DNA of 64,000 nt from an uncultured Rickettsiales bacterium. GTDB lineage: Bacteria > Pseudomonadota > Alphaproteobacteria > Rickettsiales > UBA8987. Below, one piece after another: positions 1-64,000 of this stretch. A program made the translations under genes and the position numbers. Positions within the stretch are counted from its first letter, which is position 1. The number at the start of each line of letters is the position of its first letter. The stretch spans positions 910 to 64,909 of the forward strand of contig CAZPQM010000010.1 in the NCBI GenBank assembly GCA_964588995.1. The letters run 5' to 3'. The notes under the pieces were generated by a model that was given only the letters and a program-made list of their open reading frames with translations, made no database searches and was not told the origin of the DNA.

Positions 1-519
1 ATCGAGGTAGGAGATTTCACACGCGCTCTCACCTTTAAGGAACAGGAACTGGCACGCGCCTTCATTCGCATAGATTTTCGCCGGGAGCGTTGTGGTGTTA
101 GAAAATTCGAGCGTGACATGCCCCTCCCATTCCGGTTCCAGCGGGGTGACATTGACGATAATGCCGCAGCGGGCATAGGTGGACTTACCGACACAGATCA
201 CCAGTACATCACGCGGGATGCGGAAATATTCCACCGTACGCGCCAGCGCGAAGGAGTTCGGCGGGATGACGCAAATATCGGTCTGCCGGTCGACGAAACC
301 CTTCTGATCGAAGGCTTTCGGATCAACGGTAGCGGAGTCCACATTGGTGAAAATTTTGAACTCATCGGATACGCGCGCATCATAGCCATACGAGGAAAGG
401 CCATAGGAAATCAGCCCCTGCGCTTTTTGATCCTGCTTGGTCTGCCCGTCGATAAACGGCTCAATCATGCCGTGCTTATTGGCCTGTTCGCGAATCCAGT
501 GATCGGGTAGAATCGCCAT
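1..519 (-). CDS. dcd: dCTP deaminase, N-terminal 173 codons (C-terminus lies beyond the window start)
   Basis: Absent from the ORF track because it runs off the edge. My translation of the minus strand from the ATG at 519-517 gives [100 protein letters not shown], the conserved dCTP deaminase core. The + ORF 118-510 is its antisense shadow. Confidence 0.9.
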
Positions 520-526
520 CGCGGTG

Positions 527-1477
527 TTACTGGGTGGTTGCGTCGGTTTCAACCTCATTCGGCGCAAGCGTCGCAGGAAGTTTGCCGGAATCTTTTACCC
601 GGTCCTGTAACTGTTCAGCTGGCGTTCCGGGGGTATCGGATTTTTCTTCCTGCATAAAGATATCCGGCTTATTGCCTTCGGGCGTATCATGCGTATCCAT
701 TTTGTTTTTCAGGTCAAGCGCTTTAGCCGGAACATCTGCCGCTTCGCGCTTAGTGGTCGGCTCATCTTTCAGCGCTTCAACATCGACTTCCGTCGGCAAC
801 TCGATATCGCCGGTCTCTTCATATTTTACATCCGGCATCGCATCATTCGGCACCTCACCTTCCGCCTCTACCGCACCTTCGACTTGCTCCACATCCACTT
901 CCGGTTCAATGATTTCCTCTTTCGGTTCCGGTAACGGCAAATCACTATCGCCCATGGAACGCATATAAGCTATCACGTCGGCATTCTGTTCATATTTCTT
1001 TTTAAAGCCAATATAAGCCATCTTGGTGCCGCGGATATATTGCTTCGGGTTCTTTAAGAAGGCATACATGCTTTCATAATCCCACCCCTGATCGGCAGTC
1101 TCCATCAAGGCTGCGGAATAGGCAAAGCCGGCCTTGCTGCCACGCGGATCATTCAGTACGCTCCATAAATTCGGCCCGGTCTTATTGGCGCCGCCCTGTT
1201 CAATCGAGTGGCAGGTAGCGCACTTCTTGTTAAAAATATCCTCTCCGCTTTCAACACTGGCATTTGCGAGCAACGTGCCGAGATCAGGATCTTTTTCTTC
1301 CTCCACGACGGCACCGGTATCTTCGGGAACATCAATCGAATAGCCACGTTTTTCTGCCTCATCGTACGTTCCTGCGCCATAAAAAATTTTGGCGATGGTA
1401 CCTGCCAACATGGCAATCAGGCCCGCCAGCAAAATGGCAGCGGCAATTTTATTGATCTCTAAGTCTTTTTGATCCAT
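527..1477 (-). CDS. membrane-anchored class I cytochrome c (CycM-like) with an acidic low-complexity C-terminal tail
   Basis: 316-aa ORF with an N-terminal TM helix ([20 protein letters not shown]), a CATCH haem-binding motif, GPNLW and a GTKMAYIGF Met-ligand region typical of mitochondrial-type cytochrome c. The last ~140 aa are E/D/P/T-rich. Confidence 0.85.
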
Positions 1478-1578
1478 CTCTATAGCTCGTGGTGGTTAGT
1501 GCTAAAGAATTGTGTTGCACTATATACCGGGGTTGTTCTGTGGATTCAAGCTTAACTGTATAAAAGGAAGAGGAAGAG

Positions 1579-2421
1579 ATGATTGAAAATACCGTGATTG
1601 CGATTCCGGCACGGATGGCCTCGGTGCGCTTGCCCGGCAAACCGCTGGTGGAAATTGCCGGAAAGCCCATGATTGCACATGTTGTCACCCGAGCACTGGA
1701 AGCGGAGTTGGGCGAGGTGATTGTCGCGTGTGATGATGCGCGGATCGCAGAAGTCGCCGAGCAGGCAGGCGCCATTCCGGTTATGACGGGCGATCATCAC
1801 CAATCGGGCAGTGACCGGATTGTAGAGGCCTTGGAGAAACAGTACGGTCTTTTGACCCCTCACCCTAACCCTCTCCCGGCGGGAAAGGGGATAAAGAAGG
1901 TAATCTCTCCCTCTGGGAGAGGTCGAGACAGCGCAGCTGTCGAGGGTGAGGGAATAAACGTCCCGGATATCATCGTCAACCTGCAAGGTGATCTGCCGAC
2001 GATTTCACCGCAAGCTATCCGCGCCGCCGTAGCGCCGTTTGTGCACACTGAGGCCGACATCGTCACGCTTGCCGCGCTGATTCACACCCCGGAGGAGCGC
2101 GAGAACCCGAATGTGGTCAAGCCGGTCGTCGCGTGGCATGCGGACGAAACCGAAGGCCGCGCGCTTTACTTCACCCGCGCAACGGCGCCTTACGGTGAAG
2201 GCACGCTCTACCATCATATCGGACTCTATGCCTATCGTCGCGATGCGCTCATGCGCTTTACCAAGCTGCCGCCAAGTAAGCTCGAGCAACGCGAGCGGCT
2301 GGAACAACTCCGTGCATTAGAAAACGGGATGAAGATTCATGTAGTGCGCGTGGATGAGGTGCCCCTCGGCGTCGATACCCCGGCTGATGTGGAAAAGGCC
2401 GAGGGGATGCTGCAAATATAG
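1579..2421 (+). CDS. kdsB: 3-deoxy-manno-octulosonate cytidylyltransferase (CMP-KDO synthetase)
   Basis: The 280-aa ORF matches the KdsB pattern throughout: IPARMASVRLPGKPL, GKPMI, DHHQSGSDR, NLQGDLP, HIGLYAYR, LEQLRALENG, GVDTPADV. It carries a ~32-aa insertion (see repeat 1857-1952). Confidence 0.9.
   Translation: MIENTVIAIPARMASVRLPGKPLVEIAGKPMIAHVVTRALEAELGEVIVACDDARIAEVAEQAGAIPVMTGDHHQSGSDRIVEALEKQYGLLTPHPNPLPAGKGIKKVISPSGRGRDSAAVEGEGINVPDIIVNLQGDLPTISPQAIRAAVAPFVHTEADIVTLAALIHTPEERENPNVVKPVVAWHADETEGRALYFTRATAPYGEGTLYHHIGLYAYRRDALMRFTKLPPSKLEQRERLEQLRALENGMKIHVVRVDEVPLGVDTPADVEKAEGMLQI
1857..1952. repeat. 96-bp palindromic element inserted in-frame in kdsB
   Basis: Termini ccctcaccct (1857-1866) and agggtgaggg (1943-1952) are perfect inverted repeats, and inner ctctccc / gggagag motifs also pair. 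The element encodes ..PHPNPLPAGKGIKKVISPSGRGRDSAAVEGEG.. between the conserved KdsB blocks DHHQSGSDRIVEALEK and DIIVNLQGD. Confidence 0.65.
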
Positions 2422-2486
2422 TTGTACTATGGACAGTCCCGTAATCCCATGCTAGCAGTCTAATTTTTAATCTTGGAGGAGCATAG

Positions 2487-3527
2487 ATGACCCCCACCGA
2501 ACCGATTGAGCACCAAATCCCAACGCCTGAGCTAGTGGGGATTGGCCACGCGATTGTCGATATCCTTGCCTATAAGGATAAACGTTTTCTGGAAAATAAC
2601 GGCTTTACGCTTGGCTCGATGCAGTTGATTGATGACGAGCAGGTGGCGAAGCTCACGCCGCTCATGGGCGCGGCAACAGAGTGTTCCGGCGGTTCTGCCG
2701 GCAACACCCTCGCCGGTTATGCCATGCTCGGCGGGCATGCGGCGTTTATCGGCAAGGTGCATAGCGACAAGATGGGCGAGATTTTCATTTCTGATATGGA
2801 GCGCGTCGGCGTGCATTATGCCGGGGTGAAGGAAAGTACGGGCGCCCCCACCGCGCGCAGTCTGGTAATGGTCACCGAAGAACCCGACCCGTATGGCGGG
2901 CAACCGGATGTGGAACGCACGATGGCAACCTATCTCGGGATTGCCGGTCAGTTGCGTGCAGAAGATATCGACGACGATGTGATAGCCTGCGCGGAAATCT
3001 TCTATATCGAGGGCTATCTCTGGGACGACGAAGCGACGAAAGACGCCATCCGTCACGCGATTGAGGTCGCGAAACAGAACAACACCAAGGTCGCCTTTAC
3101 GCTCTCCGATCCGTTTTGCGTCGAGCGGCATCACGCGGAATTTCTCGAACTGGTGAAAGAGGATGTTGATATTCTGTTTGCGAATGAGCATGAAATCGAG
3201 GCGCTCATCGGCGAAGGCAGCGACTTGAAGAAAATCCTTCACCGCACCGGGCAGATGGTGGAAACCGCCGCCATTACCCGCTCGGAGCGGGGCTCGTATG
3301 TGGTGCATCAGGGCGAGGTACACGGTATCGATCCGGTAAAAGTTGACAGCGTGTTTGACGTAACCGGCGCGGGAGATCTCTATGCATCCGGCTTTCTTTA
3401 CGGCTATATTAACGGCTTCGAGATGCCAAAAGCCGGGCGGCTTGCGAGCCTATGCGCCTCTGAAGTGATCCAGTATCTCGGCGGGCGACCGGTCACCAAA
3501 CTGCCGAAATTGTTTGAACGGTTATGA
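2487..3527 (+). CDS. PfkB-family carbohydrate/nucleoside kinase (adenosine-kinase-like)
   Basis: 346-aa ORF with the N-terminal GIGHAIVDI motif, GGSAGNT, and the C-terminal DVTGAGDLYASGFLYG PfkB signature. Confidence 0.8.
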   Translation: MTPTEPIEHQIPTPELVGIGHAIVDILAYKDKRFLENNGFTLGSMQLIDDEQVAKLTPLMGAATECSGGSAGNTLAGYAMLGGHAAFIGKVHSDKMGEIFISDMERVGVHYAGVKESTGAPTARSLVMVTEEPDPYGGQPDVERTMATYLGIAGQLRAEDIDDDVIACAEIFYIEGYLWDDEATKDAIRHAIEVAKQNNTKVAFTLSDPFCVERHHAEFLELVKEDVDILFANEHEIEALIGEGSDLKKILHRTGQMVETAAITRSERGSYVVHQGEVHGIDPVKVDSVFDVTGAGDLYASGFLYGYINGFEMPKAGRLASLCASEVIQYLGGRPVTKLPKLFERL

Positions 3528-3544
3528 TGCCTACCACTTTTACT

Positions 3545-3903
3545 GTCATCCTGAGCGGAGAGCGTTTCGCTCGCAGTCGAAGGATCTTATGAAACAGTAT
3601 TATGTATATATTCTTACCAATTATGCGTGTACCGTTCTGTATACGGGGGTCACTAACAATTTAGAACGAAGAATGTTGGAGCATATCCAGAAACGTGTTC
3701 CAGGTTTTACTCAAAAATACAATGTAACCCGCTTGGTATACTTTGAAGATAGCGTAAGTATTGAAGCTGCGCTTGCCCGGGAAAAACAAATTAAAGGATG
3801 GACACGCAAAAAGAAAATCGCCCTGATTGAAGGGGTTAATCCGAACTGGGATGATTTGACTGCAACGTGGTTTAAAGATTCTTCGGCTACGCCTCAGAAT
3901 GAC
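3545..3903 (+). mobile_element. palindromic element carrying a GIY-YIG ORF between its arms (candidate autonomous copy of the 96-bp hairpin family)
   Basis: The left arm gtcatcctgagcgg..gtcgaaggatctt (3545-3588) and right arm aagattcttcgg..cctcagaatgac (3875-3903) are inverted repeats at both their outer and inner ends. The same arms, joined by a 14-nt loop, form the ORF-less copy at 33168-33263. Confidence 0.6.
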
Positions 3904-3924
3904 AAGATGGAAGAGTACGCATGA
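3589..3924 (+). CDS. stand-alone GIY-YIG nuclease family protein (UPF0213-like, ~110 aa)
   Basis: From the ATG at 3589: MKQYYVYILTNYACTVLYTGVTNNLERRMLEHIQKRVPGFTQKYNVTRLVYFEDSVSIEAALAREKQIKGWTRKKKIALIEGVNPNWDDL, the full small GIY-YIG pattern. The track ORF start at 3514 is an upstream read-through of the left arm. The stop overlaps the ampG ATG (ATGA at 3921-3924). Confidence 0.85.
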   Translation: MKQYYVYILTNYACTVLYTGVTNNLERRMLEHIQKRVPGFTQKYNVTRLVYFEDSVSIEAALAREKQIKGWTRKKKIALIEGVNPNWDDLTATWFKDSSATPQNDKMEEYA

Positions 3925-5297
3925 CCGGCTTTGGTGCCTATCTGAAACCGAAACTGATCGTCGTGCTGCTGCTCGGCTTTTCGAGCGGTTTGCCGCGGCT
4001 GCTGATTGCTTCTACCTTAAGTGCGTGGCTTTCGGATAGCAATATTGAGCGTGCAGCGATCGGACTGTTTGCCTATGTTTCCCTGCCGTACAGCTTCAAT
4101 TTTCTTTGGGCACCGTTTATCGATAATCTGCGCTTGCCGCTCTTTTCAAGGCTGGGTCGGCGCGTTGGCTGGGGTATTTTTGCGCAAATGATGGTCGCAG
4201 GCAGCCTGATCTGGCTCGGTCTTAGTGACCCGGCGATAGCGCCCGCGATGACGGCGCTAGCCGCACTATCGGTCGCGTTCTTCTCCGCCTCGCAGGATGT
4301 GGTGATTGATGCCTACCGGACGGAGTATCTCGAAAGCGCCTATTACGGGCAGGGGGCGGCCAATGCGGTGTTCGGCTATCGGCTCGGGATGCTGGTAGCG
4401 GGTGCGGGTGCGCTCTTTTTCGCCGATCATATTCCGTGGACGCAGGTCTATTTCATCATGGCGGCCTTCATGCTGGTTGGTATGATTACGCTGCTGCTGT
4501 CGGGTGAGCCGATAGTTGCAACGTCATCGCCTGAATCGCACAGCGATTCTAGGGCGATCTCCACCAACGCAGCACATGATTCCCCTAGAATTGCCACTGG
4601 CAATTCAGGGAATGACGTTAAAGCAAACTTCTTCCACCATGCCGTGATTGAGCCATTTACCGAGTTCGCCCGTGCGCATCCGCATTGGTTGCTGATTCTA
4701 CTGCTGATCGCCTTCTACCGTATGCCGGACGGGTTTATCGGCTTTATGGCGACGCCCTTTATGCTGGATATCGGCTTTAGCAAAACCGAGGTGGCGAGCA
4801 TCAGCAAACTCTACGGCTTTATCGCGATGACGATCGGCACGATTGCAGGCGGGGCGCTGGTCGGTAAATGGGGGCTATGGCGCGCCTTGTTCTGGTTCGG
4901 CATCATGCAGGTGCTCGCCAATCTGTCGTATCTGTTGCTGGCTAGCTATGGCGCAGAGATCGCGTTGTTGATGGTAACGATTTCACTCGATCAGCTGGCA
5001 GGCGGTCTGGTGACCGCTGCTGCGATTGCCTATATGATGAAGCTCTGCGATCCGCGCTTTACCGCGACGCAATATGCATTGCTGGCAAGCCTTGCCTCCC
5101 TTGCGAGCATATTGCTTGCCGGTGCGGCCGGTTGGGTCGCCGATCAGTATGGCTGGCCGGCGATGTTCAGCCTGTCGGCCTTTATGGGCCTGCCCGCGCT
5201 CGCGCTCCTGCTGCGGTTGAAGGGGCATGTGTCATTTGAAACGCCAGACAAAGCTGAAGGTGAGGAAGCGCGCATCGTCAATCGGGATAACGGTTAA
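3921..5297 (+). CDS. ampG: AmpG-family muropeptide MFS permease
   Basis: 458-aa polytopic ORF. The N-terminus LLGFSSGLPRLLIASTLSAWL and the multi-TM layout are typical of AmpG. The central loop contains a 32-codon repeat insertion. Confidence 0.8.
   Translation: MTGFGAYLKPKLIVVLLLGFSSGLPRLLIASTLSAWLSDSNIERAAIGLFAYVSLPYSFNFLWAPFIDNLRLPLFSRLGRRVGWGIFAQMMVAGSLIWLGLSDPAIAPAMTALAALSVAFFSASQDVVIDAYRTEYLESAYYGQGAANAVFGYRLGMLVAGAGALFFADHIPWTQVYFIMAAFMLVGMITLLLSGEPIVATSSPESHSDSRAISTNAAHDSPRIATGNSGNDVKANFFHHAVIEPFTEFARAHPHWLLILLLIAFYRMPDGFIGFMATPFMLDIGFSKTEVASISKLYGFIAMTIGTIAGGALVGKWGLWRALFWFGIMQVLANLSYLLLASYGAEIALLMVTISLDQLAGGLVTAAAIAYMMKLCDPRFTATQYALLASLASLASILLAGAAGWVADQYGWPAMFSLSAFMGLPALALLLRLKGHVSFETPDKAEGEEARIVNRDNG
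4522..4617. repeat. 96-bp palindromic element inserted in-frame in ampG
   Basis: cgtcatcgcctgaat (4522-4536) is the inverted repeat of attcagggaatgacg (4603-4617) with 2 mismatches, and inner gattctaggg / ccctagaatt also pair. The element encodes ..SSPESHSDSRAISTNAAHDSPRIATGNSGND.. in the central loop. Confidence 0.65.
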
Positions 5298-5307
5298 GCG
5301 TTTATAA

Positions 5308-5457
5308 CGTCAACGCGAACGCTGTGCCGCGATCTCGGGCCGCAGCATTTCGCAAGAGATTGCCACGCGGCTTTGTCACTCGCAATGACAGACAACGGGT
5401 CATTCTGAAGACCGGAAGATCCGTTGCCGTAACTGCTATGAAGCTCCTCAGATCAAG
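5308..5457. repeat. two adjacent palindromic elements filling the ampG-phoB intergenic region
   Basis: Element 1 (5308-5389) is cgtcaacgcgaacg..gcgatctc // gagattgccacgcgg..ctcgcaatgac. Element 2 (5399-5457) is gtcattctgaagaccggaagatcc .. gaagctcctcagatcaag, a degenerate copy of the gtcatYctga / tcagRatgac family. Confidence 0.55.
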
Positions 5458-5487
5458 CCCGGAGAAAACAATCAATAAGAAAAATAA

Positions 5488-6198
5488 TTACGCCTTATCC
5501 AGCATGTAGCCTTTACCGCGCACAGTCTGGATGAGGTTTTCCAGCGGCTCATGGACTTTGGCGAGGGCTTTCCGCAAGCGACGAATATGAACATCCACCG
5601 TGCGGTCTTCCACATAGACGTCTGTTCCCCAGACAGTATCGAGCAAATGCTCGCGCGTGAACGCTTTTCCGGGATGTTCCATCAGGTAGGTTAGAAGACG
5701 GAACTCGGTTGGGCCAATGTGAATCGGCTGCTCCTGAAAACTTACGATGCAGCGGTTCATATCAGCCTTCAAGCCTTCAAAATAAAGCTCCCCGGTGGTC
5801 AGTGACGGGCGCGTTCGCCGCAGGACGGCTTTAATCCGCGCGGTCAGTTCTTTCGGTGAAAACGGCTTTACGATGTAATCATCGGCACCGGTATCGAGCC
5901 CCAAGAGCTTGTCATGCTCCTCACCGCGTGCGGTCAGCATAATCACGGGAATCGATTGCCAGTTATCATGCGCGCGGATGTTTTCGAGCACCTCCATGCC
6001 GGACATTTCCGGCAGCATCCAGTCCAGCACGATAAGATCAGGCACTTTTTCCTGCACCTGAAACAAGCCTTCCTGACCAGTTTCGGCAAGGCGAATGCTA
6101 AAACCCTCTTTTTCGAGATTATATTGCAACAGCAGGCTGATTGGCTCCTCATCCTCAACGACGAGAATATCCACTTTCATGTTGCTTGCTTTAGCCAT
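5488..6198 (-). CDS. OmpR/PhoB-family response regulator (PhoB-like)
   Basis: REC domain (ILVVEDEEPI, LIVLDWMLPEMSG, ADDYIVKPF) plus a winged-helix output domain (VDVHIRRLRKAL, IQTVRGKGY). The longest ORF reaches 6231; the likely start is the ATG at 6198 or 6180. Confidence 0.8.
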   Translation of the reverse strand: MAKASNMKVDILVVEDEEPISLLLQYNLEKEGFSIRLAETGQEGLFQVQEKVPDLIVLDWMLPEMSGMEVLENIRAHDNWQSIPVIMLTARGEEHDKLLGLDTGADDYIVKPFSPKELTARIKAVLRRTRPSLTTGELYFEGLKADMNRCIVSFQEQPIHIGPTEFRLLTYLMEHPGKAFTREHLLDTVWGTDVYVEDRTVDVHIRRLRKALAKVHEPLENLIQTVRGKGYMLDKA

Positions 6199-6246
6199 AG
6201 ATAAAAGTGTACGGCAATTCTCAGACTGCAAGCAAGTATAAAGTCG

Positions 6247-6663
6247 CTAACGTACGAGTATAAAACCGAATTGGGCAAGTATGACTGCGGCCAGAATCAA
6301 CATGGGAAATAACGTCAGCTGCATACCGCGCATACGAAATGTGCTGACATTTTGTAAGGCGTTATTATCTATTTTTTCCGCTTTCAAAAAGGCATAAGCA
6401 TGAAAAATGCGGCCGAGTAGAAATGCGAACGCAAGGATGGCAAGTGCCGGCGAAGAAAAGCCATTCACCTCAGCTAATAGCAGCAGGATGGCAAAGAGCG
6501 GTGTATACTCCCCGAAATTTGCCTGTGCGCGTATACGTTGCTGTAAATACAGCTCATTATTATCCAGAATCGGCACTTGTAGCTTGCGCCGAGCCTTAAT
6601 CACCTGCAGTGAAAGAAACACATACATGAACACAAATAGGGGAATAAAAAGTGAACTTACCAT
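6247..6663 (-). CDS. MAPEG-family membrane protein
   Basis: 138-aa protein with four hydrophobic segments. RIRAQANFGEYTPLFAILLL and GRIFHAYAF resemble the MAPEG/YecN pattern. Confidence 0.65.
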   Translation of the reverse strand: MVSSLFIPLFVFMYVFLSLQVIKARRKLQVPILDNNELYLQQRIRAQANFGEYTPLFAILLLLAEVNGFSSPALAILAFAFLLGRIFHAYAFLKAEKIDNNALQNVSTFRMRGMQLTLFPMLILAAVILAQFGFILVR

Positions 6664-6675
6664 GATTATCTCCTG

Positions 6676-8100
6676 CTAAAATAACCCGCGCAACCGATCC
6701 CTAAGGCCCTCAACATTGCGGTCGATACGGCCTTTATACCGGTCCAGCATATTCTGTTGGAATTCTTTAAGACTTTTCGGATCTACATCGGCTTTGAAGG
6801 TGGGCATCTGCCCGTAATAGCTCGGATGCGACGACAGATGCTCCGCTGCTACGGTGAAAACGGGGAAGCCGGGGATGAGGGTCACCTCTTCCAGTCGGAG
6901 CGACTTGACGACCCAGGCGGCGTGCGGTGCAAGTAGATCGTAGTTCGCATCCCGCAACAGGCGGATGACTTCCGGGGACGTGCCTTGCTCCGCTTCCATC
7001 CGGTCTATCGCGGTGGGAGCCACCTGCTCATAGCGTTTCAGCCATCCTTTGAAATCCTCCGCGCGCTGTTTGAGCGCCTGTATATAATCATAATAAGCGC
7101 GCACATCACCCATCCGGAACTCGGTCGACGGAAGGCTAAGCCCTTTGCGTTCGCGCTCCTGCGCTTCAGCGGCTGCCTGAGTACGCGGCGTATCCATCGC
7201 CGCGCGGAATACAGAAACATCATCCAACACCACCCGCCCGCGTAAGAGCTCATAGAGGGAGAGGTCGGCCGATATACGGTAGGCATCAAAGATATTAAAT
7301 TCCGGCTTTTGTGGGTCGGCAATCAACAGGTCTTTGACGTGCAGGCTGCCAAAGATCAGCGAAACATCCACCGAGGAGACGTTCACTTCGCTTTGCGCAA
7401 TCGAAGACAGCGCGATCTCAATCGAGCGTTTCGCGATCCGATCCGCAGTAAACATGTAGATTACGCTTATGATCACGAACGCACAGAGCGCTCCGAATAT
7501 ACGCATGACCGCAAACAGCCCGGGATATTGATAGGCCTGATCAATTCCCTCACGCTCATCTAAGATGAACCGGAGCAGCGAGCCTATCGCCGGTTTTTCG
7601 AGCAGTTTAGCAAGTTTGGCGTCGGCTTCGCTACCATATTCTATGACGCTACCTACGCGCCGCAGCAGACCAGCGCCCAGCATCGCGAGCAAAAGCCCGC
7701 CTATCAGCATAATCGGCACACTTCCGGCAAGTGCATAAACATGTAAATCCATCAATGCGAGCACCGGCTTCGTACTCGCATAGGTTACGAATTCCGCATA
7801 GGGCGTCTCCCGCATCATCCATTGCCCGATGCCATGCGTAACAGGGGCAAGCGCCAGCTTGCAGATCAACCCCAGACTGTAGCTCAGGGCAAACAGCATG
7901 CCGTTCACATTCAGAAACAAAAACAGCATGAACAGGAGGACAACCGTCGCATTCAAGCCCGGGGTCATCCCCGCGGCAAAGCCAAGAAAGATGGCACCGA
8001 ACAGTTGCGTGTAGGTATGCCCACCGCGAAGCACTTTGAGCAATTCAATGCCATTACGGATGGCGAAAGACACAAGAGAAAACAGGGATCTAACGGCCAT
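6676..8100 (-). CDS. polytopic membrane protein of unknown function (possibly a fused TIGR03546/DUF2062-like plus TIGR03545-like protein)
   Basis: The track ORF reaches 8298, but its first 66 codons overlap the upstream lipoprotein gene and look non-coding, so the ATG at 8100 (MAVRSLFSLV) is preferred. An N-terminal multi-TM block is followed by a TM helix and a ~300-aa soluble part. The family assignment is from memory only. Confidence 0.45.
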   Translation of the reverse strand: MAVRSLFSLVSFAIRNGIELLKVLRGGHTYTQLFGAIFLGFAAGMTPGLNATVVLLFMLFLFLNVNGMLFALSYSLGLICKLALAPVTHGIGQWMMRETPYAEFVTYASTKPVLALMDLHVYALAGSVPIMLIGGLLLAMLGAGLLRRVGSVIEYGSEADAKLAKLLEKPAIGSLLRFILDEREGIDQAYQYPGLFAVMRIFGALCAFVIISVIYMFTADRIAKRSIEIALSSIAQSEVNVSSVDVSLIFGSLHVKDLLIADPQKPEFNIFDAYRISADLSLYELLRGRVVLDDVSVFRAAMDTPRTQAAAEAQERERKGLSLPSTEFRMGDVRAYYDYIQALKQRAEDFKGWLKRYEQVAPTAIDRMEAEQGTSPEVIRLLRDANYDLLAPHAAWVVKSLRLEEVTLIPGFPVFTVAAEHLSSHPSYYGQMPTFKADVDPKSLKEFQQNMLDRYKGRIDRNVEGLRDRLRGLF

Positions 8101-8332
8101 AGAGTCGGTAATCTTCGCGGATACGTTCCTGCTGCTCGAGCGTACGGTTGATATCGCGCTCAGTGGCCCGCATCTGCTCCCATTGGCGGCGCTCCAACTC
8201 GCGGATGCAATTGCTAAAGGCGGCAGTGCCTTCGCTGAAGCCGCGTTGCTCGCACGTAGCGTGATTTTGCTCGTCCAGCGTGGCGGAACAGGCAGCAAGC
8301 AGCGCTAAAATGAGGAAACTGAAATACTTCAT
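8090..8332 (-). CDS. small lipoprotein
   Basis: From the ATG at 8332: MKYFSFLILALLAAC|SATL, a signal peptide with a lipobox. The mature part has a C..RGFSEGTAAFSNC motif. It overlaps the next gene start by 11 nt. Confidence 0.6.
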   Translation of the reverse strand: MKYFSFLILALLAACSATLDEQNHATCEQRGFSEGTAAFSNCIRELERRQWEQMRATERDINRTLEQQERIREDYRLYGR

Positions 8333-8375
8333 AGCGCGGAGTATAACGCAGAACGATAGCCGATTGAAACGGAAA

Positions 8376-8726
8376 TTATTTGCTGCGGCTGTCTTTGACC
8401 GAAACATGCTCCGCGAAAAGCGATAGCGCCTCAGGCTTGATCAGCTCGCAGGTGACGGAGTCTGCCAGCTCGTCTTTCAACACGAAATCGAGCACGAAAT
8501 CCATAAGCTTTTCAATCAGCACGAATTCAGTTTCATTGACCGCTTCCACCAGTGATTTGGTGAGTTCGCAGTAATCGAGCGTATCGTTAATATCGTCACT
8601 TGCCTTTGCTTTGCTGCTATCCATCTCAATCCACAAATTGATCAGGATCGGCTGACGGCGGTGGCGCTCATGCGTATAAAGCCCGATAACGGGCTGAGTG
8701 CGGATATGTTTGAGAGAAATTTGCAT
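8376..8726 (-). CDS. folB: dihydroneopterin aldolase (FolB family)
   Basis: 116 aa. GLYTHERHRRQPILINLWIEMD..DDINDTLDYCEL fits the FolB/tunnelling-fold pattern. Confidence 0.75.
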   Translation of the reverse strand: MQISLKHIRTQPVIGLYTHERHRRQPILINLWIEMDSSKAKASDDINDTLDYCELTKSLVEAVNETEFVLIEKLMDFVLDFVLKDELADSVTCELIKPEALSLFAEHVSVKDSRSK

Positions 8727-8755
8727 GAGGTCTTCTTTTTGGTTGATGAGGGTGA

Positions 8756-9472
8756 TTAGAGCAGGTGGTCGCCGTTATCAAGGAAGATACAGCCACCGGT
8801 CATGGCGCGCTGGTGCAGCAGAAAGGTAATCGTCTCTGCAATATGTTCCAGCTTGACCACATTATTAAGCGGTGAGCGTTTAATACGCGTTTCGATATAT
8901 TCAGGTTTAATATTATCGTTAAATTCAGTCATTCCAAGCGCAATACCATTTACGCGAATTTTCGGTGCGAGTGAGCGAGCCGCCATTTCATTAATCGCGA
9001 ACAGGGTCTTTTTTGAGAGCAGGTAAGGCACATAGCGCTCGGTCACGCGGGTAATATAGGTATCGATGATGTTGATCACCGCCCCGTCCTCCGTCTGCTT
9101 TGCCATCGCCTGCATGAGGAAGAACGGTGCCTTGGCATGGATCGCCATATTCTGATCGAACTTACTTTCATCGGTATCCTCAAATCGGTCCGGCTCAAAA
9201 ATCGAAGCATTATTGATCAGCACATCGACAGGGCCGAGCGCGTCATTAATGCGAGGGATTAGGGCGAGTGTTTCGTCATTATCGAACAGATTCGCCTGAA
9301 AAACTTCCACACGGCGGCCGGTCTCGGTGCTAACTTGCTCCGCAACGTCTTTCGCGCTCTCTTCTCCACGGTAATAATGCAAGGCAAGGTCATAACCCTG
9401 TTTAGCCAAATGGGTTGCCACCCCACTGCCGATACGGCCAGAGGCGCCTGTTATGAGTACGGTTGAAGTCAT
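8756..9472 (-). CDS. short-chain dehydrogenase/reductase (pteridine-reductase-like, adjacent to folB)
   Basis: TGASGRIGSG Rossmann motif, NNAS, and a YxxxK-type catalytic region (YLLSKK). 238 aa. Confidence 0.8.
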   Translation of the reverse strand: MTSTVLITGASGRIGSGVATHLAKQGYDLALHYYRGEESAKDVAEQVSTETGRRVEVFQANLFDNDETLALIPRINDALGPVDVLINNASIFEPDRFEDTDESKFDQNMAIHAKAPFFLMQAMAKQTEDGAVINIIDTYITRVTERYVPYLLSKKTLFAINEMAARSLAPKIRVNGIALGMTEFNDNIKPEYIETRIKRSPLNNVVKLEHIAETITFLLHQRAMTGGCIFLDNGDHLL

Positions 9473-9519
9473 AGCGGCTCTGCATAGCAGAGTTTGCAGC
9501 CAGAGTCATGCAATAATCC

Positions 9520-9771
9520 TCAGTAATGATAACGACAGGCGGCAATATAGCGCATATCTTTATCCGGTTATAGATAAGCCGGTGTTTTTTATCGATACGA
9601 CGAGACCAGTAGCGCTCCATTGGTATTTCAGCGGTTCCGGACTACCAGTACCTTCTAAAGGCTGGCGGAGTGTTTCCTTAATAAGTGCGTTAATGCGCTT
9701 GAGCATTTTTTATCGGTCTGTTGCCAATAAAGATATTCCTCCCGTGCATGGCTTGACCAAACGAGATTCAT
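9520..9771 (-). pseudogene. yoeB: yoeB/txe-family toxin pseudogene (at least 3 frameshifts)
   Basis: My three-frame reading of the minus strand gives MNLVWSSHAREEYLYWQQTDKK | MLKRINALIKETLRQPLEGTGSPEPLKYQ | YWSRRIDKKHRLIY | YIAACRYHY*. This is collinear with YoeB over its full 84 codons. The first frame break lies at an A-run (9704-9715). Confidence 0.8.
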
Positions 9772-9851
9772 TCTTCGATAAGTGAATGTGCTTTTGCCTT
9801 GCCGGCTTCAACCTCCTCGATCGACGCAGCTCTGCGGGTGATCTCATGCAT
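9768..9851 (-). pseudogene. yefM: 3' fragment of a yefM/phd-family antitoxin gene
   Basis: The fragment encodes ..ITRRAASIEEVEAGKAKAHSLIEE*, resembling the YefM C-terminus. Its stop overlaps the yoeB ATG (ATGA). The N-terminal ~55 codons are missing: only 18 nt separate it from the upstream gene. Confidence 0.5.
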
Positions 9852-9868
9852 AAATGAGAAAAAGATAC

Positions 9869-10492
9869 TTAAGAGGTCCAGCTGCGGACGCGGCCCGTAT
9901 CAAGGTGCACAAAGCCCGAGCGGGAATAATATCCAACGCCGCCTTCGCCCATATTCAGTGCTACTTTTTTCACATCGCGCAAATCGCGATCCGGCAGACG
10001 AATATCGATCGCCTGTCCTTTAGTATGGTAACTGCTTTTCGCAACACCCTTGCCGCGCGCGCGAAGCATTTCGTTGGTTTTCGGCGAGCGGTAAGCAGAA
10101 ATAACCTGAAATTCCGATGAACTCCCTACTTGTTCCTGTACCCGCACGAGCAGCTTCAGCAAATCTGTATCAATTTGAGTCACATCGCCGCTGCGGTGAT
10201 CGCGCAGCAGGTAGTTGATTTCCCGCAGCGCATCCCGGTTAAACCGGCCACGCTCATAAAAGCAGACATCGTTCAACCGCTCACCGGTATGCAGGTTATG
10301 CAGGCTGAGCACCTGTTCGCGTACAGTGCGGCTACGACGCCGGAAAAAGGACGAGAAAGCGTTATCGCTGCTACCCGATAAACTATTAATATTCAATGAA
10401 AAAGCGTCCGCAACCTCCGGAAGTAACATTCCGGTTACAGCGGCTCCCCCTACAACAGATTTGACAAAATCCCGACGACTGCGATCAGCCAT
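9869..10492 (-). CDS. DUF882 / peptidase M15A family murein endopeptidase (YcbK/MepK-like), Tat-exported
   Basis: Twin-arginine signal MADRSRRDFVKSVVGGAAV, then YRSPKTNE, HTKGQAIDI and GVGYYSRSGFVHLDTG motifs. Confidence 0.85.
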   Translation of the reverse strand: MADRSRRDFVKSVVGGAAVTGMLLPEVADAFSLNINSLSGSSDNAFSSFFRRRSRTVREQVLSLHNLHTGERLNDVCFYERGRFNRDALREINYLLRDHRSGDVTQIDTDLLKLLVRVQEQVGSSSEFQVISAYRSPKTNEMLRARGKGVAKSSYHTKGQAIDIRLPDRDLRDVKKVALNMGEGGVGYYSRSGFVHLDTGRVRSWTS

Positions 10493-10539
10493 ACCAGATC
10501 CTCCTCACGCCTCTTTTATTTTTTCAAAGCCGGCATCCC

Positions 10540-12321
10540 CTACAAAACCAGCTTGCTTTCGAGAAGACGGTCTTTACCGTATTTGTCTTCTCTATAAATA
10601 ATTGTACCATCTTTTTGCGCCCATGTCGTCATATAGATCATATAGAGCGGAATAGGCTTCGTATTTGTTCTTACACTAACCGGATTGCCTTTGTCACTCG
10701 ATTTTTCGCCGTAATAAAACTCGTTTACTTTTTCCGGGGTAAACTCCTCGTTTCCCTGCAATAAGAGATTGGCCAGCTTATCCGGCTCTTTAATACGCAC
10801 GCAGCCCGAACTGAAATTACGCGCATCCGATGCAAATAGATGTTCTTGCGGGGTTCCATGCATATAAATGACCCCCCCGCCCACCAGATTAAACCGGATT
10901 TTACCCAGTGCATTGCTGATACCGGGCTTCTGCCGGATGATGTAAGGTAAGTTCTGTTTATTATATTTCGTTAGCGACGCCCAGTCGACACCTTCGGCGC
11001 GTACCAGCTTCCCGTCCTGATAGTGCAGCAGTTTGAACCCTTCCTGTTCTGCCAGTTCGGGATTTTTCGCCATACGGGGAATTATATAATCAACGGCGAT
11101 ACGCTGCGTCGCAGTCCAGTGCGGGTTGAATGACACTTCGTTGATCTCAGAAATCATAGTGGGTGTGGGATGCGCCGGTTTACCGACGATAATCGGCATG
11201 GAAAACAGCTCTTCATTGCGCTCGATCGCATAGAGCCAATAGGTCGGAATATTGACGATAATGAATTTTTCACCGAAATCTTCCGGCAACCAGCGCCAGC
11301 GTTCCATATTCAGCTTTACTTTACGAATTCGCTCCAGCACCGGCACGTTCAGACTCTCAATGGTTTTCGGGCCGACAATGCCATCATCATCCAGTTGATG
11401 CGCATATTGAAAGCGCCGCAGCGCTTCGACCATAGTTTGGTCATAAAAATGACGCTGTTGCTTGCGGTTGGTTTCATAGATTGTATTAAATTCCGGGCTA
11501 TCTGCGCTGAGCCAGCCGCCCTCCACCAGCCGCTTCCGCAATAAGGGCACCCGCGGATCATCCATTTGCGGATAGAGCGTTTTGCCTTCCGGAATGAAGG
11601 TAAGTCCGCCATAGCCGTGAATATCAATCAGCTTTTTTAGCCCCTTGCGGAGCAAATGATATTGGTCGTGACGGGGGCCGAGCTTATCCAGCTCACCGAT
11701 TGCGTTGCGGGATTTTAGAGCGCGTGACAAAATGGCCACTTCGTCCACCGCGCGCGTTGTATAAATATTATCTGCTCCGACCGTTTCCGGATCGTACCGT
11801 CCGGTCATCACATGGTGGATAAAGTTAAGCACCATCTGGCTGATATACAGATCAGTCGCTGCCGGTTGCTGCATGAGCTCGATACGCGCTCGGATAATGC
11901 CAAGGTTATAATCGAGTGGATTCAGGCCGTGCAGTTCGGCCGCCGTGAGAAAAGTAATCAGCTCTTCTGCCAGCGGTGTGGCTTTACCGTTGGTTTTAAG
12001 CCAGATAGGCCGGTAACCGCGCGTAGAATAGAGTTTGGTCAGTTCCTGCTGTTGTAGTTCGATGCCACTTACAATAAGAGGCGCTTCATCCTGCAAAAGC
12101 TGTTGAAGCGGGGCAGCGCCAATAACGGTCGGCGGCCCAAAGGCTATAGCATCTTCTGCTTGATGCGGGGACACCTCAGTATATTCCTCTTCCGTGGTGT
12201 CCGTATTCTCAGCAGCCGTTTCCTGAGTAGAAGCATCCGCATCCGTCGCTTCGGCGTGTGCAGAAAAGGGAAGCGTGACACCAAAGAGCAGCGCTAGCAA
12301 TGCAACAATCGTTATTTTCAT
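10540..12321 (-). CDS. L,D-transpeptidase (YcbB/LdtD-like) with a PG-binding domain
   Basis: Signal peptide, then PG_binding_1 (LRRFQYAHQLDDDGIVGPKT) and a YkuD catalytic region (IYMHGTP....SSGCVRI). Adjacency to the DUF882 gene mirrors the E. coli ycbB-ycbK pair. Confidence 0.85.
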   Translation of the reverse strand: MKITIVALLALLFGVTLPFSAHAEATDADASTQETAAENTDTTEEEYTEVSPHQAEDAIAFGPPTVIGAAPLQQLLQDEAPLIVSGIELQQQELTKLYSTRGYRPIWLKTNGKATPLAEELITFLTAAELHGLNPLDYNLGIIRARIELMQQPAATDLYISQMVLNFIHHVMTGRYDPETVGADNIYTTRAVDEVAILSRALKSRNAIGELDKLGPRHDQYHLLRKGLKKLIDIHGYGGLTFIPEGKTLYPQMDDPRVPLLRKRLVEGGWLSADSPEFNTIYETNRKQQRHFYDQTMVEALRRFQYAHQLDDDGIVGPKTIESLNVPVLERIRKVKLNMERWRWLPEDFGEKFIIVNIPTYWLYAIERNEELFSMPIIVGKPAHPTPTMISEINEVSFNPHWTATQRIAVDYIIPRMAKNPELAEQEGFKLLHYQDGKLVRAEGVDWASLTKYNKQNLPYIIRQKPGISNALGKIRFNLVGGGVIYMHGTPQEHLFASDARNFSSGCVRIKEPDKLANLLLQGNEEFTPEKVNEFYYGEKSSDKGNPVSVRTNTKPIPLYMIYMTTWAQKDGTIIYREDKYGKDRLLESKLVL

Positions 12322-12441
12322 GCTTCGAGTTTAACCATGGTTGGGCTGTATTGGCAACGATTTGTGAATAAGCAGCGCATACGGCATAGAGTTCATTACC
12401 ATCTCATTGCCGGGTTACCAACTATTTGGCAGTATTATTTC

Positions 12442-15102
12442 ATGCAAGGGTTATTTATTTTATTTGCGCTGTTTGCCGCTATTTCCGCTCTGATAATGCC
12501 CTGGGTGGCGCTTGCGCGCATCAACCGGCTGGAAGATGAGCTGATCAAACTCCGCAAAATACTTGGTGCATTAACCAGAGGCGAGACACGCTCCGCACCG
12601 ACAGCCGCAACCACGGCAAGCGTAACGGAGCCGTCTATTTCAGCTAAACCAACGCCTACCGAAAGCAAGCCGGTAGCCCCTGAACCGCCTGCGGATAGCA
12701 CCCCTCAGCGTGCCGAGCCGGAGCCGGATACGCCCAAACCTTCTTTTGAAGAACGGTTCGGGGCGCGGATGCCGGTCTGGATTGGCGGGATAGCCCTAGC
12801 CCTCGGCGGGCTGTACCTCGTGAAATACTCCATTGACGCCGGCTGGTTGAGCCCAATGAACCGGGTGATTCTGGGATTACTGCTTGGGCTTGGCCTGCAA
12901 TGGGGTGCAGCGCAGTGCCGCAAACGTCCGGATATGGCGAACGGTCGGCGCATAGGTCAGGCGCTTGCGGGGGCGGGCATTGTCGTGCTCTATGTCGCCA
13001 TCTTTGCCGCTGCTTCGCTCTACAGCCTGATTGCGCCGTGGCTTGGGTTTCTGGGTATGGGTGTCGTTACGGCAGCCGCGCTCGTCCAGAGCCTCAAATT
13101 CGGTGCTCCGATAGCGCTGATCGGTTTGCTGGGTGGTTTTCTCACCCCGGCGCTCATCAGCAGCAACCAGCCGGATGTCATGATGCTCCTGCTGTATGTG
13201 TATATCGTCTTTTCCGGGCTGATGGTGGTGATCCGCAAAGAACGCTGGTGGATGCTCTCGCTCCCGACGATGCTCGGAGCGTTTGCGTGGGTTGCCCTTT
13301 GGCTCGGCACCAGCTTTACACCGGATGATACGATCTGGCTCGGGCTGTTCCTCGTTGCCGTCAGTGCAACAACGGTGATTACCAGCCACCGGGAATTTAT
13401 TGAAGGTGAAAAGGCGGTCACGCTAAAGGGCCATCTGCGCCCCACCGCGATCCTGAATTATATCAGCCTTGCCACCGCCCTGCTTTTTACCGGGATCCTT
13501 GCCGCGGAAGGCGGCTTCGGCATGATGCAGTGGGTCTTATTCCTGATCTTATCGCTCGGCGCGGTCGGGCTGGCCTGGTTTGACGACCGGCATTACGGCT
13601 TTGCCCCCTGGGCAGCAATGGCGGTCAATCTCATCATGCTATTTGTCTGGGAGCCGCATGATGCGAACATCGCCCGCTGGGGCTTCTATGCCGTCCTCTT
13701 CGGCGCGCTCTTTGCCGGGCTAGGCTATCGCCTGATGTGGAAAGCACGGCTACCGCTGCTCTGGGCCGGTTTGTGCGGATTCGCGCTGATAGGCTATTAC
13801 CTGCTCGCCGCCTATCGGTTGTATGATGTCGAAACCATCGGCAATATCTACCTGTTCTGGGGTTGGGTAGGGCTCGCACTCGCCGCCTTTGCCGCCTATA
13901 CGGTTACGACGCTGCAACGCGCCATGCGCCCCGGCAAGACGCAGGATTACTGCATTGCCCTGTTTGCGCTGGTTTGTACGGCACTTCTGACCCTCGCTCT
14001 CGCGCTGGAGATGCGCTACGAATTCCTCTCGCTCGCCGTTGCGCTGGAGATGCTCGCCGTCATGTGGATCTATCACCGCCTGCTGCTGCCGGGCCTGCCG
14101 CATATTGCGATTGCGCTTGCAGTGGTGTTCGGTTTTCTCCTCCTGCCGCAATGGCTGCTTGCAGGCCAGCTTGCGCTGAAAGGGTTGTTTGATCAAACGG
14201 TGCGTCTTCCGGTGGATCTGCCGGTGATGCAATGGCCGCTCGTGCAGCTCGCGATCCCGGCTGGCTGTTTTATCGCGACCGCGCGCCTGTTCGAGCGGCA
14301 TCGCCTGATCCCGCGTTTTATGAAAGTGGCGGATATCATCGCAATCGTGCTGCTTACGCTTGCGGGCTATTACCTGATGCGGACATTCTTCCTGACAGGG
14401 AATGCGGACCCGCTTTATTTCAAGCCGAGTTTCTGGCAGCGTGGACTGGTCACGACTGGCTGTTTTCTCGCCGGGTTACTCTGCGTGTGGATTGCGCAAA
14501 AACGGCAGGCCTCGCATATCGGCGTGACCGGTATGGTGCTTTGCGCTGTTGCGCTGTTCCGGGTGGTGTATTTTGATATCGTTATTTCCAACCCACTTAT
14601 CATCTGGCACCAGATACACGGCGTACCCCTCTTCAACACGCTCACGCTGGTTTACATGGTGCCCTTTGCGCTGACGCTGCTGCTCGAGCGGATGATAAAT
14701 CTCGAGCATTTCCCGAAATGGCATAAGGCGCTGCACATTGCACAGTTTCTGATATTGTTTGCGTTTATTACCCTTTCGGTGCGGCAGGTATTTGATGATA
14801 ATAATGTGCTCGCACACCAACCGGGTCAGGCTAGCAATTTGGAAATGTACAGCTATTCCGTCGTCTGGCTGTTATTTGGTATTGGGCTCTTATTTGCAGG
14901 GATTTACAAGCAAAGCCGCTCTATCCGCTATGCTTCGATGGGTGTCATGCTGCTCGCAATCGGTAAGGTGTTCCTGTATGACGCGAGCGAGCTGGAGGGG
15001 CTGCTCCGCGTCGCCTCCTTCCTTGGGCTGGGCGCAAGCCTCATTGGCCTCAGCTGGGTCTATTCCAAATATGTATTGGTAAGCCATGCAAAGGCTGATT
15101 AA
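12442..15102 (+). CDS. DUF2339-like polytopic membrane protein
   Basis: The preferred start is MQGLFILFALF (12442); the track ORF starts at 12337. One TM helix plus a short coiled segment (RLEDELIKLRKIL) and a proline-rich linker are followed by more than 20 predicted TM helices. Confidence 0.65.
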   Translation: MQGLFILFALFAAISALIMPWVALARINRLEDELIKLRKILGALTRGETRSAPTAATTASVTEPSISAKPTPTESKPVAPEPPADSTPQRAEPEPDTPKPSFEERFGARMPVWIGGIALALGGLYLVKYSIDAGWLSPMNRVILGLLLGLGLQWGAAQCRKRPDMANGRRIGQALAGAGIVVLYVAIFAAASLYSLIAPWLGFLGMGVVTAAALVQSLKFGAPIALIGLLGGFLTPALISSNQPDVMMLLLYVYIVFSGLMVVIRKERWWMLSLPTMLGAFAWVALWLGTSFTPDDTIWLGLFLVAVSATTVITSHREFIEGEKAVTLKGHLRPTAILNYISLATALLFTGILAAEGGFGMMQWVLFLILSLGAVGLAWFDDRHYGFAPWAAMAVNLIMLFVWEPHDANIARWGFYAVLFGALFAGLGYRLMWKARLPLLWAGLCGFALIGYYLLAAYRLYDVETIGNIYLFWGWVGLALAAFAAYTVTTLQRAMRPGKTQDYCIALFALVCTALLTLALALEMRYEFLSLAVALEMLAVMWIYHRLLLPGLPHIAIALAVVFGFLLLPQWLLAGQLALKGLFDQTVRLPVDLPVMQWPLVQLAIPAGCFIATARLFERHRLIPRFMKVADIIAIVLLTLAGYYLMRTFFLTGNADPLYFKPSFWQRGLVTTGCFLAGLLCVWIAQKRQASHIGVTGMVLCAVALFRVVYFDIVISNPLIIWHQIHGVPLFNTLTLVYMVPFALTLLLERMINLEHFPKWHKALHIAQFLILFAFITLSVRQVFDDNNVLAHQPGQASNLEMYSYSVVWLLFGIGLLFAGIYKQSRSIRYASMGVMLLAIGKVFLYDASELEGLLRVASFLGLGASLIGLSWVYSKYVLVSHAKAD

Positions 15103-15424
15103 GGCCTTCGGCTACTCGTGCAGCGGGCTGATGCGGTGCTACCGTGAAGATCCCGCGTTCCAGCAGGAGATATGGCTTGCCGCCGTCTTAATTCCGCTGG
15201 GGCTTTGGATAGGCGAGAGCTGGCTCGAAAAAGCAGTCCTAATCGGCTGCGTGCTGCTCGTAATCGCCATTGAACTGCTTAACAGTGCGATAGAATCGCT
15301 GGCTGACTTAGTAAGCCCGGAATTTCATCCGCTGGTGCAAAAAGCCAAAGATGCCGGTAGTGCTGCCGTACTCATCAGCCTGCTTTCGCTATTGGCGTTC
15401 TGGGTGCTGGCGTTGGTTGCCTGA
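15086..15424 (+). CDS. dgkA: diacylglycerol kinase
   Basis: 112 aa with three TM helices and the IAIELLNSAIESLADLV and KDAGSAAV motifs. It overlaps the upstream gene by 17 nt. Confidence 0.9.
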   Translation: MQRLIKAFGYSCSGLMRCYREDPAFQQEIWLAAVLIPLGLWIGESWLEKAVLIGCVLLVIAIELLNSAIESLADLVSPEFHPLVQKAKDAGSAAVLISLLSLLAFWVLALVA

Positions 15425-15428
15425 ATCC

Positions 15429-15917
15429 TTAAGCGGCCTGCTGCTGACGCTGTGCATAGAGGCGGCCGAAATCAATCGGGTCCAGCATCAATGGCGGGAA
15501 GCCACCGTCACGCGTCGTATCGGCAATCACACGGCGGGCAAACGGGAAGAGCAGGCTCGGGCAGAAGACGAGCAGTGCCGGCTCTTTTTCTTCATCGGCA
15601 ATACCTTTGACCGTAAACAGGCCCGCATAGGTGAGCTCACAGACAAACACATCATCGGACTTATCTTCTCCGCGCGTCGCCTTACAGGTTAGTGTCAGGC
15701 TGACTTCGTACACGTCTTCGCCTGCCGTACCGGCTTTCACGTCAACAGAAATATCGATATTCGGGCGATCGGCATTGCCCATCAAGCTACCGGGTGCCTT
15801 GGGATTTTCGAAGGACAGGTCTTTGACATACTGCGCGTTAACGGCGATCTGGCGTTGCTCCTGCGCTTCACCTTGTTGTGCGTTTCCAGGCGCTGCATCG
15901 TTCTTCTCTTCAGCCAT
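15429..15917 (-). CDS. secB: protein-export chaperone SecB
   Basis: 162 aa. YVKDLSFENPKAP, CELTYAGLF and LFPFARRVIADTTRDGGFPPLML match SecB. Confidence 0.85.
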   Translation of the reverse strand: MAEEKNDAAPGNAQQGEAQEQRQIAVNAQYVKDLSFENPKAPGSLMGNADRPNIDISVDVKAGTAGEDVYEVSLTLTCKATRGEDKSDDVFVCELTYAGLFTVKGIADEEKEPALLVFCPSLLFPFARRVIADTTRDGGFPPLMLDPIDFGRLYAQRQQQAA

Positions 15918-15997
15918 AATGACGTTCCTTCTTTTGAGTGTGATATTATCTAACTGCGTTCTTTATAACAATTACGTGGTTTATGGCAAGCAAGGAT

Positions 15998-16780
15998 TTA
16001 GAACGCATCTTTTCTGGCGCGCAATTCGGCGAAGACGGCCTCATCGGAAGCACTCTTAAGCCCTAGTCTTTCCCTGATTTCCGGGCTATCGGTCCGCAAA
16101 AACGGATTTGTTTGCTTCTCCTGCCCGATTGTAGTCGGCTGGCTGGGTTTGCCATCAGCTCGTAAAGCGCCTATCTCAGCCTTTCGCAGTTGCAGGGCCT
16201 GATTCTCCGGTTCAACGGTTACGGCAAAAGCGGCGTTGGTTTCAGCATACTCATGCCCGGTATAAATTGCCGTATCGTCGGGTAATGAAGCAAGCTTTCG
16301 CAGCGAATGCAGAAATTGCGGCGGGTTGCCTTCAAACATACGGCCACATCCCATCGCAAAGAGTGTATCACCGACAAAAGCTACCTTCTCCGTTTTCGCG
16401 TAATAGCTGATACCGCCTGTCGTATGGCCGGGATTATGAATAATGGCAAAGGTTGTGCCGCAGACCGAGTAGCTGTCACCTTCTTCCAGTGCCGTATCGA
16501 TTGCGGGGATACGCTCCGCATCATAAGCCGAACCCACAATCTCACAGCCATAGCGTTTTTTGAGTCCTTTGACACCGTTGGTGTGATCCCAATGATGATG
16601 GGTCGTGAGGATGTGCGTGGGGCTAAGGTCATGTTCCTGCATGTAGTCAAACACCGGCTCGGCAATGCCCGGATCCACCACAGCCACGTCATCCGAATCC
16701 GCATCCGTCAGTACATAGATATAATTATCCAACAACTGCGGATAGCGGTCTTTCAGCACAGGAATGATGTCAATTTGCAT
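15998..16780 (-). CDS. gloB: hydroxyacylglutathione hydrolase (glyoxalase II, MBL fold)
   Basis: THHHWDHTNG metal motif, GHTTGGISYY, and the C-terminal NPFLR motif. Confidence 0.85.
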   Translation of the reverse strand: MQIDIIPVLKDRYPQLLDNYIYVLTDADSDDVAVVDPGIAEPVFDYMQEHDLSPTHILTTHHHWDHTNGVKGLKKRYGCEIVGSAYDAERIPAIDTALEEGDSYSVCGTTFAIIHNPGHTTGGISYYAKTEKVAFVGDTLFAMGCGRMFEGNPPQFLHSLRKLASLPDDTAIYTGHEYAETNAAFAVTVEPENQALQLRKAEIGALRADGKPSQPTTIGQEKQTNPFLRTDSPEIRERLGLKSASDEAVFAELRARKDAF

Positions 16781-16849
16781 AAAATTCCAACATTAGGTTG
16801 ACGGTTTAACCTATGATATAATACATCAGCAGAGGAGTAGAGGAAAGAC

Positions 16850-17776
16850 ATGGGTGCGACAAAAAAAGCGACGGCAAAAGTGGGTAATCAGATCATGACC
16901 GATAACGAGTTGGACTCATTACGCAATTCGATCGATAAAATTGATGACCGTTTGATTAAGCTACTAACCGAACGCAACAATGTCGTAAAGCAGGTCGGTA
17001 ATCTAAAAGCGCGGCGCGGTGATGGGCATTCCATTATCCGCCCCGGACGTGAAGCCGATATGATCCGCCGCATTGTGGAAAAAGGCGGTGCGGGTTTTTC
17101 CTCAGCAGCACTTGCACTCATGTGGCGGCTGATTATTTCCAGCGCGATCAATATTGAAGAGGACCCGAAAATCAGCACCTATTCTTTACCGAATAATCGG
17201 GAGGCCTACTGGCTCGCACGGGAATATTTTGGTGCGTTCACCCCGATGGAAGAGCATCCTACCACCGCAGAGGTGCTTTCTGATATTCTTCGGCGTAAGG
17301 CAACAGTTGGTGTCGTGCCCCTCAAAGATGAGGGAAATTCGCAGCCTTGGTGGAGCCGCATTTCCTCCGAGAAAAAGCCGCCGCATGTGTTTGCAAAATT
17401 GCCTTTTGTGCAGATGGCGTCCAGTGATAAGCCTGTGCTGGTCGCACTTGGTTATGTCATTCCCGAACCCACGGCGGAAGATGAGAGTTTATGGGTACTT
17501 AAAGCACCAGAAACAGTGATCTTCAGCTGGCTCGAACCCTTGCTGAAAAAAGCGGGCATTGCCTTTAAGACTGAGGCCAATTGCCGGGTATTGCAAGTCA
17601 CCACCTACCAGCACTACCTGATTAAAATGGAGGGTTTTGTAGATCAAAACGATAAGCGCATCAAGGACTTCTTCGAAGAGGCCAATAAGGAGTTTGGCAC
17701 CGAAACGGCTTCGATTGAAATGGATTTCCTTGGCAGTTACGCCACCCCCATTTGCTTTGATATGGGAGCGGTGTAG
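16850..17776 (+). CDS. chorismate mutase domain protein with a C-terminal extension
   Basis: The N-terminal LDSLRNSIDKIDDRLIKLLTERNNVVKQVGNLK....IRPGREADMIRRI is an AroQ-type chorismate mutase helix pattern. The C-terminal ~200 aa are unassigned. An alternative start is the ATG at 16895. Confidence 0.6.
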   Translation: MGATKKATAKVGNQIMTDNELDSLRNSIDKIDDRLIKLLTERNNVVKQVGNLKARRGDGHSIIRPGREADMIRRIVEKGGAGFSSAALALMWRLIISSAINIEEDPKISTYSLPNNREAYWLAREYFGAFTPMEEHPTTAEVLSDILRRKATVGVVPLKDEGNSQPWWSRISSEKKPPHVFAKLPFVQMASSDKPVLVALGYVIPEPTAEDESLWVLKAPETVIFSWLEPLLKKAGIAFKTEANCRVLQVTTYQHYLIKMEGFVDQNDKRIKDFFEEANKEFGTETASIEMDFLGSYATPICFDMGAV

Positions 17777-17804
17777 GTTAGTTGGGGTTTGGACTCTGGC
17801 CCTA

Positions 17805-17960
17805 CGTCATTCCTGTTTTACCCCGTCATCACAAGGAGGGTGTTTGCCCGACGCGGTGATCTCAGGCCATATGTCTGTCATTACAAGCCGAATGCGACGT
17901 AATGTCATTATGGGTTCCCCTGCACGAGATTGCTTCGTCGTTTCACTCCTCGCAATGACG
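17805..17960. repeat. cluster of CGTCAT...ATGACG palindromic elements in the intergenic region
   Basis: A solo cgtcattcctg end at 17805 is followed by cgtcatcacaaggagg..gcggtgatctc (17824-) paired with gagattgcttcgtcgtttcactcctcgcaatgacg (-17960). An internal gtcattac..gtaatgtcat palindrome lies between them. Confidence 0.55.
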
Positions 17961-18067
17961 CAACCACCCGCTAATCACCATCTGGTCACAACCCTCACAC
18001 CCCTCTTTCCTTCTGCGCATAATTTGGTATAACCATCTCCTACAGTAAATGGTAAAAGGATTAGACC

Positions 18068-19168
18068 ATGCGCAAACGGCCCGCGCCACATCACCCCTCC
18101 CTGTTAACGCTTGAGCCTTACGTGCCGGGCCGGTCGGCCATTGCCGGGCGCGACAAGGTCATCAAGCTGTCCTCGAACGAGAACCCGTTCGGGTGTTCAC
18201 CGCGGGTTGAAGAGGTGCTGGATCAGAATTTCGCGCTGCACCGTTACCCGGACGGCGGACATAGCGCGCTTAGGGAGGCTATTGCGGAGATGTACACGGT
18301 CAATCCGGAGCAGGTAGTCTGCGGGGTCGGATCGGACGAATTGATTAATTTGCTGGCCGATGCCTATGCCGGTGAAGGGGATGATGTGCTCTATAGCGAG
18401 CATGGCTTCCTGATGTACCCGATTGCAGCCACGCGCGTAGGTGCAACGCCGGTAGCGGTGCAGGAAACCGGGCTGAAGGCCGATGTCGAATCCTTAATCG
18501 CAGCCCTCACCGAGGACACCAAGCTGCTTTACCTTGCCAATCCGAATAATCCGACCGGCAGCTATCTAAGCGAGCAGGAGCTATATAAGCTGCACAAAGC
18601 ACTGCCGGAAGATGTGTTGCTGGTAATTGATAACGCCTATGCCGAATATGTGACAGCAGAGGATTATACGGACGGGCGCGAGCTGGTAGCCGAGTTCGAT
18701 AATGTGGTGATCACGCAGACATTCTCGAAAATATATGGCCTCGGCGGCATGCGGGTCGGCTGGTGCGTCGCCCCGCCGCATATTGCAGAGACGCTGAACC
18801 GTATTCGTAGTCCGTTCAACCTCTCCGTCGTAGCGCAGGAACTCGCAGTCGCCGCCTTGAACGATCAGGATTTTGTAGAGCAATCAGCCAAGCATAACAG
18901 CTATTGGCGCAATAAATTAAGCAAGGCGTTAGGCGAGCTAGGCTTTACCGTCTATCCGAGCGAGGCCAATTTTATTCTGATGGATTGTGAGGATGCCAGG
19001 TGGGCGGATAAGCTGAATGGCTATTTGCTCGATAAGGGCATTATCGTTCGGCAGGTGGGTGCCTACAAACTTCCAAGCTGCTTGCGGGTTACGGTCGGTT
19101 TAGAGGCAGAAAATGAAGCGTTTCTGAACGCAATAGAACAGTTTATCGATGAACACGCGCGCACTTAG
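18068..19168 (+). CDS. hisC: histidinol-phosphate aminotransferase
   Basis: LSSNENPFG, NPNNPTG, TFSKIYGLGGMRVGW (PLP lysine) and LRVTVG motifs. Confidence 0.9.
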   Translation: MRKRPAPHHPSLLTLEPYVPGRSAIAGRDKVIKLSSNENPFGCSPRVEEVLDQNFALHRYPDGGHSALREAIAEMYTVNPEQVVCGVGSDELINLLADAYAGEGDDVLYSEHGFLMYPIAATRVGATPVAVQETGLKADVESLIAALTEDTKLLYLANPNNPTGSYLSEQELYKLHKALPEDVLLVIDNAYAEYVTAEDYTDGRELVAEFDNVVITQTFSKIYGLGGMRVGWCVAPPHIAETLNRIRSPFNLSVVAQELAVAALNDQDFVEQSAKHNSYWRNKLSKALGELGFTVYPSEANFILMDCEDARWADKLNGYLLDKGIIVRQVGAYKLPSCLRVTVGLEAENEAFLNAIEQFIDEHART

Positions 19169-19259
19169 CATTCTAATTCTGGTCATTGCGGCGCTGCTGT
19201 GGCTCGCAGTGATCCTTGCCGCCCGCTAACTTTACTCCTTCACATGACCAAAGTGAAGG

Positions 19260-20201
19260 TTAATCCGTCACAAACTTACTTGGATTCTCGACGGCGTTCA
19301 GATCCACCGGTTGGCGCTGTTCAAGAAAGTTTTCTGCCTTCGGTTGCGCAGAGCCAGCTGCCGGTGAGATTTTGGCAATCGCTTCCAGCTCATCCCGTTC
19401 GGTTACATCGCCGTCGACCAGTAAGACACGGCGTTTGCCTGAGGGCTTTACGATGCCAGACTTCTCCGCACTGGCCCGCTGGGATGCAGGCGCAGGGTCC
19501 TGCTCGCGGCTTGGGCTATCTGTAGCCGGGAGCGCGTCACGACCTTTTACACTCACGGTGCCCCGCTGCTCGGTATAGGTAGCGAGGTTATCCAATTCCG
19601 CTTCAGTAGCACCTTCATTCACCAGCAGGACTTTCCGCTTTTTCGGGGTAGCAGCTTTTACGGATTCCGCCTGTACAGGCCGGGTGGTTGCAGTTGCCGC
19701 TTTAGGCTTGACCGAAGGCGACACAGTTGAAGGTTTACGCGGCTTTTCCGCCTTTAGATTGGTAAGCAGGGTGTCATTAGCGAGCTTGCGCGTTGGTTTG
19801 ATTTCAGGTGTTTCCGCTATTTCCGGTTCCATATCGTGTTGCTTCCCCTCTATCTCCGGCTTGAGAGAGGCTTCGATCGCACGTTTTTCATCCTCGGTCA
19901 GCGGCATCGCCTCCGCAGGTTTAGATGCTTCTTCCGGTACGTTAGCGGCAGGGACTGGCATGTCTTCTGCCATCAAGGCTTCGCTGGTTTCTTCAATTAT
20001 CGTTTCATAGGAAGGAGGCGCATTCGCCGTGACCGGGGCGTGAATGCCGTTCGTTTCCGGCTCAGGTTGCTGTGTAATAGTCAGCGTGATGCCGGTTGCG
20101 ATAAAGATCCCGATTAATACCGAAATGACCGCCGCGCGGTGCGTGATAAATAGTGCAGCTAGAATAGATGCAATCAGAGCAAGAACGATAATATAAAGCA
20201 T
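19260..20201 (-). CDS. membrane-anchored hypothetical protein with an internal duplication
   Basis: Two N-terminal TM helices are followed by an E/P/A-rich region and two related segments, KRKVLLVNEGATEAELDNLA and KRRVLLVDGDVTERDELEAIA. I recognise no family. Confidence 0.45.
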   Translation of the reverse strand: MLYIIVLALIASILAALFITHRAAVISVLIGIFIATGITLTITQQPEPETNGIHAPVTANAPPSYETIIEETSEALMAEDMPVPAANVPEEASKPAEAMPLTEDEKRAIEASLKPEIEGKQHDMEPEIAETPEIKPTRKLANDTLLTNLKAEKPRKPSTVSPSVKPKAATATTRPVQAESVKAATPKKRKVLLVNEGATEAELDNLATYTEQRGTVSVKGRDALPATDSPSREQDPAPASQRASAEKSGIVKPSGKRRVLLVDGDVTERDELEAIAKISPAAGSAQPKAENFLEQRQPVDLNAVENPSKFVTD

Positions 20202-20305
20202 AGCTTCTCCCGTATAGGTTTCGTCCCTCCTGCCAACCGCTGGTGGTTATAACGGAAGCAGCAACGAAAATCCAGTGGAAAAGTTTTAATTATGGAAAAT
20301 AAAGG

Positions 20306-21484
20306 TCAGGCCTTTAACTTCTCGGCCAAATCGGTCTTCTCCCAGCTGAAGTGCCCTTCCTCAGTCGGTATACGACCAAAATGGCCATAAGCTGCACTGG
20401 GCTTGTAGATCGGCTTATGCAACTCCAGATGTTGCCGCAAGCCCCACGGTGTAAGATCCACCAGCTCAGTAAGCCGGTCTGCGATCTCATCTTCTGTGAT
20501 AACCCCCGTACCATGCGTATTCACATAGAGTCCGAGCGGTTTTGCCACCCCAATCGCATAGGCAAGCTGGATCGTACATACATCGGCCAGCCCGCTCGCC
20601 ACCACGTTTTTCGCGAGGTAGCGCGTCATGTACGCCGCCGATCGGTCTACCTTAGAGGGGTCTTTACCGGAAAACGCACCACCTCCGTGTGGCGCGGCTC
20701 CGCCATAGGTGTCGACGATAATCTTGCGTCCCGTCAGCCCGGCGTCGCCGTCCGGACCACCAATGACAAATTTTCCGGTGGGGTTGATATATATCTCCTC
20801 TTCCGGTGGCATCCAGCCTTTAGGCAGCGTTTGCTCAATGTAAGGCAGCACCAGTTCACGCACCTTATCGAGTGTGTAATCTTCATGATGTTGGATCGAA
20901 AGCACAACATTATGCGCCGCATAGGGCTCCACACCGCGATATTTAACCGAAACCTGACTTTTCGCGTCCGGCCCGAGCCCTTGCAGCTTGCCGCTGCGGA
21001 TATCCTTGAAAATGTTTTGCAGTAGCTTATGTGAGTAATAGATCGGTGCCGGCATCAGCTCATCGGTCTCACGGCAGGCATAGCCGAACATAATGCCCTG
21101 ATCGCCCGCGCCTTCGGTTGCACCGCCCTGATTATCAACGCCCTGTGCAATATCAGCCGATTGCTCGTGCAGGAAATTCTGGATTTCCACATCCTGCCAG
21201 TGAAAGCCCTCTTGTTCATAACCGATTTCGCGGATCAACTCGCGCACCAGCGCATCAATTTTTGTCGCTACCTTACCGGGGCCGCGTACCTCACCCGCAA
21301 TGATCACTCGGTTGGTGGTCGTCAGCGTTTCAATCGCCAAACGTGAATACGGGTCTTCCTGCAGATACGCATCGGCGAGCGTGTCAGAAATCTGGTCCGC
21401 GACCTTATCCGGGTGTCCTTCCGATACGGATTCCGAAGTAAAAATAAATTCGCGCTTTGCGTAATGCTCCTGATCCAACGCCAT
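20306..21484 (-). CDS. metK: S-adenosylmethionine synthase
   Basis: [51 protein letters not shown]: canonical MetK. Confidence 0.95.
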
Positions 21485-21704
21485 ACCATACCCCTCTGAT
21501 TCTGTAACTGCACTTTCGTTCGGCGGAGATTAGCCGAGCGTTACGGTAAATGCAAAGATTAAAGTTACGATCTCAGGAGCGAGGTGTCAAACAAGGAGCG
21601 TACAACAACTTAATGCAGTTGGGCTAAGCAACGTTGCGACGTAGGTTATCATTATATGAAGTGGTGATATCTGAAGCGGTGAGGCTAAAATGAGCCCACT
21701 ATAC

Positions 21705-22406
21705 CTAAAACCCGTGATAGGCTCGGTTATCGGAATCGATGGAGCGCATCAGCTCGTTATAGGGCGACTCATCCATTTTATATTTCCACTCAGGATGTTC
21801 CTCATGTGGTTTGAGCGGGGCGGATTGGTAGATCGGGGGAGCCTGTTGTTCTGGCGCCAGCGGTTCCAACCCGGCCTGCATGCGCATTTGGTTATAAGCG
21901 GCATCGGCCTCCGTTCCTCCGCCTCCGGTCGGTGCCTTCGTGGCAGAGCGCCCTATGCCCGCCGGGTCCCAGTTTGCCGGAGGGGTCCAGGCGCCGGCCG
22001 TATTTTGCGGCGGTGTAGGTTGCGCTTGCGGATAGTTGCCATAATGTGACGGCGGGGATGGCGGTGCAGGTAAAGGACGCTCGGTTGCGGAATGAATATC
22101 GTAACGTTGGGATAGTGGCGTCATTGTCTGAGCGCCTTGTGGCATCGGTGGCGCATCGCCTTGCGGCTGGGTTGCCGGTGCAAGAGCCTGCATAGCGCCG
22201 GGTTCCGCTCTTGCAGGGGACCGTGCCGGCGGCGGACTGCCGCCGAAGCAGAATGATCGTCCTTCGCAAGCCGGCGTATCACCCCATGTCGGCATCTTCT
22301 CACCGATGCGGTAACTGAAATCCTTATAAGCGCGCCATACACCGCAGCCGGACAGGCTGGCGGTAAGCACCACACATACGGATGTAAGGACTAAAACCCG
22401 CTTCAT
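21705..22406 (-). CDS. proline-rich lipoprotein, unknown function
   Basis: MKRVLVLTSVCVVLTASLSGC lipobox signal. The mature part is P/A/Q-rich. Confidence 0.55.
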   Translation of the reverse strand: MKRVLVLTSVCVVLTASLSGCGVWRAYKDFSYRIGEKMPTWGDTPACEGRSFCFGGSPPPARSPARAEPGAMQALAPATQPQGDAPPMPQGAQTMTPLSQRYDIHSATERPLPAPPSPPSHYGNYPQAQPTPPQNTAGAWTPPANWDPAGIGRSATKAPTGGGGTEADAAYNQMRMQAGLEPLAPEQQAPPIYQSAPLKPHEEHPEWKYKMDESPYNELMRSIDSDNRAYHGF

Positions 22407-22438
22407 GACTGTAGTATAGCATAAAAGCGGCGGATAAC

Positions 22439-22906
22439 CTAACGAATAGCAAAGGTACCTGCGACCTCGACCGCAACGCCCATCGGCAGGGTAGCGACGC
22501 CGTAGGCCACGCGGGCATGTGCGCCGATGTCATCGCCAAAGGCTTTCAGGATGATGTCCGAGGCGCCGTTTGCGACTACATGCGGCTCGGTAAAATTCGG
22601 GGCGCTCGCAACCAGAATCTCCAGCTTGAGCACCGCACTCACGCGGGACAGCTCCCCCTCACAGGCATTTCTCAGATGGGAGAGGATATTTAACGCGCAG
22701 ACGCTTGCAGCCGCCTTACCGTCCTCTACGGCTACGCCGCTGCCCAAATGACCTTCCGCTGCCACTTCACCGTTGATGATCGGCAACTGGCCGGACACAT
22801 AAACGACATTATTTTCAATACGGTAAGGTACATAGGACGCCGCCGGGGCGGACACGGCCGGAAGCTCGATCCCGGCTGCTTTCAAATTTTCTTCAGGGGT
22901 AGACAC
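22439..22906 (-). CDS. RidA/YjgF family protein
   Basis: YVSGQLP..G, the endoribonuclease L-PSP fold pattern, and a C-terminal VEVAGTFAI. I prefer the GTG start at 22906, which is preceded by AAGGAG 7 nt upstream; the track ORF starts at 22939. Confidence 0.8.
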   Translation of the reverse strand: MSTPEENLKAAGIELPAVSAPAASYVPYRIENNVVYVSGQLPIINGEVAAEGHLGSGVAVEDGKAAASVCALNILSHLRNACEGELSRVSAVLKLEILVASAPNFTEPHVVANGASDIILKAFGDDIGAHARVAYGVATLPMGVAVEVAGTFAIR

Positions 22907-22996
22907 GGGTAACTCTCCTTTATAAAAACAACAGCGCATTCATACGCAGCGTACAAAGGGAAGTCTATAAACTATTTCTAAGAAGGCAACCGCTAT

Positions 22997-23395
22997 TTAC
23001 ACCGAACGGGATGCATCGCCACGATTCTGGGCCTGCAGTACGCGCATTTCGGGATCGGTGAGATTTGGCATGTTTTCTGTAGGGTTCAGACCTTTTCCAA
23101 GCTCAGCAGCTTCTCGCCCCATTGCCAGGGCTTGACCCGCTCCCTTATTATATTCGGCTTCGTATCTAAGATTTTCTAAAGTAATAACACCTCCATCCAG
23201 AGCATAGATGGCTGGTATAGCAACATCCTGATATGCGATAGCAGCTAATCGCACGCCGTCAGGTAATTCCGGGTCGGTTGGATCAACTTGTGCCAGATTA
23301 ACGCCCCCGAACTTGTCCAGATCAACCGGCGGTTCCTGCTTAAGCAATTCGTACCGTGTGGCCTCCAATGCGTATTCTTCTATTTCTGTAGGCAT
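22997..23395 (-). CDS. hypothetical protein
   Basis: 132-aa ORF with plausible composition. I recognise no family. Confidence 0.4.
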   Translation of the reverse strand: MPTEIEEYALEATRYELLKQEPPVDLDKFGGVNLAQVDPTDPELPDGVRLAAIAYQDVAIPAIYALDGGVITLENLRYEAEYNKGAGQALAMGREAAELGKGLNPTENMPNLTDPEMRVLQAQNRGDASRSV

Positions 23396-23658
23396 GCTGT
23401 CTAACCTTTAAATAAGTTTTTAGCATAGTAGCACATTTGTCAAAAGTATGCAAAATCAGCTTGCCCACCTTACACGCGGTAGGTGCTGCGGCGTTGAATA
23501 TCTGAGTAATTAAAACAATAATGTACACATTTGTATCTATAGCATCCAGAAAGGTGAGCCTTGTTCATTGTCCCCACCGTATAAAACGCTTCCCTGTAGG
23601 CTCATTTTGTTTTACTCATCCTTTGCCTAGCAACGGAGCAAAGGAAACATAAGGTAAA

Positions 23659-25107
23659 ATGACACCGGAAATTTTACTAATGATGATGTTATTTGCACTT
23701 GTAGGCGGGTTGCTATCCGGTTTCCCCGTCGCGTTTGTGCTACCAGGCATTGCCCTCCTGTTCGCATTTCTGGGCGCGAGCCTTGGCGCGTTTGATCTAA
23801 CCTACATCCACGCCTGGCCGGAGCGTATTTTCGGAATTATGATGAATGAGCTTTTGCTTGCCGTTCCGCTGTTTATTTTTATGGGCGTCTGCCTCGAAAA
23901 AGCACGGATTGCCGAAGAATTACTGGAGACAATGGCGAAGCTCTTTAAAGGCCTGCATGGCGGCATGGCGCTTTCGGTTGTCGTAGTCGGGGCGCTGCTC
24001 GGTGCTTCCACGGGTATTGTCGGTGCGACCGTGGTGACGATGGGGCTGATATCTTTGCCTGCGATGCTGCACAATAAATACGGCCATTCGATCGCCTGTG
24101 GCACGATCTGCGCCGCCGGTACGCTCGGCCAGATCATCCCGCCCTCCATTGTGCTCATCCTGCTCGGCGATCAGCTCTCCAGCGCCTATCAGAACGCGCA
24201 GATGCAGATCGGTAATTTTGCCCCCGAGCCGCTTTCAGTGGCGGATTTGTTTGTCGGCGCGCTTTTGCCGGGGCTGATGCTCGTACTCAGCTATATGGCG
24301 TGGATTGTGATATACGGATACTGGCGGCCAAATGCGATTCCGCGCCGCGATAGCATTCAGGGTGCAGTCAGCTTCCGACAAACGCTCCGTATTCTTTTAC
24401 CCCCGCTCTTACTGATTATTATCGTGCTCGGCAGTATTCTGGCAGGTATTGCAACTGCCACCGAGGCCGCTTCCATCGGCGCGGTCGGCGCGATGATACT
24501 GGCTGCCTTCCACCGCCGGCTAAACCGTACGACGCTGCACGATATCTGCGTGGAAACGGCTACGGTTACCTGTATGATTTTCGCGATTCTCATCGGTGCG
24601 GCGCTGTTTACTCTGGTGTTCCGGGGCTATGGGGGCGATGAGATGATCCATGCCCTGCTGGCCGATTTACCGGGTGGGCTGTTTACGGCGATGCTCGTCG
24701 TCATGCTCGCCATGTTTCTGCTCGGCTTTTTTCTCGATTTTATCGAGATCATTTTTGTGGTGGTGCCGATTGTCGCCCCGGCCCTGTTCTTGCTCGGGGC
24801 GAACCCGATCTGGCTGGGCGTAATGATTGCCATCAACCTGCAAACCTCGTTCCTCACACCGCCTTTCGGCTTCTCACTGTTTTACTTGCGCGGAGTAGCG
24901 CCTAAACGGGTGAAGACCACAGCCATTTATCACGGTGCCATTCCTTTCGTTATCATTCAGCTCCTGATGCTCCTGTTGATAGCGGCGGCTCCCCAGATAA
25001 CGACCTGGCTGCCCGGTGCACTGTATGAAACGGACTTTTCGGGCGAAACGGGCGTTCTGCCACCAAGCTTGCCGGAGGTAGAAGTCGAACAAATGATTGA
25101 CTTTTAG
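23659..25107 (+). CDS. dctM: TRAP transporter large permease subunit (DctM family)
   Basis: 482-aa polytopic protein. LLAVPLFIFMG, GGMALSVVVVGALLGASTG and GQIIPPSIVLILLG match DctM. No dctQ or dctP lies nearby. Confidence 0.85.
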   Translation: MTPEILLMMMLFALVGGLLSGFPVAFVLPGIALLFAFLGASLGAFDLTYIHAWPERIFGIMMNELLLAVPLFIFMGVCLEKARIAEELLETMAKLFKGLHGGMALSVVVVGALLGASTGIVGATVVTMGLISLPAMLHNKYGHSIACGTICAAGTLGQIIPPSIVLILLGDQLSSAYQNAQMQIGNFAPEPLSVADLFVGALLPGLMLVLSYMAWIVIYGYWRPNAIPRRDSIQGAVSFRQTLRILLPPLLLIIIVLGSILAGIATATEAASIGAVGAMILAAFHRRLNRTTLHDICVETATVTCMIFAILIGAALFTLVFRGYGGDEMIHALLADLPGGLFTAMLVVMLAMFLLGFFLDFIEIIFVVVPIVAPALFLLGANPIWLGVMIAINLQTSFLTPPFGFSLFYLRGVAPKRVKTTAIYHGAIPFVIIQLLMLLLIAAAPQITTWLPGALYETDFSGETGVLPPSLPEVEVEQMIDF

Positions 25108-25363
25108 GTTTTTTCTTTAACCAACAGTTTGTTCTGTCTCATTTAGGGACAATCCTGTTAACGCAGTTCGGTTAAAATGTTGGTCATGCTTTAATGAAAT
25201 ATGCGTAAAATACGTAATTTCAAATAGCTTTGGTTTCAGTCACTTAATAAGATAGCAACAGATCACCGAAAAATTAGGTAAAATTTTAGTTAATTTGCAA
25301 TTGTATTTTCTTTGACCACACGTCTCTTTTTACATAATATTTAAGTAGGGAGAGAGAAAGAAA

Positions 25364-25786
25364 ATGATGCAGAGTGGGGATAAAGAAGGAAGCAATGTCG
25401 TTGCGCTGCAAGCGGACGATTTCGTCAGTTGCAACAGATTTGGAATGCGGCTGATAGCGGCGGGGCTTATTACACCGCAACAGCGTGACGAGATTGTTTC
25501 TAAACAGAACGAATACCGAGAAAAAGGCGTGATCGTACGTTTTGGCGAAGTCGCGCTTCTGGAAGGTTATTGTACGCGCGATCAATTGGAAAACTTACCC
25601 GGATATATTGGAAATGCCTTAGTACAGCTTGGCGTGATTACGCGCGCTGATAAGGAGCAAATACTACGCTGGCAATATGATTTACGCGCCAAAGGCACTG
25701 ACCTGCGCTTCGGGGATATTGCAGTGAATGAAGGCTATTGCACACGCGACGATGTCGAAATGGCGGCTGAAGCTGTATCCAGCTGA
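25364..25786 (+). CDS. small protein with tandem T2SSE_N/MshEN-like repeats (candidate c-di-GMP binder)
   Basis: Four helical repeat units: RFGMRLIAAGLITPQQRDEIVSKQ, RFGEVALLEGYCTRDQLENL, YIGNALVQLGVITRADKEQILRWQ and RFGDIAVNEGYCTRDDVEMA. Unit 1 fits the published MshEN motif RLGxx(L/I/V)(L/I/V)xxG(L/I/V)(L/I/V)xxxxLxxxLxxQ at nearly all positions. Confidence 0.4.
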   Translation: MMQSGDKEGSNVVALQADDFVSCNRFGMRLIAAGLITPQQRDEIVSKQNEYREKGVIVRFGEVALLEGYCTRDQLENLPGYIGNALVQLGVITRADKEQILRWQYDLRAKGTDLRFGDIAVNEGYCTRDDVEMAAEAVSS

Positions 25787-26983
25787 TTACACATCCAGCA
25801 ACAAGCGCGTCGGATCTTCCATTGCCTCTTTAATCCGAACAAGGAACGTCACGGCCTCACGACCATCCACAATGCGGTGATCGTAAGACAACGCAATATA
25901 CATCATGCTGCGGGCCTGAATCGAACCGTCCGGCATGACCATCGGGCGCTTGACGATATTATGCAGCCCGAGAATCCCCGATTGCGGCGGATTGATAATC
26001 GGCGTGGAGAGCATAGAACCATAAATCCCGCCATTGGTGATGGAGAACGTGCCACCCTGCATTTCTGAAACCGACAGTTTACCCGCGCGTGCTTTCTTCG
26101 CCATATTGATAATTTCATTTTCAATGTCGGCAAAGCTCATCTGGTCCGCATTGCGGATAACCGGGACAACCAGCCCCTGCTCCGTACCGACCGCAATGCC
26201 AATATCGTAGTAATTTTTATAGATAATCTCATCACCGGAAATTTCTGCGTTGATGCCGGGCAGTTCTTTAAGAGCGCGAATCGCCGCCTTGGTGAACAGG
26301 CTCATAAAGCCGAGCTTGACGCCATGACGATCTACGAAATTATCCTGATATTGCTTCCGCAGCGCCATGATATCCGTCATATCGACTTCATTAAACGTCG
26401 TCAGAATCGCGGCGGTATTCTGGGATTCTTTCAACCGGCGCGCAATCGCCTGACGGAGACGGGTCATTTTTACCCGCTCTTCGCGTGGCCCGGCCTGTGG
26501 TGCTTCCACTCCACCAAAGCCGACATTGAGCGCATGAAGCACATCACCTTTGGTGACCCGGCCATCTTTACCGCTGCCTTCAATCTGGTTTTCGGAGATA
26601 TTATTCTCTGCCATCAGCTTGCGCGCAGCCGGACCGGCGTTCGAATCTACATTAGCCGCCTCTTTGCTTTCCTGCGGTTTCGGCTCGGTGCTGGTCGCCT
26701 CGGCTGCTTTTTCCTTCGGCGCTTCGCCGCTTTCCTTACCGCTAGCCCCAGCCTCCATGACCGCCAGCAGCTGATCAACCTCGACCGTATCACCCTCTTC
26801 GGCTTTCACCTCTGTCAGCGCGCCATCGTCTGGCGCATTCACTTCCAGCGTTACCTTGTCGGTTTCCAGCTCAACAATCAGCTCGTCTTTCTTAACGGCG
26901 TCACCGGCCTGCTTATACCATTTTGCAACCGTCGCTTCTGATACGGATTCACCGAGCGTGGGAACGAGAATATCGATAGCCAT
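25787..26983 (-). CDS. sucB: 2-oxoglutarate dehydrogenase E2, dihydrolipoyllysine-residue succinyltransferase
   Basis: Lipoyl domain ([11 protein letters not shown]), a PSBD-like segment ([10 protein letters not shown]), and a catalytic domain ending [15 protein letters not shown]. Confidence 0.95.
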
Positions 26984-27056
26984 CTAAATACCTTATACCG
27001 AGATTGAAAAAGTCGAGTGCAGGTATGCACTTTAGCGAGGGATTAGTCAAGTCCCA

Positions 27057-30000
27057 TTACGGGGCCTGAATCGTAAAGGGAATACTGCGCTTAAAGAGGT
27101 CGCCCGCTACCAGCACCTGAATGGCGCGAATATCAAAATCCGGATCAAAGCCATAGGTCACAACACCATTGCTGGAACTGACGCTGTTGCGCTCAATGGT
27201 CTGCGAGCGTTCGTCATAGGCGACCACCCCGATGATGCGGTCCTGCATGTCGGGTGGTAAGGTGACGTTGACCGAACGCATCATACCCTGCTCTTCAAAC
27301 GAAATGGTTACCCCATTATATGCCGTTGGAGTAAAACGGTCCTCCATGGAATTCACACGATACTGCAGCACATCAACATTGACCGGCAGCGTCAATCGCA
27401 CATTACCTTCGACCAGCCCGATATTACCCAGCTCCACCGCATTGTTCAGCGCAATAGAACGGTCTCCGCCAACATCACCTCCAGGCAAGGGCTCAAGCTC
27501 CATTTCTGTAAATATACCGCTTTCAAAATCCGATTCGGCCGCATACACTTCATTACCGGCAACATCTTTCACGCTATTAATATCTACCGAAACCGTACCG
27601 CCTTTACCGGACTCCACGTTCATCAACCCACTGAAGCGTCCAAGCAGCGGGAGTTGCACTTGGTCACCCGTTTCCCGGATCTGGCCCAGACGGAGCGCGA
27701 ACGGACCCGCATTAAACACATATGGCCCTTCGAAGACGACCAGCTCGCTTTGCAGGATCTTTTCGTATTGCTCCGCCGACACTTTATACGGGAGCGGCGG
27801 CACATCCATCGGTCGACCACTGCTTGTAAACAGGTCGTCCGGTAGATTGACCGGCGGTGCAGGTGGCAACGCCTGCGTCTCAGGCTGAGGAGCGACTATC
27901 GGCGGCGGCGCAATGGGCTCTGCAGGCACGGGAGATGGCGGCGCTATAGGCTCACCCGGCAGCGGCGGCACTCCGACATCTTCACCCGGAAGCGGGGGCG
28001 GCATATCACCGCCTAGTTGTGCCGGAGGCGCCGGCGGTGGTGGCTCTAACGATTGACCCGGAACCGGTGCGGGAGGCGGCGGTGGCACCGCCATGCCCTG
28101 ATTTACGGGGGCCGGTGGCGGGGGCACATTGACAGGTTGATCAATCTGCTCAGGCGCATCCGGCGCCTGAATCGCAGGTGGCGGCGGAGCCATCGGTGGA
28201 GCACCAATCGGGCGTTGTTTGCTGGCAGGCGGGGGAGCTACACTGCCCTGAATCGCATCACCGATCATACTGCTGATCACCGCATAGGCCGCATAGGATG
28301 CAATCAGGAACAATACGAACAGGATAATAAAGAATTTCCAGAATTTAGACTTTTTGTAACGATGCACTTCGGTCTTCGCGATAATATCGTGCAGGGCCTG
28401 TTTACGACGCGTAAAGAGCGCCATAAAATAGCCGAGGAGCAGTGGTATCGTCGAGACGATTTTCATCAGATTTCTAACAAAGGCGTTACCTTTACTGACT
28501 TTTTCACCACCAGAACGGACGACCTTAATCCCACAAATGCGCTTACCAAAGGTGGCCTGATATTTTCCGCCTTCAAGCAGCGTTGCATAGATCAACCAGA
28601 GTGAAAGACCAAGCAAACCGGCAATGACTTCGCCTCCGTCCGGGCCGATCATCATAACTAAACCGACCGTTATAACGACCAGCAATAGATTGACAATCAA
28701 CCCGTCGATAAGCGCTGCGCCAAACCGGCTCATAAAGCCTGCGAACTGTTGATTCGGATCATTTTTCGCAGCAATAAAGTCCGGCATATCCTCCTGGTGA
28801 TCGTCTGCAGGGGAGGCTTTGGAAGCCGGTTTTCGCGACGGAGCGGAAGGCGGTTCAGGCGGTTGCTCGGATGCGATCCCTTCACCATGCCCGGCATCAA
28901 TATTGCTGGTTGCGGCGCTGGCCGCCGCGAGCGGGTCAATACCCTGACCGATTTCTTCCGGCTGCACATCTTTTCCGGACTCAACGTCGGACCAGGAGCT
29001 GGAAAGCCCTTCTCCTGCTGGCGCAGGTTCTGCAGGTTGGGGTGGTACGGCACCGGAAGGGTGTTGCGGATGTGGCGGCGGCCCGGCAGCCGGCGCAGGC
29101 TCTGAAGTTTGCGGTTGTGGCTGTAGCGGCGGAGGTGACGCCACGGTTTGTGACGGCGTTTCCGCGTTGGGCGCTTGCTGCATCGTATCGGTCACGGGCG
29201 GTACCTGCCCTTGCGCTCCGTGCTCAACATCGGACCAGGAGGATTTGCTTCCCGGCATGGCATTCATCGTATCTGTAACGCTGGACGGCTGATTGACAGG
29301 CGCTTCCGGTTGCGGTTGCGGGCTGGGCATATCCGTGGAGGCGCTCGCAAACGGGCTGGCTTCTTCTTGTTGTGACTCCCCTGATTGTTCGGCTGCAGGA
29401 GGAACTGCTTCCGGTTCGGGGGGAGGCTCTGGTGTTGCCATTGGTTGCTCGCCACCGGCTGCCGTTTCAGAAAAAGGCGAGGCCATTTCACCATATTCCG
29501 GTAGCTGCCCGGGTAATTCCTGAACGGATTGTGTTGGTTCAGCTGCAGGTGGGGCGGGCTGCTCGGGCACCGGTTCCGGCGGTACAATAGGGTTGATGGG
29601 CTCGGGTGGCGCATTTTCCTGCATCGGGGGCTGCTCAGGCTGCGCTGGCGGCAACTCCGGTTGAGGAGGCGGTTGTTGCGCTGCGGCAGGCTCTACCGAT
29701 TCAACTGGCGCTGGCTCGGGCGGCTGCGGCATTTCCATTTGCGGCTCCGACGCCTCGTCACCGCCGGATTCAATCGTGCTCCAACTGCTCGTGGCCAATG
29801 CTTCGCTGGGAGAATCACTTTCTGGCTGCGGGGTGTGCACAGGCTCAACCTCGGGCATTGGCGCAAGTTCCTCAGCTGGCGGCTCTACCCTGTTTTCAGA
29901 GGGTTGTGCCGAAGACAGTTCAGCTGCAGCAGGCTGTTCATCCATAAAAGAAATTGGCTCCGGTTCGGCGGGTAACTCCGGCTGCGCGGGTGCATTCGCA

Positions 30001-30635
30001 ACGGTTTCTGCCGACGGTTGCTCCGCAGGCGACGCTTCCGGTACAGGCGGCATTACCGGGTCGACCATAGGCTCCGGCGAGGGTGGTAACTCGGCATCAC
30101 GCCCCGGAATCGGTGGCGTATTATCTGCTGAAGGTGCGGGTGGCTCGGGTTGCACATCCCCTTCAGGCCGCATATGTTCAGGTACCGGGTTTTCCGGCAG
30201 CGGAGGTTCAAAAGCCGGCGGTGGTGCAATTTCCGGTGCTTCTTGAGAGGCCGCTTCCGAGTCCTCTGGCGCTTCGGAACCGGTCTGGCCGGACATATCC
30301 AATGTCGTCACCGGCTGCTCACCGGTCATCACCTGCGGATCGTCGGGACGGCTTTGTGGCTGGGGCTGCTCCGGCGCGGCTTCCGTTTCCTGCGGCTGTG
30401 TTTCTGTTGCAGCTTGGGGCTCTTGCGGTAGTGTTTCCTGCGGTTCGGCAGCAGGCTGATTCGGATCGGGCGGGGTGTTTTCCGGTATAGGAGCAGCAGC
30501 ATCACCCGGATCGCCCGGCATAGCGAACGGGTTGGCATAGGGGTCGTGCCCCTGATTATCCTCCGTAGGAGGTGGCTGATTTTCGGGTGTTTTTTCGTCC
30601 CCACTCATAGATTTATCTACCTGATTAACCTTCAA
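27057..30635 (-). CDS. 1192-aa proline-rich protein with a central RDD membrane domain
   Basis: aa ~631-770, FAGFMSRFGAALIDGLIV...ATFGKRICGIKVV...QALHDIIAKTEV, is an RDD-family pattern with TM helices. The N-terminal ~590 aa are P/E/Q-rich and carry three SSWS(D/T)(V/I)E(S/H)G motifs. The C-terminal part is a proline-rich linker plus a ~300-aa domain with ordinary (non-low-complexity) composition. Confidence 0.75.
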   Translation of the reverse strand: MKVNQVDKSMSGDEKTPENQPPPTEDNQGHDPYANPFAMPGDPGDAAAPIPENTPPDPNQPAAEPQETLPQEPQAATETQPQETEAAPEQPQPQSRPDDPQVMTGEQPVTTLDMSGQTGSEAPEDSEAASQEAPEIAPPPAFEPPLPENPVPEHMRPEGDVQPEPPAPSADNTPPIPGRDAELPPSPEPMVDPVMPPVPEASPAEQPSAETVANAPAQPELPAEPEPISFMDEQPAAAELSSAQPSENRVEPPAEELAPMPEVEPVHTPQPESDSPSEALATSSWSTIESGGDEASEPQMEMPQPPEPAPVESVEPAAAQQPPPQPELPPAQPEQPPMQENAPPEPINPIVPPEPVPEQPAPPAAEPTQSVQELPGQLPEYGEMASPFSETAAGGEQPMATPEPPPEPEAVPPAAEQSGESQQEEASPFASASTDMPSPQPQPEAPVNQPSSVTDTMNAMPGSKSSWSDVEHGAQGQVPPVTDTMQQAPNAETPSQTVASPPPLQPQPQTSEPAPAAGPPPHPQHPSGAVPPQPAEPAPAGEGLSSSWSDVESGKDVQPEEIGQGIDPLAAASAATSNIDAGHGEGIASEQPPEPPSAPSRKPASKASPADDHQEDMPDFIAAKNDPNQQFAGFMSRFGAALIDGLIVNLLLVVITVGLVMMIGPDGGEVIAGLLGLSLWLIYATLLEGGKYQATFGKRICGIKVVRSGGEKVSKGNAFVRNLMKIVSTIPLLLGYFMALFTRRKQALHDIIAKTEVHRYKKSKFWKFFIILFVLFLIASYAAYAVISSMIGDAIQGSVAPPPASKQRPIGAPPMAPPPPAIQAPDAPEQIDQPVNVPPPPAPVNQGMAVPPPPPAPVPGQSLEPPPPAPPAQLGGDMPPPLPGEDVGVPPLPGEPIAPPSPVPAEPIAPPPIVAPQPETQALPPAPPVNLPDDLFTSSGRPMDVPPLPYKVSAEQYEKILQSELVVFEGPYVFNAGPFALRLGQIRETGDQVQLPLLGRFSGLMNVESGKGGTVSVDINSVKDVAGNEVYAAESDFESGIFTEMELEPLPGGDVGGDRSIALNNAVELGNIGLVEGNVRLTLPVNVDVLQYRVNSMEDRFTPTAYNGVTISFEEQGMMRSVNVTLPPDMQDRIIGVVAYDERSQTIERNSVSSSNGVVTYGFDPDFDIRAIQVLVAGDLFKRSIPFTIQAP

Positions 30636-30728
30636 AACCTACTATAAAGGGTAGCATGTATGCCAAGGCTTTGGCAAGCGGTGGCGACAGATACTCTCTT
30701 CTTTACCCGCAACGTTGCCGATAAGTAA

Positions 30729-32363
30729 CTACTTGATGAGCGCCGCTTTCAGCAACCGTTTAGTATAAGCTCGTTTCGGCTCCTTAAAGAGTTGTTCACG
30801 AGTGCCTGACTCGATAATTTTCCCGTCTTTCATAACCACGATATGATGCGCGATGGTTTTGATCACCCGCAGATCATGCGTGATGAACAGATAGGCTATT
30901 CCGCGCTTTTTCTGAATGTTTTTCAACACTTTTAAAATGGCAGATTGTGTCGAGACATCCAACGCGGAAGTAGGTTCATCGAGCATGATAATATCGGGTT
31001 TGAGAATCAGTGCGCGTGCCACACCGACGCGCTGACGCTGCCCACCGGAGAGCGCATGCGGGTAACGGTGGTAAAATTCCGGGTCCAGCTCCACCTCCTC
31101 TAACGCCGCTTCCGCCAATGTTTTCCGTGCCTGCTTATCCTTACCGATCTGATGCGCGAGCAACCCCTCTTCCAGAATCTGCCCGATGGTCAGGCGCGGA
31201 TTCAGGCTCGCATAAGGGTCCTGAAACACCACCTGCATCGATTGGCGAAGCTCGCGCATATGCTCCTTGCCGTAGCCATGTATCGGCTTGCCGTTCAGCG
31301 TAATTTTCCCTTCGCTTTCTATCAGCCGCAAAAGCGCCATCGCCATGGTCGTCTTGCCGGAACCGCTTTCCCCCACCACACCAAGCGTCTCGCCCTTTTC
31401 AATCGCGACCGAAATGCTATCCACCGCGGTGAAGGAGGCTTTCACCTTGCCAAAAAACCCTTTTTTCGTCGGGAAGCGAACGGAGACCCTGTTCGCCTCG
31501 ATCACTTTCTGCCCTTGATTGGCGGCATTTAGTTTCACCGGACGACCGCGCGGCGCGGCGCCAAGCAGCATTCTGGTATAATCATGCTGCGGTGCATTAA
31601 AGAGGGTCTTTGTTTCACCTTGCTCGACCAGATTGCCCTGATGCATGACAGCAACCTCGTGTGCCATGTGCTTTACGATGGTGAGATCATGCGTGATCAA
31701 TAGCAGCGCCATATTATGCTGTTTTTGCAATTGCTTCAGCAGCTCGAGAATTTCCGCCTGTACCGTTACATCAAGCGCGGTGGTCGGTTCATCAGCGATG
31801 AGGATATCCGGATCATTAGCAAGCGCCATGGCAATCATCACACGCTGCCGCTGACCGCCGGATAGCTGGTGCGGGAATGCATCAAGCCGGTCGCGTAAAC
31901 TTTCCAGTCCGACTTTAGCAAGCAATGACTGTGCTTTTTCTAACGAGGCTTTATCCGATAGCGGCTGGTGCAATTGGATGGCCTCGATCAGCTGTTTCCC
32001 CAGTCGGTGAAGCGGGTTAAGGGAGGTCATTGGCTCCTGAAAAATCATGGCAATTTCACGACCACGAATCGCTCGCAGATTGCCCTCCTTCATCTGCAGC
32101 AGATCCTGTTCCTTATAGATAACCTGTCCGCTCGGATGGCTCGCCGCCGGATAGGGGAGTAATTTGAGAACCGAGAGCGCCGAGACGGACTTACCGGAGC
32201 CGCTTTCACCGACAAGCGCGATCGTTCTCCCGGCTTTCACATCGAATGAAACCCGGTCTACCACGCGGTTTTCTTCCATCTCACCAGTCAGTCGATTACG
32301 GCCGCGAAACGCGACTGAGAGCTGCTTTACCTGCAGTAGAGATGGAGGAGAATCCTGTGCCAT
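30729..32363 (-). CDS. ABC transporter ATP-binding protein with duplicated ATPase domains (YejF/oligopeptide type)
   Basis: Two Walker A motifs (GESGSGKS twice), two LSGGQRQR signatures and two Walker B motifs (LIADEPT, IMLDEPT). No permease or binding-protein genes are adjacent. Confidence 0.8.
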   Translation of the reverse strand: MAQDSPPSLLQVKQLSVAFRGRNRLTGEMEENRVVDRVSFDVKAGRTIALVGESGSGKSVSALSVLKLLPYPAASHPSGQVIYKEQDLLQMKEGNLRAIRGREIAMIFQEPMTSLNPLHRLGKQLIEAIQLHQPLSDKASLEKAQSLLAKVGLESLRDRLDAFPHQLSGGQRQRVMIAMALANDPDILIADEPTTALDVTVQAEILELLKQLQKQHNMALLLITHDLTIVKHMAHEVAVMHQGNLVEQGETKTLFNAPQHDYTRMLLGAAPRGRPVKLNAANQGQKVIEANRVSVRFPTKKGFFGKVKASFTAVDSISVAIEKGETLGVVGESGSGKTTMAMALLRLIESEGKITLNGKPIHGYGKEHMRELRQSMQVVFQDPYASLNPRLTIGQILEEGLLAHQIGKDKQARKTLAEAALEEVELDPEFYHRYPHALSGGQRQRVGVARALILKPDIIMLDEPTSALDVSTQSAILKVLKNIQKKRGIAYLFITHDLRVIKTIAHHIVVMKDGKIIESGTREQLFKEPKRAYTKRLLKAALIK

Positions 32364-32495
32364 GCGGCTACCTTATACGAAAAGCAGGCGCGCAAGGGAA
32401 CGGAAAAACGGGTGTTTGAGAAAAAATCACGCGCGGCGCTTGCTTTTTTGCGTTTATGCCGTTATATACATGGCTCTTTTTTACACCATCGGCAT

Positions 32496-32571
32496 GATCC
32501 CGTAGCTCAGTTGGTAGAGCGTCTGACTTTTAATCAGAATGTCACAGGTTCGAATCCTGTCGGGATCACCA
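32496..32571 (+). tRNA. tRNA-Lys (anticodon UUU)
   Basis: Hand-folded cloverleaf: acceptor gatcccg/cgggatc, D arm gctc-agttggta-gagc, anticodon arm tctga-cTTTTaa-tcaga, T arm acagg-ttcgaat-cctgt, discriminator A, encoded CCA. 76 nt. Confidence 0.95.
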
Positions 32572-32684
32572 ATTTTTAATGTGAGATTTCAACGCTTTTC
32601 TTTACCTACTGCGATTCACATGGGGGAATCAGGTCATTGCCCTTTTTAATGGTATATGTGCCTTTCTATGTTATGTAGCGTGCT

Positions 32685-33740
32685 ATGGAGCAGTTGCCTA
32701 CTATTACCCATATCCACGCCGTACTCGTCACCTATCGGCCGGATCCGGCAGTTACGGATCGGCTGGAGGCAACCCATAAGCAGGTGGAAAAACTCATAAT
32801 TATAGACAATGCTTCCGATGCGGCAACCGTAGAAAGGCTGCAAACCTATGCGGCACAGCATGAGAAAACGGTGGACCTTATCCTGAACGAGCATAATAAA
32901 GGCCTCGCAGCTGCGCAGAATCAGGGCATCCGCTACGCGCTGGAGCATGGCGCGGACTGGATATTGCTGCTGGATGATGACTCCACCCCAGCCGAAGCTA
33001 TGGTGCAGATATTATTGGATTTCCTGCCCCGGCGTGGCGACGGTGGCCCTCAAGGCAAACCAACCGCCCTGCTGGCTCCGCATATAATCCAGCCCGACAG
33101 CCCGCACCCGACGCGTTATGTCGTACCGAGGGGTAAGCTCGGCTTTCGGCGAGTGCATTTTAGTGGCCGTCATTCTGAACGAGGCGCAGCCGAGTCGAAG
33201 AATCTTCCTCCTGACCAAGTAAGATCCTTCGATTCCGTGCAAGCGCGCTTCACTCAGGATGACAACGAGCAGAACACCCTCTACCCGACAACCGTCATCG
33301 CCTCCGGCTCGCTGATCCATGCGGATGTGCTGCGGGAAATCGGGCTGATGCGGGAGGATTTTTTTATCGACTATATCGATACGGAATTTTGTCTGCGTCT
33401 GCGTAAGCATGGCTACCCTATCATTGTGGTGCGTGATGCTGAACTGACGCACCATATTGGCGCTAAGCAGGCCCATGCGCTGGGTGTGGTCACCTCCAAC
33501 CATAGCGCAAAACGCCGCTATACCATCTTCCGCAACCGCTTCATCGTCTGGAAACAGTATCATCGCTCCTCCCCACACTATGTTCTCTATGACGCGATGG
33601 CAGCGTGTTATGATCTCTTCCGCATTCTTGCTTTTGAGCAGCAAAAACGTAGTAAGCTAGGCGCCGCTTTAAGGGGTTTATGGCATGGGGTACGCGGCAA
33701 AATGGATTTTGTCCCTTACATATTGTTAAAAAATGAATAG
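32685..33740 (+). CDS. family 2 glycosyltransferase (rhamnosyltransferase-like)
   Basis: VLVTYRP, IIIDNASD, GLAAAQNQG and LLLDDDS (DxD) motifs. It carries a 32-codon repeat insertion at aa 162-193. Confidence 0.8.
   Translation: MEQLPTITHIHAVLVTYRPDPAVTDRLEATHKQVEKLIIIDNASDAATVERLQTYAAQHEKTVDLILNEHNKGLAAAQNQGIRYALEHGADWILLLDDDSTPAEAMVQILLDFLPRRGDGGPQGKPTALLAPHIIQPDSPHPTRYVVPRGKLGFRRVHFSGRHSERGAAESKNLPPDQVRSFDSVQARFTQDDNEQNTLYPTTVIASGSLIHADVLREIGLMREDFFIDYIDTEFCLRLRKHGYPIIVVRDAELTHHIGAKQAHALGVVTSNHSAKRRYTIFRNRFIVWKQYHRSSPHYVLYDAMAACYDLFRILAFEQQKRSKLGAALRGLWHGVRGKMDFVPYILLKNE
33168..33263. repeat. 96-bp hairpin element (ORF-less relative of the GIY-YIG element) inserted in-frame in the GT2 gene
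   Basis: Left arm gtcattctgaacgagg..gtcgaagaatctt (33169-33206), 14-nt loop, right arm aagatccttcg..cttcactcaggatgac (33221-33263). Position 33168 is codon position 1 and the length is exactly 32 codons, encoding RHSERGAAESKNLPPDQVRSFDSVQARFTQDD. Confidence 0.7.
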
Positions 33741-33859
33741 GTTGCGCTCTTAAATAAAGTCTCGAATAGTAATATGGATACAGAAACCATACTCCAGCAG
33801 TTGCGAGAGGCGTGAGAACAGGATAGAACAGCGCAGAGGTAATAAAGCGGATTAAGCAT

Positions 33860-35605
33860 ATGACAGACGCATTGGATATGAACACGCTGCTGAGCGCGAA
33901 TAGCTGGCCGTTTCAGGAGGCAAAAAAGCTCAAAGAGCGTATCGAAAAAACACCGCCGGAAAAAGGCTATGTGCTGTTTGAAACCGGCTACGGCCCTTCC
34001 GGCCTGCCGCATATCGGCACGTTCGGCGAAGTGTTCCGCACGACTATGGTCCGTCAGGCCTTTGCGCGGATTTCCCACTATCCGACCCGGCTGATCGCCT
34101 TCTCGGATGATATGGACGGTTTGCGTAAAGTTCCGGATAACGTGCCAAACCCGAAGCTACTTGAGGCAAATCTGGGCAAGCCACTCACCGAAGTGCCCGA
34201 CCCGTTTGAGCAATATGACAGCTTCGCCGCGCATAACAACGCTAAGCTTCGTGAGTTTCTTGATCAGTTCGGCTTCGCCTATGAATTCAAAAGCGCAACG
34301 GAATGCTACCGCTCCGGTGAGTTCGATGAGGCGCTACTGGCCGCCCTGAAGCAATATGACGCTATTATGAAAATTATGCTGCCGACGCTCGGAGAAGAAC
34401 GTCAGCAAACCTATTCGCCCTTTATGCCGATTGACCCCGAAACGCGGCAGGTCTTACAGGTCAAAACCTTAGAGACGCGACCCGAACAAGGTACGATTAT
34501 ATATGAGCACCCTGAACACGGGCCAACCGAAACCAAAGTCACGGGCGGCGCCGTCAAACTGCAATGGAAACCTGATTGGGGCATGCGCTGGGCGGCGCTG
34601 GGTGTCGATTATGAAATGCACGGTAAGGATCTAACGCCATCGGTGGTGGTGTCGAGCAAGATTGCACGTGTGCTGTTGAAAGAGATGTATACTCGTAACT
34701 CCCCCTTGACGGGGGAGCCTGAGAATGCGGATGCATTGTCAGGTGGGGGTGGTATTATCCAAACCCACACCCCCCCTCCTGCATCTAAGATGCAGACTCC
34801 CCCGCAAGGGGGGAGTTACACCCTACCCGAACCGCCACTGACCTACGTCTATGAAATGTTTTTGGATGAGAAGGGCGAGAAAATTTCCAAATCCAAAGGC
34901 AACGGCATCAGTCTGGAGGATTGGCTGAGTTACGGTACGCCGGAAAGCCTTGCACTCTATATGTTCAATAATCCGCGCAAGGCCAAACGGCTGTATTTCG
35001 ACGTGATCCCTCAGCATGTCGATGAATATCTGAAACATCTGCAAGCGGTTGACCCCGAGAATCATGTGAAGCTGCTGCTGAATCCGGTCTGGCATATTCA
35101 TAACGGTGAGGTGCCGGAGGACGCAGTACCGATAACTTTCAGCCTGCTGCTCAACCTCGCAAGCGCGTGCAACCCGGAAGATAAATCGGTGCTCTGGGGC
35201 TTTATTACGCGCTATCAGCCGGACGCTATGCCGGAAACGCATAAACTGCTCGATGAGCTGGTGGAATATGCGATTGCGTACTATGAAGATTTTGTGAAAC
35301 CGCATAAGGAATATCACACGCTCTGCGACAAAGGCCGCGCGATCATGGAAGATATGAAGGACCGGCTACGCAAGGTTGCTGATCCGAATGATCCGGCAGA
35401 ATTGCAGCAAGTGGTGCTGGATACGGCAAAAGCGCATGGTTTTGAAAAAGACACGATGCGTGATGCCTATAAGCTGCTGTACCGCACCCTCTTCGGGCAG
35501 GAATCCGGGCCGCGCATGGGGAGCTTCATCGCGCTTTACGGGGTCGAGGAAACAATCGGGCTGATAGACGAAGCGCTCGCGCGGACCAACGATGAAGCGG
35601 CGTAA
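33860..35605 (+). CDS. lysS: lysyl-tRNA synthetase, class I
   Basis: FETGYGPSGLPHIGTFGEV (HIGH-type) and GEKISKSKGNG (KMSKS-type) motifs with class I LysRS organisation. A ~45-50-aa repeat-derived insertion lies ~25 aa upstream of the KISKS loop. Confidence 0.9.
   Translation: MTDALDMNTLLSANSWPFQEAKKLKERIEKTPPEKGYVLFETGYGPSGLPHIGTFGEVFRTTMVRQAFARISHYPTRLIAFSDDMDGLRKVPDNVPNPKLLEANLGKPLTEVPDPFEQYDSFAAHNNAKLREFLDQFGFAYEFKSATECYRSGEFDEALLAALKQYDAIMKIMLPTLGEERQQTYSPFMPIDPETRQVLQVKTLETRPEQGTIIYEHPEHGPTETKVTGGAVKLQWKPDWGMRWAALGVDYEMHGKDLTPSVVVSSKIARVLLKEMYTRNSPLTGEPENADALSGGGGIIQTHTPPPASKMQTPPQGGSYTLPEPPLTYVYEMFLDEKGEKISKSKGNGISLEDWLSYGTPESLALYMFNNPRKAKRLYFDVIPQHVDEYLKHLQAVDPENHVKLLLNPVWHIHNGEVPEDAVPITFSLLLNLASACNPEDKSVLWGFITRYQPDAMPETHKLLDELVEYAIAYYEDFVKPHKEYHTLCDKGRAIMEDMKDRLRKVADPNDPAELQQVVLDTAKAHGFEKDTMRDAYKLLYRTLFGQESGPRMGSFIALYGVEETIGLIDEALARTNDEAA
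34695..34819. repeat. composite palindromic element inside lysS, translated in-frame
   Basis: The outer units gtaa-ctccccc-ttgac-gggggag (34695-) and ctccccc-gcaag-gggggag-ttac (-34819) are each hairpins and are inverted repeats of one another. Further hairpins lie between them (cctgagaatgc/gcattgtcagg, ctgcatct/agatgcag). Confidence 0.55.
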
Positions 35606-36179
35606 AGAAGATGCTTCCGGCAATCTCTCCGCTCGTAATCAGGGTGGGAGAGAGGGGCTACGCTCTGGAGAGGATGGGGGTGAGATGGCCCCCCTCCCAA
35701 CCTCCCCGCGCACGCAGGGGGAGGAGTTAAAGGTAAACAGCACGCCGGGAGAAAAGCTAAAGAATATCTCTCTCCCGCCTACGGAAAATCCACTCATCTC
35801 CCCCCCCCTTGCGGAAAATCCCCCTATCTCCCCCCCGCCTGCGGGGGGGATTAAGGGGGGGCCAAAAGCCCCTGCCAGTCATCCTACCCATCTCCTGCGC
35901 TTTGTCGTCCGCCGGGTTATCGGGGCGAATGTCCTGCTGCTGACCGTCATCGGAGTGTGCCTGCTTGAATACCGCCATGCGCTGCTTTTGGCAGGGCTTT
36001 GCGCATTCGGATTCCTACATAATTTCAACCTGCTGAGATGGTATATCACGGAAAAGGCAGATTACCTCACTCCGGAGATACGTTCGCAGCTCGCTCCCAT
36101 CATGTTCATCATACCCGGCTTGCTCACCACGCCATACCTGATCGCTGCGTTGGCAGGGCTCGTGCTGTTTACGGTGTGA
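35592..36179 (+). CDS. possible small membrane protein (only the C-terminal half looks genuine)
   Basis: In the 195-aa ORF the first ~95 aa are a translation of the repeat cluster. The last ~95 aa have three hydrophobic helices (VIGANVLLLTVIGVCLL, LLLAGLCAFGFL, IMFIIPGLLTTPYLIAALAGLVLF). The true start is unknown. Confidence 0.3.
   Translation: MKRRKEDASGNLSARNQGGREGLRSGEDGGEMAPLPTSPRTQGEELKVNSTPGEKLKNISLPPTENPLISPPLAENPPISPPPAGGIKGGPKAPASHPTHLLRFVVRRVIGANVLLLTVIGVCLLEYRHALLLAGLCAFGFLHNFNLLRWYITEKADYLTPEIRSQLAPIMFIIPGLLTTPYLIAALAGLVLFTV
35640..35870. repeat. cluster of C-tract/G-tract hairpin repeats downstream of lysS
   Basis: ctctggagagg..gggggtgag resembles the kdsB element's right arm. 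There is a hairpin cctcccc-gcgcacgca-ggggagg, direct repeats cggaaaatccNcNNatctccccccc at 30-nt spacing, and a hairpin tccccccc-gcctgc-ggggggga. Confidence 0.5.
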
Positions 36180-36261
36180 CAGATTTTGCGTATATCCCTT
36201 GCATCGCCACGCCGATTCAATTAGATAGGAATTTTGGGTAACCTGAACTTACTATAGCATT

Positions 36262-36735
36262 ATGGATAAAGCACCTATTACCAAGGAGGGCTTTGCTCGC
36301 CTTGAAGCGGAACTGAAGCAACTGAAAACCGCAGAGCGCCCGGCTGTAGCCGAGCAGATAGCGGCAGCGCGAGAGCACGGCGATCTGAAAGAAAACGCGG
36401 AGTATCATGCCGCGCGCGAGAAACAGAGCTTTCTGGAAGGGCAGATTGCGCAGTTTGAAGACTGGGTGGCCCGCGCCGACATTGTGGATACAGGCAAACT
36501 CACCGGCAATCGCGTCGTATTCGGCGCACGCGTTGAGCTCTATGATGTGGATACGGAGGAGGAACACACCTATCGTATCGTCGGCGAATATGAGGCGGAT
36601 ATAAATAACAATCTGGTCTCGATAACGTCACCGATTGCACGCGGCCTGATCGGCAAGGAGGTCGATGATGTCGTGAAAATTAAAACACCGGGTGGTGTAA
36701 AAGAGTACGAAATTGTGAGTGTTAGCTTTTCCTGA
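36262..36735 (+). CDS. greA: transcription elongation factor GreA
   Basis: 157 aa. PITKEGFARLEAELKQLK, EHGDLKENAEYHAAREKQ and SITSPIARGLIGK match GreA. Confidence 0.95.
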   Translation: MDKAPITKEGFARLEAELKQLKTAERPAVAEQIAAAREHGDLKENAEYHAAREKQSFLEGQIAQFEDWVARADIVDTGKLTGNRVVFGARVELYDVDTEEEHTYRIVGEYEADINNNLVSITSPIARGLIGKEVDDVVKIKTPGGVKEYEIVSVSFS

Positions 36736-36894
36736 TTAGACCAAACGCGTTACGTCCGGAATTGGCGTGATTGCGTGCCTGTTCGCATCAAATGATTGGC
36801 AATTCTGGTGCAAGAAGATAAACAGCCATGTTTTCCGTTGGATTTTCCAAAAGATATTGTATTACTTACGGTAAGATATCTTGTTAGGGGGCGT

Positions 36895-39800
36895 ATGCCG
36901 ATAGGAGCTTATTTCCGTCGCAGTACAGCTATTGCGTTCATCGCGGGCAGTTTAATCACTGTCACCGCCCCTTTCGTGATGGCGCAAGCGATTGATTTCG
37001 GTCGTCCACTTATCAATGCTGCCGATCAGGGCAATCTCGAACAGGTAGAGCAGATTCTGGGCAAGGGCGTTAACCCTAACCGCCGGGGTAAATTTGAAGC
37101 GACCGCGCTGATGCGAGCCGCCTATAACGGCCATACTGACGTAGCTAAAGCATTGCTGGGCGCCGGTGCCGACGTCAATGCCCCCGATGTCGGTGGTGCG
37201 ACCGCGTTGCATCTGGCTGCGCGGGAAGGTCATAGCGAGCTCGCGACACTGCTGATCCGAAGCGGCGCTGATGTTAATTTGCGCGACGGAGAAGGTTGGA
37301 CGCCGCTGATGCGCGCCGTAGCCTCGGAAGAACCGCTCATTGTACAGAAGCTACTGGATGAAGGCGCTACCACCGGCGCCCGCGCCTTTACCGGAGAAAC
37401 CGCGCTGATCCTCGCCGTACGCCGCCGCAATGCCGAACTCGTGAGTACGTTGCTGCAATATGGCGCCGATCCTTCGCTGACCGATAACGACGGCTACAGC
37501 CCGATTGATATCGCTACCCAGCAAAACAGCGATGCGATGCGCTCACAGTTGATTGCGGCGAAGAAAGCGCCGCGCCCTGCACCGCGTCAGGATCCGCTAC
37601 CGCCTGCGTCCCTGCCTCCGGGCCGCTCCCCGGCAGCCGCATCCGAGCCGGTGCCTCCCTCCGATACCGGGCCGATCAGCGAATATAGTGCAGGGGCTAC
37701 TTACCTGCCACCGTCGATTGAGACGCCACTCGGCGAGGCGTTTGACGCACGGCTTTCCCGCTTTCCCGAGGGTGATCCCTACCGCTCTAAAGCAGTTGAG
37801 GCGGCGCGCCGTGTCGAGCAGGCACAGGCAGCACAACTTGCCGCCGAACGGGCCGCACGCAATGCCGCCGCCGAGCTGGAAGCCTTGCGCGAAAAAGAAC
37901 GGGAAGTGCAGCGTGCCGCCGTTGATGAGGAAGCCGCTCGCACTGCTGCTGCTCAGGCCGAAATTGAACGCATCCGTGCCGAGCTGGTGCTTGCAGAACG
38001 GGCCGTAGGCGAAGCCGAGAAAGATCTAAACCGTGCAAATGCGGAGCTGGAAGCGGTCAAAACACAGGCGGTGGAAGCGCTTGCCTCCCTTAATAGCGAG
38101 GTGAGTAGCGAAACGGCCCGGCTCAATCAGGAACTGCAGCAGGCGCAAGCTGCTATCCAGCGGGCGAAGGTCAATCGTCAGTCCGCTCAGCAACGAAAAA
38201 CCGAAGCGCTAGACCGGCAGGAAAAAGAAAATGCGCGCATGATGGCCGCCCGTAAAGCGGCGGATGAAGCGCTCGTGATCGCGCAGCAACGCGCTGCCGT
38301 AGTCGATGAGGCGCGGTCGGAGCTTCGTGCGTTTCAGCGGCAGGCGCAGGATCTGATTATCCGCGAAAGCCGCGGCGAAACACCGAATGGCCGCCGCCGT
38401 CCGGCCGCCAATGCTGCCCGTACCGATGAAGAATGGTGGAAGGAGCGCGCCGGGATCGAAGATACACCCCCGGAATCCGCTGCTACCCGCTTAGCCGGCT
38501 CACAAAGCGCCATGCAGCAAAGCCTGCAGAAGGCCGAATCGCTGGAGGCCAAAGTACGTGAGGAAAATGAGGCGCGTCAGGCTGCGCAGCGTGCTGAGAC
38601 CGAGGCTATGCGGGTCGCGGTCGAAGTCTCGCAGGTCGCGGCGCAAACCGCGGCAACAGTGGAGAATGCCGAGCAGGATATGCGCAAGGCCGCTGCCGCT
38701 ATCACTGCCGGGGAAACGCGCATCGCGGAAATTCAGGCTGCACTCGAACGGCAGGATCGTAAAATTGCCGATACGCGCCGTAAGATCGAGCAGCAGAATG
38801 CACTTGCCCTTAAAAAAGCCGAAGCCAATCAGGACGCGGCAGAAGTACAACTTGCCGAGGCACAGCAAACGGTCGGACAGCTTCAGGAGCAACTGGAGGC
38901 AGCACGGTTGATCGCATCCGAACGCACGCAGAAATTCCGCCGGATGCAAGCTATTTCCGCGCAAGAGGCCGAGCAGCGCGCACTTGAAGCGCGGCAGCGT
39001 TTAGCCGCAGCAGAAAAAGCAGCACGGGAAGCGGATAAGCGTATTGAGGCCTCCGTTGCCGAGGCGCGCAGGGCGGAACGCCTCGCACAAGCTGCCGAGG
39101 CGAAACGTCTCGCTGCGATTGAGGCAGAGAAAAAACGCCGCGAAGTGGAACTGATTAAAAAAGCGGAAACCGAGCGTATCCGCCGTATGCAACTGGCAAA
39201 AGCGCAGGAGGAGGCGGATCAGATTCTGGGTGAAGCCCGGCGGATGGAAGAACAGGCGGCGAATATTGCCGGTGCGGCCTCCGAACGGATTGAGCAGGCG
39301 CAGGCGGAAGAGCGGCTGGCGCAGGAAGCGATTGAAGAGGCCGAGGCAAAAATCCGCGCAGCGCAAATGGCGGAGGATAGCGTGGTTATGGCCAAGCAGC
39401 GCGCCGCAGAAGCTACGGAGCGGGCGCGACTGGCAGCGGCTGAGATCAAAGCCGCGCGTGCAGCAGCGCAGGCGGAAGAGGCGCGGAAGCGTCGCGAACT
39501 AGCCGAAGAGCAGGCGCGTATCATCGAAGAAGCCCGCAAGCGCCGCCGCGAAATCGAGCAGGCGGAAATTGCCGCTGCGCGTGAACGTGCCGAGAAAGCA
39601 GCGCAGGCAGCGCAACTGCTTGCTCAGAAAATGCAGGAAGCGGAGCGTATGGCAGCCGATGCGGCGCGGCGTGACAAATTCCTTGCCGCGCAGGATGCCG
39701 CAGCCGAGCTCAAGGAAAACCAGATCAGGCAGGAAGAGGCAAGCGCAGCGGAACGGCTCGCAAGCGCGATGGTCCGTGCGGCTGAAACCGAGTCGGAAGC

Positions 39801-41811
39801 CACCCTCGCGCAGGCAAAGGTGCGCCGCGCCGAACTCGATGCACAGGCACGTGAAATGGAAGCCGAGCTGAAAGCGGCACGCGAAGAGGCGGAACGTATC
39901 GCGCAGGCCACCATCCTCGCCGCCGAGGAAGAAGCCGCAGCTCGGATAGCAGCGGCGCAGCGGCGCATTCAGGAAGAGGAAGCGCGCCTCGCCGCCGCGC
40001 AGGAACAGGCGGAGATTGCCCGTATCGCCAAGCTGGAAGCGGCTGAGAAAGTGAAGGAAGCAAAAGCACGCGAAGCCGAGCGCCTCAAGCGTATCAAACT
40101 GGCCGAAGCGCAGGCCGAAGCCGAACGCAAGCTGGAGGAAGCGCGCATTCAGGCGCTGGAAGAAAAAGCGCGTGAGCGTATTCAGGCAGCGCGTCTGAAG
40201 GCGGAAGAAATCGAGAAAGCACAGCTGCAGGCGGCGCGAATCAAGGCCGAGGCCGAAGAAGAGAAACAGCTTGCTGAAGCACGTATACAGGCGGCGGAGG
40301 ATGCAGCACGCATAGCCGCGATGCGTATCCGTGCCGAAGAGGAAGCCGCGAAACGCGTCGCCGAGATGCGTATCCGCGATGCAGCGGAAGAAGCGGCCTT
40401 ATTGCAGGCGGAAAAGATCCGTGCAGCAGAAGAAAAAGCGATCGAAATCGCGAACGAAGAGCTGCAGAAAGCCGAGCAGCAGGCGAGTGCAATCCTGGAA
40501 GAGGCCGAACAGCAGGAGCAGCAATCGGCTGAGCTTTCCGCCACGATGCTGCGTATGGCGGAAGAAGAAGCCGAGCAGAAACGTCGTACGGCGGTTGAAG
40601 CCCTTGCCCGCGCCGAACTGGAAGCAGAGCAAAAACTGACACTGGCCGAAATCGAAGCCGAGCGGGCGCGTGCACGGGAATTGGCGCAAGCCCGGCGCGA
40701 TGCAGCCTTAACGGCTGAACAAATCCGGGCCGAAGCACGCGAACTTGCCCGTCTGGCCCGTGAGCGCGCACGCTTGGAGGAAGAACAGTCCGCGGAGATA
40801 GTTGAACAGCGCCGCGCAGAAGCCCGCCGGATTGCCGAGCAGGCTGACCGCACGATTGAAGAAGCCGAGCGCGAGGCGGAGCGCATAAAAGAACTGAAAA
40901 TCAAGCAGGCTGAGATTGAAGCGCTGGAGCGTGCCGCCCGTACCGCGGCAGAAGAACGGCTGCGGGCAAAAGAGCGCGCGGCCGAAGCGGCAGCTGCAGC
41001 AGAAGCTGAGCGCATCCGGGCTGAGGCGGCCAACCGCCGGGCTCTTGAGCAGGAACGGCTGATCCGTGAGCAATATCAAGGCCTGCCGGACTTTGTCGAT
41101 GAAACGGTGATCCGTGAGGATTTACAACGCGCCCGCGAAGAGGCCGAGCGGCTACAACGTGAAGCGCTGCAGGCTACTCCCACGGTAAAACCGCGCTCAC
41201 CGCGCCCTGAACCCGCACCGCCTGCCCAGCCTGAACCGCCTCGTGAGCCTGCCCCTGCCCCGCAAACTCCACCACAACAGCCACAGCTGGATTTACCGGA
41301 AGTGCAGGAACTAAGCCTGCCGGAATTAGAGGCGTCCTCCGATAAACCGTTACCGCGTGCAGCCAATCAGGAACCTACCACGGCAACCCTGCCGGAAGCG
41401 CTGAACGAAGAGATCGAATCGATCATTGCCGAACTGCCGGCACGGGAGAACCTCCCCTCACGGGCGCGTGATTCGGCGCGGGTACAAATCGCCGAAGCGG
41501 TCCGTGTCCCGGCTGACCAGAACGGCAATGTCGAATATGAATGGTTTGACCCGTCCGCCTCACCGGATACGGCGGCGCCCCTCTTTATTCAGGTCGGCCC
41601 GTTTGATTCGGAGGATTCCGCCGCGACCTATTTCACGACTGTGGTGAGCCGCAACCGCCTGACCGAATATAGTCTGAATGTCATGCCGCCCGCGGAAAGC
41701 CGCCCGGGCTATCGCCTCAAGATAGGCCCGATCGCGCGGCAAGGGCAGATTGCTGAACTCTGCGTCCTCTTCGGCAGTGAGGGCCTTGTCTGCTCGCAGC
41801 ATACCGAGTAA
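36895..41811 (+). CDS. 1638-aa exported protein: ankyrin repeats, a ~1150-aa A/E/R/K/Q coiled-coil region and a C-terminal SPOR domain
   Basis: The preferred ATG at 36895 follows AGGGGG and gives a signal-like MPIGAYFRRSTAIAFIAGSLITVTAPFVMAQA. Five or six ANK repeats lie at ~37015-37546 (TALMRAAYNGHTDVAKALLGAGADVN, TALHLAAREGH.., TPLMRAV..). The C-terminus LFIQVGPFDSEDSAATYF...GYRLKIGPIARQGQIAELC fits SPOR. Confidence 0.8.
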   Translation: MPIGAYFRRSTAIAFIAGSLITVTAPFVMAQAIDFGRPLINAADQGNLEQVEQILGKGVNPNRRGKFEATALMRAAYNGHTDVAKALLGAGADVNAPDVGGATALHLAAREGHSELATLLIRSGADVNLRDGEGWTPLMRAVASEEPLIVQKLLDEGATTGARAFTGETALILAVRRRNAELVSTLLQYGADPSLTDNDGYSPIDIATQQNSDAMRSQLIAAKKAPRPAPRQDPLPPASLPPGRSPAAASEPVPPSDTGPISEYSAGATYLPPSIETPLGEAFDARLSRFPEGDPYRSKAVEAARRVEQAQAAQLAAERAARNAAAELEALREKEREVQRAAVDEEAARTAAAQAEIERIRAELVLAERAVGEAEKDLNRANAELEAVKTQAVEALASLNSEVSSETARLNQELQQAQAAIQRAKVNRQSAQQRKTEALDRQEKENARMMAARKAADEALVIAQQRAAVVDEARSELRAFQRQAQDLIIRESRGETPNGRRRPAANAARTDEEWWKERAGIEDTPPESAATRLAGSQSAMQQSLQKAESLEAKVREENEARQAAQRAETEAMRVAVEVSQVAAQTAATVENAEQDMRKAAAAITAGETRIAEIQAALERQDRKIADTRRKIEQQNALALKKAEANQDAAEVQLAEAQQTVGQLQEQLEAARLIASERTQKFRRMQAISAQEAEQRALEARQRLAAAEKAAREADKRIEASVAEARRAERLAQAAEAKRLAAIEAEKKRREVELIKKAETERIRRMQLAKAQEEADQILGEARRMEEQAANIAGAASERIEQAQAEERLAQEAIEEAEAKIRAAQMAEDSVVMAKQRAAEATERARLAAAEIKAARAAAQAEEARKRRELAEEQARIIEEARKRRREIEQAEIAAARERAEKAAQAAQLLAQKMQEAERMAADAARRDKFLAAQDAAAELKENQIRQEEASAAERLASAMVRAAETESEATLAQAKVRRAELDAQAREMEAELKAAREEAERIAQATILAAEEEAAARIAAAQRRIQEEEARLAAAQEQAEIARIAKLEAAEKVKEAKAREAERLKRIKLAEAQAEAERKLEEARIQALEEKARERIQAARLKAEEIEKAQLQAARIKAEAEEEKQLAEARIQAAEDAARIAAMRIRAEEEAAKRVAEMRIRDAAEEAALLQAEKIRAAEEKAIEIANEELQKAEQQASAILEEAEQQEQQSAELSATMLRMAEEEAEQKRRTAVEALARAELEAEQKLTLAEIEAERARARELAQARRDAALTAEQIRAEARELARLARERARLEEEQSAEIVEQRRAEARRIAEQADRTIEEAEREAERIKELKIKQAEIEALERAARTAAEERLRAKERAAEAAAAAEAERIRAEAANRRALEQERLIREQYQGLPDFVDETVIREDLQRAREEAERLQREALQATPTVKPRSPRPEPAPPAQPEPPREPAPAPQTPPQQPQLDLPEVQELSLPELEASSDKPLPRAANQEPTTATLPEALNEEIESIIAELPARENLPSRARDSARVQIAEAVRVPADQNGNVEYEWFDPSASPDTAAPLFIQVGPFDSEDSAATYFTTVVSRNRLTEYSLNVMPPAESRPGYRLKIGPIARQGQIAELCVLFGSEGLVCSQHTE

Positions 41812-42401
41812 TGACCCATATTATCGGGCTGACCGGAGGGATTGCGAGCGGTAAAAGCCTCGTAGCCGATACGTTTCGCTCGCTACACATCCCGGTTTAC
41901 GACGCGGATCAGGAAGTGCACCGCCTGCTGCGCGAGGACCGCGAGGTGATCGATGCGGTCCGCAAACGTTTCGGCGTGAAGGTGATAGCCGATGGTGTCG
42001 TGGATCGCCGGGCGCTCGGAGCCGTTATTTTCCATCAGCCCGATGTCCGGAAACAGCTCGAAGCCATACTTCATCCGAAACTTGCCGGGATTCGCGACCG
42101 CTTTGTCGAGACGCACCGGGGTCGCGCGTCGAAAGTGATCCTGCTGGATATTCCGTTACTGTTTGAAACCGGAGCCGATCAGCATTGCGATGCGGTCTGG
42201 ATGGTGATGGTCACGCCTGAGCTGCAGATAGAGCGAGCCCTCGCGCGCGGGAAACACGATAAGGCCACGTTGAACGAAATCATCGCCGCGCAGGGTGATC
42301 TCGCTGCAAAGGCGGCTAAAGCAGATGTGATAATCGATAATAATGGATCCAAAGCGGCCACGCGTGAAACGGTCGAGCGACTCCTCACCCCCTACCTCTG
42401 A
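41811..42401 (+). CDS. coaE: dephospho-CoA kinase
   Basis: IGLTGGIASGKS P-loop, LDIPLLFE, 196 aa. The start overlaps the upstream stop (TAATG). Confidence 0.9.
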   Translation: MTHIIGLTGGIASGKSLVADTFRSLHIPVYDADQEVHRLLREDREVIDAVRKRFGVKVIADGVVDRRALGAVIFHQPDVRKQLEAILHPKLAGIRDRFVETHRGRASKVILLDIPLLFETGADQHCDAVWMVMVTPELQIERALARGKHDKATLNEIIAAQGDLAAKAAKADVIIDNNGSKAATRETVERLLTPYL

Positions 42402-42403
42402 TT

Positions 42404-43123
42404 CTATTGCCGGAAGCTGAGCTCCCATGCATTGCCGATATCCAGCACGAGATGTTTCGCCAGAGACGGAATATTCGTAATCTCTGGCGTGATGATCACC
42501 GTCTCGCCGGGTTCAAGCAGGTCTTTCTGCACCGGATAGGTCAGCCTGCCGATTTCGCGCCCCTGCTTACTCAGCAGGGTGATGACCACATCGGGCATAA
42601 CGCGGATGGTGTCAGCGTCGTTGCTTATCTCTCCCTCAAGCCATAATTCCAGTTGATCGCCAAGGGGTTTGCGCTCCACCTCAAGCCGCGTAAATCCCAG
42701 CCCATCGGTGTTTTGCAGCCCGATCCCCTCAAACAGATCGCTCAGCATCGGGTAATGCTCGTGATGGGCGATCAGCCCGGTCGTAATGGCAAGCAGCAGC
42801 GAAGCAACTGCGCCGAGTTTCAGTAAAACTCCTGCCTGCTTCGGCGGCACTTCCACAGCGTTAACCGGCTCATAGCGCAGCGGCTCATCTCCGCTGTCAT
42901 CCGGCTGTTCCTCCTCCAGCAGCATAGCGAAGGGGTCGGCCTCCTCCGCAGCCTCCGCAGCAACCTTCTCTTCTGGCAGGGCTTCTTCCGGTTGTTCCTC
43001 GACACGCGGATCATAATACCAGCTATGCCCACAGCGCGAACATTTGACCATACGCCCGTCTTCCCCTATCGCTTCGCGCGGGGCGGTAAAATGCGTGGTG
43101 CAGGCCGGGCAGATAATAATCAT
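42404..43123 (-). CDS. MJ0042-type zinc-ribbon protein with a TM helix and a DUF3426-like C-terminal domain
   Basis: MIIICPACTTHFTAP....VKCSRCGHSW zinc ribbon, an acidic linker, one TM helix and a C-terminal beta-rich domain. Confidence 0.75.
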   Translation of the reverse strand: MIIICPACTTHFTAPREAIGEDGRMVKCSRCGHSWYYDPRVEEQPEEALPEEKVAAEAAEEADPFAMLLEEEQPDDSGDEPLRYEPVNAVEVPPKQAGVLLKLGAVASLLLAITTGLIAHHEHYPMLSDLFEGIGLQNTDGLGFTRLEVERKPLGDQLELWLEGEISNDADTIRVMPDVVITLLSKQGREIGRLTYPVQKDLLEPGETVIITPEITNIPSLAKHLVLDIGNAWELSFRQ

Positions 43124-43178
43124 AGTGGCATGATACGCGATTCAGGGTTATAAAGTACAGCGTAAGAAGAGGTGCCGT

Positions 43179-43748
43179 GTGATCCGCATTGCTTTCATAA
43201 CGTTTCTGTGCCTGCTCATGATCGCCATGGCGGGCTTTCTGTGGTATATATCCCGCTTTCAGCCCGAGCCGGACATTGCCGACCTGCAGGAAGCGGATAG
43301 CGTCATCGTACTAACCGGGGGGACGAACCGCATTCGGCAGGGGTTGAATATCCTACAGGAAGGCAAGGCTGACCGGCTCTTAATTTCCGGCGTTGGGGAA
43401 GCCACAGAGCTCCCTGATATTGCGGTGAACCATCCGGAAATAGCGGATTATGCCCAGCGGATTACCCTCGGCCGGGAAGCCAGCAGCACGCGTGAGAATG
43501 CCAGTGAAGTCCGCAGCTATATTCAGGAACATGACCTCGAATCCATCATTCTCGTCACCTCGTATTACCATATGCCGCGCAGTCTGCTGGAGCACCGCGC
43601 CTTGCTACCGACCGTCAGCATTACGCCTTTTCCGGTGCAGCCCGATCAGCTGCAACATACGGGCTGGTGGAAAACGCCCTCGACGATTCGTCTGTACCTG
43701 ACGGAATATTATAAATACCTCGCCAGTCTTATCATCCCGGGATATTGA
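43179..43748 (+). CDS. YdcF/ElyC-type DUF218 protein
   Basis: GTG start and an N-terminal TM helix. VIVLTGGTNRI..G..L......LLISGV, then TRENA and ILVTSYYHMPR, are typical of DUF218. Confidence 0.75.
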   Translation: MIRIAFITFLCLLMIAMAGFLWYISRFQPEPDIADLQEADSVIVLTGGTNRIRQGLNILQEGKADRLLISGVGEATELPDIAVNHPEIADYAQRITLGREASSTRENASEVRSYIQEHDLESIILVTSYYHMPRSLLEHRALLPTVSITPFPVQPDQLQHTGWWKTPSTIRLYLTEYYKYLASLIIPGY

Positions 43749-43751
43749 ACC

Positions 43752-44474
43752 ATGGCAAAATTACGCACTATCGTATTCAAACTATATTTTGCTGTGCTGA
43801 CCAGCCTGCTATGCATTGGCTTTATGCCGTTTTTCTTATTGCCGCGTCGCTTTACCGTCTATGGAGCCGGTATATGGTGCTGGCTGGTCATTAAGGGTTT
43901 ACGCCTTATTACCGGGGTGAAATATGAACTTGAAGGGCTCGAACATATCCAAAAACGCCCGGTGATTATCGCAAGCCAGCATCAGTCGATGTGGGAAACG
44001 CTTGTGCTCTACAGCCGTTTCATGCACCCGAATTTCGTGCTGAAAAAGGAGCTTACCCAGATTCCAATTTTTGGCTGGTATTTAACGCTCGCGGAAAATA
44101 TTCCGGTGAAGCGGGGCGGCGGTGCAAGTGCGTTAAAAGGTATGTTGGCCCATGTGAAGGATCGGCTGAACAAAAACCGTATTATCGTGATTTTTCCGCA
44201 TGGCACGCGTGCAAAGCCCGGTGAAGCCAAGCCGTTGCATCCTGGGATCACGGCGATTTACCGCTCGCTTCCGAAAGATAGTGACATCCATGTGGTACCG
44301 GCAACGCTCAATTCCGGCGCGCACTGGCCCAAGCGGGGCACGATCACCCCTGGCACGATCCGCTGGACCTTTCATGAACCGATTCAGGGAGGTCTGGACA
44401 AAAATGTCTTTATTGCCCAGCTGGAGGCTACATTGAATCACTCACCCCCTTCGGAAAAAAAGCATGAGCGATAA
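43752..44474 (+). CDS. plsC: 1-acyl-sn-glycerol-3-phosphate acyltransferase family protein
   Basis: The acyltransferase block SQHQSMWETL (an HxxxxD/E variant) and IFPHGTR (an FPEGTR variant). Confidence 0.75.
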   Translation: MAKLRTIVFKLYFAVLTSLLCIGFMPFFLLPRRFTVYGAGIWCWLVIKGLRLITGVKYELEGLEHIQKRPVIIASQHQSMWETLVLYSRFMHPNFVLKKELTQIPIFGWYLTLAENIPVKRGGGASALKGMLAHVKDRLNKNRIIVIFPHGTRAKPGEAKPLHPGITAIYRSLPKDSDIHVVPATLNSGAHWPKRGTITPGTIRWTFHEPIQGGLDKNVFIAQLEATLNHSPPSEKKHER

Positions 44475-44919
44475 ATATCAGGATTATGGCTGGATGGCAG
44501 CGCAGTTGGGATTATTACTGATCGTCTTTATCCTGCCGCTCCGTCACGATTTTAACCTGCCGGAAGCGGCGCAATATGGTTTGATAGCGGTTTTTGCTTA
44601 CGGGCTCTATTTGCTTTTTGCAGGTATCTACCGGCTAGGGCGAAATCTAACGGCTTTTCCGACCCCGAAAGCCGATGGAAGCTTCGTAGTGCAGGGGGTG
44701 TACCGCGTTGTACGCCATCCGATGTATGGCGGTTTGATTCTCGCGCATCTCAGCTTTGCTTTCATTATGGGCAGTGTTTATCACTTGCTGCTGCACCCCT
44801 TCATCCTGTTGTTTTTCTTTCGCAAAGCGCTGAAAGAAGAAAGCTATATGCTCGATACTTATCCGGAATATGCAGAATATATGCGTCGTACGCGCCGTTT
44901 TATCCCGTTCATTGTATAA
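44464..44919 (+). CDS. ICMT/PEMT-family membrane methyltransferase
   Basis: Four TM helices and GVYRVVRHPMYGGLIL. It overlaps plsC by 11 nt. Confidence 0.7.
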   Translation: MSDKYQDYGWMAAQLGLLLIVFILPLRHDFNLPEAAQYGLIAVFAYGLYLLFAGIYRLGRNLTAFPTPKADGSFVVQGVYRVVRHPMYGGLILAHLSFAFIMGSVYHLLLHPFILLFFFRKALKEESYMLDTYPEYAEYMRRTRRFIPFIV

Positions 44920-45091
44920 AAAGAGGCGCAGAGATTACTCCGCGCCTCACCTTCTTAACGCCCTAAAACGTTTTCTGAAATCCGACACGCAGGCGATAAT
45001 CATACACGCTATGGTGAGGGAAATCCGCATCGGCTCTGTTTATACGCAAATAAAGATTGACTATCAAGCAGCTTGCAACAACTATCCGCTT

Positions 45092-45943
45092 ATGAGTCAC
45101 CTTGCACTGATTATCCTCGGTATGCATCGCAGCGGAACGTCCTGCATTACGCGCCTCGCCAACCTGCTCGGCGCGGAATTGACCGAACATCTCGTGCCCG
45201 CCGGGCCGGATAACGCACAAGGCTTTTTCGAAGATGCGCGCATGGTCGCCATGAACGAAGAAGCGCTGGAGGGCTTCCGCACCTCGCATCTGGGTAGGCG
45301 CCTGCTTCCTCCCCAATGGCAGGAGAAAAAGCCTGCGGTCGCGCTGCGCTCACAAGCGGCGGAACTTATCAGCACGGACTACGCGCAGAAGCCTTTTTTC
45401 GCGCTGAAAGACCCGCGCCTTTGTCGCTTGCTGCCTATTTGGCAGGAGGTACTGAATTACCATCAGATTACCCACCGCTATATTTTCGCTTTCCGCAATC
45501 CGCTCGAAGTGGCGCATTCGCTCAAACGCCGCAACAAGCTGAAAGTGAAGGACGGTTTGCTGCTCTGGCTGCTCTATACGGTCGAGGCGGAGCGCTACAC
45601 GCGGGATCAACACCGCGCGTTTCTCTATTATCCGGATGTGATTAAAGACTGGCGGGTGAGTATGGTATCGACCGCCCGTCACCTTAATGTGCACTGGCCG
45701 CGCACGCCGGAAAGTATCGCAGCCGATGCGGCGACGTTTATTCAGCACGATATGCGCCATAACCATGCGGAAGAGCTGCATTATTCGCGCGAAATCCCGA
45801 CGGATTACCTGCCGTTTCTGCACGGTGTCTATTCCTCGCTGATGTCGGCTTCGGAATCGAATAAGCTCGACCCGAAATCGTTTGATCTGGCCGAGGAATT
45901 TCTGGAGGCGAAGTTGGGCAGTCGTTTTCGGCTATTCGCCTGA
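45092..45943 (+). CDS. sulfotransferase family protein
   Basis: From the ATG at 45092: MSHLALIILGMHRSGTSCITRLANLLG, a 5'-PSB-type P-loop. The track ORF start at 44870 overlaps the upstream gene and a hairpin. Confidence 0.7.
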   Translation: MSHLALIILGMHRSGTSCITRLANLLGAELTEHLVPAGPDNAQGFFEDARMVAMNEEALEGFRTSHLGRRLLPPQWQEKKPAVALRSQAAELISTDYAQKPFFALKDPRLCRLLPIWQEVLNYHQITHRYIFAFRNPLEVAHSLKRRNKLKVKDGLLLWLLYTVEAERYTRDQHRAFLYYPDVIKDWRVSMVSTARHLNVHWPRTPESIAADAATFIQHDMRHNHAEELHYSREIPTDYLPFLHGVYSSLMSASESNKLDPKSFDLAEEFLEAKLGSRFRLFA

Positions 45944-46915
45944 GGGCGCTTCCCGGTTGGCAAAAAGCCATGCGTGCTGAATTATAGTTTCCAGATCGGA
46001 AAGCATCGGCTTCCAGCCAAGTTGTTCGCGAAGCTTTTGGCCTTCTGCAACCAGTACCGCCGGATCGCCCTCGCGCCTCGCGCCGATAATATGCGGAACG
46101 GGCTTTCCCGTGACGATTTCAGCCGTTTGCACCACCTCGCGTACCGAATAGCCCTGCCCGGTGCCAACATTGAAAACCGCGCGCTTCTCGCCTTCGCGTA
46201 ACGCATGTAGTAGCTTGAGATGCGCATCGCACAAATCCCACACATGGATATAATCGCGGATACAAGTGCCGTCTTCCGTGTCATAATCTTCGCCGAAGAT
46301 CGTCATTTGCTCGCGCTTGCCCTGAATGGCTTCTAAAATAATCGGAATAAGGTGTGTCTCCGGCTCATGGCGCTCGCCGAGTTCACCTTCCGGATCAGCC
46401 CCGGCGGCATTGAAATAGCGCAATATGCCATAGGGCAGCCCGCGCTCCTGCCCGGCCTGCTCCAGCAAGGCTTCACAAGCGCGCTTGCTTTCGCCGTAGG
46501 GATTAATCGGCTGCAACGGGTGTGCTTCATCGATCGGCGCATATTCCGGATTACCATAGACCGCCGCCGTCGAAGAAAAAATAAACGGAATCTGATGCTT
46601 TGCCGCCTCCGCTATCAGCACCTTCGTACGCTCAACATTATTGGTGAAATATTTTTCAGGATACTGAACAGACTCCCCTACCTGAATGTAGGAGGCAAAA
46701 TGCATGACGGCATCAAATGCGACATTCTGAAACAGGGTCTCTAATAGCGCCGCATCACCGATATTACCCACAACCAGCTTACCGCCGGTCACCGCATCAC
46801 GGTAGCCGTTCTCCAAGCTGTCGAGCGTTACGGTTTGGCAACCGCTCGCCTGCAGCATTTTGACCATGTGCGAGCCGATATAGCCCGCCCCACCGGTTAC
46901 CAGAATCGTTGGCAT
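45932..46915 (-). CDS. galE: UDP-glucose 4-epimerase
   Basis: ILVTGGAGYIGSH, a YGESK catalytic motif (PYGESKRACE), DYIHVWDL. Confidence 0.9.
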   Translation of the reverse strand: MPTILVTGGAGYIGSHMVKMLQASGCQTVTLDSLENGYRDAVTGGKLVVGNIGDAALLETLFQNVAFDAVMHFASYIQVGESVQYPEKYFTNNVERTKVLIAEAAKHQIPFIFSSTAAVYGNPEYAPIDEAHPLQPINPYGESKRACEALLEQAGQERGLPYGILRYFNAAGADPEGELGERHEPETHLIPIILEAIQGKREQMTIFGEDYDTEDGTCIRDYIHVWDLCDAHLKLLHALREGEKRAVFNVGTGQGYSVREVVQTAEIVTGKPVPHIIGARREGDPAVLVAEGQKLREQLGWKPMLSDLETIIQHAWLFANREAPSGE

Positions 46916-47619
46916 CCTGCCTGCTCCAGTTCATTTAGATAGTGTTCCAACGACTCCATGCTACCATGATAGAGCTCCTCGAGTACAGGCCGCAGGCTGG
47001 GGCGCAAGCTATCAGAGGCACCGGCGAACACTTTCTGTTGCAATTCCGCCTTCATTTCGGTTGTGAAATAATGTGCGTCTGCCCCTAAAAAACCCGCTGT
47101 TCGGTTCAAAAGCTCAAGCGGCTGGTCCTTTATGCGGTCAAAATGAATCACTAGTAACTGCGATGGGTCAAAATAGTCCATCCAGTTACGCAAACAGGCT
47201 TCATACGCACCGCGCATACGCGAGCCTTTGGAATGAAAATGGTCGATAAACCACTGATCGCTTGCTTCTTCCAGCTCCATATGGCAATACCACAGGGCCA
47301 TTTTAGCCGATGACAACGCACGATCTATCGGATTACGCACCATATAAATAATTCTAATATCTGGATAATGCTTTTTAATCTGCTTTATGATGTTTCCTTG
47401 TAGTGTTGCATAGGCCGGAGTGATTTCACCTTGCTTCACATCCTGCATATCCTGCGCAAAGATACGGTCATACCAGTCAAAACCACGATCAAAATGACGG
47501 TCGAAAAAGTGAATTTCCTTCTCACGCGCCGGAAAATTAATCTGCGGGTGCTTCGATAAGTGTTTATACAGCCAGGTGGTACCCGCTTTTTGCGCTCCGA
47601 TGCCTAAGAAATCAAGCAT
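46897..47619 (-). CDS. sulfotransferase domain protein
   Basis: FLGIGAQKAGTTWLYKHL (5'-PSB), RNPIDRALS (3'-PB-like). Its ends overlap both neighbours. Confidence 0.8.
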   Translation of the reverse strand: MLDFLGIGAQKAGTTWLYKHLSKHPQINFPAREKEIHFFDRHFDRGFDWYDRIFAQDMQDVKQGEITPAYATLQGNIIKQIKKHYPDIRIIYMVRNPIDRALSSAKMALWYCHMELEEASDQWFIDHFHSKGSRMRGAYEACLRNWMDYFDPSQLLVIHFDRIKDQPLELLNRTAGFLGADAHYFTTEMKAELQQKVFAGASDSLRPSLRPVLEELYHGSMESLEHYLNELEQAGCQRFW

Positions 47620-48919
47620 GGTCCGCTATATCCACATGGTAGCTTGGAGAGAAATCAATCGTTCCGGTGGCGTTATGGTCACTATCAGATATGACTTTGA
47701 ACATCAACGCATCGTGAATTCGATGCAAAAAAGTCCGCTCTTCACCGCGTTTGGCCGAACAGCCGCAATTTATAAAATACGTGCCTTCTAACAGCCGGTT
47801 GACAAATTTAATCCTCACTTCCACCCGCTGACCGGCTTCCACCTTCGCAAGCGTATCACTCATCATACTGGCACCGCCAATTTCCATACCGCTGATGCCC
47901 TTTATTAACATACCGAAACGAACATCTTTCGCTGCCTCATCAAAGGTCACATCATAACATAGCCGATAAGTCTTTCCCGTCTCAAGGACGTTGACAATCG
48001 CATCCTCCTCATCCTGCAAGCGCACATGCTGTATTTCCGCACCGTTCGGCGCATAAACCACCGTCGTCTCCACTTTCAGCGACGGTAAAAAGCCCGGCGC
48101 AGTCGGCTCTTCGGCAATGCGCTCCTCGCGATGTTCACGATCATGCCGCAACGCATGCAGGTAGCTCGCCTGCTCTTCCTCCGGCGCGTAAAGAAACCGC
48201 TGGTAGCGGCTAAGCACATACTTGGGTGTGTCATCAAGGATAAGGTGCCCGCCATCCAGCCAGATGGCTCGGTCGCACAGCTCCAGAATCGCACGCGGCG
48301 AATGGCTGACAAACAACACCGTCGTACCCCGGCTTTGCAACTCGCGGATGCGCGCATAGCATTTACGCTGAAACGCCTCATCCCCCACCGCGAGCGCCTC
48401 ATCGACAATAAAAATATCCGGCTCCACACTTGCCGCGACCGCAAAGGCAAGCCGCACATACATACCGCTGGAATAGGTGCGTACCGGCTGCGCAATATCC
48501 TCAGCGCTCAATCCGGAAAACGCGATAATATCGTCATATTTTTGAGCAATTTCCGGCTCGGACAGCCCAAGAATCGCCGCATTTAACTTCACATTCTCTT
48601 TACCGGTAAATTCGGGATTAAACCCTGCGCCCAGTTCCAGCAGTGCCGAAATACGCCCATTTACCTCCAGCTCACCACCGCTTGGCGTCAGCGTTCCACA
48701 TAATAGTTGCAGCAACGTCGATTTACCGGAACCATTCCGCCCGATAATCCCGACCATTTCGCCCGGCCCGATCGTCAGATCCAGCGGATGAAGCGCGTGC
48801 TTTTCGCGATAATAGGCGCCGCTTCGGATGAGCGCCTGCTTAAGCCGGTCCGCGGGGCGGCGATAGACCTGATAACGCTTATAAAGGCCATGCGTCTTGA
48901 CGGCAACTTCGCCAGCCAT
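47612..48919 (-). CDS. polysaccharide/O-antigen ABC exporter ATP-binding protein (Wzt/TagH type) with a C-terminal beta-sandwich (Wzt_C-like) domain
   Basis: GRNGSGKST, YSSGMYVRLAF, IFIVDEALAVGD, plus a ~180-aa C-terminal extension. The ATG at 48919 overlaps the TGA of the upstream DUF2155 gene (TGATG). No wzm permease is in the window. Confidence 0.8.
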   Translation of the reverse strand: MAGEVAVKTHGLYKRYQVYRRPADRLKQALIRSGAYYREKHALHPLDLTIGPGEMVGIIGRNGSGKSTLLQLLCGTLTPSGGELEVNGRISALLELGAGFNPEFTGKENVKLNAAILGLSEPEIAQKYDDIIAFSGLSAEDIAQPVRTYSSGMYVRLAFAVAASVEPDIFIVDEALAVGDEAFQRKCYARIRELQSRGTTVLFVSHSPRAILELCDRAIWLDGGHLILDDTPKYVLSRYQRFLYAPEEEQASYLHALRHDREHREERIAEEPTAPGFLPSLKVETTVVYAPNGAEIQHVRLQDEEDAIVNVLETGKTYRLCYDVTFDEAAKDVRFGMLIKGISGMEIGGASMMSDTLAKVEAGQRVEVRIKFVNRLLEGTYFINCGCSAKRGEERTFLHRIHDALMFKVISDSDHNATGTIDFSPSYHVDIADHA

Positions 48920-49722
48920 CAACTACAGCCTTTCAGCGTCACATCGTACACCGCATGGCTAGGCCCTGAGACATAGGGCACATCCGAAATCAACCAGCCG
49001 GCATAGATCGTTTCGACCCGCTCACTTTTTTGCGTCTGCCCATCCGGAGTAAAGCGCAGGTTCGGTACGCGCTCGCGGATATTCACCAGCGCCATTGCCC
49101 GGTCAATGCCGCTACGAGGTTCGATTACGCAGCCCAGCACCTCCAACTCCAGCATATCAAATTCCCCAACTTCCTGCCCTTTGGTTCGTAAGGTCATCTG
49201 CTCGTTGTTAAGTGATATACGGTTGAGCAACTGCACCGTCGCATGATCGATTCCCTTGGAAATCGTTACTACGGGCAGGGGTTTTACAGCGCGTGCATTT
49301 TCGGGCAAAGGTTGTTGTGGTAGAGTCGGGCGTTCCCGTTCTGTGATAATATCCTGACGGTCCACCGGCATCAGAATTTCGCCCTCTTCGTTAATAATGG
49401 GAATTTTCCGGGGCGATGTTTCAACGGCTGCATCAAAAGAAGGGGACACATCGCCGAATGGGTTTTCATATCCCTGTTGCGGCGGTTGCTGTGTTTCTTC
49501 AAAATTTAGCTGCCAGTTGCGCTCCCGCGGCGGTTCCGCTTCTCGGAGTGGCTTCCTTTCATCGGTGCCAGGTTCGTAATTCCGCGGCGTGGTAAACTCA
49601 TATTCCTCAAGGAGCCGCTCTAGCCGCGTCGTTGCGTCTTCAGCCTCAGGCGATTGCGCTGTTACCAAATCCGCCGTAAAGAGACAGGCGATACCGATTA
49701 CAAACGATCCGGTACGGCTCAT
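48919..49722 (-). CDS. DUF2155 domain protein
   Basis: The preferred start is MSRTGSFVIG (49722). The C-terminal block VQLLNRISLN...LEVLGC...AGWLISDVPYVSGPSHAVYDVTLKGC matches the DUF2155 pattern (GW..S....HxVYDVxLxxC). Confidence 0.7.
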   Translation of the reverse strand: MSRTGSFVIGIACLFTADLVTAQSPEAEDATTRLERLLEEYEFTTPRNYEPGTDERKPLREAEPPRERNWQLNFEETQQPPQQGYENPFGDVSPSFDAAVETSPRKIPIINEEGEILMPVDRQDIITERERPTLPQQPLPENARAVKPLPVVTISKGIDHATVQLLNRISLNNEQMTLRTKGQEVGEFDMLELEVLGCVIEPRSGIDRAMALVNIRERVPNLRFTPDGQTQKSERVETIYAGWLISDVPYVSGPSHAVYDVTLKGCS

Positions 49723-49735
49723 CCTGACGAGCCTC

Positions 49736-50224
49736 TTAGAAAACATCATCTTCCGGTGGCAGGTGGTTCTCATCTCCGTCCGAGCTGTCTCCACTGAAGA
49801 CAAAACGCGCGATCAAAGACTCAATCGAGATGGCGGGTTGCGTCATGGTAATCTGCCCGCCATCCTGCAGAAACTCCTCTGAACCGCCCGGTACAATGGC
49901 AAGATACTTCGCACCCAGCAAGCCGTCGCCGATAATTTCCGCCCGGCTGTCTTGCGGTAGCTTGATTTCCTCATCCACGGTGAAGAACACCTCTGCAAGA
50001 TAGGATTTTGGCAGAATTTCCTGTCGCACCACCTGTCCGACTACAAGCCCGCTTACCCGCACATCGCTACCCACCTTCAGTCCGTCAATACGGTCAAACT
50101 TTGCCGAAAGCTTATAATGTGCATCATCCTGTTTGCCGGCACTACTGTAAACGGTTAGCAGAAACCAACCCGCAATCAGCAGAACAACGGCACCGATCAA
50201 TGTTTCGAACAGACTTTTTCCCAT
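49736..50224 (-). CDS. mlaD: MCE-domain protein MlaD (outer-membrane lipid asymmetry)
   Basis: An N-terminal TM helix, then the MCE fold pattern Y.L.A.F....GL..GS.VR.SG..VG.V. Confidence 0.8.
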   Translation of the reverse strand: MGKSLFETLIGAVVLLIAGWFLLTVYSSAGKQDDAHYKLSAKFDRIDGLKVGSDVRVSGLVVGQVVRQEILPKSYLAEVFFTVDEEIKLPQDSRAEIIGDGLLGAKYLAIVPGGSEEFLQDGGQITMTQPAISIESLIARFVFSGDSSDGDENHLPPEDDVF

Positions 50225-50295
50225 GCGCTTTCTATAACGCAGCCTTACCGGCTTGTCACGCGCTTATGCAACAAAACGTAACATGGCGTCTTATT

Positions 50296-50640
50296 TCAGG
50301 CCGCCTTGGCGTAGTAATCCCGGCTACTGGCAAAATAAGCCGCCTCTGCTTTGAGGGAAGGCACATGGTTTTTATCGAAATTTGGCGCTTCTTCCAGCGT
50401 TCTTTTATCCAGTGGCAGCTTCAGGCAATCTTCCTGTTCATCCCAGCCGAACTGATTATACGGCACCGCAACCAGCTTATCGTTTAGCTCGGTACCGAAG
50501 ATGCCGCCGTAAGAAATGATAATATATTCAGCCTGACCTTCCGGCGTCAGCACCATATCTTCTACGTGACCTAAATTGTCACCTTCATGATTCTTGATAT
50601 CTCGATTCATACTATCTTTTACATAATAATTTGTTGCCAT
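50296..50640 (-). CDS. PRC-barrel domain protein
   Basis: G.NLGHVEDMVLTPEGQAEYIIISYGG.....KLVAVPY fits a PRC barrel. The start is at 50640 or 50661. Confidence 0.6.
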   Translation of the reverse strand: MATNYYVKDSMNRDIKNHEGDNLGHVEDMVLTPEGQAEYIIISYGGIFGTELNDKLVAVPYNQFGWDEQEDCLKLPLDKRTLEEAPNFDKNHVPSLKAEAAYFASSRDYYAKAA

Positions 50641-50712
50641 ACTATCCTCACTTGTTTCCAAGCATGGTCAGGCATGTGGCATGAAGGTTCGATAAGAAAA
50701 TATAATAGCTGG

Positions 50713-52020
50713 CTAAAAATCCGATAAAGATTGTTTCTTGCTTAGAAATGCTATCATTCCATCCAGCGGTACATTCTCTTTCGCCCCCGATGCGCGGAAT
50801 TTTACCTCCACTTCACCAGCTTCAACGCCGCGCGGGCCAACGACCAGCTGTATCGGCGTGCCGATCAAATCCTGCGTAGCAAATTTCTGCCCGGCTGATA
50901 CATCTTTCCGGTCATCCATCAGCACCTCATAGCCTGCTCGTTGAATGTCCTGATACAATGTAGTAGCAACGGGGTCACAGGCATCATGGCCCGGCTTCAT
51001 ATGAATCAGCCCGAGATCGAACGGCGCAACCGCACGTGGCCAGCGAATGCCGTCCACATCATGATTCGCTTCAATGATCGCACCCACAAGCCGCGAAATG
51101 CCAATGCCATGCGCACCCATTTTAACTGGCTTACTCATGCCGCCCGGATCGGTCACGCTCGCTTTCATCGGCGCGGAATATTTATCTCCGAAATAAAAAA
51201 TATGCCCGACTTCAATACCGCGCCGGGTTTTGAGTTTACCTTCTGGAACGTCACACTGTGCAGGATCGTGCAGCTCATCCGCCGCGGCATATAGCTCCTG
51301 CATAGCTTCCACGTCCCAATCTTCCTGTGCAAGCAATTCTTCAAACCGCTCATCATAGAAAATTTCGCTTTCACCCGTATCCGCAAGCACCTGAAACTCA
51401 TGGCTCAGCTTACCGCCGATCATACCGGTTTCCGCACGCACCGGAATCACTTTTAAGCCCAGCCGGTTAAAGATGCGCAGATAGGTGTGGTACATCTGGT
51501 TATACATCTCTACATGGCTATCCTCATCCAGAGAGAAGGTGTAGGCATCTTTCATCAGAAATTCACGCCCGCGCATCACACCAAAGCGGGGTCGGATTTC
51601 ATCACGGAATTTCCATTGAATCTGATAGAGATTAAGCGGCAATTGCTTATAGCTTTTGACCGTGCGCCGAAACAGGTCGGTGATAACCTCCTCGTTCGTT
51701 GGCCCGTAGATCATATCAATATCGTGACGGTCACGCACTTTCAGCGTTTCCTTGCCATAGCTGCCTCGGCCTGATTCTTCCCATAGGGAGGCAGGTTGCA
51801 TGGTGGGCATCAATACTTCCAAGGCTCCGGACTTATCCATCTCGTCGCGCACGACTTTTTCTATTTTGCGCAACACTTTGAGGCCAAGCGGCAACCAGTC
51901 ATAAATCCCACTGGAGAGTTGGCGGATCATACCGGCACGCAGCATCAGCCTGTGGGAAGCAATGCTGGCTTCAGCCGGGTCTTCTTTCAGAAGCGGCAGC
52001 AGGTACTGAGATAATTTCAT
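50713..52020 (-). CDS. proS: prolyl-tRNA synthetase (short type lacking the editing insertion)
   Basis: 435 aa with class II motifs: FRDEIRPRFGVMRGREF, KDAYTF, GHIFYFGDKYS, MGAHGIGISR. Confidence 0.95.
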   Translation of the reverse strand: MKLSQYLLPLLKEDPAEASIASHRLMLRAGMIRQLSSGIYDWLPLGLKVLRKIEKVVRDEMDKSGALEVLMPTMQPASLWEESGRGSYGKETLKVRDRHDIDMIYGPTNEEVITDLFRRTVKSYKQLPLNLYQIQWKFRDEIRPRFGVMRGREFLMKDAYTFSLDEDSHVEMYNQMYHTYLRIFNRLGLKVIPVRAETGMIGGKLSHEFQVLADTGESEIFYDERFEELLAQEDWDVEAMQELYAAADELHDPAQCDVPEGKLKTRRGIEVGHIFYFGDKYSAPMKASVTDPGGMSKPVKMGAHGIGISRLVGAIIEANHDVDGIRWPRAVAPFDLGLIHMKPGHDACDPVATTLYQDIQRAGYEVLMDDRKDVSAGQKFATQDLIGTPIQLVVGPRGVEAGEVEVKFRASGAKENVPLDGMIAFLSKKQSLSDF

Positions 52021-52079
52021 AGAGGTCGTATTTGCTTCATTTTCAGGAAAAAGGCAAGGGCTGTTTTGCCCGTAACCTG

Positions 52080-54650
52080 TTATTTATCCCGGCTTTCCAT
52101 GATATCTTTTACCTTGGAAGCGAGCTGATTAAGCGTGAAGGGTTTCGGCAGAAATTCAAAATCACGCGTATCGCCGAAGGTTTTGATAAATTCATCCTCG
52201 CCATAACCGGAAATAAAAATCACCGAGATATCCGGATTTTTTGCGAGCAACTGTTGTACCATTTCCGGCCCGCTGATACCCGGCATCATCACATCGGAAA
52301 TGATCATATCGATTGAATTCGCATGCTCGGCAAACTGCCGCAGCGCATCTTCTGCATGTTCGGCGACCAGCACATCGTAGCCCTTGTTTTTCAGTGCGCG
52401 GCTGGCAAACAACCGCACCGGCGCTTCATCTTCCACCAACAGAATTTTACCCGAGCCGGTGAGGTCCTGTACTTTCTTGGTCTCCACCTTTTCGACCTGT
52501 GCATCTGCGGAAACTTCGTAGCGCTTCAGCAGAATCATAAACGTCGTGCCCTGATTCACCTTACTCGAAACCAGCACGAAACCCCCGGTCTGCTCAATAA
52601 TGCCGAGCACGGTAGAAAGTCCGAGTCCCGTACCCTTACCCAGCTCCTTCGTGGTAAAAAACGGCTCAAAGATCTGTTCCTGCACTTTTTTCGGCATCCC
52701 ACATCCCGTATCCTGCACTTCGATCGCAACGTAATCACCGTTCGGAATGTCGTCGATACTTTCCGCTGACACAAAATGAGCAGGAATCGGGTTGAGCTTC
52801 TTATCGATCGTGCGGTTGGAGGTACGGATGGTCAAAACGCCTTTACCCTCCATTGCATCACGCGCATTGACAGCAAGGTTGATAATCACCTGCTCCAGCT
52901 GCCCGGTATCGGCTTTGACTTTCCACAAATCGCGTCCATGCCGGATTTTAAGCTCGATATTCTCCCCGATAAGTCGCCGCAGCAGGTTGGACAGATCGGC
53001 AATCGTATCGGTGATGTCGACCACTTCCGGCTGTAAGGTCTGCTTACGGGAAAAGGCGAGTAACTGTCGCACTAGCCCGGCAGCCCGGTTTGCATTCTGC
53101 TTGATTTGCATGATATCGGCAAAGGATTGTTCGCCCGGCGGGTGACGCATCAGTAATAGATCACAAAAGCCGATCATTGCCGTAAGGAGATTGTTAAAGT
53201 CATGCGCTATACCGCCCGCCAGTTGCCCAACTGCCTGCATCTTCTGCGAATGAATCATCTTATTTTCGAGCTGTTTCTGCTCCGAGGTGTCAATCAGGTA
53301 GCCGATAAAGCCCGGATTCTCCTCATCCTGCTGTGCAGGTTCAATGGGATTTACATACAAATCACCCGTGCCGTTCTTCCGATGCGGCAAGGGGATGGTC
53401 AACGGCTTATGATCGGCGCGGCCACTTAAGCGCTCCTGCTCCAGCAGCTGGGAAAGGTCGTTGCGGTGGCTGGTCTCTACGATATCGAAAATGGAAAGAT
53501 GCTGCTGATCGGTCAGTTTTTTCCCAGCCAGCTTGCGAAAAGCTGCATTGGTTTCCGTTACATTTCCCTGCGTGTCCATCAGCACGATACCAATTGGCGA
53601 GGTCTCTAAAAAGCGGCTCCATAACTCGGTAATGGATTGCGCCAGCGTTTCCGGCAGGTTCGATTGTTTACGAACACTTGCCATCGGTGCATCTTTTTTT
53701 GACACCACGAAGCCGCAGCGTAGCAGGCCCTGATCCAGATCATGATCCTTACTCAGCATAAGCTGCTTCAGGTTCGCCGCAACCGGGTGCCCATCTTTAT
53801 GTTTGAAAGTAACTTTAGCTTCCCATTGCTCGTTGAAGCTTTCTTCATCCAGCACGTGATTAGCAAAGACCAGATCCCGGAACCTGATATTTTCTTTCAT
53901 CAGCTCCAGTTGTTCATAACCCAGCATGTCAGCAAAGGCCGGGTTCACGTAATACAGCACACCTTCTTCGGATGCTTTATAAATTCCGGTGTTCATCTCA
54001 TCAAATACGCGTGTCAGCGCATGCGGCTGATAGCCACCTTCATCCGTTGCCGATATTCTGAAGACTTTAATAACACAAAACCCCCGTGGGCGTCGGATAG
54101 GCTCCAATACAAAATCCACCATGACACTCTTGGTTTCATTACGCATGAGCTCGACATCGAAGTTTCGCGCTTCACGGCTCATCACAGCATGTATAATCTT
54201 ACGCGCGGTCATGTGCTCGATGCCGAGATTTTCCAGAAAGCTATCAAGCCGCTTAAATTGTTTTTTGGGCGTTTTAAGATAATTACGGCTGTTGGGGCTA
54301 TAATAGACCACTTGCTGATCCTGCTTTATAATCAGCATGAATTCCATTCCCGTATTGGCCGCCCCCGCGAAGAGGGCATTCTCAAACTCATTCGAAAACA
54401 AATAACTCGCAAGCTGATGCGTATAGAGCATGAGCAGTATCACCAGGCAGACGAAACCGAGCGTAAAGGCAGCAAGTATTTTGATCGGCACCAGTTCGGT
54501 CACGGCCAGGAAGCTCACGAAGCTTATACCCATTGCGATAAAAGCGGATAGGATAATCTGCAGCATCAGGCTGCGGCTGCTGCGACGGCGGATAAAGAGC
54601 TTATCGCGTTCGGTCAGTTTGCTGATATCGTGAAAGCGGGATTGCGTCAT
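52080..54650 (-). CDS. hybrid sensor histidine kinase/response regulator with PAS domains (CckA-like)
   Basis: N-terminal TM helices and two PAS-like regions, then DHp (AGGIAHDFNNLLTAMIG), HATPase (NLAVNARDAM, DTGCGM, GTGLGLS) and a C-terminal REC (ILLVEDE...DMIISDVMMPG...KPF). Confidence 0.8.
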   Translation of the reverse strand: MTQSRFHDISKLTERDKLFIRRRSSRSLMLQIILSAFIAMGISFVSFLAVTELVPIKILAAFTLGFVCLVILLMLYTHQLASYLFSNEFENALFAGAANTGMEFMLIIKQDQQVVYYSPNSRNYLKTPKKQFKRLDSFLENLGIEHMTARKIIHAVMSREARNFDVELMRNETKSVMVDFVLEPIRRPRGFCVIKVFRISATDEGGYQPHALTRVFDEMNTGIYKASEEGVLYYVNPAFADMLGYEQLELMKENIRFRDLVFANHVLDEESFNEQWEAKVTFKHKDGHPVAANLKQLMLSKDHDLDQGLLRCGFVVSKKDAPMASVRKQSNLPETLAQSITELWSRFLETSPIGIVLMDTQGNVTETNAAFRKLAGKKLTDQQHLSIFDIVETSHRNDLSQLLEQERLSGRADHKPLTIPLPHRKNGTGDLYVNPIEPAQQDEENPGFIGYLIDTSEQKQLENKMIHSQKMQAVGQLAGGIAHDFNNLLTAMIGFCDLLLMRHPPGEQSFADIMQIKQNANRAAGLVRQLLAFSRKQTLQPEVVDITDTIADLSNLLRRLIGENIELKIRHGRDLWKVKADTGQLEQVIINLAVNARDAMEGKGVLTIRTSNRTIDKKLNPIPAHFVSAESIDDIPNGDYVAIEVQDTGCGMPKKVQEQIFEPFFTTKELGKGTGLGLSTVLGIIEQTGGFVLVSSKVNQGTTFMILLKRYEVSADAQVEKVETKKVQDLTGSGKILLVEDEAPVRLFASRALKNKGYDVLVAEHAEDALRQFAEHANSIDMIISDVMMPGISGPEMVQQLLAKNPDISVIFISGYGEDEFIKTFGDTRDFEFLPKPFTLNQLASKVKDIMESRDK

Positions 54651-54692
54651 GGGCGCATTATGACCCGCTTATGCTAACGAGGCAATGGAGGA

Positions 54693-55418
54693 TTAGCCAT
54701 TCTGATTCGTATCGAATGGATTCGGAGTAGAAGAGGCCGGTTGGGCAGGATCGCCCTGCCCCTGCTGAATCGCCTGTACTTGGTTAGCGCTTAGTTCAGG
54801 GTAATTCTGCGGGTTTTTGATCATATCGATGGCTTTATAGGTTTCCTGCCGGAACTGATTCGGATCTTTAATCCGCTTGATTTCCATATGCTCCATGCCG
54901 ATACCGGTAATCAGGATATTACCGCGATGAATAATCCGGTCGAGCGCACTTTGCTTGACTTTCACGCCCTCTACGTGATCCAGCGGTATTTCGACTTCAT
55001 TCACCTCGACCAATCCGCGCTTGTAAATCACCTTGCGGGTGGTGATCGCCTGTTCGACACTGATCTTACGGATCATAGACATGGTGAAGGTAAAAAAGCC
55101 CATAGCGAGCAACGCCGTTCCAATCAGTCTCTGGCGCGCTTCATTCGCCGTAATCAAGAGATTATATAACTCTTCCGGCAGGCTGGCTAAAAAGTTATGC
55201 ACATAACCCCACACCAGATCGACATAATACCAGAAGCGATCAAGATAGGGGTGTTCGACCCGGGCTCCTGAAATGTCTGGTGGAAATAGAAATAATAGCC
55301 CGATACCCATCAGCAGAATTCCCATATAGCGGGAGAAGGGATGTAATTTCCCGGCATATAAAATCCGCTCGTTATTCAGGAGGGTATGCCGCGTATATTT
55401 GGTGAGTGGTTTTCCCAT
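54693..55418 (-). CDS. membrane protein with a bacterial PH domain (bPH_2/YdbS-YdbT-like)
   Basis: TM helices, then ITTRKVIYKRGLVEVNEVEIPLDHVEGVKVKQSALDRIIHRGNILI, the bPH_2 pattern. Confidence 0.7.
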   Translation of the reverse strand: MGKPLTKYTRHTLLNNERILYAGKLHPFSRYMGILLMGIGLLFLFPPDISGARVEHPYLDRFWYYVDLVWGYVHNFLASLPEELYNLLITANEARQRLIGTALLAMGFFTFTMSMIRKISVEQAITTRKVIYKRGLVEVNEVEIPLDHVEGVKVKQSALDRIIHRGNILITGIGMEHMEIKRIKDPNQFRQETYKAIDMIKNPQNYPELSANQVQAIQQGQGDPAQPASSTPNPFDTNQNG

Positions 55419-55427
55419 GACGGCGCG

Positions 55428-56057
55428 TTAATCGACCTTGACGGCGACACCCATGCGCCGTGTCGTATGTTCTTCTTCTGCCTCAGCCGCACGGAATCCA
55501 TACATTTCTATTGCATTCAATACGGCTTTTTTCATCTGCCCGGGATGCGCCACACTATCAATCACGATCTGATGCTTTTCTTTTTGCTTTTCATTACCGT
55601 GAATTGCCACCTTGTCCTTTACCGTTACCTTGCCTTTGGCAATCAGCCGGTCGAACATCGATTGTTTAGCTTTGACGTCACCGATCCGATGCAGATACAT
55701 TTGTTGCCGCTTGGAAAACAACATCCCGGTAAGCGCAATAACGCGCTGCGTTGTCACCAGAATCAAATTATGCTTACGTGCAGAATGAATCTGCGTCGCA
55801 ATAACTACGCCGAATCCGGCAATCAAATAGCCGAAATACGTTTCGCGTGCACCGCGCAGCATCTCTTCCACCGGGCTGTGATAGCGCACTGGCGTGTATT
55901 GCAACACAACGTCGGGGTAATGCATCAGCACGATACCAAGCAACATAAGGCAGACGGGAAATACATAGGCGGTAGCACCCACTTTGGCTTCGAATACAAC
56001 ACGCTCTTTGTGATGTAAGACCTCGCGAATGCGCTCATCTCTAGATTTTTTTGCCAT
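55428..56057 (-). CDS. membrane protein with a bacterial PH domain (bPH_2), paralogue of the downstream gene
   Basis: The preferred start is MAKKSRDERI (56057). VTTQRVIALTGMLFSKRQQMYLHRIGDVKAKQSMFDRLIAKGKVTV. Confidence 0.7.
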   Translation of the reverse strand: MAKKSRDERIREVLHHKERVVFEAKVGATAYVFPVCLMLLGIVLMHYPDVVLQYTPVRYHSPVEEMLRGARETYFGYLIAGFGVVIATQIHSARKHNLILVTTQRVIALTGMLFSKRQQMYLHRIGDVKAKQSMFDRLIAKGKVTVKDKVAIHGNEKQKEKHQIVIDSVAHPGQMKKAVLNAIEMYGFRAAEAEEEHTTRRMGVAVKVD

Positions 56058-56133
56058 ATAAACCAGCTCCCTCTTCCTTCTCCAGTATAACCTGATTGCA
56101 AGTATACCTATAGGAAAAAATGGGGAAATCCGG

Positions 56134-56535
56134 TTAGGAGGATTGGTTCTGTTCGAGTTGTTGCCGGGCGCTGCGAATAACTTGGTACAACTCATCGCGG
56201 TCGAATGGTTTTTTTACCGTCGCGAACACACTGTCCAGCACCTCAGCATTTTCGGCCATCTGATGAAGGTGGGCACTGACAAAGATAATGGGGATATGCT
56301 TGCATCCAGGGTGATTCTGCATGCGTCGCGCCAACTCTAATCCATCCATGACGGGTAATTTACAGTCCAGCAGCGCAATGTCGATCTGATCGCCATGCTC
56401 TTTCAGATAACTCCAAGCCGTGACAGCTTCCGTAAAAGTCACCGGATCATAGGTTTCATCCAATAAAAGCTTTTCGATAATCTCCAGATTGAAGGGGTCA
56501 TCTTCAACACAGAGCAAACGTAACGGATCTCTCAT
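56134..56535 (-). CDS. single-domain response regulator (REC only)
   Basis: LLCVEDDPFN, IALLDCKLPVMDG (phospho-acceptor Asp), VKKPF. The start is MRDPLR at 56535. Confidence 0.85.
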   Translation of the reverse strand: MRDPLRLLCVEDDPFNLEIIEKLLLDETYDPVTFTEAVTAWSYLKEHGDQIDIALLDCKLPVMDGLELARRMQNHPGCKHIPIIFVSAHLHQMAENAEVLDSVFATVKKPFDRDELYQVIRSARQQLEQNQSS

Positions 56536-56596
56536 AACCGCTGAAAATACCAAAAAGAGAGCGAGTTAGCCAGATAATTGCATTCGCCAACGTGTA

Positions 56597-57094
56597 TTAT
56601 TCGTGGGATAGTTGCATAATCGCCTTACATACTCGCCGTGCGGTCGGCTTTGTTACCGGCAGGAATGTATGCCGTAAGCGCCCCTCCTTATCGATCAGGT
56701 ATTTCTGAAAATTCCACCATGGTCCTCCCCACATGCCAAACGCTCCCCGCGCATCAGCAAAAAACGGATGCGCATCTTTGCCTTTAACCGCGACCTCATC
56801 CGTCACCGGAAAATTGATCTGAAACCGCTTTTGGCAGATCTTTTGGTTGTCCTCACCCTTCTCCGGCTGCTGGCCGACAAAGTCGGACGGTACCGTAATC
56901 ACCTGCAAGCCATCATCCTCAAAATCACTTTGTAATCTTACAAGAGATTTAAACTGCTTAGTAAACAAGCAGCGCGTCGCCGTATTCACCACCATAACGA
57001 CCTTGCCGTGATACGCATCAAGATGATATTCACCGCCTCCTACTTTCGGGAAGCTATGATGCAGAACGGATAGCGGTTTTTTTGCTTTACACAT
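56597..57094 (-). CDS. glutathione peroxidase family protein
   Basis: GKVVMVVNTATRCLFT (peroxidatic Cys), FPVTDEV.V.G...HP, WNFQKYLIDKEG. Confidence 0.85.
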   Translation of the reverse strand: MCKAKKPLSVLHHSFPKVGGGEYHLDAYHGKVVMVVNTATRCLFTKQFKSLVRLQSDFEDDGLQVITVPSDFVGQQPEKGEDNQKICQKRFQINFPVTDEVAVKGKDAHPFFADARGAFGMWGGPWWNFQKYLIDKEGRLRHTFLPVTKPTARRVCKAIMQLSHE

Positions 57095-57138
57095 AAAATT
57101 TAATTCGTACCGGGCTAAATCTATGTTACTAGAAATGT

Positions 57139-58020
57139 ATGGAAAAGCTGATCATCATGTGCGCGCCAAACGGAGCCCGCAAGACCAAAGCGGATCACCC
57201 CGCTATTCCGATCACGCCGGAAGATCTGGCGGCGGAGTCTGCGCGGCTGGTCGAAGCGGGCGTTACCATGCTGCATCTGCATGTGCGCGATGACGAGGAG
57301 GGGCATACGCTCGAGGTTGCGCGCTATCAGGAGGCAATCGCCGCAATCCGCGAGCGTGTTGGCGATAAGCTCATCCTGCAGGCCACTTCGGAAGCGGTCG
57401 GCATCTATCGGCCGGAAGAGCAGATGGCGATGGTCGAAGCCCTGCAACCGGAAGCGGTCAGTCTTGCGCTCCGCGAACTTGCCCCAAGCGAGGCGGAAGA
57501 AGCACGCTTTGGAGCATTTCTGAAATGGCTGATGGCGGAGCAGATTATCCCGCAATATATTCTCTATTCGCCTGAAGAAGTCCGGCGCTTTGCTAAACTG
57601 CGCAAGAACGGGCTGATTCCGGGTAAGAAAGTCTTTGTGCTGTTTGTGCTTGGTAAAAAAACCGGCAACCCGGAAGCGGCGAGTGACCCGTCCCAAAGCT
57701 GGGCGAAGCCGGAGGACCTCGACCCGTTTCTGGAGCAATTCGAGCACGGTCTAAAATTGCAGGAGACGCTCTGGGCCGGCTGCTTCTTCGGCGGCAATGA
57801 GGCCGCCTGTGCGGAATATGCCGCGGATTGCGGCGGTCATATCCGCATCGGGTTTGAGAATAATCATTTGCTGAGCGATGGCACGGTTGCTGCGCATAAT
57901 GACGCGCTGATCCATGATGTGACCGAGCAGCTGGTCGATAACCGGCATCCGCGTATGATCGCCCGCGTGGAGGAGGTGCGTGAGATGCTGAAACCCTGCG
58001 TGCAGATCAAGGCTGCTTAG
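57139..58020 (+). CDS. 3-keto-5-aminohexanoate cleavage enzyme family (BKACE/DUF849)
   Basis: IIMCAPNGARKTKADHPAIPITPEDLA....GVTMLHLHVRD fits the BKACE N-terminal pattern. The overlapping minus ORF 57121-57747 is rejected. Confidence 0.8.
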   Translation: MEKLIIMCAPNGARKTKADHPAIPITPEDLAAESARLVEAGVTMLHLHVRDDEEGHTLEVARYQEAIAAIRERVGDKLILQATSEAVGIYRPEEQMAMVEALQPEAVSLALRELAPSEAEEARFGAFLKWLMAEQIIPQYILYSPEEVRRFAKLRKNGLIPGKKVFVLFVLGKKTGNPEAASDPSQSWAKPEDLDPFLEQFEHGLKLQETLWAGCFFGGNEAACAEYAADCGGHIRIGFENNHLLSDGTVAAHNDALIHDVTEQLVDNRHPRMIARVEEVREMLKPCVQIKAA

Positions 58021-58206
58021 CAGTGTGGACAGCCTGCTCGGGCTATGCTAAAAAGCCGCTACTTATTTAATGCCGTGACGCATCAATGGGCTGAGTGCAA
58101 AAGCGCAGCCGCTTGTGCCGAAGGCGCGGAAAACGGGTGCCGAGGCCGCGGAAAAAATAGGTACCAGCTGCGGGTTAAGATGCTGGAGCAACATATAGAA
58201 GAATGT

Positions 58207-58283
58207 CGGGGTGTAGCGCAGTCTGGTAGCGCACTTGTCTGGGGGACAAGGGGTCGTGGGTTCAAATCCCGCCACTCCGACCA
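58207..58283 (+). tRNA. tRNA-Pro (anticodon GGG)
   Basis: Hand-folded: acceptor cggggtg/cactccg (one G-U), D arm gcgc-agtctggta-gcgc, anticodon arm cttgt-ctGGGgg-acaag, T arm gtggg-ttcaaat-cccgc, discriminator A, encoded CCA. 77 nt. Confidence 0.95.
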
Positions 58284-58311
58284 TATCTTGGCTTAACGTT
58301 CGAATCTTTCT

Positions 58312-58584
58312 TAGACAATGTTAGCTAATTCTGAAGTATTTTGCCATGAGACTGATGTTGTTAAAGAACAAGGAAAATATCGCCGGGAATAGTGGGCTTA
58401 TTTCCAAGAGATTTTTCGCCGTTATTTGGCAACATCAGCCATGGTTCTGCTAATTGCAGCCTAAATCGCTGCTCGCAGCGTTAAAGCGCTTGCCAATAGA
58501 ACCACTATTAACTGCACGCTTTGTCTTGCGAATCAACGATTTAGGCTAGCAACAAAATATTTCAGAATTAGCTAACAGTGTCTA
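58312..58584. mobile_element. 273-bp non-coding element with 32-bp terminal inverted repeats (MITE-like) 29 nt downstream of tRNA-Pro
   Basis: tagacaatgttagctaattctgaagtattttg (58312-58343) and caaaatatttcagaattagctaacagtgtcta (58553-58584) match as inverted repeats at 30/32 positions. The interior has nested inverted repeats (ccatgagactgatgttg/caacatcagccatgg; gcctaaatcg/cgatttaggc) and no ORF. Confidence 0.6.
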
Positions 58585-58636
58585 GAGCTTGGGCTTTCCG
58601 ATGGGCTTTCCGATTATTGCCAATAACTCATATTGA

Positions 58637-59137
58637 TTAAAGATTGAAAGCAATAAGCCCTAATGTCAGGACAGCAAACAGAATCAGGGTGATTTGAAAC
58701 CCGCGCCCTAATCGCCCTTTCAAATCCTGCCTGAGCGCTTCATAAAGGTCGGGGAAGGTATGCGCCACAAAATCACCCTGACTCATCATATTCACCAGCT
58801 TTCCCTCCGCATCCACAACAGGAAGATGCCTAAAACGCTCACTGGACATGGTGTGCATCCAATCAACTAAATTATCATCTTCATTTGCAGAACGAATGTC
58901 CGTGCTCATAATCTCCGAAAGTTTGGCTTTATCCGGATTTAATTTTTTCCCCAGCACACGGATCATCATGTCGCGCTCCGTTACAATGCCCGCAATCGTC
59001 TGGTCAGGATGAACCACAATAATTGAGCCAATATTCTTCTCACACATCACATCCAAAGCGCTTCGGACACTGTCATCGGGTAGGAACGTGACGGGCTTGG
59101 GCTTGGTTTTGAAGTCTGGTTTATCTTTTATTTTCAT
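58637..59137 (-). CDS. CBS-pair domain protein with a C-terminal TM anchor
   Basis: Two CBS motifs (IGSIIVV..D..IAGIVTERD; RHLPVVDAEGKLVNMMSQGD) and a terminal hydrophobic helix ITLILFAVLTLGLIAF. Confidence 0.8.
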   Translation of the reverse strand: MKIKDKPDFKTKPKPVTFLPDDSVRSALDVMCEKNIGSIIVVHPDQTIAGIVTERDMMIRVLGKKLNPDKAKLSEIMSTDIRSANEDDNLVDWMHTMSSERFRHLPVVDAEGKLVNMMSQGDFVAHTFPDLYEALRQDLKGRLGRGFQITLILFAVLTLGLIAFNL

Positions 59138-59231
59138 GATAGGACCACTACTAAAATTATTGAAATTTCACTGTTAAATCTTATATTTTCAGTATATACT
59201 GAAAATTCAGAAAATAAAGTGAGAAATAAGC

Positions 59232-59813
59232 ATGAAGCTGTCACCCCTTGTGCAAACCTTTGTTCTTCACTTCGGTGAAATGGGGTCTCGTTGGGGTATT
59301 AATCGCACAGTGGGGCAAATTTATGCACTCATTTATTTATCGGATAAGCCCTTAAATGCGGACCAGCTGGTCGAGGCGCTGGGCTTTTCGCGCTCCAACG
59401 TTGCCATGGGCATCAAAGAACTCGTCTCCATGAATCTTGTGATGTTACGTCACATACCCAGCGATAGAAAAGATTATTACACCACGCATGAAGATATATG
59501 GGAGATTGTAAGAAATCTCGTGGAAGAACGTAAGAAAAGAGAGATCGACCCGACGCTTTCGATGCTACGTTCGGTGATGATGGAAACGCCCAGCTCAGAG
59601 GAAGAGAAGCACGCGCAGGATAAAATGCGTGAGATGCATGATCTGATTGAGATGCTGACCAAATGGTATGATGACATGCAACAATTGGAGACGGAAAGAC
59701 TGGTCAATCTGATGAAGATGGGAGCTAAAGTGTACCATCTCTATCAAATGAAGGATAAACTTACCGTCATACCGGGAGGAAAAAACACAGATAAAAGAGG
59801 TAAAACAGAATGA
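59232..59813 (+). CDS. GbsR/MarR-family transcriptional regulator
   Basis: FVLHFGEMGSRWGINRTVGQIYALIYLSDKPLNADQLVEALGFSRSNVAMGIKEL is a winged-helix pattern of GbsR-type regulators. The gene overlaps cydA by 4 nt. Confidence 0.7.
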   Translation: MKLSPLVQTFVLHFGEMGSRWGINRTVGQIYALIYLSDKPLNADQLVEALGFSRSNVAMGIKELVSMNLVMLRHIPSDRKDYYTTHEDIWEIVRNLVEERKKREIDPTLSMLRSVMMETPSSEEEKHAQDKMREMHDLIEMLTKWYDDMQQLETERLVNLMKMGAKVYHLYQMKDKLTVIPGGKNTDKRGKTE

Positions 59814-61201
59814 TGGAACTTGATCCCTTTATGTTATCGCGAATTCAATTCGCAGCAAACATTACATTTCATATTATGTTCCCGTCCATCACCATCGCAT
59901 TGGGATGGATATTGTTGTTTTTCAAACTTCGGTTCAATGCAACGCAAGATGAAGCATGGATGAAAGCATACTTCTTCTTTACCAAGGTCTTTGCCTTAAG
60001 CTTTGCCATTGGCGTGGTCAGTGGCGTTACCATGTCCTTCCAATTCGGCACCAACTGGCCGGGCTTTATGGAGCGAGTTGGCAATGTCGCAGGTCCACTC
60101 CTGGCCTATGAAGTATTAACCGCCTTTTTCCTGGAGGCAACCTTCCTTGGGGTTATGCTATTTGGATTCCGCAAGGTGCCCGGATGGCTTCATACCACGG
60201 CCACTGTGCTGGTTGCAGTGGGTACTACCTTATCAGCCTTCTGGATTCTGGTGCTCAATAGCTGGATGCATACGCCAGCCGGCTTTGAGATGATTGCCAA
60301 TGAGGCAGGCGTGATGCAGGCACATGTGACAAGCTGGTGGGAGGTTATCTTCAACCCATCCATGCCGTATCGCTTAGTACACATGTTAATAGCCTCCGGT
60401 TTGACTGCCTCTTTCCTTATTGCGGGGCTATCTGCCTACAGGCTGCTCAGAGGAGATACATCAGCACCAGTAACGAAAGCACTTAAAACCGCCATTTTTC
60501 TGGCTGCCATCCTGATGCCGCTGCAAATATTGGCTGGGCATGAACATGGCCTGAACACCAAAGAATATCAGCCTGCCAAACTGGCAGCGATGGAAGGCGC
60601 CTGGGAAACCAAACAAGGCGCTCCGCTGGTGATATTTGGCTTGCCGAATGAAGAAGAGCGGAGAAACGACTTCTCCATTGAAATCCCTTATCTCGCTAGC
60701 ATTATTGTCACCCATACGATGGACGGTGAGATTAAGGGACTGAATGATTTCGAAGTCCATCCACCCGTTGCTCCCGTATTCTATGGCTTTCGCATCATGG
60801 TGGGCATTGGTATGCTGATGTTAGCCGTCTCATGGGTAGGATCATTTCTGCTGCTCAAGGGGAAAGAGCTGCCCAAATACTACCTCTACACACTTGTTGG
60901 TATGACCTTATCGGGATGTGTTGCCACCATCGCAGGCTGGTATGTGACCGAGATTGGCCGTCAGCCTTGGCTGGTACAGGGCGTGCTCTCAACGAAAGAT
61001 GCCCTTGGGCCTGTCACCGGTGGGATGGTGCTTTCTACTCTACTTGTGTATCTGGCTATCTATGCCTTTCTGACAGTTGCTTATATCTACAGTTTATTCT
61101 TTCTAGCCAGAAAAGCAGGTGCTGGAGATAAGCGCGACCCACAACGCTCAACCCCCCTGCTTGGAGAACGGCATTCATCTGCCGCTGTTACAACGGAATA
61201 A
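59810..61201 (+). CDS. cydA: cytochrome bd-type ubiquinol oxidase subunit I
   Basis: LSRIQFAANITFHIMFPSITIAL, the GFRKVP region, AAMEGAWETK (Q-loop) and GWYVTEIGRQPW. Confidence 0.95.
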   Translation: MMELDPFMLSRIQFAANITFHIMFPSITIALGWILLFFKLRFNATQDEAWMKAYFFFTKVFALSFAIGVVSGVTMSFQFGTNWPGFMERVGNVAGPLLAYEVLTAFFLEATFLGVMLFGFRKVPGWLHTTATVLVAVGTTLSAFWILVLNSWMHTPAGFEMIANEAGVMQAHVTSWWEVIFNPSMPYRLVHMLIASGLTASFLIAGLSAYRLLRGDTSAPVTKALKTAIFLAAILMPLQILAGHEHGLNTKEYQPAKLAAMEGAWETKQGAPLVIFGLPNEEERRNDFSIEIPYLASIIVTHTMDGEIKGLNDFEVHPPVAPVFYGFRIMVGIGMLMLAVSWVGSFLLLKGKELPKYYLYTLVGMTLSGCVATIAGWYVTEIGRQPWLVQGVLSTKDALGPVTGGMVLSTLLVYLAIYAFLTVAYIYSLFFLARKAGAGDKRDPQRSTPLLGERHSSAAVTTE

Positions 61202-61213
61202 AAAGGGTAAGAG

Positions 61214-62218
61214 ATGGAACATATATTAGCACACTGGCTGCCATATACTTTTGCATTCCTGATGGGGCTTTCCATGCTGATCTATGCCGTGTTGGATGGC
61301 TATGATCTTGGTGTAGGGATGTTGATCGATAGTGCCACTTCGCATGAAAAGGACCGCATGATTGCCTCGATCGGTCCATTCTGGGATGCAAACGAAACAT
61401 GGCTGATTTTAGGCGTTGGCCTGTTGCTGGTCGCGTTTCCGATGGCACATGGCGTGATTCTCACTCACCTTTACTTACCCGTCGCGGTGATGCTGTTTGG
61501 TCTGATCTTTCGTGGTGTGGCGTTTGATTTTCGTGCGAAGGTCCCCTTCCAGCAGAAATGGCGCTGGAACACTAAATTCTTCTATGGCTCATTGCTGACT
61601 TCGCTCGCTCAAGGCTATATGCTGGGTTCCTATATCATTGGTTTTGATACCTCGCTTTCTGGCATCATGTTTTCTTGCCTTATTGCCATCGTGCTGGCTT
61701 CAGCTTACTGCCTTATAGGTGCATGCTGGTTAATTATGAAGTGTGAAGGAACGCTTCAAAAAAAGGCTATAAAATGGGCCAAATATCATTTGCTAAATTC
61801 GGTGATTGGGTTAGCGGTGATCTCTCTTGCAACACCGCTCATCTCGGATCGTATATTTGAAAAATGGTTTAGCTTTCCTGCCATGCTATGGCTCGCGCCG
61901 ATCCCTATGCTAACAGGCGCGCTGATTGTGTGGCTCTATACGCTGCTGCGAAGCATGCCGCTATCCGGTGACCGCCTGAACTGGTTACCTCTGGTGATTA
62001 CTGTCGGAATCTACGTGCTTAGCTTTTGTGGGCTGGCTTATAGTTTTTTCCCTTATATCGTTCCGGAAAAAATGACGATTGTTGAAGCGGCGGCAGCTCC
62101 GGATTCGCTCATGATCATGCTGGTAGGCGCACTCATCGTATTACCCATCTTGTTAAGCTACACGGCACTGTCTTATTACATATTTCGTGGCAAAGCATCC
62201 GACCTCAGCTACGATTAA
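61214..62218 (+). CDS. cydB: cytochrome bd-type ubiquinol oxidase subunit II
   Basis: YAVLDGYDLGVGML, GPFWDANETWLI, FRGVAFDFR. 334 aa. Confidence 0.95.
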   Translation: MEHILAHWLPYTFAFLMGLSMLIYAVLDGYDLGVGMLIDSATSHEKDRMIASIGPFWDANETWLILGVGLLLVAFPMAHGVILTHLYLPVAVMLFGLIFRGVAFDFRAKVPFQQKWRWNTKFFYGSLLTSLAQGYMLGSYIIGFDTSLSGIMFSCLIAIVLASAYCLIGACWLIMKCEGTLQKKAIKWAKYHLLNSVIGLAVISLATPLISDRIFEKWFSFPAMLWLAPIPMLTGALIVWLYTLLRSMPLSGDRLNWLPLVITVGIYVLSFCGLAYSFFPYIVPEKMTIVEAAAAPDSLMIMLVGALIVLPILLSYTALSYYIFRGKASDLSYD

Positions 62219-62261
62219 GTAAGGGGTTGAAGCTTCTGCATGCAAAGACAATAGCAGCAAA

Positions 62262-62375
62262 ATGCATATTGGTGTGGATGCATTCATCCTCATTTGGAAG
62301 CAATCAAAGCATTGGCGCGTGTTAACGGTGCTGGTTGGGCTGCCTGCAATAATCTCTTTGAAAATCCACAGTTGA
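62262..62375 (+). CDS. possible 37-aa small membrane protein after cydB (CydX/DUF2474-like position)
   Basis: My translation is MHIGVDAFILIWKQSKHWRVLTVLVGLPAIISLKIHS. Only its position after cydB and one hydrophobic stretch support it. Confidence 0.2.
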   Translation: MHIGVDAFILIWKQSKHWRVLTVLVGLPAIISLKIHS

Positions 62376-62422
62376 AGTTTGAAGCACATGCATTTGTGTA
62401 GTGAAAAACAGTTTTTGTAGCT

Positions 62423-62451
62423 TTGACCTGGATGACTGTATATTTTACAAT
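62423..62451 (+). promoter_or_regulatory. candidate sigma-70 promoter upstream of the chemoreceptor-like gene
   Basis: TTGACC (62423-62428), a 17-nt spacer, then TACAAT (62446-62451), 30 nt upstream of the GTG at 62481. Confidence 0.35.
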
Positions 62452-62480
62452 TAATATTTGACGAAAAAATTGGGAAATGA

Positions 62481-63458
62481 GTGTCTACCGATCCGGTTAA
62501 AATCATTGATGCTTTGATCAAAGGAGATTACTGCGTAAACGTAGAATCTGAAGATCCGTTAGGCCTGAAACTGAGTGAACTGGCCACAGTGCTTCGTAAA
62601 CGTAGCGAAGAAGACATAAGCCGCGTTGTTTCCTTATCCGTTGAAGCAAACGAAACAGCGATCTTTTCTGCACAAATGCTCTATGAACTAAGGTTGGTAG
62701 ATGAAAAAGCTCAGACTGTCGCTGCAGCGGGCGAAGAGATGACGGCTACGGTGTCAGAAATTGGAAAATATGGAAAGAATATATCTGAGCAGGCGTTGCA
62801 GGCGCAGGAGGCGACTATATCGGGTGAACAGGCTTCTGTAGATGCCAAAAATCAGATGATGGAAATTACGAAAGCCGTGCAAGAGACAGCAGAGCGCTTT
62901 GCTACACTGGATGGTTTGTCTAAAACGATTTCCTCGATATTGGAGACTATCAAAAAAATTGCTGCACAAACCAACCTCCTGGCACTTAATGCTACGATTG
63001 AGGCGGCCAGAGCAGGTGAAGCAGGAAAAGGCTTTGCCGTAGTAGCAGCTGAAGTAAAGAATTTATCCAATCAAACGGCAGAAGCGACTGAGCAAATAGC
63101 GGATATTATTGAGCAGCTTCAAGGCGAGATATCGGTTATTCTTGAGTCTATGAATAAAAGCTCTGAAGCAGAGGGAAGCGGCGAAGTGTCCATAGAGAAT
63201 CTTGCCAGTAAAATTCAGGCCATTCGTGAAAGAATTGATCAGGTGTCAACGAATACACAACACATTTCTCACACCCTATCTGAGCAAGCAGTTGCGTCTA
63301 ACGAAGTTGCGGAAGGAATTAGTAGCATATCTACGAAACATTGGCAACGTGCAGTTTGCCGGAGCAATGGAGGAGCAAGCCGACACGCTCAATGTCTCAC
63401 TCTCCAATATGGGGGATGCCTTTTCCAAGCTGGTGAAAGCGATCGGCGATGGCATTAA
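62481..63458 (+). CDS. soluble methyl-accepting-chemotaxis-protein signalling-domain protein; reading frame breaks near 63335
   Basis: [46 protein letters not shown] is the canonical MCP hairpin tip. There is no TM or HAMP region. The last ~40 codons ([14 protein letters not shown]...) look out of frame, while the +1 frame continues with plausible sequence. Confidence 0.65.
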
Positions 63459-64000
63459 GTGGCTGGCAGAGAAAATCACCGCTGCCATTCCACTCTTCAA
63501 GCTGGGCTTTAAGGCCTTCATCGCGGAGGTGATCAAGTTCGGCAATCTCTTCATTGCCGTATTCAAAGGTGTTGGCTTGCATTTCAGGCATTTGGCGAAA
63601 CGATTTCCTCCCGGTTTGAGGCGCTGGGTAAAGACCTTGCCGCATTCATTAAAGACCCGCTGGGCGGTGTCTCGTTTGAAAACACCCGCGCTGCTCTGGA
63701 AACCGGCCTGCTTGATGCGATGAGCAATGCGTTTGATAAAGCGTTGGCGGAAGCACGAGAGTTCAATGCAGCCGTCGATGCTGAGATTCAGGGCGCGGCA
63801 CTGAAAATCTACGAGGCGCGGCAAAAGAAGAACGCCTCACTCGCTGGTCTGTTTGAGGAAACCGAAACACCTGAAAAAACGGATGAAACCAGCAAGGCTA
63901 CGGAGAAATTCACCAAACTACAGCAGGAAGCCGAGCGCATCATCGAATCCACACGCACCCCGCTGGAGCGCTACAATAAAGAGATGGAATTGCTTAATAA
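63335..64000 (+). pseudogene. tape-measure-like coding sequence read in two frames, running off the window end
   Basis: Frame of 63202: [80 protein letters not shown]. After ~63585 a different frame reads AFGETISSRFEALGKDLAAFIKDPLGG...KFTKLQQEAERIIESTRTPLERYNKEMELLN. Both resemble the N-terminal parts of phage tail tape-measure proteins; the assignment is from memory only. Confidence 0.4.

Follow-up and report, generated by a model that had tools for sequence, protein, structure and literature searches.

The window analysed here is a stretch of 64,000 nucleotides, positions 910-64909 of contig C10 in a 2.06-Mb genome of 53 contigs with 50.5% G+C. It carries a gene for CMP-Kdo synthetase, kdsB, the ATG of which is preceded by a purine-rich run reminiscent of a Shine-Dalgarno sequence. 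The product is recognized by the Pfam family CTP_transf_3 with 151 bits, in a match broken into two stretches, and the KdsB entries of the PDB match it at an E-value of about 1e-46; its closest homologue among 5.8 billion proteins is 56% identical. In one relative (locus L002, G005:C247), kdsB and the downstream gene of a pfkB-family kinase form a single open frame of 585 aa, which represents either a fusion or a lost stop codon. The features of the window gene, including the segment that was probably inserted into it, are the following:

1579-2421, plus strand: kdsB (CMP-Kdo synthetase) open reading frame, 280 aa including the insert
1851-1955, plus strand: putative insertion of about 105 nt, equal to 35 codons (approximately residues 92-126, LTPHPNPLPAGKGIKKVISPSGRGRDSAAVEGEGI), with ends uncertain by about 6 nt
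1851-1856, plus strand: tttgac preceding the core
1857-1889, minus strand: left module, a canonical BoxC/PIT/TM type A triplex motif by the TMECO consensus regular expression
1857-1865, plus strand: left third strand, CCCTCACCC
1866-1868, plus strand: left TAA loop
1869-1877, plus strand: left C-arm, CCCTCTCCC
1878-1880, plus strand: left GGC loop
1881-1889, plus strand: left G-arm, GGGAAAGGG
1890-1904, plus strand: 15-nt spacer between the modules, gataaagaaggtaat, which encodes IKKVI and is conserved in full-length sister copies
1905-1952, plus strand: right module, a TM variant whose hairpin is seen in the fold
1905-1911, plus strand: right C-arm, CTCTCCC
1912-1914, plus strand: right TCT loop
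1915-1921, plus strand: right G-arm, GGGAGAG
1922-1943, plus strand: right second loop, grown to a 22-nt hairpin, gtcgagacagcgcagctgtcga
1944-1952, plus strand: right third strand, GGGTGAGGG

The original prediction held that a 96-bp palindrome splits two conserved KdsB blocks at a position where the E. coli enzyme has only a few residues, and both parts of this claim are borne out by the two-stretch Pfam match and by alignments to the PDB entries. The blocks ...SDRIVEALEK (...SGSDRIVEALEK) and DIIVNLQGD are separated in the window KdsB by 42 residues, QYGLLTPHPNPLPAGKGIKKVISPSGRGRDSAAVEGEGINVP, whereas 6 residues lie between them in E. coli KdsB (1VH1, 3K8D). The presence of the same segment in orthologues from distant taxa had been named as an observation that would speak against an insertion. 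The 59 homologues aligned have a loop of 6-7 residues of the type xDPxGxH and none of them carries the insert, and in all 30 genomes searched from within the family or order a gap of only about 20 nt separates the two parts of the KdsB match. The net excess of the window protein over its orthologues amounts to ~35 residues, and, judged against the 30 relatives, the 59 homologues and the PDB KdsB entries, the insert is private to this genome. When the 42-residue peptide was searched against the 5.8 billion proteins it returned the query alone, a search in which short peptides have little power at such a database size.

Since the best homologue is so distant, there is no close relative with an empty site by which the ends of the element could be fixed. 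The hexamer tttgac found before the core is, however, also present in a copy from another species (L013, '...tttgac ccctca'), and matches to E. coli copies likewise begin at 1851. On these grounds the inserted unit probably spans about 1851-1955, a length of 105 nt or 35 codons that equals the excess observed in the protein. No clear target-site duplication was seen at the kdsB junctions, nor was any parent insertion sequence found whose ends match. The pair ACGGTC (1844-1849) and ACGTC (1958-1962) was considered as a duplication and rejected, being a weak candidate with which the total would be out of frame.

Both perfect 10-nt termini of the palindrome were found as described, and CCCTCACCCT occurs in the window solely at 1857-1866 on the plus strand and at 1943-1952 on the minus strand (as AGGGTGAGGG), against 0.07 matches expected from shuffled sequences. 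The terminal inverted repeats are perfect over 10 nt and reach 21 nt at 76% complementarity. The fold computed for a 121-nt stretch has an energy of -60.2 kcal/mol (z = -5.35), a value that none of 200 shuffles attained. The original prediction did not recognise to which class of repeat this palindrome belongs. The G/C-rich triplex motif known as TMECO, or BoxC/PIT, has the consensus CCCTCNCCC-N3-6-GGGNGAGGG-N3-GGGNGAGGG and has been described for E. coli and for over 260 further bacterial genomes (Holder et al. 2015, NAR 43:10126, PMC4666352), after earlier studies of BoxC/PIT from the Hofnung and Maher groups to which that paper refers. On the minus strand, the left module displays the order C-arm, loop, G-arm, TTA and third strand, and reads CCCTTTCCC-GCC-GGGAGAGGG-TTA-GGGTGAGGG with one mismatch, located in the first block. 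In the right module the C-arm, the G-arm and the third strand are all present, but a 22-nt hairpin takes the place of the second loop, canonically 3 nt long, and the pair is thus not composed of two canonical modules. The kdsB insert, as read from its sequence, is an inverted pair of BoxC/PIT/TM modules, the left one carrying the defining motif and the right one being a variant, and the 10-nt termini are the two third strands of this pair, facing outward. By blastn, 41 nt of the left half (window 1851-1891) align to E. coli copies at 90% identity, and the E. coli copies that match it are found in 5401 of 5426 complete genomes, at a median of 13 places per genome; the one E. coli locus that was read is intergenic and consists of an inverted pair with third strands outward. 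A scan of positions 1400-2600 against Rfam gave a chance-level match alone (whalefall-1, 16 bits, below its gathering score of 37), and no Rfam family exists for the element.

The suggestion that the palindrome belongs to a dispersed family is confirmed by a search of the whole genome with an nhmmer profile built from five full copies (cut-off E < 1e-3), which gave about 33 matches, 8-9 of them near full length and with 76-91% identity. Likewise, the consensus regular expression finds 20 canonical modules in the genome, including the one in kdsB (1857-1890), and none in three shuffles. The search for further CCCTCACCCT..AGGGTGAGGG elements was therefore productive as regards other contigs, where the true relatives lie, nhmmer giving no second copy on the kdsB contig. 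The related motif that had been placed at 35660-35690 of the window, on the other hand, is not a detectable member of the family: it has no significant nhmmer or BLAST match and appears by eye to be a degenerate or different G-run module. Positions 35640-35720 contain a G-run module, gcccccctcccaacctcccc-gcgcacgca-gggggagg, that corresponds to the sequence flanking the intergenic kdsB-type copies on the right, where it is part of mosaics of ~200 nt.

Intergenic copies of near full length, 85-91% identical over about 100 nt to the kdsB copy, are found on up to four other contigs, including C1, C4 (two copies) and C5, while shorter or more diverged ones occur on C3, C15 and C9. The intergenic copies form part of larger mosaic repeats of ~200 nt. 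One full-length intergenic copy (C5:72193-72305) lies about 300 nt 3' of kdsA. The kdsB copy differs from every other copy, its best match being 91% identical, and the 85-91% identity to intergenic copies suggests a recent mobile origin for the element in kdsB. Among relatives, single TM modules have a patchy distribution (14 of 40 genomes) and the full composite is found in none of the 40. A 21-nt signature specific to the composite was detected in one other species among 185,579, an alphaproteobacterial metagenome-assembled genome (OZ252216.1), in a related but diverged copy.

Long open reading frames span only three of the ~33 copies, the one in kdsB and two more that the original prediction did not mention:

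C3:122171-122273, within the open reading frame C3:121460-122614: sister copy in lpxK, insert LPRPSPLPEGEGIKKISSPSEREQDGVAGEGKEMT
C15:46603-46700, within the open reading frame C15:45384-48905: sister copy in mfd, insert LYPHPNLLPEGEGSRSTSPSGRGQNTASILGEG

The LpxK proteins of 19 relatives align to the window genome's LpxK as two blocks that skip the insert segment, and the copy in Mfd falls in a variable loop, the counterpart of which in six relatives is shorter by about 20 residues. Between their termini the genic copies measure 96, 96 and 93 nt, have no stop codon in the host frame and share the same orientation and frame, whereas the lengths of five intergenic copies are 98, 100, 100, 98 and 89 nt, with only one of the five free of stops in that frame. 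The chance that three lengths are all multiples of three is 1/27. The common frame is not significant in itself (p about 0.1-0.25), because the element can be read without a stop in 2-3 of its 6 frames. When translated, the copies in the three genes give much the same peptide, PHPNPLP.G.G...SPSGRG...GEG. An enrichment of the element in LPS genes (kdsB, lpxK and near kdsA) was considered and set aside, as the events are too few and the clustering is probably a coincidence.

In order to map the insert onto the protein, as the original prediction had advised, an AlphaFold2 model of KdsB was built from an alignment of 60 sequences (mean pLDDT 89, pTM 0.86). A Foldseek search with this model gave E. 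coli KdsB (3k8d/3k8e) as the top matches, and also 1h7e and 2y6p, with target-normalised TM-scores of 0.84-0.90. Residues 90-130 are modelled as coil with a pLDDT of about 50, between the helix of residues 77-89 and the strand of residues 131-134, and the insert joins the N-terminal end of the beta strand whose C-terminal end bears the catalytic QGD (136-138). In alpha/beta nucleotidyltransferase folds the N-terminal end of a strand lies on the face opposite the active site. Based on this topology, and not on a measured distance, the insert loop is predicted to project from the face away from the active site, and if the low pLDDT is taken as a proxy for disorder, the loop would be disordered; it is likewise predicted to be harmless.

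Taken together, these observations make it very likely, in our judgment, that the kdsB element is a selfish palindromic repeat whose in-frame insertion has been tolerated and which would be translated as a floppy loop. We hypothesize that a gene-less BoxC/PIT/TM pair of ~105 nt inserted into kdsB at the short loop that joins helix 77-89 to the beta strand of the catalytic QGD, and that kdsB would have stayed open because the length of the pair is a multiple of three and the host frame runs through it without a stop. The element would then be translated as a loop of ~35 residues rich in Pro, Gly and Ser, hanging at the strand end opposite the catalytic motif and so allowing the enzyme to work. 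Purifying selection would remove nearly all genic insertions, and in-frame, stop-free copies located in tolerant loops, such as those in kdsB, lpxK and mfd, would be the ones to survive. Both the route by which the element reached kdsB and the translation of the insert are what we infer from these data, and a point to be weighed against a translated loop is that a hairpin of -60 kcal/mol within the mRNA could impede translation.

An alternative reading is that the element has been exapted, the loop or the DNA/RNA hairpin now being functional, as a regulatory or interaction loop or in mRNA stability or attenuation, and kept by positive selection. Such a role might be suggested by the presence of two of the three genic copies in genes of the lipid A-Kdo pathway (kdsB and lpxK), by the further copy just 3' of kdsA and by the similar peptide encoded by the three genic copies, but the likeness of the peptides follows from shared nucleotide ancestry, the loop is present in no orthologue and is unstructured in the model, and PIT/TM elements of E. 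coli showed neither promoter nor terminator activity (PMC4666352). We therefore regard exaptation as quite unlikely.

It is also conceivable that the insert is present in the DNA and missing from the protein, owing to translational bypassing or to removal at the RNA level, and a very stable hairpin is indeed a feature of bypass elements. Bypassing has precedents in gene 60 of phage T4 and in the byp elements of Magnusiomyces mitochondria. Under this mechanism the frame need not be kept, yet the three genic copies are stop-free and multiples of 3 nt whereas the intergenic copies are not; moreover, no pair of take-off and landing codons was seen, and we know of no RNA ligation system for such a case, which counts against removal from the RNA. 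Absence of the segment from the protein is, accordingly, considered very unlikely.

Were kdsB inactivated or decaying in a lineage that is losing its LPS, the insert would be a simple disruption, a reading with which a reduced genome (about 2 Mb), rich in repeats and with an insert in lpxK as well, might seem to agree. The kdsB frame is nevertheless full length and unbroken, and its product keeps each of the 60 positions at which the 60 aligned sequences agree without exception, R12, K21, Q136-G137-D138 and D266 among them. The other genes of the pathway point in the same direction, since kdsA is intact (401 bits; C5:72599-73369, minus strand) and so is waaA, which encodes the Kdo transferase (204 bits) and lies directly upstream of the insert-bearing lpxK. 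The original prediction had also allowed for a pseudogene backed by a second intact kdsB. The window gene is the sole copy in a genome estimated to be 100% complete, further matches to a kdsB query being to the insert part only. On the sequence evidence of a single copy, of invariant residues that are kept and of the presence of kdsA and waaA, kdsB is intact and needed, which makes decay highly improbable and supports the earlier proposal that the insert is tolerated in an essential enzyme of LPS synthesis. An assembly error by which a repeat copy was joined into the kdsB contig, or a minority allele in the sampled population, is scarcely credible as an explanation even in a 53-contig draft of metagenome type with many near-identical repeats, because the flanks are two halves of one gene, in frame and on a 67-kb contig, and the kdsB copy is unlike all others (best 91%), so that a collapse or chimera is unlikely, and the same in-frame pattern recurs in the two other genic copies.

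If the tolerated in-frame insertion is accepted, the locus can be seen as a natural experiment in which the KdsB loop linking helix 3 to the QGD strand takes an insertion of 35 residues. A separate question is how such an element moves. To our knowledge, no mobility mechanism has been known for BoxC/PIT/TM repeats since the 1990s. A candidate is offered by the distribution of genes for DUF559 nucleases (PF04480), of which two domains are found in the present genome, both stop-free within essential genes and bracketed by inverted G/C-run hairpins of the triplex type:

C18:20682-20993, within the open reading frame C18:17703-21827: DUF559 in CarB, a 1375-aa frame, within the second ATP-grasp half
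C12:40763-41077, within the open reading frame C12:39800-44248: DUF559 in IleS, a 1483-aa frame

In relatives (loci L021-L048, genomes G001-G038), most DUF559 domains likewise lie in open frames of 700-1440 aa, and few are free-standing, as ORFs of 115-137 aa. The hosts in the order include CarB, DnaE and IleS, the last often with DUF559 at one recurrent site, following ...TTTPWTLPSNLALAV; other hosts look like ValS and RecJ by sequence motifs. Within these host genes DUF559 looks like an in-frame, intein-less nuclease cassette, comparable to a homing endonuclease without its intein. CarB (C18) and IleS (C12, twice) contain in addition a further in-frame, repeat-derived peptide, SPLAGES...GGG...PPPES.I.TPPQGGSY, which points to another palindromic family colonising coding regions.

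Among 40 relatives, DUF559 is present in 18, TM modules in 14 and both in 13. In other words, DUF559 is found in 13 of the 14 TM-positive genomes and in 5 of the 26 TM-negative ones (Fisher p = 8e-6; 1.5e-4 when each genus contributes a single genome). The two are also close to each other, a consensus TM module being located at most 300 nt from the gene in 16 of 26 DUF559 loci, mostly within about 60 nt, and on both sides in 8 of those 16; the chance expectation of a module within 60 nt, calculated from module density, is about 0.03. The third strand of the nearest module, taken on either side, faces the DUF559 gene in 18-19 of 21 cases. Furthermore, the upstream flank of the carB DUF559 segment (same genome) resembles the kdsB right module, extended hairpin included, with an alignment score of 11 against -5.5 +/- 4.1 for shuffles, a score reached by 1 of 2000 shuffles, and in one relative the downstream flank of DUF559, gaccctcaccctaaccctctccc..., is identical to the kdsB left module at 34 of 45 aligned positions. 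When translated, the cassette flanks read SP.GRG..GEG - DUF559 - HPHPNPLP..GEG; the kdsB peptide has these two halves in the opposite order. Tentatively, and at somewhat less than even probability, we propose that BoxC/PIT/TM repeats are the cognate repeats of DUF559 (Vsr-like) nucleases and that the kdsB element may be a gene-less derivative of such a cassette. No published link between DUF559 and TM repeats was found in the literature searched. If true, this association would provide, for a repeat of unknown origin that has been an orphan for 30 years, a candidate enzyme that can be tested.

With the BoxC/PIT/TM elements of E. coli the kdsB element shares the three-block motif, the TTA loop of type A, a dispersed multi-copy distribution and the arrangement as an inverted pair with third strands outward. 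It departs from them in three respects: TMECO is reported to be always intergenic in E. coli MG1655 (Holder et al., PMC4666352) whereas here it lies within three coding genes, the second loop of the right module is a 22-nt hairpin and not 3 nt, and the composite of ~100 nt is lineage-specific. Small, gene-less elements with terminal inverted repeats that lie within ORFs are also known among the MITEs that form in-frame fusions (intragenic ERIC and others; PMC10969869). However, neither a target-site duplication nor a parent IS was found for the kdsB element, and consequently it is not filed here as a classical MITE. The Ssn GIY-YIG nucleases with their NTS/SRM repeats (Chenal et al. 2025, PMC11893778) offer a further parallel, in that TM modules bracket a small DUF559 nuclease gene in relatives, always in a fixed inverted geometry, and gene-less module pairs are dispersed in the genome, as in the SRM/ssnA layout (PMC11893778). 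Unlike Ssn, DUF559 is a Vsr-like PD-(D/E)XK nuclease, neither GIY-YIG nor HUH, and its link with TM modules consists of co-occurrence and geometry. REP/RAYT is another system that joins a nuclease to a cognate hairpin repeat.

The closest likeness in behaviour is to the Rickettsia palindromic elements (RPE; Ogata et al. 2000 and 2002), as far as these are summarised in PMC10969869. Both are scattered palindromes of ~100-150 nt, some of which lie in frame in unrelated housekeeping genes, and in both the extra peptide is predicted to be compatible with the fold of the host protein (PMC10969869), the translation of the kdsB element being itself a prediction. They differ in that the present element has the sequence of a BoxC/TM repeat and resides in a non-Rickettsia host, and 3 of its ~33 copies are genic as opposed to nearly half in some RPE families, again according to that summary. 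The likeness claimed here is one of behaviour alone and not of membership. The class of repeat and its selfish in-frame behaviour are both known, and the kdsB element is not a new kind of system; its significance would rather lie in that BoxC/triplex repeats, described as intergenic-only in E. coli, can colonise the coding regions of essential envelope and repair genes in the manner of RPE.

Follow-up and report, generated by a model that had tools for sequence, protein, structure and literature searches.

A probable Ssn-family nuclease gene between inverted hairpin repeats at an operon junction of an uncultured alphaproteobacterium

We analyzed a 64,000-nt stretch of DNA from an uncultured Rickettsiales bacterium (contig CAZPQM010000010.1; hereafter the window), in which a small ORF, the ssn-like gene (3589..3924, plus strand; 111 aa, ATG at 3589, stop codon at 3922-3924), lies between a pfkB-family kinase gene upstream (2487..3527, plus strand; Pfam PF00294, E=2.9e-43) and an ampG-like MFS transporter gene downstream (3921..5297, plus strand; Pfam PF07690, homologues annotated AmpG). 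Two short repeats in inverted orientation flank the ORF. The left arm (3544..3588, plus strand) starts 17 nt past the stop codon of pfkB (3525-3527) and is followed immediately by the ATG, with an SD-like GAAGGA (3579-3584) in its 3' half, 4 nt ahead of the ATG. The right arm (3875..3904, minus strand) is read through by the ORF, whose final 16 codons consist of this arm and the 17 nt past it, and whose stop codon overlaps the ampG ATG (3921) as ATGA. The original prediction had described the distance from the kinase, the read-through and the overlap, as well as a GIY-YIG ORF between inverted arms, and we confirmed each of these: the arm outer ends (TGTCATCCTGAG and CTCAGAATGACA) are 92% complementary, and the inner motifs (GTCGAAGGATCTT and AAGATTCTTCGGC) are likewise inverted. 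In many homologues the right arm specifies a C-terminal ...DSSLRSE* whose stop codon falls within CTCAGAATGAC; the right arm in the window has 2 extra nucleotides, which shift its frame relative to these homologues. The named AmpG homologues belong to MAGs of Rickettsiales or Alphaproteobacteria, and the host is an uncultured alphaproteobacterium.

The only domain in the 111-aa protein is GIY-YIG (PF01541, E=3.7e-15, residues 3-76), with Y7, Y18, R27/R28 and E65 invariant among 20 homologues (alignment A2). Mapping the Neisseria numbering by position only, Y7, Y18 and E65 lie at an offset of one position from Y6, Y17 and E64, the residues mutated in N. meningitidis SsnA (PMC11893778). At least 7,994 homologues were found, with 60-71% identity across phyla; an exact-sequence look-up of the protein returned no record, no NCBIfam family matched it, and the sole match in a PDB search, UPF0213 protein BH0048 (1ZG2), was weak (E=7e-4, 22.8 bits). 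The gene has a GC content of 0.395 and a GC3 of 0.39, compared with 0.56 and 0.66 in the neighbouring genes. Across 80 loci, ssn GC was below that of the host flank in every case (80/80) and correlated with host GC (r=0.90), so that low GC is a family-wide trait and no proof of recent transfer; as evidence of such transfer it is confounded.

Each arm is itself a hairpin unit built on the plan TGTCAT, stem, loop, complementary stem, ATCT, and the element is thus a dimer of units, not the single long palindrome first proposed. The left arm reads TGTC-ATCCT-(28-nt interior)-AGGAT-CTT and the right arm TGTC-ATTCT-GA-GGC-GTA-GCC-GA-AGAAT-CTT, the latter reaching 10 stacked positions only when two G.A pairs are included. 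The left arm was predicted to form a 5-bp outer stem and an inner GAGCG/CGCTC stem with a z of only -0.57, the right arm folded as predicted with z=-1.64, and the ssn arms together with those of a gene-less dimer in a glycosyltransferase (GT2) gene were no better than shuffles under standard DNA energy parameters (z from -1.6 to +1.4). With fold scores this weak, the case for the arm hairpin depends on the covarying 5-bp stem together with presumed G.A pairs. Neither arm matches the published degenerate pattern for SRM, the repeats of the Ssn nucleases (HGTCWYN(0-2)YYVSBRHN(0-5)WNVSBRGN(0-2)RNCYNB), which has one match in the window (at 13206), a chance-level result given a shuffle mean of 0.25, and occurs beside 1/77 homologous loci. 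At that locus, L065, the encoded homologue is 57% identical (E=2e-31), and an exact NTS core, GTCATTCCCGCGAAAGCGGGAATC, lies 17 nt upstream of its ATG. Since the published pattern misses most repeats beside the closest homologues, the published census numbers may be underestimates.

Units of the same plan also occur in the window as dimers without a gene. A 96-bp convergent dimer (33168..33263) located within the glycosyltransferase gene (32685-33740) carries both ssn arm types, ATTCT and ATCCT, around a 14-nt spacer and in the orientation opposite to that of the cassette. In a comparison with shuffled controls that had been set beforehand as a test, the left ssn arm scored z=13.6 against the reverse complement of the right arm of this dimer and the right ssn arm z=11.1 against its left arm, scores reached by 0/300 shuffles in each case. 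Outer and inner motifs are the same in both elements, as had been claimed; the proposed arm-to-arm correspondence held for similarity but not for orientation, the best match being in the opposite orientation. As predicted, the nuclease gene does lie in the spacer of a pair of inverted repeats, and such a pair is also found without the gene. The dimer is an in-frame insertion of 32-33 codons: for nearly all of the 150 homologues listed, the match to the glycosyltransferase falls into two stretches on either side of the insert, which is missing from 11/11 aligned homologues.

A second convergent SRM dimer (4523..4616; stems ATCGCC and ATTCCCC) is inserted in frame in the ampG ORF, where it encodes about 25 aa that AmpG homologues lack; its units, with longer, stable stems, fold strongly as ssDNA (z=-5.0 and -5.4). 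Intergenic units comprise a divergent pair after ampG (5358..5425; family D13), made of an ATTGC-type unit on the minus strand (5358-5389) and, on the plus strand, a degenerate unit of ATTCT type (5400-5425), and a cluster at 17825..17959 with units of ATCAC type (plus strand), degenerate ATTAC type and ATTGC type (minus strand). The idea of relatives scattered through the window was therefore right as far as these dimers and the pair are concerned, but the stems of the ssn arms recur only in the 33168 element, those of the other window dimers being different. Overall, a structural scan of the window returned 12 unit matches, compared with 3.4 +/- 1.9 in shuffles; convergent dimers number four, two of them in frame within genes, and every unit starts with (C/T)GTCAT and finishes with ATC. 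In the spacers of gene-less dimers we found neither an ORF remnant nor any relation to the ends of the ORF, so that nothing marks these dimers as deletion derivatives.

Our sample of homologous loci comprised 77 loci from dozens of phyla for which both flanks were available. At least one unit lay beside the gene in 67 of the 77, and units were present on both sides in 45; an upstream plus-strand unit was found in 53/77 and a downstream minus-strand unit in 59/77. The expectation that other copies of the gene carry such arms was thus borne out, and the occurrence of gene-flanking units in 67/77 loci of many phyla, at a density roughly 30-fold higher than the background of 0.21 units per kb, supports an association between nuclease and units that goes beyond local chance. 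The stems covary: TGTCAT was followed by a complementary triplet and ATC at 357 of 947 sites (permutations, 59.8 +/- 7.0 with a maximum of 86), and at least 8 stem types recur, each in several loci. The units have a median length of 28 nt and flanks that are unconserved past position -2, both in agreement with the published NTS; of 493 units, 73% have T and 12% have C at position -1. Gene-less convergent dimers numbered 89 within the homologous loci, and two paralogues of a single MAG (L014 and L075, 66% identical) have different stems, ATTCC and ATCCT. At least 120 metagenome contigs, with a GC content of 25-71%, contain the exact 27-nt right arm, at 114 distinct flanks and mainly as part of gene-less dimers, of which 45 of 75 have an ATCCT left arm; an Ssn homologue was encoded in none of these contigs (0/120).

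The cassette itself is also an insertion. The order kdsB-pfkB-ampG without ssn occurs in L083, L084 and L085/L086, and in three relatives pfkB abuts or overlaps ampG, which places the insertion at a junction that is translationally coupled in relatives. The proposed embedding of the cassette in host transcription and translation, with its coupling to ampG, is supported. The best AmpG homologues are 54-56% identical, and none of the relatives is close enough to provide a nucleotide-level empty site. No target-site duplication was found, nor any direct repeats around the four dimers in the window; the one recurring sequence is ATGA, found at the stop codon of pfkB and again at the start of ampG, a recurrence consistent with selection for translational coupling. 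T-tract terminators and promoters were at chance level in our scan, and an Rfam scan of the whole window at the gathering threshold returned two tRNAs and nothing else. Logan contigs of the source sample, checked for an empty-site variant, end within the right arm and within a palindromic insert in kdsB; such breaks show multi-copy repeats and no polymorphism.

A pairing of this kind was recently described by Chenal et al. (2025, Nat Commun 16:2388), who defined the Ssn family as small GIY-YIG proteins with SRM (Ssn-related motifs) and showed that these nucleases bind the hairpin in ssDNA in a strand-specific manner, cut a few nucleotides 5' of it and are without activity on dsDNA or RNA (PMC11893778). 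The original prediction had held that no characterised mechanism was known for such an arrangement, a statement overtaken by this characterisation of Ssn nucleases and SRM hairpins (PMC11893778); the nuclease-hairpin pairing was already published in 2025, and the finding in the window is real but a rediscovery. The feature very probably consists of a nuclease gene of the Ssn family and its cognate SRM hairpins (CGTC-tagged REPs), SsnA being compared here by its published description. The 111-aa protein, with one GIY-YIG domain and no extra DNA-binding domain, agrees with the Ssn size of about 94-110 aa, and inverted hairpin repeats of 20-50 nt, as required for Ssn genes, are present on both sides. 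The two systems further share a single-domain GIY-YIG protein of about 95-110 aa, a gene between inverted ~28-nt hairpin repeats with a (C/T)GTCAT tag and an ATC-Y end, and a genome with many gene-less repeat copies. They differ in that the arms here pair through a 5-bp Watson-Crick stem around an interior of GAGCG..CGAAG type or longer, and in that two dimers here are in frame inside genes, whereas NTS are intragenic in merely 2% of cases in N. meningitidis (PMC11893778).

The repeats were catalogued in 2013 as CGTC-tagged REPs, in-frame intragenic dimers included, by Di Nocera et al., in a class with stems of 8-9 bp and loops of 4-5 nt that comprises dRS3 and Rickettsia RPE-4/RPE-6 and for which no dedicated protein was then identified, the repeats being said to "lack a dedicated transposase" (PMC3733652). 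In common with the units described here, these REPs have a terminal CGTC/TGTC tag, A-T and T-A as first stem pairs and a short unpaired tail; they form mostly inverted dimers, often heterodimers, with in-frame intragenic dimers encoding 20-30 aa (about 25 aa in the ampG dimer), and they are found predominantly in Alphaproteobacteria, as is the host here. The interiors of the ssn arms are longer and less regular than theirs.

We infer nuclease activity of the ssn-like protein from its homology to the four Ssn proteins that Chenal et al. assayed (PMC11893778), and any role in repeat dispersal is equally one that we infer. The protein would recognise the folded arm on the TGTCAT...ATCT strand, in ssDNA only, and nick the unconserved flank a few nucleotides from the tag on its 5' side; given the inverted arms, this would place one nick on each strand, just outside the two cassette ends. 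The gene-less dimers of the window would be further members of one repeat population, among which the element at 33168-33263, with its matching stems, is a likely substrate of the ssn-like enzyme, while for dimers with other stems the enzymes are probably paralogues from other parts of the genome. The cassette entered a conserved kdsB-pfkB-ampG operon as an insertion between pfkB and ampG, and is now most likely co-transcribed with, and translationally coupled to, ampG. The nuclease-hairpin pair most likely behaves like a RAYT/REPIN system, in which one or few protein genes per genome would serve many non-autonomous hairpin dimers and the spread of the dimers may depend on nuclease-made ssDNA nicks and on host replication or repair. 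Here as in REPIN/RAYT systems, a protein gene lies between inverted hairpin repeats, gene-less inverted dimers are abundant and scattered, and recognition of ssDNA hairpins is implied. Membership in that class was rejected: the protein is a GIY-YIG hydrolase instead of an HUH/Y1 tyrosine transposase, and (C/T)GTC (TGTC/CGTC) takes the place of GTAG as the tag.

A possible but doubtful alternative is a GIY-YIG-driven transposon, with an autonomous cassette whose arms are terminal inverted repeats and dimers that are mobilised in trans. Insertion of the cassette at a conserved operon junction and of dimers in frame in two genes would fit this, as would an arm heterodimer found both with and without the ORF, the 114 distinct flanks of the exact 27-nt arm in contigs of such varied GC, and the 60-71% identity of Ssn proteins between phyla. 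Hairpin ends and short gene-less relatives are features of IS200/IS605 elements and of MITE/autonomous pairs as well, and IS200/IS605 elements likewise make no target-site duplication. However, the four window dimers have no target-site duplication, no TnpA, DDE or other transposase domain is present, and dimer spacers bear no relation to the ORF ends. The inverted hairpins predict nicks on opposite strands, in mismatch with the same-strand excision of IS200/IS605. To our knowledge, GIY-YIG enzymes hydrolyse DNA, and a strand-transfer or joining activity is not known for them. The IS-like repeat-gene-repeat layout was remarked on by Chenal et al., for whom the IS analogy is a hypothesis only; transposition was not reported, the one phenotype tested, in N. 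meningitidis, being restriction of transforming ssDNA (PMC11893778). A literature search found no follow-up on Ssn mobility. The proposal of an autonomous element with its MITE thus stands in that gene-bearing and gene-less pairs coexist and lacks support in that target-site duplication, transposase and ORF remnant are missing; in MITE pairs, the gene-less copies are deletion derivatives, which those here are not visibly, and we rejected that assignment. A transposon or homing class in which the Ssn gene and its hairpins are the active cassette and the gene-less dimers are non-autonomous, driven by a GIY-YIG ssDNA nickase and host repair, can be put forward only tentatively.

Rather unlikely is a domesticated host function, currently immobile, in ssDNA restriction or recombination control, with the repeats kept by selection. 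Experimental data exist for N. meningitidis, and such a role was proposed for Neisseria (PMC11893778); the gene sits in an operon and is translationally coupled, and the agreement of ssn GC with host GC suggests long residence. Against this, in-frame insertions in housekeeping-type genes and an identical 27-mer in very different genomes look like selfish spread, and the window gene and its neighbours differ widely in GC3.

An origin of the homing type is improbable. Here the hairpin dimers would be primary, and the nuclease ORF would have invaded the spacer of one pre-existing dimer by cleavage beside a unit and recombinational repair using the short arms as homology. GIY-YIG enzymes include many homing endonucleases, the ORF lies exactly between the arm types of a cosmopolitan ATCCT/ATTCT heterodimer, and this heterodimer is nearly always gene-less in metagenomes. 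However, arms of 30-45 nt offer scant homology for recombination, gene-flanking arm types elsewhere differ from the local gene-less dimers (e.g. at L008), and Ssn enzymes have no homing-endonuclease DNA-binding domain and do not cut dsDNA (PMC11893778). The GIY-YIG catalytic fold is shared with homing endonucleases of the I-TevI type and with UPF0213/YhbQ-type proteins, but the gene described here lacks a DNA-binding extension and an intron or phage context; as a single-domain gene in a chromosomal operon, it was not assigned to the homing endonucleases. That ordinary regulatory hairpins (terminators or attenuators) flank a small nuclease gene by chance is hardly credible: intergenic hairpins are common and an SD-like sequence lies inside the left arm, but T-tract terminators and promoters are no commoner than chance, units also occur within coding sequences, and tagged units flank homologues in dozens of phyla, an association that, with the stem covariation, already contradicts this reading.

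Taking the feature as an Ssn gene with its cognate SRM hairpins, the window mainly adds a clean example of this pairing, and the link to a small GIY-YIG nuclease answers the 2013 puzzle of CGTC REPs without a dedicated transposase, an answer published in 2025. New here are the insertion of a cassette into an operon junction that is uninterrupted in relatives, two in-frame insertions of gene-less dimers, in ampG and in a glycosyltransferase gene, and an identical arm sequence across contigs of very different GC. These details bear on whether and how Ssn nucleases spread repeats. If the cassette is indeed mobile, it would represent a class of mobile cassettes in which a hydrolytic nickase and host repair replace the transposase, and which might be able to move between phyla and to enter genes in frame.

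The nuclease gene and its two arms, here the ssn cassette, belong to the Ssn/SRM (CGTC-REP) system, which was published in 2025 and whose repeat family has been known since 2013. The left arm (TGTCATCCTGAGCGGAGAGCGTTTCGCTCGCAGTCGAAGGATCTT, 3544-3588, plus strand) starts 17 nt past the end of a pfkB-type kinase ORF (3527), as originally predicted, and leads directly into a 111-codon ORF (ATG at 3589, stop at 3922-3924) whose sole Pfam match is GIY-YIG (PF01541, E=3.7e-15, residues 3-76). The right arm (AAGATTCTTCGGCTACGCCTCAGAATGACA, 3875-3904, minus strand) is the inverted counterpart of the left: their outer 12 nt are 92% complementary and the inner motif GTCGAAGRATCTT is common to both, which bears out the predicted position of a nuclease ORF between inverted arms. 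An SD-like GAAGGA for ssn lies within the 3' half of the left arm, and the ORF runs through the right arm to a stop that overlaps the ATG of an AmpG-like MFS transporter gene (ATGA), again as anticipated. No promoter or terminator stood out in a scan around the cassette.

In Neisseria, the NTS repeat is defined as CGTCATTCCCGCGMAVGCGGGAATCYRG, and the gene most often found between such repeats across bacteria encodes SsnA, a 94-aa single-domain GIY-YIG protein (CDD cd10448; Chenal et al. 2025, PMC11893778). For SsnA and three homologues, hairpin binding is restricted to ssDNA and to a single strand, with cleavage a few nucleotides upstream of the hairpin; the enzyme also reduces transformation of N. 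meningitidis by NTS-containing DNA (PMC11893778). At least one "Ssn-related motif" (SRM) occurs in 71% of homologue neighbourhoods, and on both sides in 42% (PMC11893778). The residues mutated in SsnA, Y6, Y17 and E64, appear by position to correspond to Y7, Y18 and E65 of the window protein, which are invariant among the aligned homologues. The repeats had been catalogued in 2013 as CGTC-tagged REPs, with a CGTC or TGTC tag, an AT-starting stem and a short tail, occurring mainly as inverted dimers, often heterodimers, and most commonly in Alphaproteobacteria (Di Nocera et al., PMC3733652). They were considered the same as dRS3 and the Rickettsia elements RPE-4 and RPE-6, code for 20-30 aa where dimers are intragenic, and "apparently lack a dedicated transposase" (PMC3733652).

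The units in the window fit this 2013 description (PMC3733652). Each arm of the cassette is a unit of its own, composed of a (C/T)GTC tag, an AT-starting stem, an interior, and a complementary stem ending in AT and followed by C-T. Scanning the window for GTC, a 5-nt stem, a 3-45 nt loop, the complementary stem and C yielded 12 matches, compared with 3.4 +/- 1.9 in dinucleotide shuffles; one tRNA arm and one short chance match were left out of the unit tally. Convergent dimers, with their tags outermost, surround the ssn ORF (3545/3903) and lie at 4523-4616 (in ampG), 17825-17959 and 33169-33263, and a divergent pair lies at 5358-5425. Within the window, the cassette stems ATCCT and ATTCT are shared only by the dimer at 33168, and the remaining units carry ATCGCC/ATTCCCC, ATCAC/ATTGC and ATTGC stems. 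Folding with standard DNA energy parameters gives strong folds for the ampG-dimer units (z about -5), and the arms of ssn and of the glycosyltransferase (GT2) element at 33168 do not exceed shuffles (z -1.6 to +1.4). The putative hairpin of the latter arms rests on a covarying 5-bp stem and on a G.A reading of the interior, whose canonical form, GA-GC-GNA-GC-GA, we take to be a GCGNAGC mini-hairpin flanked by tandem G.A pairs, as is known for DNA mini-hairpins.

The association of gene and repeat is real and general. At least 7,994 homologues of the window protein were found, with a typical identity of 60-71% across ~95 residues, in Cyanobacteria, Nitrospirae, Planctomycetes, Verrucomicrobia, Chloroflexi, Bacteroidota and Proteobacteria, among others. 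We fetched 80 genomic loci, 77 of them with both flanks present, and found a plus-strand unit no more than 200 nt upstream of the gene in 53/77, a minus-strand unit no more than 250 nt downstream in 59/77, units on both sides in 45/77 and at least one in 67/77, against a background, more than 1 kb from the gene, of 0.21 units per kb on both strands. Stem changes among loci are compensatory (ATTCT/AGAAT, ATCCT/AGGAT, ATGCT/AGCAT, ATTGC/GCAAT, ATTCC/GGAAT), and Flavobacteriia units form a perfect hairpin, GTCATTCCTGCGTAGGCAGGAATCT. In a test free of any pairing assumption, a complementary triplet plus ATC followed 357 of 947 TGTCAT sites, compared with 59.8 +/- 7.0 (maximum 86) in 500 permutations of the triplets, supporting stem covariation. 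The median unit is 28 nt long, with no conservation beyond 2 nt upstream of the tag, and gene-less pairs at the homologous loci are convergent in 89 cases, divergent in 65 and tandem in 37. The C-terminus of many homologues is ...DSSLRSE or ...DPSLRSG, a translation of AGATTCTTCGCTnCGCTCAGAATGA, so that their tail is arm-encoded and their stop codon lies within the right arm; the window's right arm has 2 additional nt (GGC/GCC vs GC/GC), which shift the frame such that the ORF extends to the ampG start.

One homologue (L065), 57% identical to the window protein, carries an exact NTS core 17 nt upstream of its ATG. Neither window arm fits the degenerate SRM pattern as published, which among the fetched loci matches only the flanks of L065, compared with the 67 of 77 genes at which the rule of tag, stem and complement finds units; SRM counts in the literature may be underestimates. 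Two Ssn paralogues of one Chloroflexota MAG (L014 and L075), 66% identical, have ATTCC-type and ATCCT-type units respectively, a difference that fits the published sequence specificity and suggests that repeat classes are paralogue-specific and that the window's other stem classes belong to paralogues elsewhere in the genome.

Gene-less relatives of the cassette were predicted to share its arms beyond shuffled controls, and the 96-bp element at 33168-33263 does. A 14-nt spacer separates its two arms, whose outer and inner motifs are those of the cassette. In global alignments against 300 shuffles, the best match was obtained with this element in the opposite orientation: the left arm of ssn aligned with the element's reverse-complemented right arm (z=13.6, ~80% identity) and the right arm of ssn with the element's left arm (z=11.1), scores reached by 0/300 shuffles in each case. 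The same two unlike arms thus exist with and without the ORF.

Comparison with relatives points to insertion at all three sites. The order kdsB-pfkB-ampG is kept in three genomes (AmpG 54-56% identical) with no gene between pfkB and ampG, the pfkB stop abutting or overlapping the ampG ATG as TAATG or TAG|ATG. In the window, the gap is 393 nt (3528-3920), and the ssn ORF restores an ATGA overlap with ampG; judging from this alignment of gene orders, the cassette is an insertion at the pfkB/ampG junction. The 33-aa stretch SGRHSERGAAESKNLPPDQVRSFDSVQARFTQDD encoded by the 33168 dimer is missing in 11/11 aligned glycosyltransferase homologues, and nearly all of the 150 glycosyltransferase matches listed align in two stretches split at this insert. 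The stretch encoded by 4523-4616 is missing in most AmpG homologues, and by these comparisons both dimers are in-frame insertions.

At least 120 metagenome contigs (L087-L206) contain the 27-nt right arm, AGATTCTTCGGCTACGCCTCAGAATGA, without a mismatch. Among the matches listed, these range from 25% to 71% GC with 114 distinct flanks, the 27-mer is the right-hand arm of a convergent dimer in 75 of 111 judgeable matches, and the left arm of such dimers is mostly of ATCCT type (45/75), the heterodimer that flanks the window's gene. The DNA identity of the arm is therefore above that of the nuclease genes (~65% as proteins). No Ssn homologue is encoded on these contigs (636 kb in total, among the matches listed). 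Contigs of the source sample break within the right arm, which is multi-copy there.

Other palindromic inserts are present as well. In kdsB (1579-2421), an element of another family (1846-1963; nested inverted repeats 1846-1866/1943-1963 and 1870-1887/1905-1922) encodes an in-frame insert of ~35 aa (..PHPNPLPAGKGIKKVISPSGRGRDSAAVEGEG..), KdsB having 280 aa compared with 242-246 aa in relatives, and a source-sample Logan contig breaks within it. A third family (34695-34819; GTAACTCCCCCTTGACGGGGGAG.. / ..CTCCCCCGCAAGGGGGGAGTTAC, 27-nt arms, 85% complementary) lies in frame within a 581-aa ORF (33860-35605) whose HIGT and KISKS motifs resemble those of class-I aminoacyl-tRNA synthetases. As in Rickettsia, coding palindromic inserts of several kinds seem to be tolerated in this genome. 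The central loop of AmpG likewise seems to accommodate insertions: homologues P0122, P0143 and P0207 have their own unrelated inserts there (alignment columns ~215-300), that of P0143 (..NPLPLKKGGGV..SPSEGKGA..) resembling the kdsB type. Just downstream of a tRNA gene (58207-58280), a 32-nt inverted repeat (58312-58584, 94% complementary, arms 209 nt apart) may represent a further small mobile element or the scar of an integration, and a long stretch of degenerate direct repeats rich in GAA/GCG/GCC codons (38900-41200; families D1, D2, D11, D12 and D15) probably encodes a repetitive Glu/Ala/Arg-rich protein.

The best-supported reading is that the window protein would be an ssDNA nickase of the Ssn type, acting on its own kinds of arm. 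Homology predicts that it binds a unit when folded, on the strand carrying TGTCAT, and cleaves 5' of the tag within the variable flank, such that a convergent pair is predicted to be cut just outside both ends, on opposite strands. One hypothesis is that cassette and dimers are mobile, transposon-like elements whose dispersal the nuclease drives. Consistent with this are the three insertions, the identical arm in very different genomes and the patchy spread of highly similar proteins across phyla. The GC3 of the gene (0.39 vs 0.66 in neighbouring genes) points the same way, but Ssn genes fall below their host flanks in GC in 80/80 loci (by a mean of 9.4 points) and track host GC (r=0.90), so low GC is unusable as a sign of recent arrival. 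As rivals, the nuclease ORF may have invaded a pre-existing dimer in a homing-type event, or may have a domesticated ssDNA-restriction role; either may hold alongside a REPIN/RAYT-like relationship. The original prediction of an autonomous element and its MITE was reached independently and parallels the discussion of Chenal et al., who likened NTS-ssnA-NTS to an insertion sequence and compared it with RAYT/REP (PMC11893778), and it stands as a hypothesis of that kind; a classical transposon is disfavoured, since a target-site duplication was looked for and none found, there is no joining enzyme, the dimer spacers are unrelated to the ORF ends and the predicted cuts fall on opposite strands. 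The locus provides useful but incremental evidence that cassette and gene-less dimers have inserted at new sites.

Follow-up and report, generated by a model that had tools for sequence, protein, structure and literature searches.

An inverted pair of CGTC-tagged hairpins lies in frame in the AmpG inter-domain linker and probably belongs to a repeat family linked to Ssn nucleases

INTRODUCTION

CGTC-tagged REPs were defined by Di Nocera, De Gregorio & Rocco (2013, BMC Genomics 14:522; PMC3733652). Members of this class include the Neisseria dRS3, the Rickettsia RPE-4 and RPE-6, and a Micavibrio CGTC-1 family, with RPE-6 corresponding to CGTC-1 and RPE-4 to CGTC-4 (PMC3733652). They share a terminal CGTC or TGTC, an AT stem base, a CCA tail, and an alphaproteobacterial bias that includes Micavibrio, and they occur mostly as inverted dimers with spacers of 20 to 100 nt. 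The four described families (CGTC-1 to CGTC-4) have a stem of 8 to 9 bp and a loop of 4 to 5 nt. Intragenic dimers encoding 20 to 30 residues are known, RNA-level roles have been proposed for REP dimers, and no dedicated transposase or associated enzyme was known to those authors for the class (PMC3733652).

Two further systems are pertinent. The Rickettsia palindromic elements (RPE) described by Ogata et al. (2000, 2002; summarised in PMC10969869) are palindromic, lie in frame in conserved genes, and add a conserved peptide at a position that the protein fold allows. Ssn-related motifs (SRM) flank ssn genes and were generalised from the Neisseria NTS, CGTCATTCCCGCGMAVGCGGGAATCYRG, by Chenal et al. 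(2025, Nat Commun 16:2388; PMC11893778). The Ssn enzymes are single-domain GIY-YIG nucleases that cut single-stranded DNA beside a hairpin, and the NTS is rarely intragenic (2%) (PMC11893778). Our literature search found no paper naming both "Rickettsia palindromic" and "GIY-YIG."

Here we describe a 96-nt element within the ampG gene of an uncultured bacterium, found in a 64,000-nt stretch of one contig (the window), and the family of repeats to which it belongs, termed AmpG-type below. Like the CGTC REPs, the element has the CGTC tag, a stem opening with A-T and T-A pairs, the habit of forming inverted dimers, and intragenic copies that are coding. Unlike the CGTC REPs, AmpG-type stems are 12 to 15 bp long with a conserved 2-nt bulge, and the longer stems place the family outside the four published ones. 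A short CCA-like tail is present in about half of the AmpG-type copies; that of the AmpG copy is CTC. The modules also resemble SRMs and the NTS in their orienting CGTCAT leader, hairpin, and ATC, and the outer part of the AmpG 3' module, CGTCATTCCC...GGGAATC, is shared with the Neisseria NTS/dRS3 repeat. In related genomes, AmpG-type modules form a module-ssn-module arrangement as SRMs do. However, they miss the published SRM pattern and are found repeatedly in coding frame, whereas the NTS rarely is.

The resemblance to RPE, which is one of description, lies in the in-frame position within AmpG, CarB, CysN, and an HscA-like protein; the differences are a host that is an uncultured, non-Rickettsia alphaproteobacterium and a length of 96 nt compared to about 150 nt for RPE-1. 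As in REP/BIME elements with their RAYT transposases and in MITEs, there are multiple copies of inverted hairpin pairs and a nuclease gene flanked by the same repeats. However, the tag is CGTC rather than the GTAG of REP/BIME, the partner is a GIY-YIG nuclease rather than an HUH tyrosine transposase, and, unlike MITEs, AmpG-type copies are without a target-site duplication. We therefore place the element in a described class (CGTC REPs/SRMs), as a long-stem member with described behaviour, a good new example and not a new kind of element.

RESULTS

The 96-nt element (Table 1) reads CGTCATCGCCTGAATCGCACAGCGATTCTAGGGCGATC-TCCACCAACGCAGCACAT-GATTCCCCTAGAATTGCCACTGGCAATTCAGGGAATGACG. The motif CGTCATNNCCTGAAT is matched without mismatch at both of its ends, on the plus strand from 4522 and on the minus strand at 4603-4617. 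A sequence-only reading of this DNA had described the ends as 15-nt inverted repeats with 2 mismatches and had paired the inner arms, and the letters bear out both claims: the terminal 15-mers differ at 2 positions (CG versus TC), and the inner arms GATTCTAGGG and CCCTAGAATT pair with 1 mismatch. The region folds at -49.5 kcal/mol (z = -7.3), a value equalled by none of 200 dinucleotide shuffles, and the element is the top scorer of its family in the genome (74.5 bits, nhmmer). In searches of positions 3400-5400, Rfam gave no match at the element, and a terminator and promoter scan gave nothing there, with no terminator-like tail.

Table 1. Features of the ampG locus and a second dimer, in positions of the window
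Feature	Position	Strand	Remarks
ssn-flanking module, upstream: TGTC-ATCCTGAGCGGAGAGCG-ttt-CGCTCGCAGTCGAAGGAT-C	3544..3586	+	Sister hairpin sub-family
ssn-like GIY-YIG nuclease gene, 111 aa	3589..3924	+	PF01541, E=3.7e-15
ssn-flanking module, downstream: TGTC-ATTCTGAGGCGTAGCCGAAGAAT-C (minus-strand reading)	3877..3904	-	
ampG, muropeptide MFS transporter, 458 aa	3921..5297	+	TIGR00901, PF07690
Inverted dimer of two CGTC-tagged hairpin modules, 96 nt	4522..4617	+	AmpG residues 201-232, SSPESHSDSRAISTNAAHDSPRIATGNSGND
5' module: CGTC-ATCGCCTGAATCGC-aca-GCGATTCTAGGGCGAT-C	4522..4559	+	Stem-loop with 2-nt TA bulge; compensatory changes
Spacer: TCCACCAACGCAGCACAT, 18 nt	4560..4577	+	Unconserved across copies
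3' module: CGTC-ATTCCCTGAATTGCC-agt-GGCAATTCTAGGGGAAT-C (minus-strand reading)	4578..4617	-	Fold and covariation
Second 96-nt dimer, same superfamily, ssn-flank-type hairpin	33168..33263	+	Open in another frame (RHSERGAAESKNL...TQDD)

The element had been read as a single 96-bp palindrome. It is a palindromic element of 96 nt, but covariation resolves it into two stem-loops instead of one hairpin. The evidence comes from an alignment of 16 copies, for which RNAalifold predicted two separate stem-loops closed by four outer CGTC/GACG pairs. Under the two-hairpin model, 92.2% of cells are paired compared to 82.8 ± 0.9 in shuffled alignments, compensatory cells number 46 compared to 15, and the covariation score is 0.309 compared to 0.143; none of 500 shuffles reached the observed value for any of the three measures. 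The end-to-end hairpin was rejected as the conserved structure, since it pairs 80.6% of cells compared to 80.3% after shuffling (190 of 500 shuffles) and shows no excess covariation. Given that covariation supports the two local hairpins and not the long one, we take the former to be the conserved structure.

Each module is 38 to 40 nt long and follows the plan CGTC - AT - stem - loop - stem - AT - C, the two being inverted so that both point outward around a free spacer. In the AmpG copy, both modules have 14 to 15 pairs, a 2-nt or 1-nt bulge, and a 3-nt loop, and each folds by itself, the 5' module at -18.1 kcal/mol and the 3' module at -18.8 kcal/mol. The modules are 67 to 68% identical between copies and the spacers 24%, which is the random value. 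The AmpG copy has CGTC at each of its outer ends, and in the alignment the tag columns hold G in 13, T in 15, and C in 15 of the 16 copies. The stem-base pairs 5-42 and 6-41 are AU and UA in 15 copies, and pairs 77-113 and 78-112 are AU and UA in all 16. The tail that follows the stem is CCA in 8 copies and CTC or CTT in 6, the AmpG copy having CTC.

The host gene belongs to the AmpG family, scoring 464.2 bits against TIGR00901 (cutoff, 350) over residues 7-431. Its open reading frame is uninterrupted, and the 32 codons of the element are in frame, in the loop between transmembrane helices TM6 and TM7, which is the linker joining the two six-helix halves of AmpG. An alignment with AmpG orthologues had been proposed as a check, and it found related genera without the segment. 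AmpG was found in 27 of 31 relatives, where the match usually breaks at query residues ~200-240. The relatives compared are all from other genera, and the eleven orthologues aligned from the same family and order are without the element, although two of them have other, unrelated inserts in the loop. A second alignment took in the 23 homologues nearest to this AmpG in a set of 5.8 billion proteins, none of them more than 56% identical; 18 of the 23 have a short TM6-TM7 loop, and the query has about 32 extra residues that coincide with the element. On the evidence of these alignments, the dimer is an insertion into the AmpG inter-half linker, with a boundary ambiguous by 1 nt. Of the 24 aligned AmpG sequences, 5 have some insert in this loop, so the site is permissive. 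P0011 (contig L013), a distant homologue, has a CGTC-type dimer of another kind whose start falls no more than 1 nt from the same AmpG position, a coincidence that we cannot explain beyond selection for a permissive site.

An AlphaFold model of AmpG, built on the alignment of its closest homologues, has a mean pLDDT of 86.1. Residues 202-229 are the sole stretch of at least 3 residues with a pLDDT of <50; they have no secondary structure and sit between helices 184-194 and 230-252. The sequence-only reading had placed the element in frame in the central loop of AmpG, and it is sustained by the 32 codons, by the orthologues that are without them, and by the unstructured loop in the model. With high confidence, we infer that the 32 residues are translated and form a disordered loop on the cytoplasmic side, that AmpG would still work, and that this copy is a tolerated passenger comparable to an RPE. 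One predicted tryptic peptide of the segment is AISTNAAHDSPR.

A census of the termini across the genome had likewise been suggested. In the window, the terminal motif occurs 5 times compared to 1.9 expected, not clearly above chance. In the whole genome, CGTCATNNCCTGAAT occurs 8 times and YGTCATNNCCYGAAT 24 times, compared to none of either in five Markov-2 controls, and GTCAT is in excess by about 1000 copies. Iterated nhmmer searches of the 2.06-Mb assembly yielded at least 16 full-length AmpG-type copies (16 to 17) of 86 to 111 nt and about 7 more that are partial or chimeric. The genome therefore has further copies and AmpG of related genera is without the loop sequence, both in keeping with the original claim. 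The suggestion that the internal sequence of the element marks a sub-family was also correct, the hairpin type CCYGAAT...ATTMYAGGG being common to these full copies. No direct repeat that could be a target-site duplication was detected in the flanks of 16 copies.

The AmpG-type dimers are part of a larger population. A structure-aware scan for GTCAT-hairpin-ATC modules with any hairpin gave 224 in the genome compared to 41 to 59 in Markov controls, spanning many different hairpin sequences, and 35 inverted module pairs compared to none in the controls. The second dimer in the window (Table 1) is one of the same superfamily. Beyond this genome, the GTDB genome collection contains the AmpG-type hairpin (pattern GTCATNNCCYGAAT..ATTMYAGGGNNATC) in at least 118 stretches, of which almost all come from uncultured Alphaproteobacteria labeled Rickettsiales, Micavibrio, or Alphaproteobacteria alone, and within the order the module is present in 17 of 101 genomes.

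Several copies lie within other conserved genes. In carB of the same genome, 96 nt are inserted in frame and cleanly between the positions of residues 505 and 506 of Escherichia coli CarB (CPS), and in the CysN/EF1A homologue (cysNC) a chimeric copy gives a clean 38-residue insert between residues 192 and 193. An HscA-like chaperone in the genome L111 holds another in-frame copy. In a genus of the same family, peptide searches placed copies within LepA and an amine oxidase, and a CysG-like protein there holds one too; peptide-profile matches were obtained in DNA polymerase I (PolA), RecO, an APH-type kinase, and a GlcD-like oxidase.

All coding copies use a common frame, SSPESxSDSRAI...DSPRI..NSG(N/H)D. 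The cases from peptide searches are biased to this frame, but the four in verified genes (AmpG, CarB, CysN, and HscA in L111), which came from searches at the DNA level, are not, and all four use it. The SSPES frame is fully open in about one-quarter of 106 elements, a share similar to that of other frames. The AmpG copy has three open frames, and the one in use encodes a hydrophilic peptide rich in Ser, Pro, Asp, and Gly without a stop codon, its mean hydropathy being -1.15 compared to -0.27 and +0.70 for the others.

The sequence-only reading had also asked for the lengths of intragenic copies to be compared with those of intergenic ones. The verified coding copies, at 96, 96, 108, and 114 nt, are all multiples of three (4/4), and intergenic dimers spread evenly modulo three (33/35/33). 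The multiples of three are what survivorship requires and are uninformative on mechanism. By a raw long-ORF criterion in other genomes, lengths divisible by three were found in 4 of 6 cases compared to 33 of 101; this enrichment was dropped, as five of the six long ORFs are probably spurious and only the HscA-like case looked genuine.

A GIY-YIG cassette sits between pfkB and ampG, 600 bp upstream of the AmpG element. The TGA stop of its ssn gene overlaps the ATG of ampG (ATGA), and the C-terminal tail of the nuclease, DSSATPQND, is encoded by the downstream flanking module. In the relative L014, pfkB abuts ampG directly with no gene between, and so the ssn cassette is itself an insertion. The second GIY-YIG gene of the genome, on contig C1 (259517-259786), has a dimer beside it. 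A terminal CGTCAT..CTGAA signature had been read as common to the element and the GIY-YIG flanks; indeed, the ends CGTCAT..CCTGA are common to both, the plan GTC-AT-hairpin-AT-C is alike, and the hairpin is different. The AmpG-type hairpin flanks neither of the two ssn genes of this genome, both of which have sister hairpin types. This may mean that the cognate enzyme was lost from the genome or that recognition rests on the shared flanks alone.

In other genomes, the association is direct. The AmpG-type module brackets GIY-YIG genes in at least 7 genomes (L083, L097, L099, L052, G026:C48, G046:C25, and G027:C3), and within the order an ssn homologue is present in 14 of 17 module-bearing genomes compared to 30 of 84 without the module (Fisher p=8e-4). 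The published SRM pattern, HGTCWYN(0-2)YYVSBRHN(0-5)WNVSBRGN(0-2)RNCYNB, matched neither positions 4501-4640 nor the ssn cassette, and genome-wide it gave 15 matches compared to 5 to 11 in controls. Because this pattern fails, we judged membership by architecture and physical linkage to ssn.

DISCUSSION

Taken as a whole, the locus is probably best read as a gene-less inverted dimer of the CGTC REP/SRM type, carried as a tolerated in-frame passenger by AmpG and belonging to a family linked to Ssn. We have moderate confidence that this family owes its generation or maintenance to Ssn-type GIY-YIG single-strand nucleases. Such an enzyme would recognize the module when it folds on single-stranded DNA and would cut beside the CGTC tag. 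The AmpG pair would in that case correspond to the module-ssn-module cassette 600 bp upstream, but without a nuclease gene. The pairing of Ssn and module would be analogous to that of REP/BIME elements and RAYT transposases. In Neisseria, the role shown for Ssn is restriction of transforming single-stranded DNA, and to our knowledge mobilization of any DNA by an Ssn enzyme has never been demonstrated. No recent movement is seen in this family, the copies being about 68% identical, with random spacers and no target-site duplication.

The same observations are what would be expected if the dimer were an old and inert relic, made by another transposase, by replication slippage, or by recombination, with no partner enzyme now and merely co-occurring with Ssn. 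The divergence of the copies, the random identity of their spacers, the 16 copies without a target-site duplication, the ssn genes of this genome without an AmpG-type hairpin at their flanks, and the failure to find a dedicated transposase for CGTC REPs (PMC3733652) all fit such an origin. Yet neutral decay should erode the modules as fast as the spacer, and the hairpins instead remain 92% paired by way of compensatory changes. The hairpin is moreover conserved across many genera and brackets ssn genes in at least 7 genomes, and we regard the relic as unlikely. The stability of the fold invites a different account, in which the hairpins act on the ampG mRNA as a target of RNase III or RNase E, or as a translational pause that aids membrane insertion, and are kept for regulation. 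The very stable RNA fold (-49.5 kcal/mol, z = -7.3), the position exactly between the two six-helix bundles of AmpG, and the RNA-level functions proposed for REP dimers (PMC3733652) are all compatible with it. Against this, the element is mostly intergenic and is also found within CarB, CysN, HscA, and PolA, which are unrelated cytoplasmic enzymes; it has neither a terminator-like tail nor an Rfam match; and AmpG orthologues manage without it. A role in the ampG message is therefore very improbable.

It is scarcely credible that AmpG gained the 32 residues as an adaptation, for instance as a loop for docking or regulation. Use of the hydrophilic frame in every case and conservation of the peptide motif would suit an adaptive loop, but the same peptide is present in many unrelated proteins, the AmpG segment is predicted to be disordered, and peptide conservation tracks the DNA hairpin, with its compensatory base changes, and no protein fold. 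In addition, other AmpG homologues have unrelated inserts in the same loop, which is the mark of a permissive site.

Beyond the passenger reading that we prefer, there is a bolder proposal, which is possible although we doubt it. The Ssn nucleases would be the long-missing enzyme that creates, spreads, or homogenizes CGTC REPs, including RPE-4 and RPE-6, and the modules would be under selection even in essential genes, so that the AmpG copy would be a live recognition site and not a dead passenger. Selection on the modules would be indicated here by stems that are kept through compensatory changes as the spacers drift to random. If this were true, replication, repair, or DNA uptake at genes bearing a copy could be affected.

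Taken alone, the AmpG case adds one instance in which a surface loop, the linker between the two domains of an MFS transporter, tolerates selfish hairpin DNA. The genome is unusually rich in such in-frame insertions (AmpG, CarB, and CysN), which makes it a natural record of where conserved proteins have permissive sites. The work also documents a long-stem sub-family of CGTC REPs/SRMs that is missed by the published pattern and yet brackets ssn genes in many uncultured Alphaproteobacteria. It ties together three literatures, on RPE-like coding repeats, on CGTC REPs, and on Ssn nucleases, that were unconnected in the papers we found.

In-frame insertions in the central loop of AmpG homologues

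The cytoplasmic loop between transmembrane helices 6 and 7 carried an insert in 5 of the 24 aligned AmpG sequences. In a distant homologue at 52% identity, P0011 on a Logan contig, the loop holds a distinct CGTC-type dimer. It begins 9 nt downstream of the codons for the conserved Glu-Pro, compared with 10 nt in the window. These near-matching positions may reflect parallel insertion or a target preference. In the alignment, the loop inserts of three further homologues, P0002, P0016, and P0023, are unrelated, and some of them are G-rich and repeat-like.

Modules and other repeats in further coding sequences

The stop codon of the window's ssn, which encodes a putative GIY-YIG single-strand nuclease, overlaps the start of ampG as ATGA, and pfkB, ssn, and ampG look cotranscribed. 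The hairpin module at the downstream end of ssn encodes the C-terminal residues of Ssn, DSSATPQND, and the tail is read through it in the DS..ND frame, identical to that of the coding insertions. Elsewhere in the genome, cysNC contains an in-frame insert of 38 residues, composed of one module of the type that flanks ssn (RHPERAQRVEGS) and one of the type found in ampG (SPRIGRADSGND). The genome's second ssn-like gene is located about 1.4 kb from cysNC.

In carB, also outside the window, at least five in-frame insertions lengthen the product to 1,370 amino acids from the usual length of about 1,073. One of these, at residues 989 to 1092 within the second ATP-grasp domain, is a complete DUF559 domain (Vsr-like endonuclease, PF04480, E = 9e-38), with GC-rich repeat peptides on both sides. 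Two strong palindromes in the window (CCCTCACCC...GGGTGAGGG, with CCCCC/GGGGG hairpins) belong to a different, GC-rich repeat class, and each has one open frame.

Locations of the features discussed
Feature	Location	Strand
GC-rich palindrome	window 1857-1952	
GC-rich palindrome	window 34675-34825	
ssn	window 3589-3924	
ampG start	window 3921	
Dimer in P0011 gene	L013:616-760	
Insert in P0002 gene	L014:5610-5800	
carB	C18:17718-21830	+
cysNC	C1:255973-258123	-
Second ssn-like gene	C1:259517-259786	

Genome-wide abundance of CGTC-tagged modules

Across the whole genome, GTCAT occurs 4,422 times and CGTCAT 1,489 times, against about 3,400 and about 975, respectively, in Markov-2 controls. This excess suggests that CGTC-tagged modules number several hundred in the 2-Mb genome and that their hairpins are of many types.

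Follow-up and report, generated by a model that had tools for sequence, protein, structure and literature searches.

An in-frame inverted hairpin dimer in a GT2 glycosyltransferase gene, and an Ssn-like nuclease gene flanked by related arms in the same alphaproteobacterial DNA

The window, i.e., the whole stretch of 64,000 nt that was analysed, carries a GT2 glycosyltransferase gene with a palindromic sequence inside its coding region. The gene and the parts of the palindrome are listed below.

32685..33740, + strand: host gene, GT2 glycosyltransferase, rhamnosyltransferase-like, GT-A fold, 351 aa (Pfam PF00535/PF13641, TIGR01556, AlphaFold, Foldseek)
33168..33264, + strand: inverted dimer of two tagged hairpin arms with the tags outward, SRM-like or CGTC-REP-like (sequence, fold, gap in homologues)
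33169-33263: core of the dimer, GTCAT...ATGAC
33168..33206, + strand: left arm, tag CGTC, stem ATTCT...AGAAT, then C, CGTCATTCTGAACGAGGCGCAGCCGAGTCGAAGAATCTT (rule-based arm scan, triplet covariation)
33207..33220, + strand: spacer of 14 nt between the arms, CCTCCTGACCAAGT (comparison with the nuclease cassette sequence)
33221..33264, - strand: right arm, in its minus-strand reading tag TGTC, stem ATCCT...AGGAT, then C

The distance from the start of the gene to the palindrome (33168 - 32685 = 483 = 161 x 3) makes position 33168 the first base of codon 162. Positions 33168-33263 are 96 nt, or 32 codons, without a stop, and translate into the peptide RHSERGAAESKNLPPDQVRSFDSVQARFTQDD, GT2 residues 162-193. 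Coordinates and translation thus confirm the preliminary description of this locus as an in-frame, stop-free hairpin of 96 nt that begins at codon position 1. The terminal inverted repeat pattern GTCATYCTGA...TCAGRATGAC has one match in the window where none is expected. The element is a near-perfect hairpin, and its arms have the format (C/T)GTC-AT-xyz...x'y'z'-AT-C, with the tag CGTC at 33168-33171 and the tag TGTC at 33264-33261 on the minus strand. As RNA, positions 33168-33263 fold into one long hairpin with an MFE of -44 kcal/mol (z = -4.5; 0 of 200 shuffled sequences are as stable), and as DNA the value is -18.7 kcal/mol (z = -2.65). Rfam searches, at the gathering threshold for the window and at permissive settings for the element, returned only two tRNAs and noise, with no family on the element. 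A terminator role for the hairpin was considered and rejected, as there is no T-run downstream.

Alignment with GT2 homologues (41-52% identity) places the 32 residues opposite a gap in 17 of 17 sequences, and no homologous segment is found in any of them. The TIGR01556 rhamnosyltransferase profile matches the protein in two stretches, the second of which restarts at about profile position 132, directly past the insert. The AlphaFold model has a pLDDT of 85, with values of ~50 in the insert and above 90 in the neighbouring segments; the insert is modelled as a low-confidence excursion from a confident GT-A fold, and Foldseek returns GT-A matches. The ORF has its full length and retains every invariant GT2 column, among them the DxD motif (D97, D99) and columns 3′ of the insert. 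The insert lies in a loop that is variable across the GT2 family. As the preliminary description had proposed, these data support a palindromic repeat that was inserted in frame and is specific to this lineage. It should be noted that the closest GT2 homologue is only ~50% identical and that a search for a GT2 allele lacking the insert (an empty site) found none, which counts against the reading preferred below.

No target-site duplication is present at the GT2 copy, where the flanks ...TTAGTGGC and ACGAGCAG... (GTGGC and ACGAG at the junctions) show no direct repeat. Among 228 copies of the repeat, a base is strongly conserved at only two flanking positions, -1 (T) and +1 (A), which are not mutual duplicates. 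The best relatives of the GT2 protein and of the class I LysRS in the window are from Alphaproteobacteria, Hyphomicrobiales and Rhodospirillaceae MAGs. Together with the GC content of 53%, these relatives agree with the earlier suggestion that the lineage differs from Rickettsia; the host is an uncultured alphaproteobacterium.

About 30 kb from the GT2 element is a nuclease gene that is flanked by the two arm types of the GT2 dimer.

3589..3924, + strand: ssn-like gene, single-domain GIY-YIG nuclease, 111 aa (PF01541, E 4e-15; SsnA homology)
3544..3588, + strand: upstream arm of the ssn cassette, TGTC, ATCCT...AGGAT, CTT (arm scan, sequence)
3875..3904, - strand: downstream arm of the ssn cassette, inverted, TGTC, ATTCT...AGAAT, CTT (arm scan, sequence)

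The upstream arm stops directly at the ATG of the GIY-YIG gene, and AAGGA within this arm could serve as its ribosome-binding site. The last codons of the gene run through the downstream arm. PF01541 covers residues 3-76 of the protein and there is no second domain. In a pairwise comparison the protein is 44% identical (E 5e-25) to the 94-aa NTS-flanked SsnA ORF of N. gonorrhoeae; a tblastn search against N. gonorrhoeae gives E 2e-15, which is below the cutoff of E < 1e-10 for SsnA homology. Across 16 homologues residues Y7, Y18 and E65 do not vary, and they align with Y6, Y17 and E64 of SsnA. Judged by its size, close to the ~94-110 aa of the family, and by homology and predicted catalytic residues, the gene is an Ssn homologue and a predicted member of family cd10448. 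At 42%, its GC content is below the 53% of the window, and relatives from different phyla show 60-70% identity. A search of viral contigs for GIY-YIG relatives found none.

SsnA is a site-specific ssDNA nuclease that binds repeats and cuts just upstream of them (Chenal et al., Nat Commun 2025, PMC11893778). In the same study four Ssn homologues were shown to bind and cleave their cognate repeats specifically, those of Neisseria and Wolbachia binding the repeat as ssDNA and nicking a few nucleotides upstream, and RNA was found not to be a substrate of SsnA. Of the genomes with more than 200 SRMs, 81% encode Ssn (PMC11893778). The preliminary description named a candidate autonomous partner in the window. 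The partner itself stands, as an Ssn homologue flanked by matching arms; the word autonomous goes further than the published Ssn activities, which are binding of repeat ssDNA, nicking and modulation of transformation, transposition not being among them (PMC11893778).

The right arm of the GT2 dimer is 82% identical to the cassette arm at 3544-3588. The 14-nt GT2 spacer occupies the position that the nuclease ORF has in the cassette, and thus the dimer resembles a cassette in which the ORF has been exchanged for a spacer. A local parent-daughter relation from cassette to dimer was nevertheless rejected, since arms in unrelated genomes are about equally similar to the GT2 arms (80-89% among the matches listed, vs 82% for the local cassette). 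Within the 64 kb there is only one cassette and one dimer of the GT2-type subfamily, which also counts against the preferred reading.

The arm structure is best seen by comparison of many copies. The triplet that follows GTCAT covaries with the triplet that precedes ATC, with at least eight recurrent Watson-Crick types. At loci selected by the GIY-YIG gene, 167 of 345 candidate arms are complementary, vs 38 expected by permutation; at loci selected by the hairpin, 166 of 183 arms are consistent with triplet complementarity. Single GT2 arms have folding energies no better than those of shuffled sequences and are not thermodynamically stable alone; the evidence for the intra-arm stem is therefore covariation. 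Among 228 elements, GTCAT is preceded by T in 81% and by C in 14%. At 80 metagenome loci the arm density is 7.7 per kb within 150 nt of GIY-YIG genes vs 0.26 per kb farther away, a ~30-fold difference, with a bias toward the order forward arm, gene, reverse arm. A CGTC REP of the species' own type flanks the GIY-YIG homologue in each of A. lipoferum, N. gonorrhoeae, S. meliloti, Rhizobium, Sphingobium and N. aromaticivorans.

The conserved termini of the GT2 palindrome are common to at least hundreds of repeats in other phyla, and in-frame copies of this hairpin family are found in murB, purL, tatD, recG, a phage terminase gene, a GH63-like gene and a methylase gene. Two of the three frames of the repeat are stop-free on either strand. 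In 10 of 12 intragenic copies the core length is 2 mod 3. A fixed gain of one base at insertion is unproven as an explanation of this bias, which is partly predicted (~59%) because cores of 2 mod 3 are open in two frames vs one for the other classes.

The elements share several features with the SRM/NTS repeats. An HGTC tag abuts a palindrome that begins with AT and has a C right behind it, positions shown to be relevant for cleavage and binding (PMC11893778), and the motif flanks an ssn gene. As in the Ssn system, a single-domain GIY-YIG gene of ~100 aa is nested between inverted hairpin repeats, and, as with SRMs, numerous copies are dispersed across phyla. However, the published SRM string, HGTCWYN(0-2)YYVSBRHN(0-5)WNVSBRGN(0-2)RNCYNB, matches none of six arms from the GT2 element, the cassette and the ampG element described below, and none of the 80 loci of the closest nuclease relatives, whereas it does match the loci of A. 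lipoferum, N. gonorrhoeae, S. meliloti, Rhizobium and Sphingobium. The SRM is a compact stem loop of ~28 nt; the GT2- and cassette-type arms of the window have a tag-proximal stem of 5 bp, a loop of 22-27 nt and the tail CTT, and loops in the subfamily are mostly 10-35 nt. By sequence pattern the arms form a subfamily with long loops, one that escapes the published search string, and this is new here. A further difference from the GT2 copy is that NTS are reported to be rarely intragenic; translated copies, RPEs and CGTC REPs are not discussed in that paper (PMC11893778).

The CGTC-tagged REPs include RPE-4 and RPE-6 of Rickettsia conorii and dRS3 of Neisseria (Di Nocera et al., BMC Genomics 2013, PMC3733652). 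They occur as dimers, heterodimers and intragenic dimers coding for 20-30 aa, R. conorii ampG and murB being among the genes that contain dimers, and they are prevalent in Alphaproteobacteria, including Micavibrio (PMC3733652). Like them, the GT2 element has a CGTC or TGTC tag and stems opening with complementary A-T, and it is an inverted heterodimer whose arms differ (TCT/AGA vs CCT/AGG). Peptides encoded by CGTC-REP dimers start with V-I-x... or C/R-H-x... and end with ...N/D-D or ...M-T (PMC3733652); the GT2 peptide, R-H-S-E...Q-D-D, is framed in the same way as CHSRESGNP and ...RGND (Additional file 3, PMC3733652). The arms are unlike the four published CGTC families in that these have stems of 8-9 bp, loops of 4-5 nt and the tail CCA. 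The precedent of the Rickettsia palindromic elements invoked in the preliminary description thus applies more literally than was meant there, because RPE-4 and RPE-6 are themselves CGTC REPs, a class that the element fits by tag, stem start and frames. The novelty of the system as a whole is not upheld, since CGTC REPs and Ssn/SRM have both been described (PMC3733652, PMC11893778).

Other repeat families offer likenesses of a looser kind. RPE-1, attributed to Ogata et al. in 2000, is reportedly a palindromic repeat of ~100 bp that housekeeping genes carry in frame and accommodate as an additional surface segment; it belongs to another sequence family and host, and the two are likened by functional analogy alone. 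The REPIN/RAYT system (REPtron) also has 5′-tagged hairpin monomers, dispersed inverted dimers and one repeat-flanked enzyme gene whose product acts on ssDNA hairpins, but with GTAG as the tag and an HUH Y1 transposase-like enzyme, where the present elements have YGTC and a GIY-YIG protein. Classical bacterial MITEs (Correia, Nezha) are likewise short and non-coding, have terminal inverted repeats and sometimes allow in-frame readthrough. Unlike MITEs, the present element has no DDE transposase partner and its arms are structured, tagged hairpins.

Three further arm-bearing sites are present in the window.

4522..4617, + strand: related dimer of a different subfamily, stems ATCGC/GCGAT and ATTCC/GGAAT, with a nested hairpin in each arm
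5359..5389, - strand: solo arm, stem ATTGC/GCAAT, intergenic, past ampG (arm scan)
17825..17959, no strand assigned: intergenic cluster of three arms, stems ATCAC/GTGAT, ATTAC/GTAAT and ATTGC/GCAAT (arm scan)

The dimer at 4522-4617 falls within the part of ampG (3921-5297) that codes for the central loop, is in frame and adds ~25 residues relative to 8 homologues. The preliminary description had grouped the ampG element, the kdsB element (1857-1952) and the GT2 element as three intragenic elements of 96 nt. By terminal-repeat boundaries the ampG and kdsB elements are indeed 96 nt, and both are real insertions; the three are not copies of one element, as blastn and nhmmer detect no similarity of either to the GT2 element. 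The common ground of the ampG and GT2 elements is the tag-plus-stem architecture only, the former being of a different subfamily, and the kdsB element is of a different, unrelated repeat family. The class I LysRS encoded in the window also carries a tolerated insert.

Taken together, the 96 bases in the GT2 gene are very probably an inverted dimer of tagged hairpins, of the CGTC/TGTC REP or SRM class, that is translated in frame and whose putative cognate Ssn-type nuclease gene is in the window. The dimer would have landed in the part of the gene that codes for a loop between two beta-strands. A net length of 3n together with a stop-free frame leaves the gene open, and thus the repeat would be translated, as a probably disordered surface excursion of 32 residues. 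As ssDNA, each arm would present a short stem (AT plus three covarying bases), with the tag (C/T)GTC ahead of it and a C behind. From the Neisseria and Wolbachia homologues, tag, stem and C would be the determinants for SsnA-type binding and an upstream nick. Copying of the dimer may most likely involve Ssn-dependent ssDNA nicking at the outer edges of the arms, on opposite strands, after which host repair or replication could yield new dimer sites, by analogy with REPIN/RAYT.

Several other explanations bear on the protein. The insertion may have inactivated the glycosyltransferase, the open frame being the luck of a recent hit and the 32 residues never having been in a working enzyme. With two stop-free frames it is not unusual for a 3n insertion to leave the frame open, and the strong RNA hairpin could hinder translation; against this are the full-length ORF with its intact invariant columns, the predicted GT-A fold from which the insert stands apart, and the tolerance of comparable inserts in essential genes (murB, purL and recG elsewhere, class I LysRS and kdsB in the window), so that inactivation is considered improbable. 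An ancestral or independently evolved GT2 loop with a coincidental palindrome would suit a region that varies in the family, but it is scarcely credible when the segment is in 0 of 17 homologues and the palindrome termini recur in repeats of other phyla and in the local nuclease cassette. Hardly any weight can be given, either, to removal of the element after transcription or translation, in the manner of an intron or intein that leaves the protein unaltered. The RNA hairpin is the sole point in its favour, whereas no Rfam family matches the element, intein and intron features are absent, and SsnA does not act on RNA (PMC11893778). Pfam-checked intragenic copies are all in a stop-free frame, but this is no independent test, because the search could find only copies within spanning open frames.

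The relation of hairpin and nuclease also has two readings. The hairpin may be REP-like and functionally unlinked to GIY-YIG, the nuclease gene being a selfish, homing-type gene that prefers such repeats, and the dimers being spread by another enzyme, by replication slippage or by template switching. In accord with this, a GIY-YIG gene is within 8 kb in only 1 of ~150 hairpin-selected loci, 12 of 66 sufficiently flanked loci have no arm in the searched 120 nt upstream and 150 nt downstream, and some GIY-YIG loci have the reverse arm upstream. The GC content of the nuclease gene and its identity across phyla fit a horizontally moving gene, and no dedicated enzyme or transposase was found for CGTC REPs in 2013 (PMC3733652). 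However, four Ssn homologues specifically bind and cut their cognate repeat, SRM-rich genomes mostly encode Ssn (PMC11893778), and the repeat type covaries with the nuclease lineage in the six species named above. An unlinked hairpin is thus judged unlikely, though it keeps some weight. It is proposed tentatively, as possible rather than probable, that Ssn-type GIY-YIG proteins are the mobilising enzymes of CGTC REPs and RPE-type palindromes, arm-ssn-arm units being autonomous and arm-spacer-arm units their non-autonomous derivatives, spread by ssDNA nicking at their outer edges. If so, the derivatives could enter coding sequences in frame, from Alphaproteobacteria to CPR bacteria and phages, and the window would hold both partners, in a long-loop subfamily outside current SRM definitions.

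New here are the in-frame copies of the long-loop subfamily in murB, purL, tatD, recG and a phage terminase gene across distant phyla, and the connection that this locus makes between RPE-type translated palindromes and the Ssn system. The GT2 gene offers a clean case outside Rickettsia of a coding gene that tolerates a selfish palindrome as an extra peptide, with the likely cognate ssDNA nuclease on the same contig. It joins two literatures that apparently do not cite each other, that on RPE/CGTC-REP insertions (2000-2013) and that on Ssn/SRM (2025). Because the SRM string misses a widespread subfamily, surveys of Ssn targets and of repeat peptides are likely undercounts. For annotation, the inserts in GT2, ampG, kdsB and LysRS are to be regarded as repeat-derived rather than as lineage-specific domains.

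The GT2 glycosyltransferase ORF, whose top NCBIfam match is the rhamnosyltransferase profile TIGR01556, contains at 33168-33263 a 96-nt element that begins at base 1 of codon 162 and continues for 32 codons without a stop (translation RHSERGAAESKNLPPDQVRSFDSVQARFTQDD). The element forms a single long hairpin, with an RNA folding energy of -44 kcal/mol (z = -4.5; 0 of 200 shuffles equally stable) and a DNA folding energy of -18.7 kcal/mol (z = -2.65). Its termini, GTCATTCTGA...TCAGGATGAC, define a pattern found once in the window, where none is expected. Codon position, translation and fold thus bear out the in-frame, stop-free hairpin of the preliminary description. Features of the window are listed below.

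Features of the window
1857-1952, within ORF 1579-2421: in-frame palindromic insert in kdsB (CMP-KDO synthetase), CCCTCACCCT...AGGGTGAGGG
3589-3924: GIY-YIG ORF, 111 aa (PF01541)
4522-4617: ampG element, two arms (arm-rule scan)
5359-5389: solo arm (arm-rule scan)
17825-17959: three arms, intergenic (arm-rule scan)
32685-33740: GT2 glycosyltransferase ORF, 351 aa (Pfam PF00535/PF13641)
34695-34819, within ORF 33860-35605: in-frame insert of ~49 residues in class I LysRS, GTAACTCCCCC...GGGGGGAGTTAC

An exact match to the GT2 protein is found only in this contig, and the nearest relatives (41-52% identity) are ~300-310 aa long. The 32 aa correspond to a gap in all 17 aligned homologues, between the conserved FRR and VIASGS strands, which confirms the proposed insertion and leaves an ancestral loop very improbable. 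The TIGR01556 profile also matches in two stretches, the second starting at about position 132, directly after the insert. An AlphaFold model from the 17-homologue alignment (overall pLDDT 85, pTM 0.84) has the GT-A fold; pLDDT is ~50 at residues 161-193 and exceeds 90 in the flanks on either side. The 32-residue excursion is probably disordered, judging from the model, and would be placed on the protein surface. In the alignment the protein keeps every invariant family column, among them the DxD motif. Because the GT-A model is confident and these columns are intact, the gene looks functional despite the excursion; an inactivated gene whose frame has stayed open by luck is unlikely. The 32 residues are probably translated and tolerated, and their removal after transcription or translation is scarcely to be expected.

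The only DNA in the window similar to the GT2 element is found at both ends of the nuclease cassette, 3544-3904, where arms at 3544-3588 (+) and 3875-3904 (-) bracket the GIY-YIG gene. TGTCATCCTGAGCGGAGAGCGTTTCGCTCGCAGTCGAAGGATCTT lies directly 5′ of the ATG, and the final codons of the ORF read through AAGATTCTTCGGCTACGCCTCAGAATGACA. The GT2 element contains both of these arm types in the same relative order, with a 14-nt spacer in place of the ORF. The arms follow a common rule: (C/T)GTC, AT, a triplet xyz, a loop, the complement of xyz, AT, and C. A scan of the window with this rule detected 12 arms, versus ~4 in shuffled sequences, with seven distinct complementary triplet pairs. The G+C content of the cassette is 42% versus 53% for the window, which suggests that it was acquired from outside. 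Intergenic clusters of solo arms (17825-17959 and 5359-5425; stems ATCAC/GTGAT, ATTAC/GTAAT and ATTGC/GCAAT) have a BIME-like layout.

Further copies had been described in ampG and kdsB. Both are insertions, and both measure 96 nt (in ampG by terminal-repeat boundaries). The ampG element, in a variable central loop with ~25 extra residues relative to 8 homologues, keeps the tag-stem architecture, but its stems differ from those of GT2, and it has nested hairpins. The kdsB element lacks a GTCAT tag, shows no similarity to that in GT2, and thus belongs to a different repeat family; KdsB residues 88-129 do not align with solved KdsB structures. The LysRS insert overlies yet another kind of palindrome and is missing in 7 homologues (520-532 aa). 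These four inserts make the window rich in translated palindromes, which belong to at least three families. In addition, the first ~100 residues of ORF 35592-36179, which has no Pfam match, are encoded by short C/G-rich palindromes (e.g., 35820-35859), and this N-terminus may be repeat-built or spurious. A 32-nt inverted repeat (58312-58343 / 58553-58584, 94% complementary), directly 3′ of tRNA-Pro (58207-58283), encloses 209 nt and may represent a small mobile element or an integration-site remnant.

The dimer pattern matches 34 viral contigs and, among the matches listed, at least 120 bacterial genome stretches, from Chloroflexota, Acidobacteriota, Bacillota, Planctomycetota, Omnitrophota, CPR groups, Coxiellaceae, Micavibrio, Bifidobacterium and others; the GT2 element is thus a member of a pan-bacterial family. 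Within an arm, position 6 of GTCATNCTGA is complementary to the variable base of GAAGNATC in 166 of 183 elements, also where an element has two unlike arms. At loci selected by protein rather than by DNA pattern, the 345 candidate arms include 167 with fully complementary triplets, where permutation gives an expectation of 38, and at least eight complementary triplet types recur. This covariation points to a stem within each arm, and hence to a structure formed by one strand. Folding energies of single GT2 arms are no better than chance; the evidence for the intra-arm stem is the covariation.

The cassette GIY-YIG protein has thousands of relatives at 60-70% identity across phyla, and the same arms lie on both sides of the gene in a verrucomicrobial MAG, Porticoccus and other loci. 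In 80 metagenome loci, arm density is 7.7/kb within 150 nt of the gene versus 0.26/kb beyond 300 nt (~30x), with forward arms favored upstream and reverse arms downstream. Distant homologues detected by tblastn on plasmids and chromids (Azospirillum lipoferum 4B, Neisseria gonorrhoeae, Sinorhizobium meliloti, Rhizobium, Sphingobium and Novosphingobium aromaticivorans) are all six flanked, in inverted orientation, by their own species' compact CGTC-tagged repeat. One ssn-like gene lies between sufB and sufC in a conserved operon, with a complete CGTC-REP dimer on either side. The variable C-terminal tails in the GIY-YIG alignment (DSSLRSE, LMLRMTKK, PQDDRR, PQNDK) are the translated downstream arm; thus nuclease ORFs routinely terminate within the repeat.

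The association of repeat and nuclease reconstructed here from sequence is already published. CGTC-tagged REPs (tag CGTC or TGTC, A-T at the stem start) occur as inverted dimers and heterodimers and are common in Alphaproteobacteria, including Micavibrio; they include Neisseria dRS3 and Rickettsia conorii RPE-4 and RPE-6, intragenic dimers code for 20-30 residues, ampG and murB are among the R. conorii carriers, and the study found no dedicated transposase (Di Nocera et al. 2013, PMC3733652). The Rickettsia palindromic elements cited as precedent in the preliminary description are therefore an apt comparison for the GT2 element. The tabulated peptides VIPAKAGI, CHSRESGNP and ...RGND (PMC3733652) are read in the same frames as RHSE...QDD of the GT2 element. 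SsnA of N. meningitidis, a 94-aa GIY-YIG protein, binds only ssDNA forms of the repeat CGTCATTCCCGCGMAVGCGGGAATCYRG, with the cut a few nucleotides 5′ of it; cleavage depends on three bases 5′ of the palindrome and binding on a C 3′ of it (Chenal et al. 2025, PMC11893778). The SsnA counterparts of other Neisseria and of Wolbachia cleave their own repeats, Ssn-related motifs (SRMs) lie near 71% of ssn genes, the system reduces transformation by repeat-carrying DNA, and the authors likened the repeat-ssn-repeat arrangement to an insertion sequence (PMC11893778).

However, the published SRM search string matches none of the six window arms compared with it (GT2, cassette and ampG), and in the 80 loci of the closest nuclease relatives, 75 of which have a GTCAYNCYGA arm, it finds no match up to 200 nt from the gene. 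The string matches loci of five of the six distant-homologue species and thus was correctly implemented. CGTC REPs have published stems of 8-9 bp and loops of 4-5 nt, whereas in the window arms the tag-proximal stem is 5 bp and most loops are 10-35 nt. The window arms also have the features that mutagenesis showed to matter, GTC ahead of the palindrome and C behind it. The GT2 element is therefore assigned to a long-loop subfamily, as an SRM-like / CGTC-REP-like dimer that agrees with two of the published criteria in spirit but not to the letter.

The 245 elements in the fetched loci give 23 element-frame combinations, with some elements counted twice (once per strand), in which a frame is open through the element and for at least 60 codons on each side. 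Pfam-supported examples include a GH63-like hydrolase, a DNA methylase and the following.

In-frame copies in other genomes (Pfam)
L058 6894-6967: murB, Micavibrio MAG
L079 4460-4533: purL, Omnitrophota MAG
L097 2646-2719: tatD, Saccharibacteria MAG
L108 1528-1640: recG, Parcubacteria MAG
L033 698-780: phage terminase

In-frame insertion is thus a general property of the long-loop subfamily. The commonest frame, xGT-CAT-YCT-GAR...CAG-RAT-GAC (C/R-H-S/P-E...Q-N/D-D), is that of GT2, and the third repeat frame is blocked by the TGA in TCCTGA or TCTGA. Core length is 2 mod 3 in 10 of the 12 copies taken as genuinely intragenic. This could reflect one base gained on insertion, but stop-codon geometry alone predicts a majority at 2 mod 3. 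The cores are preceded by T and followed by A in 77% of copies, and no target-site duplication is present at the copies examined for flanking bases.

The proposed autonomous partner is homologous to Ssn: it shares 44% identity (E 5e-25) with the gonococcal SsnA ORF and retains the counterparts of SsnA Y6, Y17 and E64. Its part in mobilisation is a step we infer. Ssn homologues bind the tagged hairpin specifically as ssDNA and nick upstream of it (PMC11893778). The cassette nuclease would similarly recognise the long-loop arms. A dimer with its tags outward would offer one cleavable arm per strand; nicking would then occur on opposite strands, one nick at each outer edge, and would feed copying or excision. 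The nuclease gene could instead be a mere homing-type parasite of repeats that are spread by other means, a reading that we regard as the less probable. The GT2 element links RPE-type translated palindromes with the Ssn system, and it reveals a subfamily overlooked by current motif definitions, the in-frame copies of which extend to CPR bacteria and phages.
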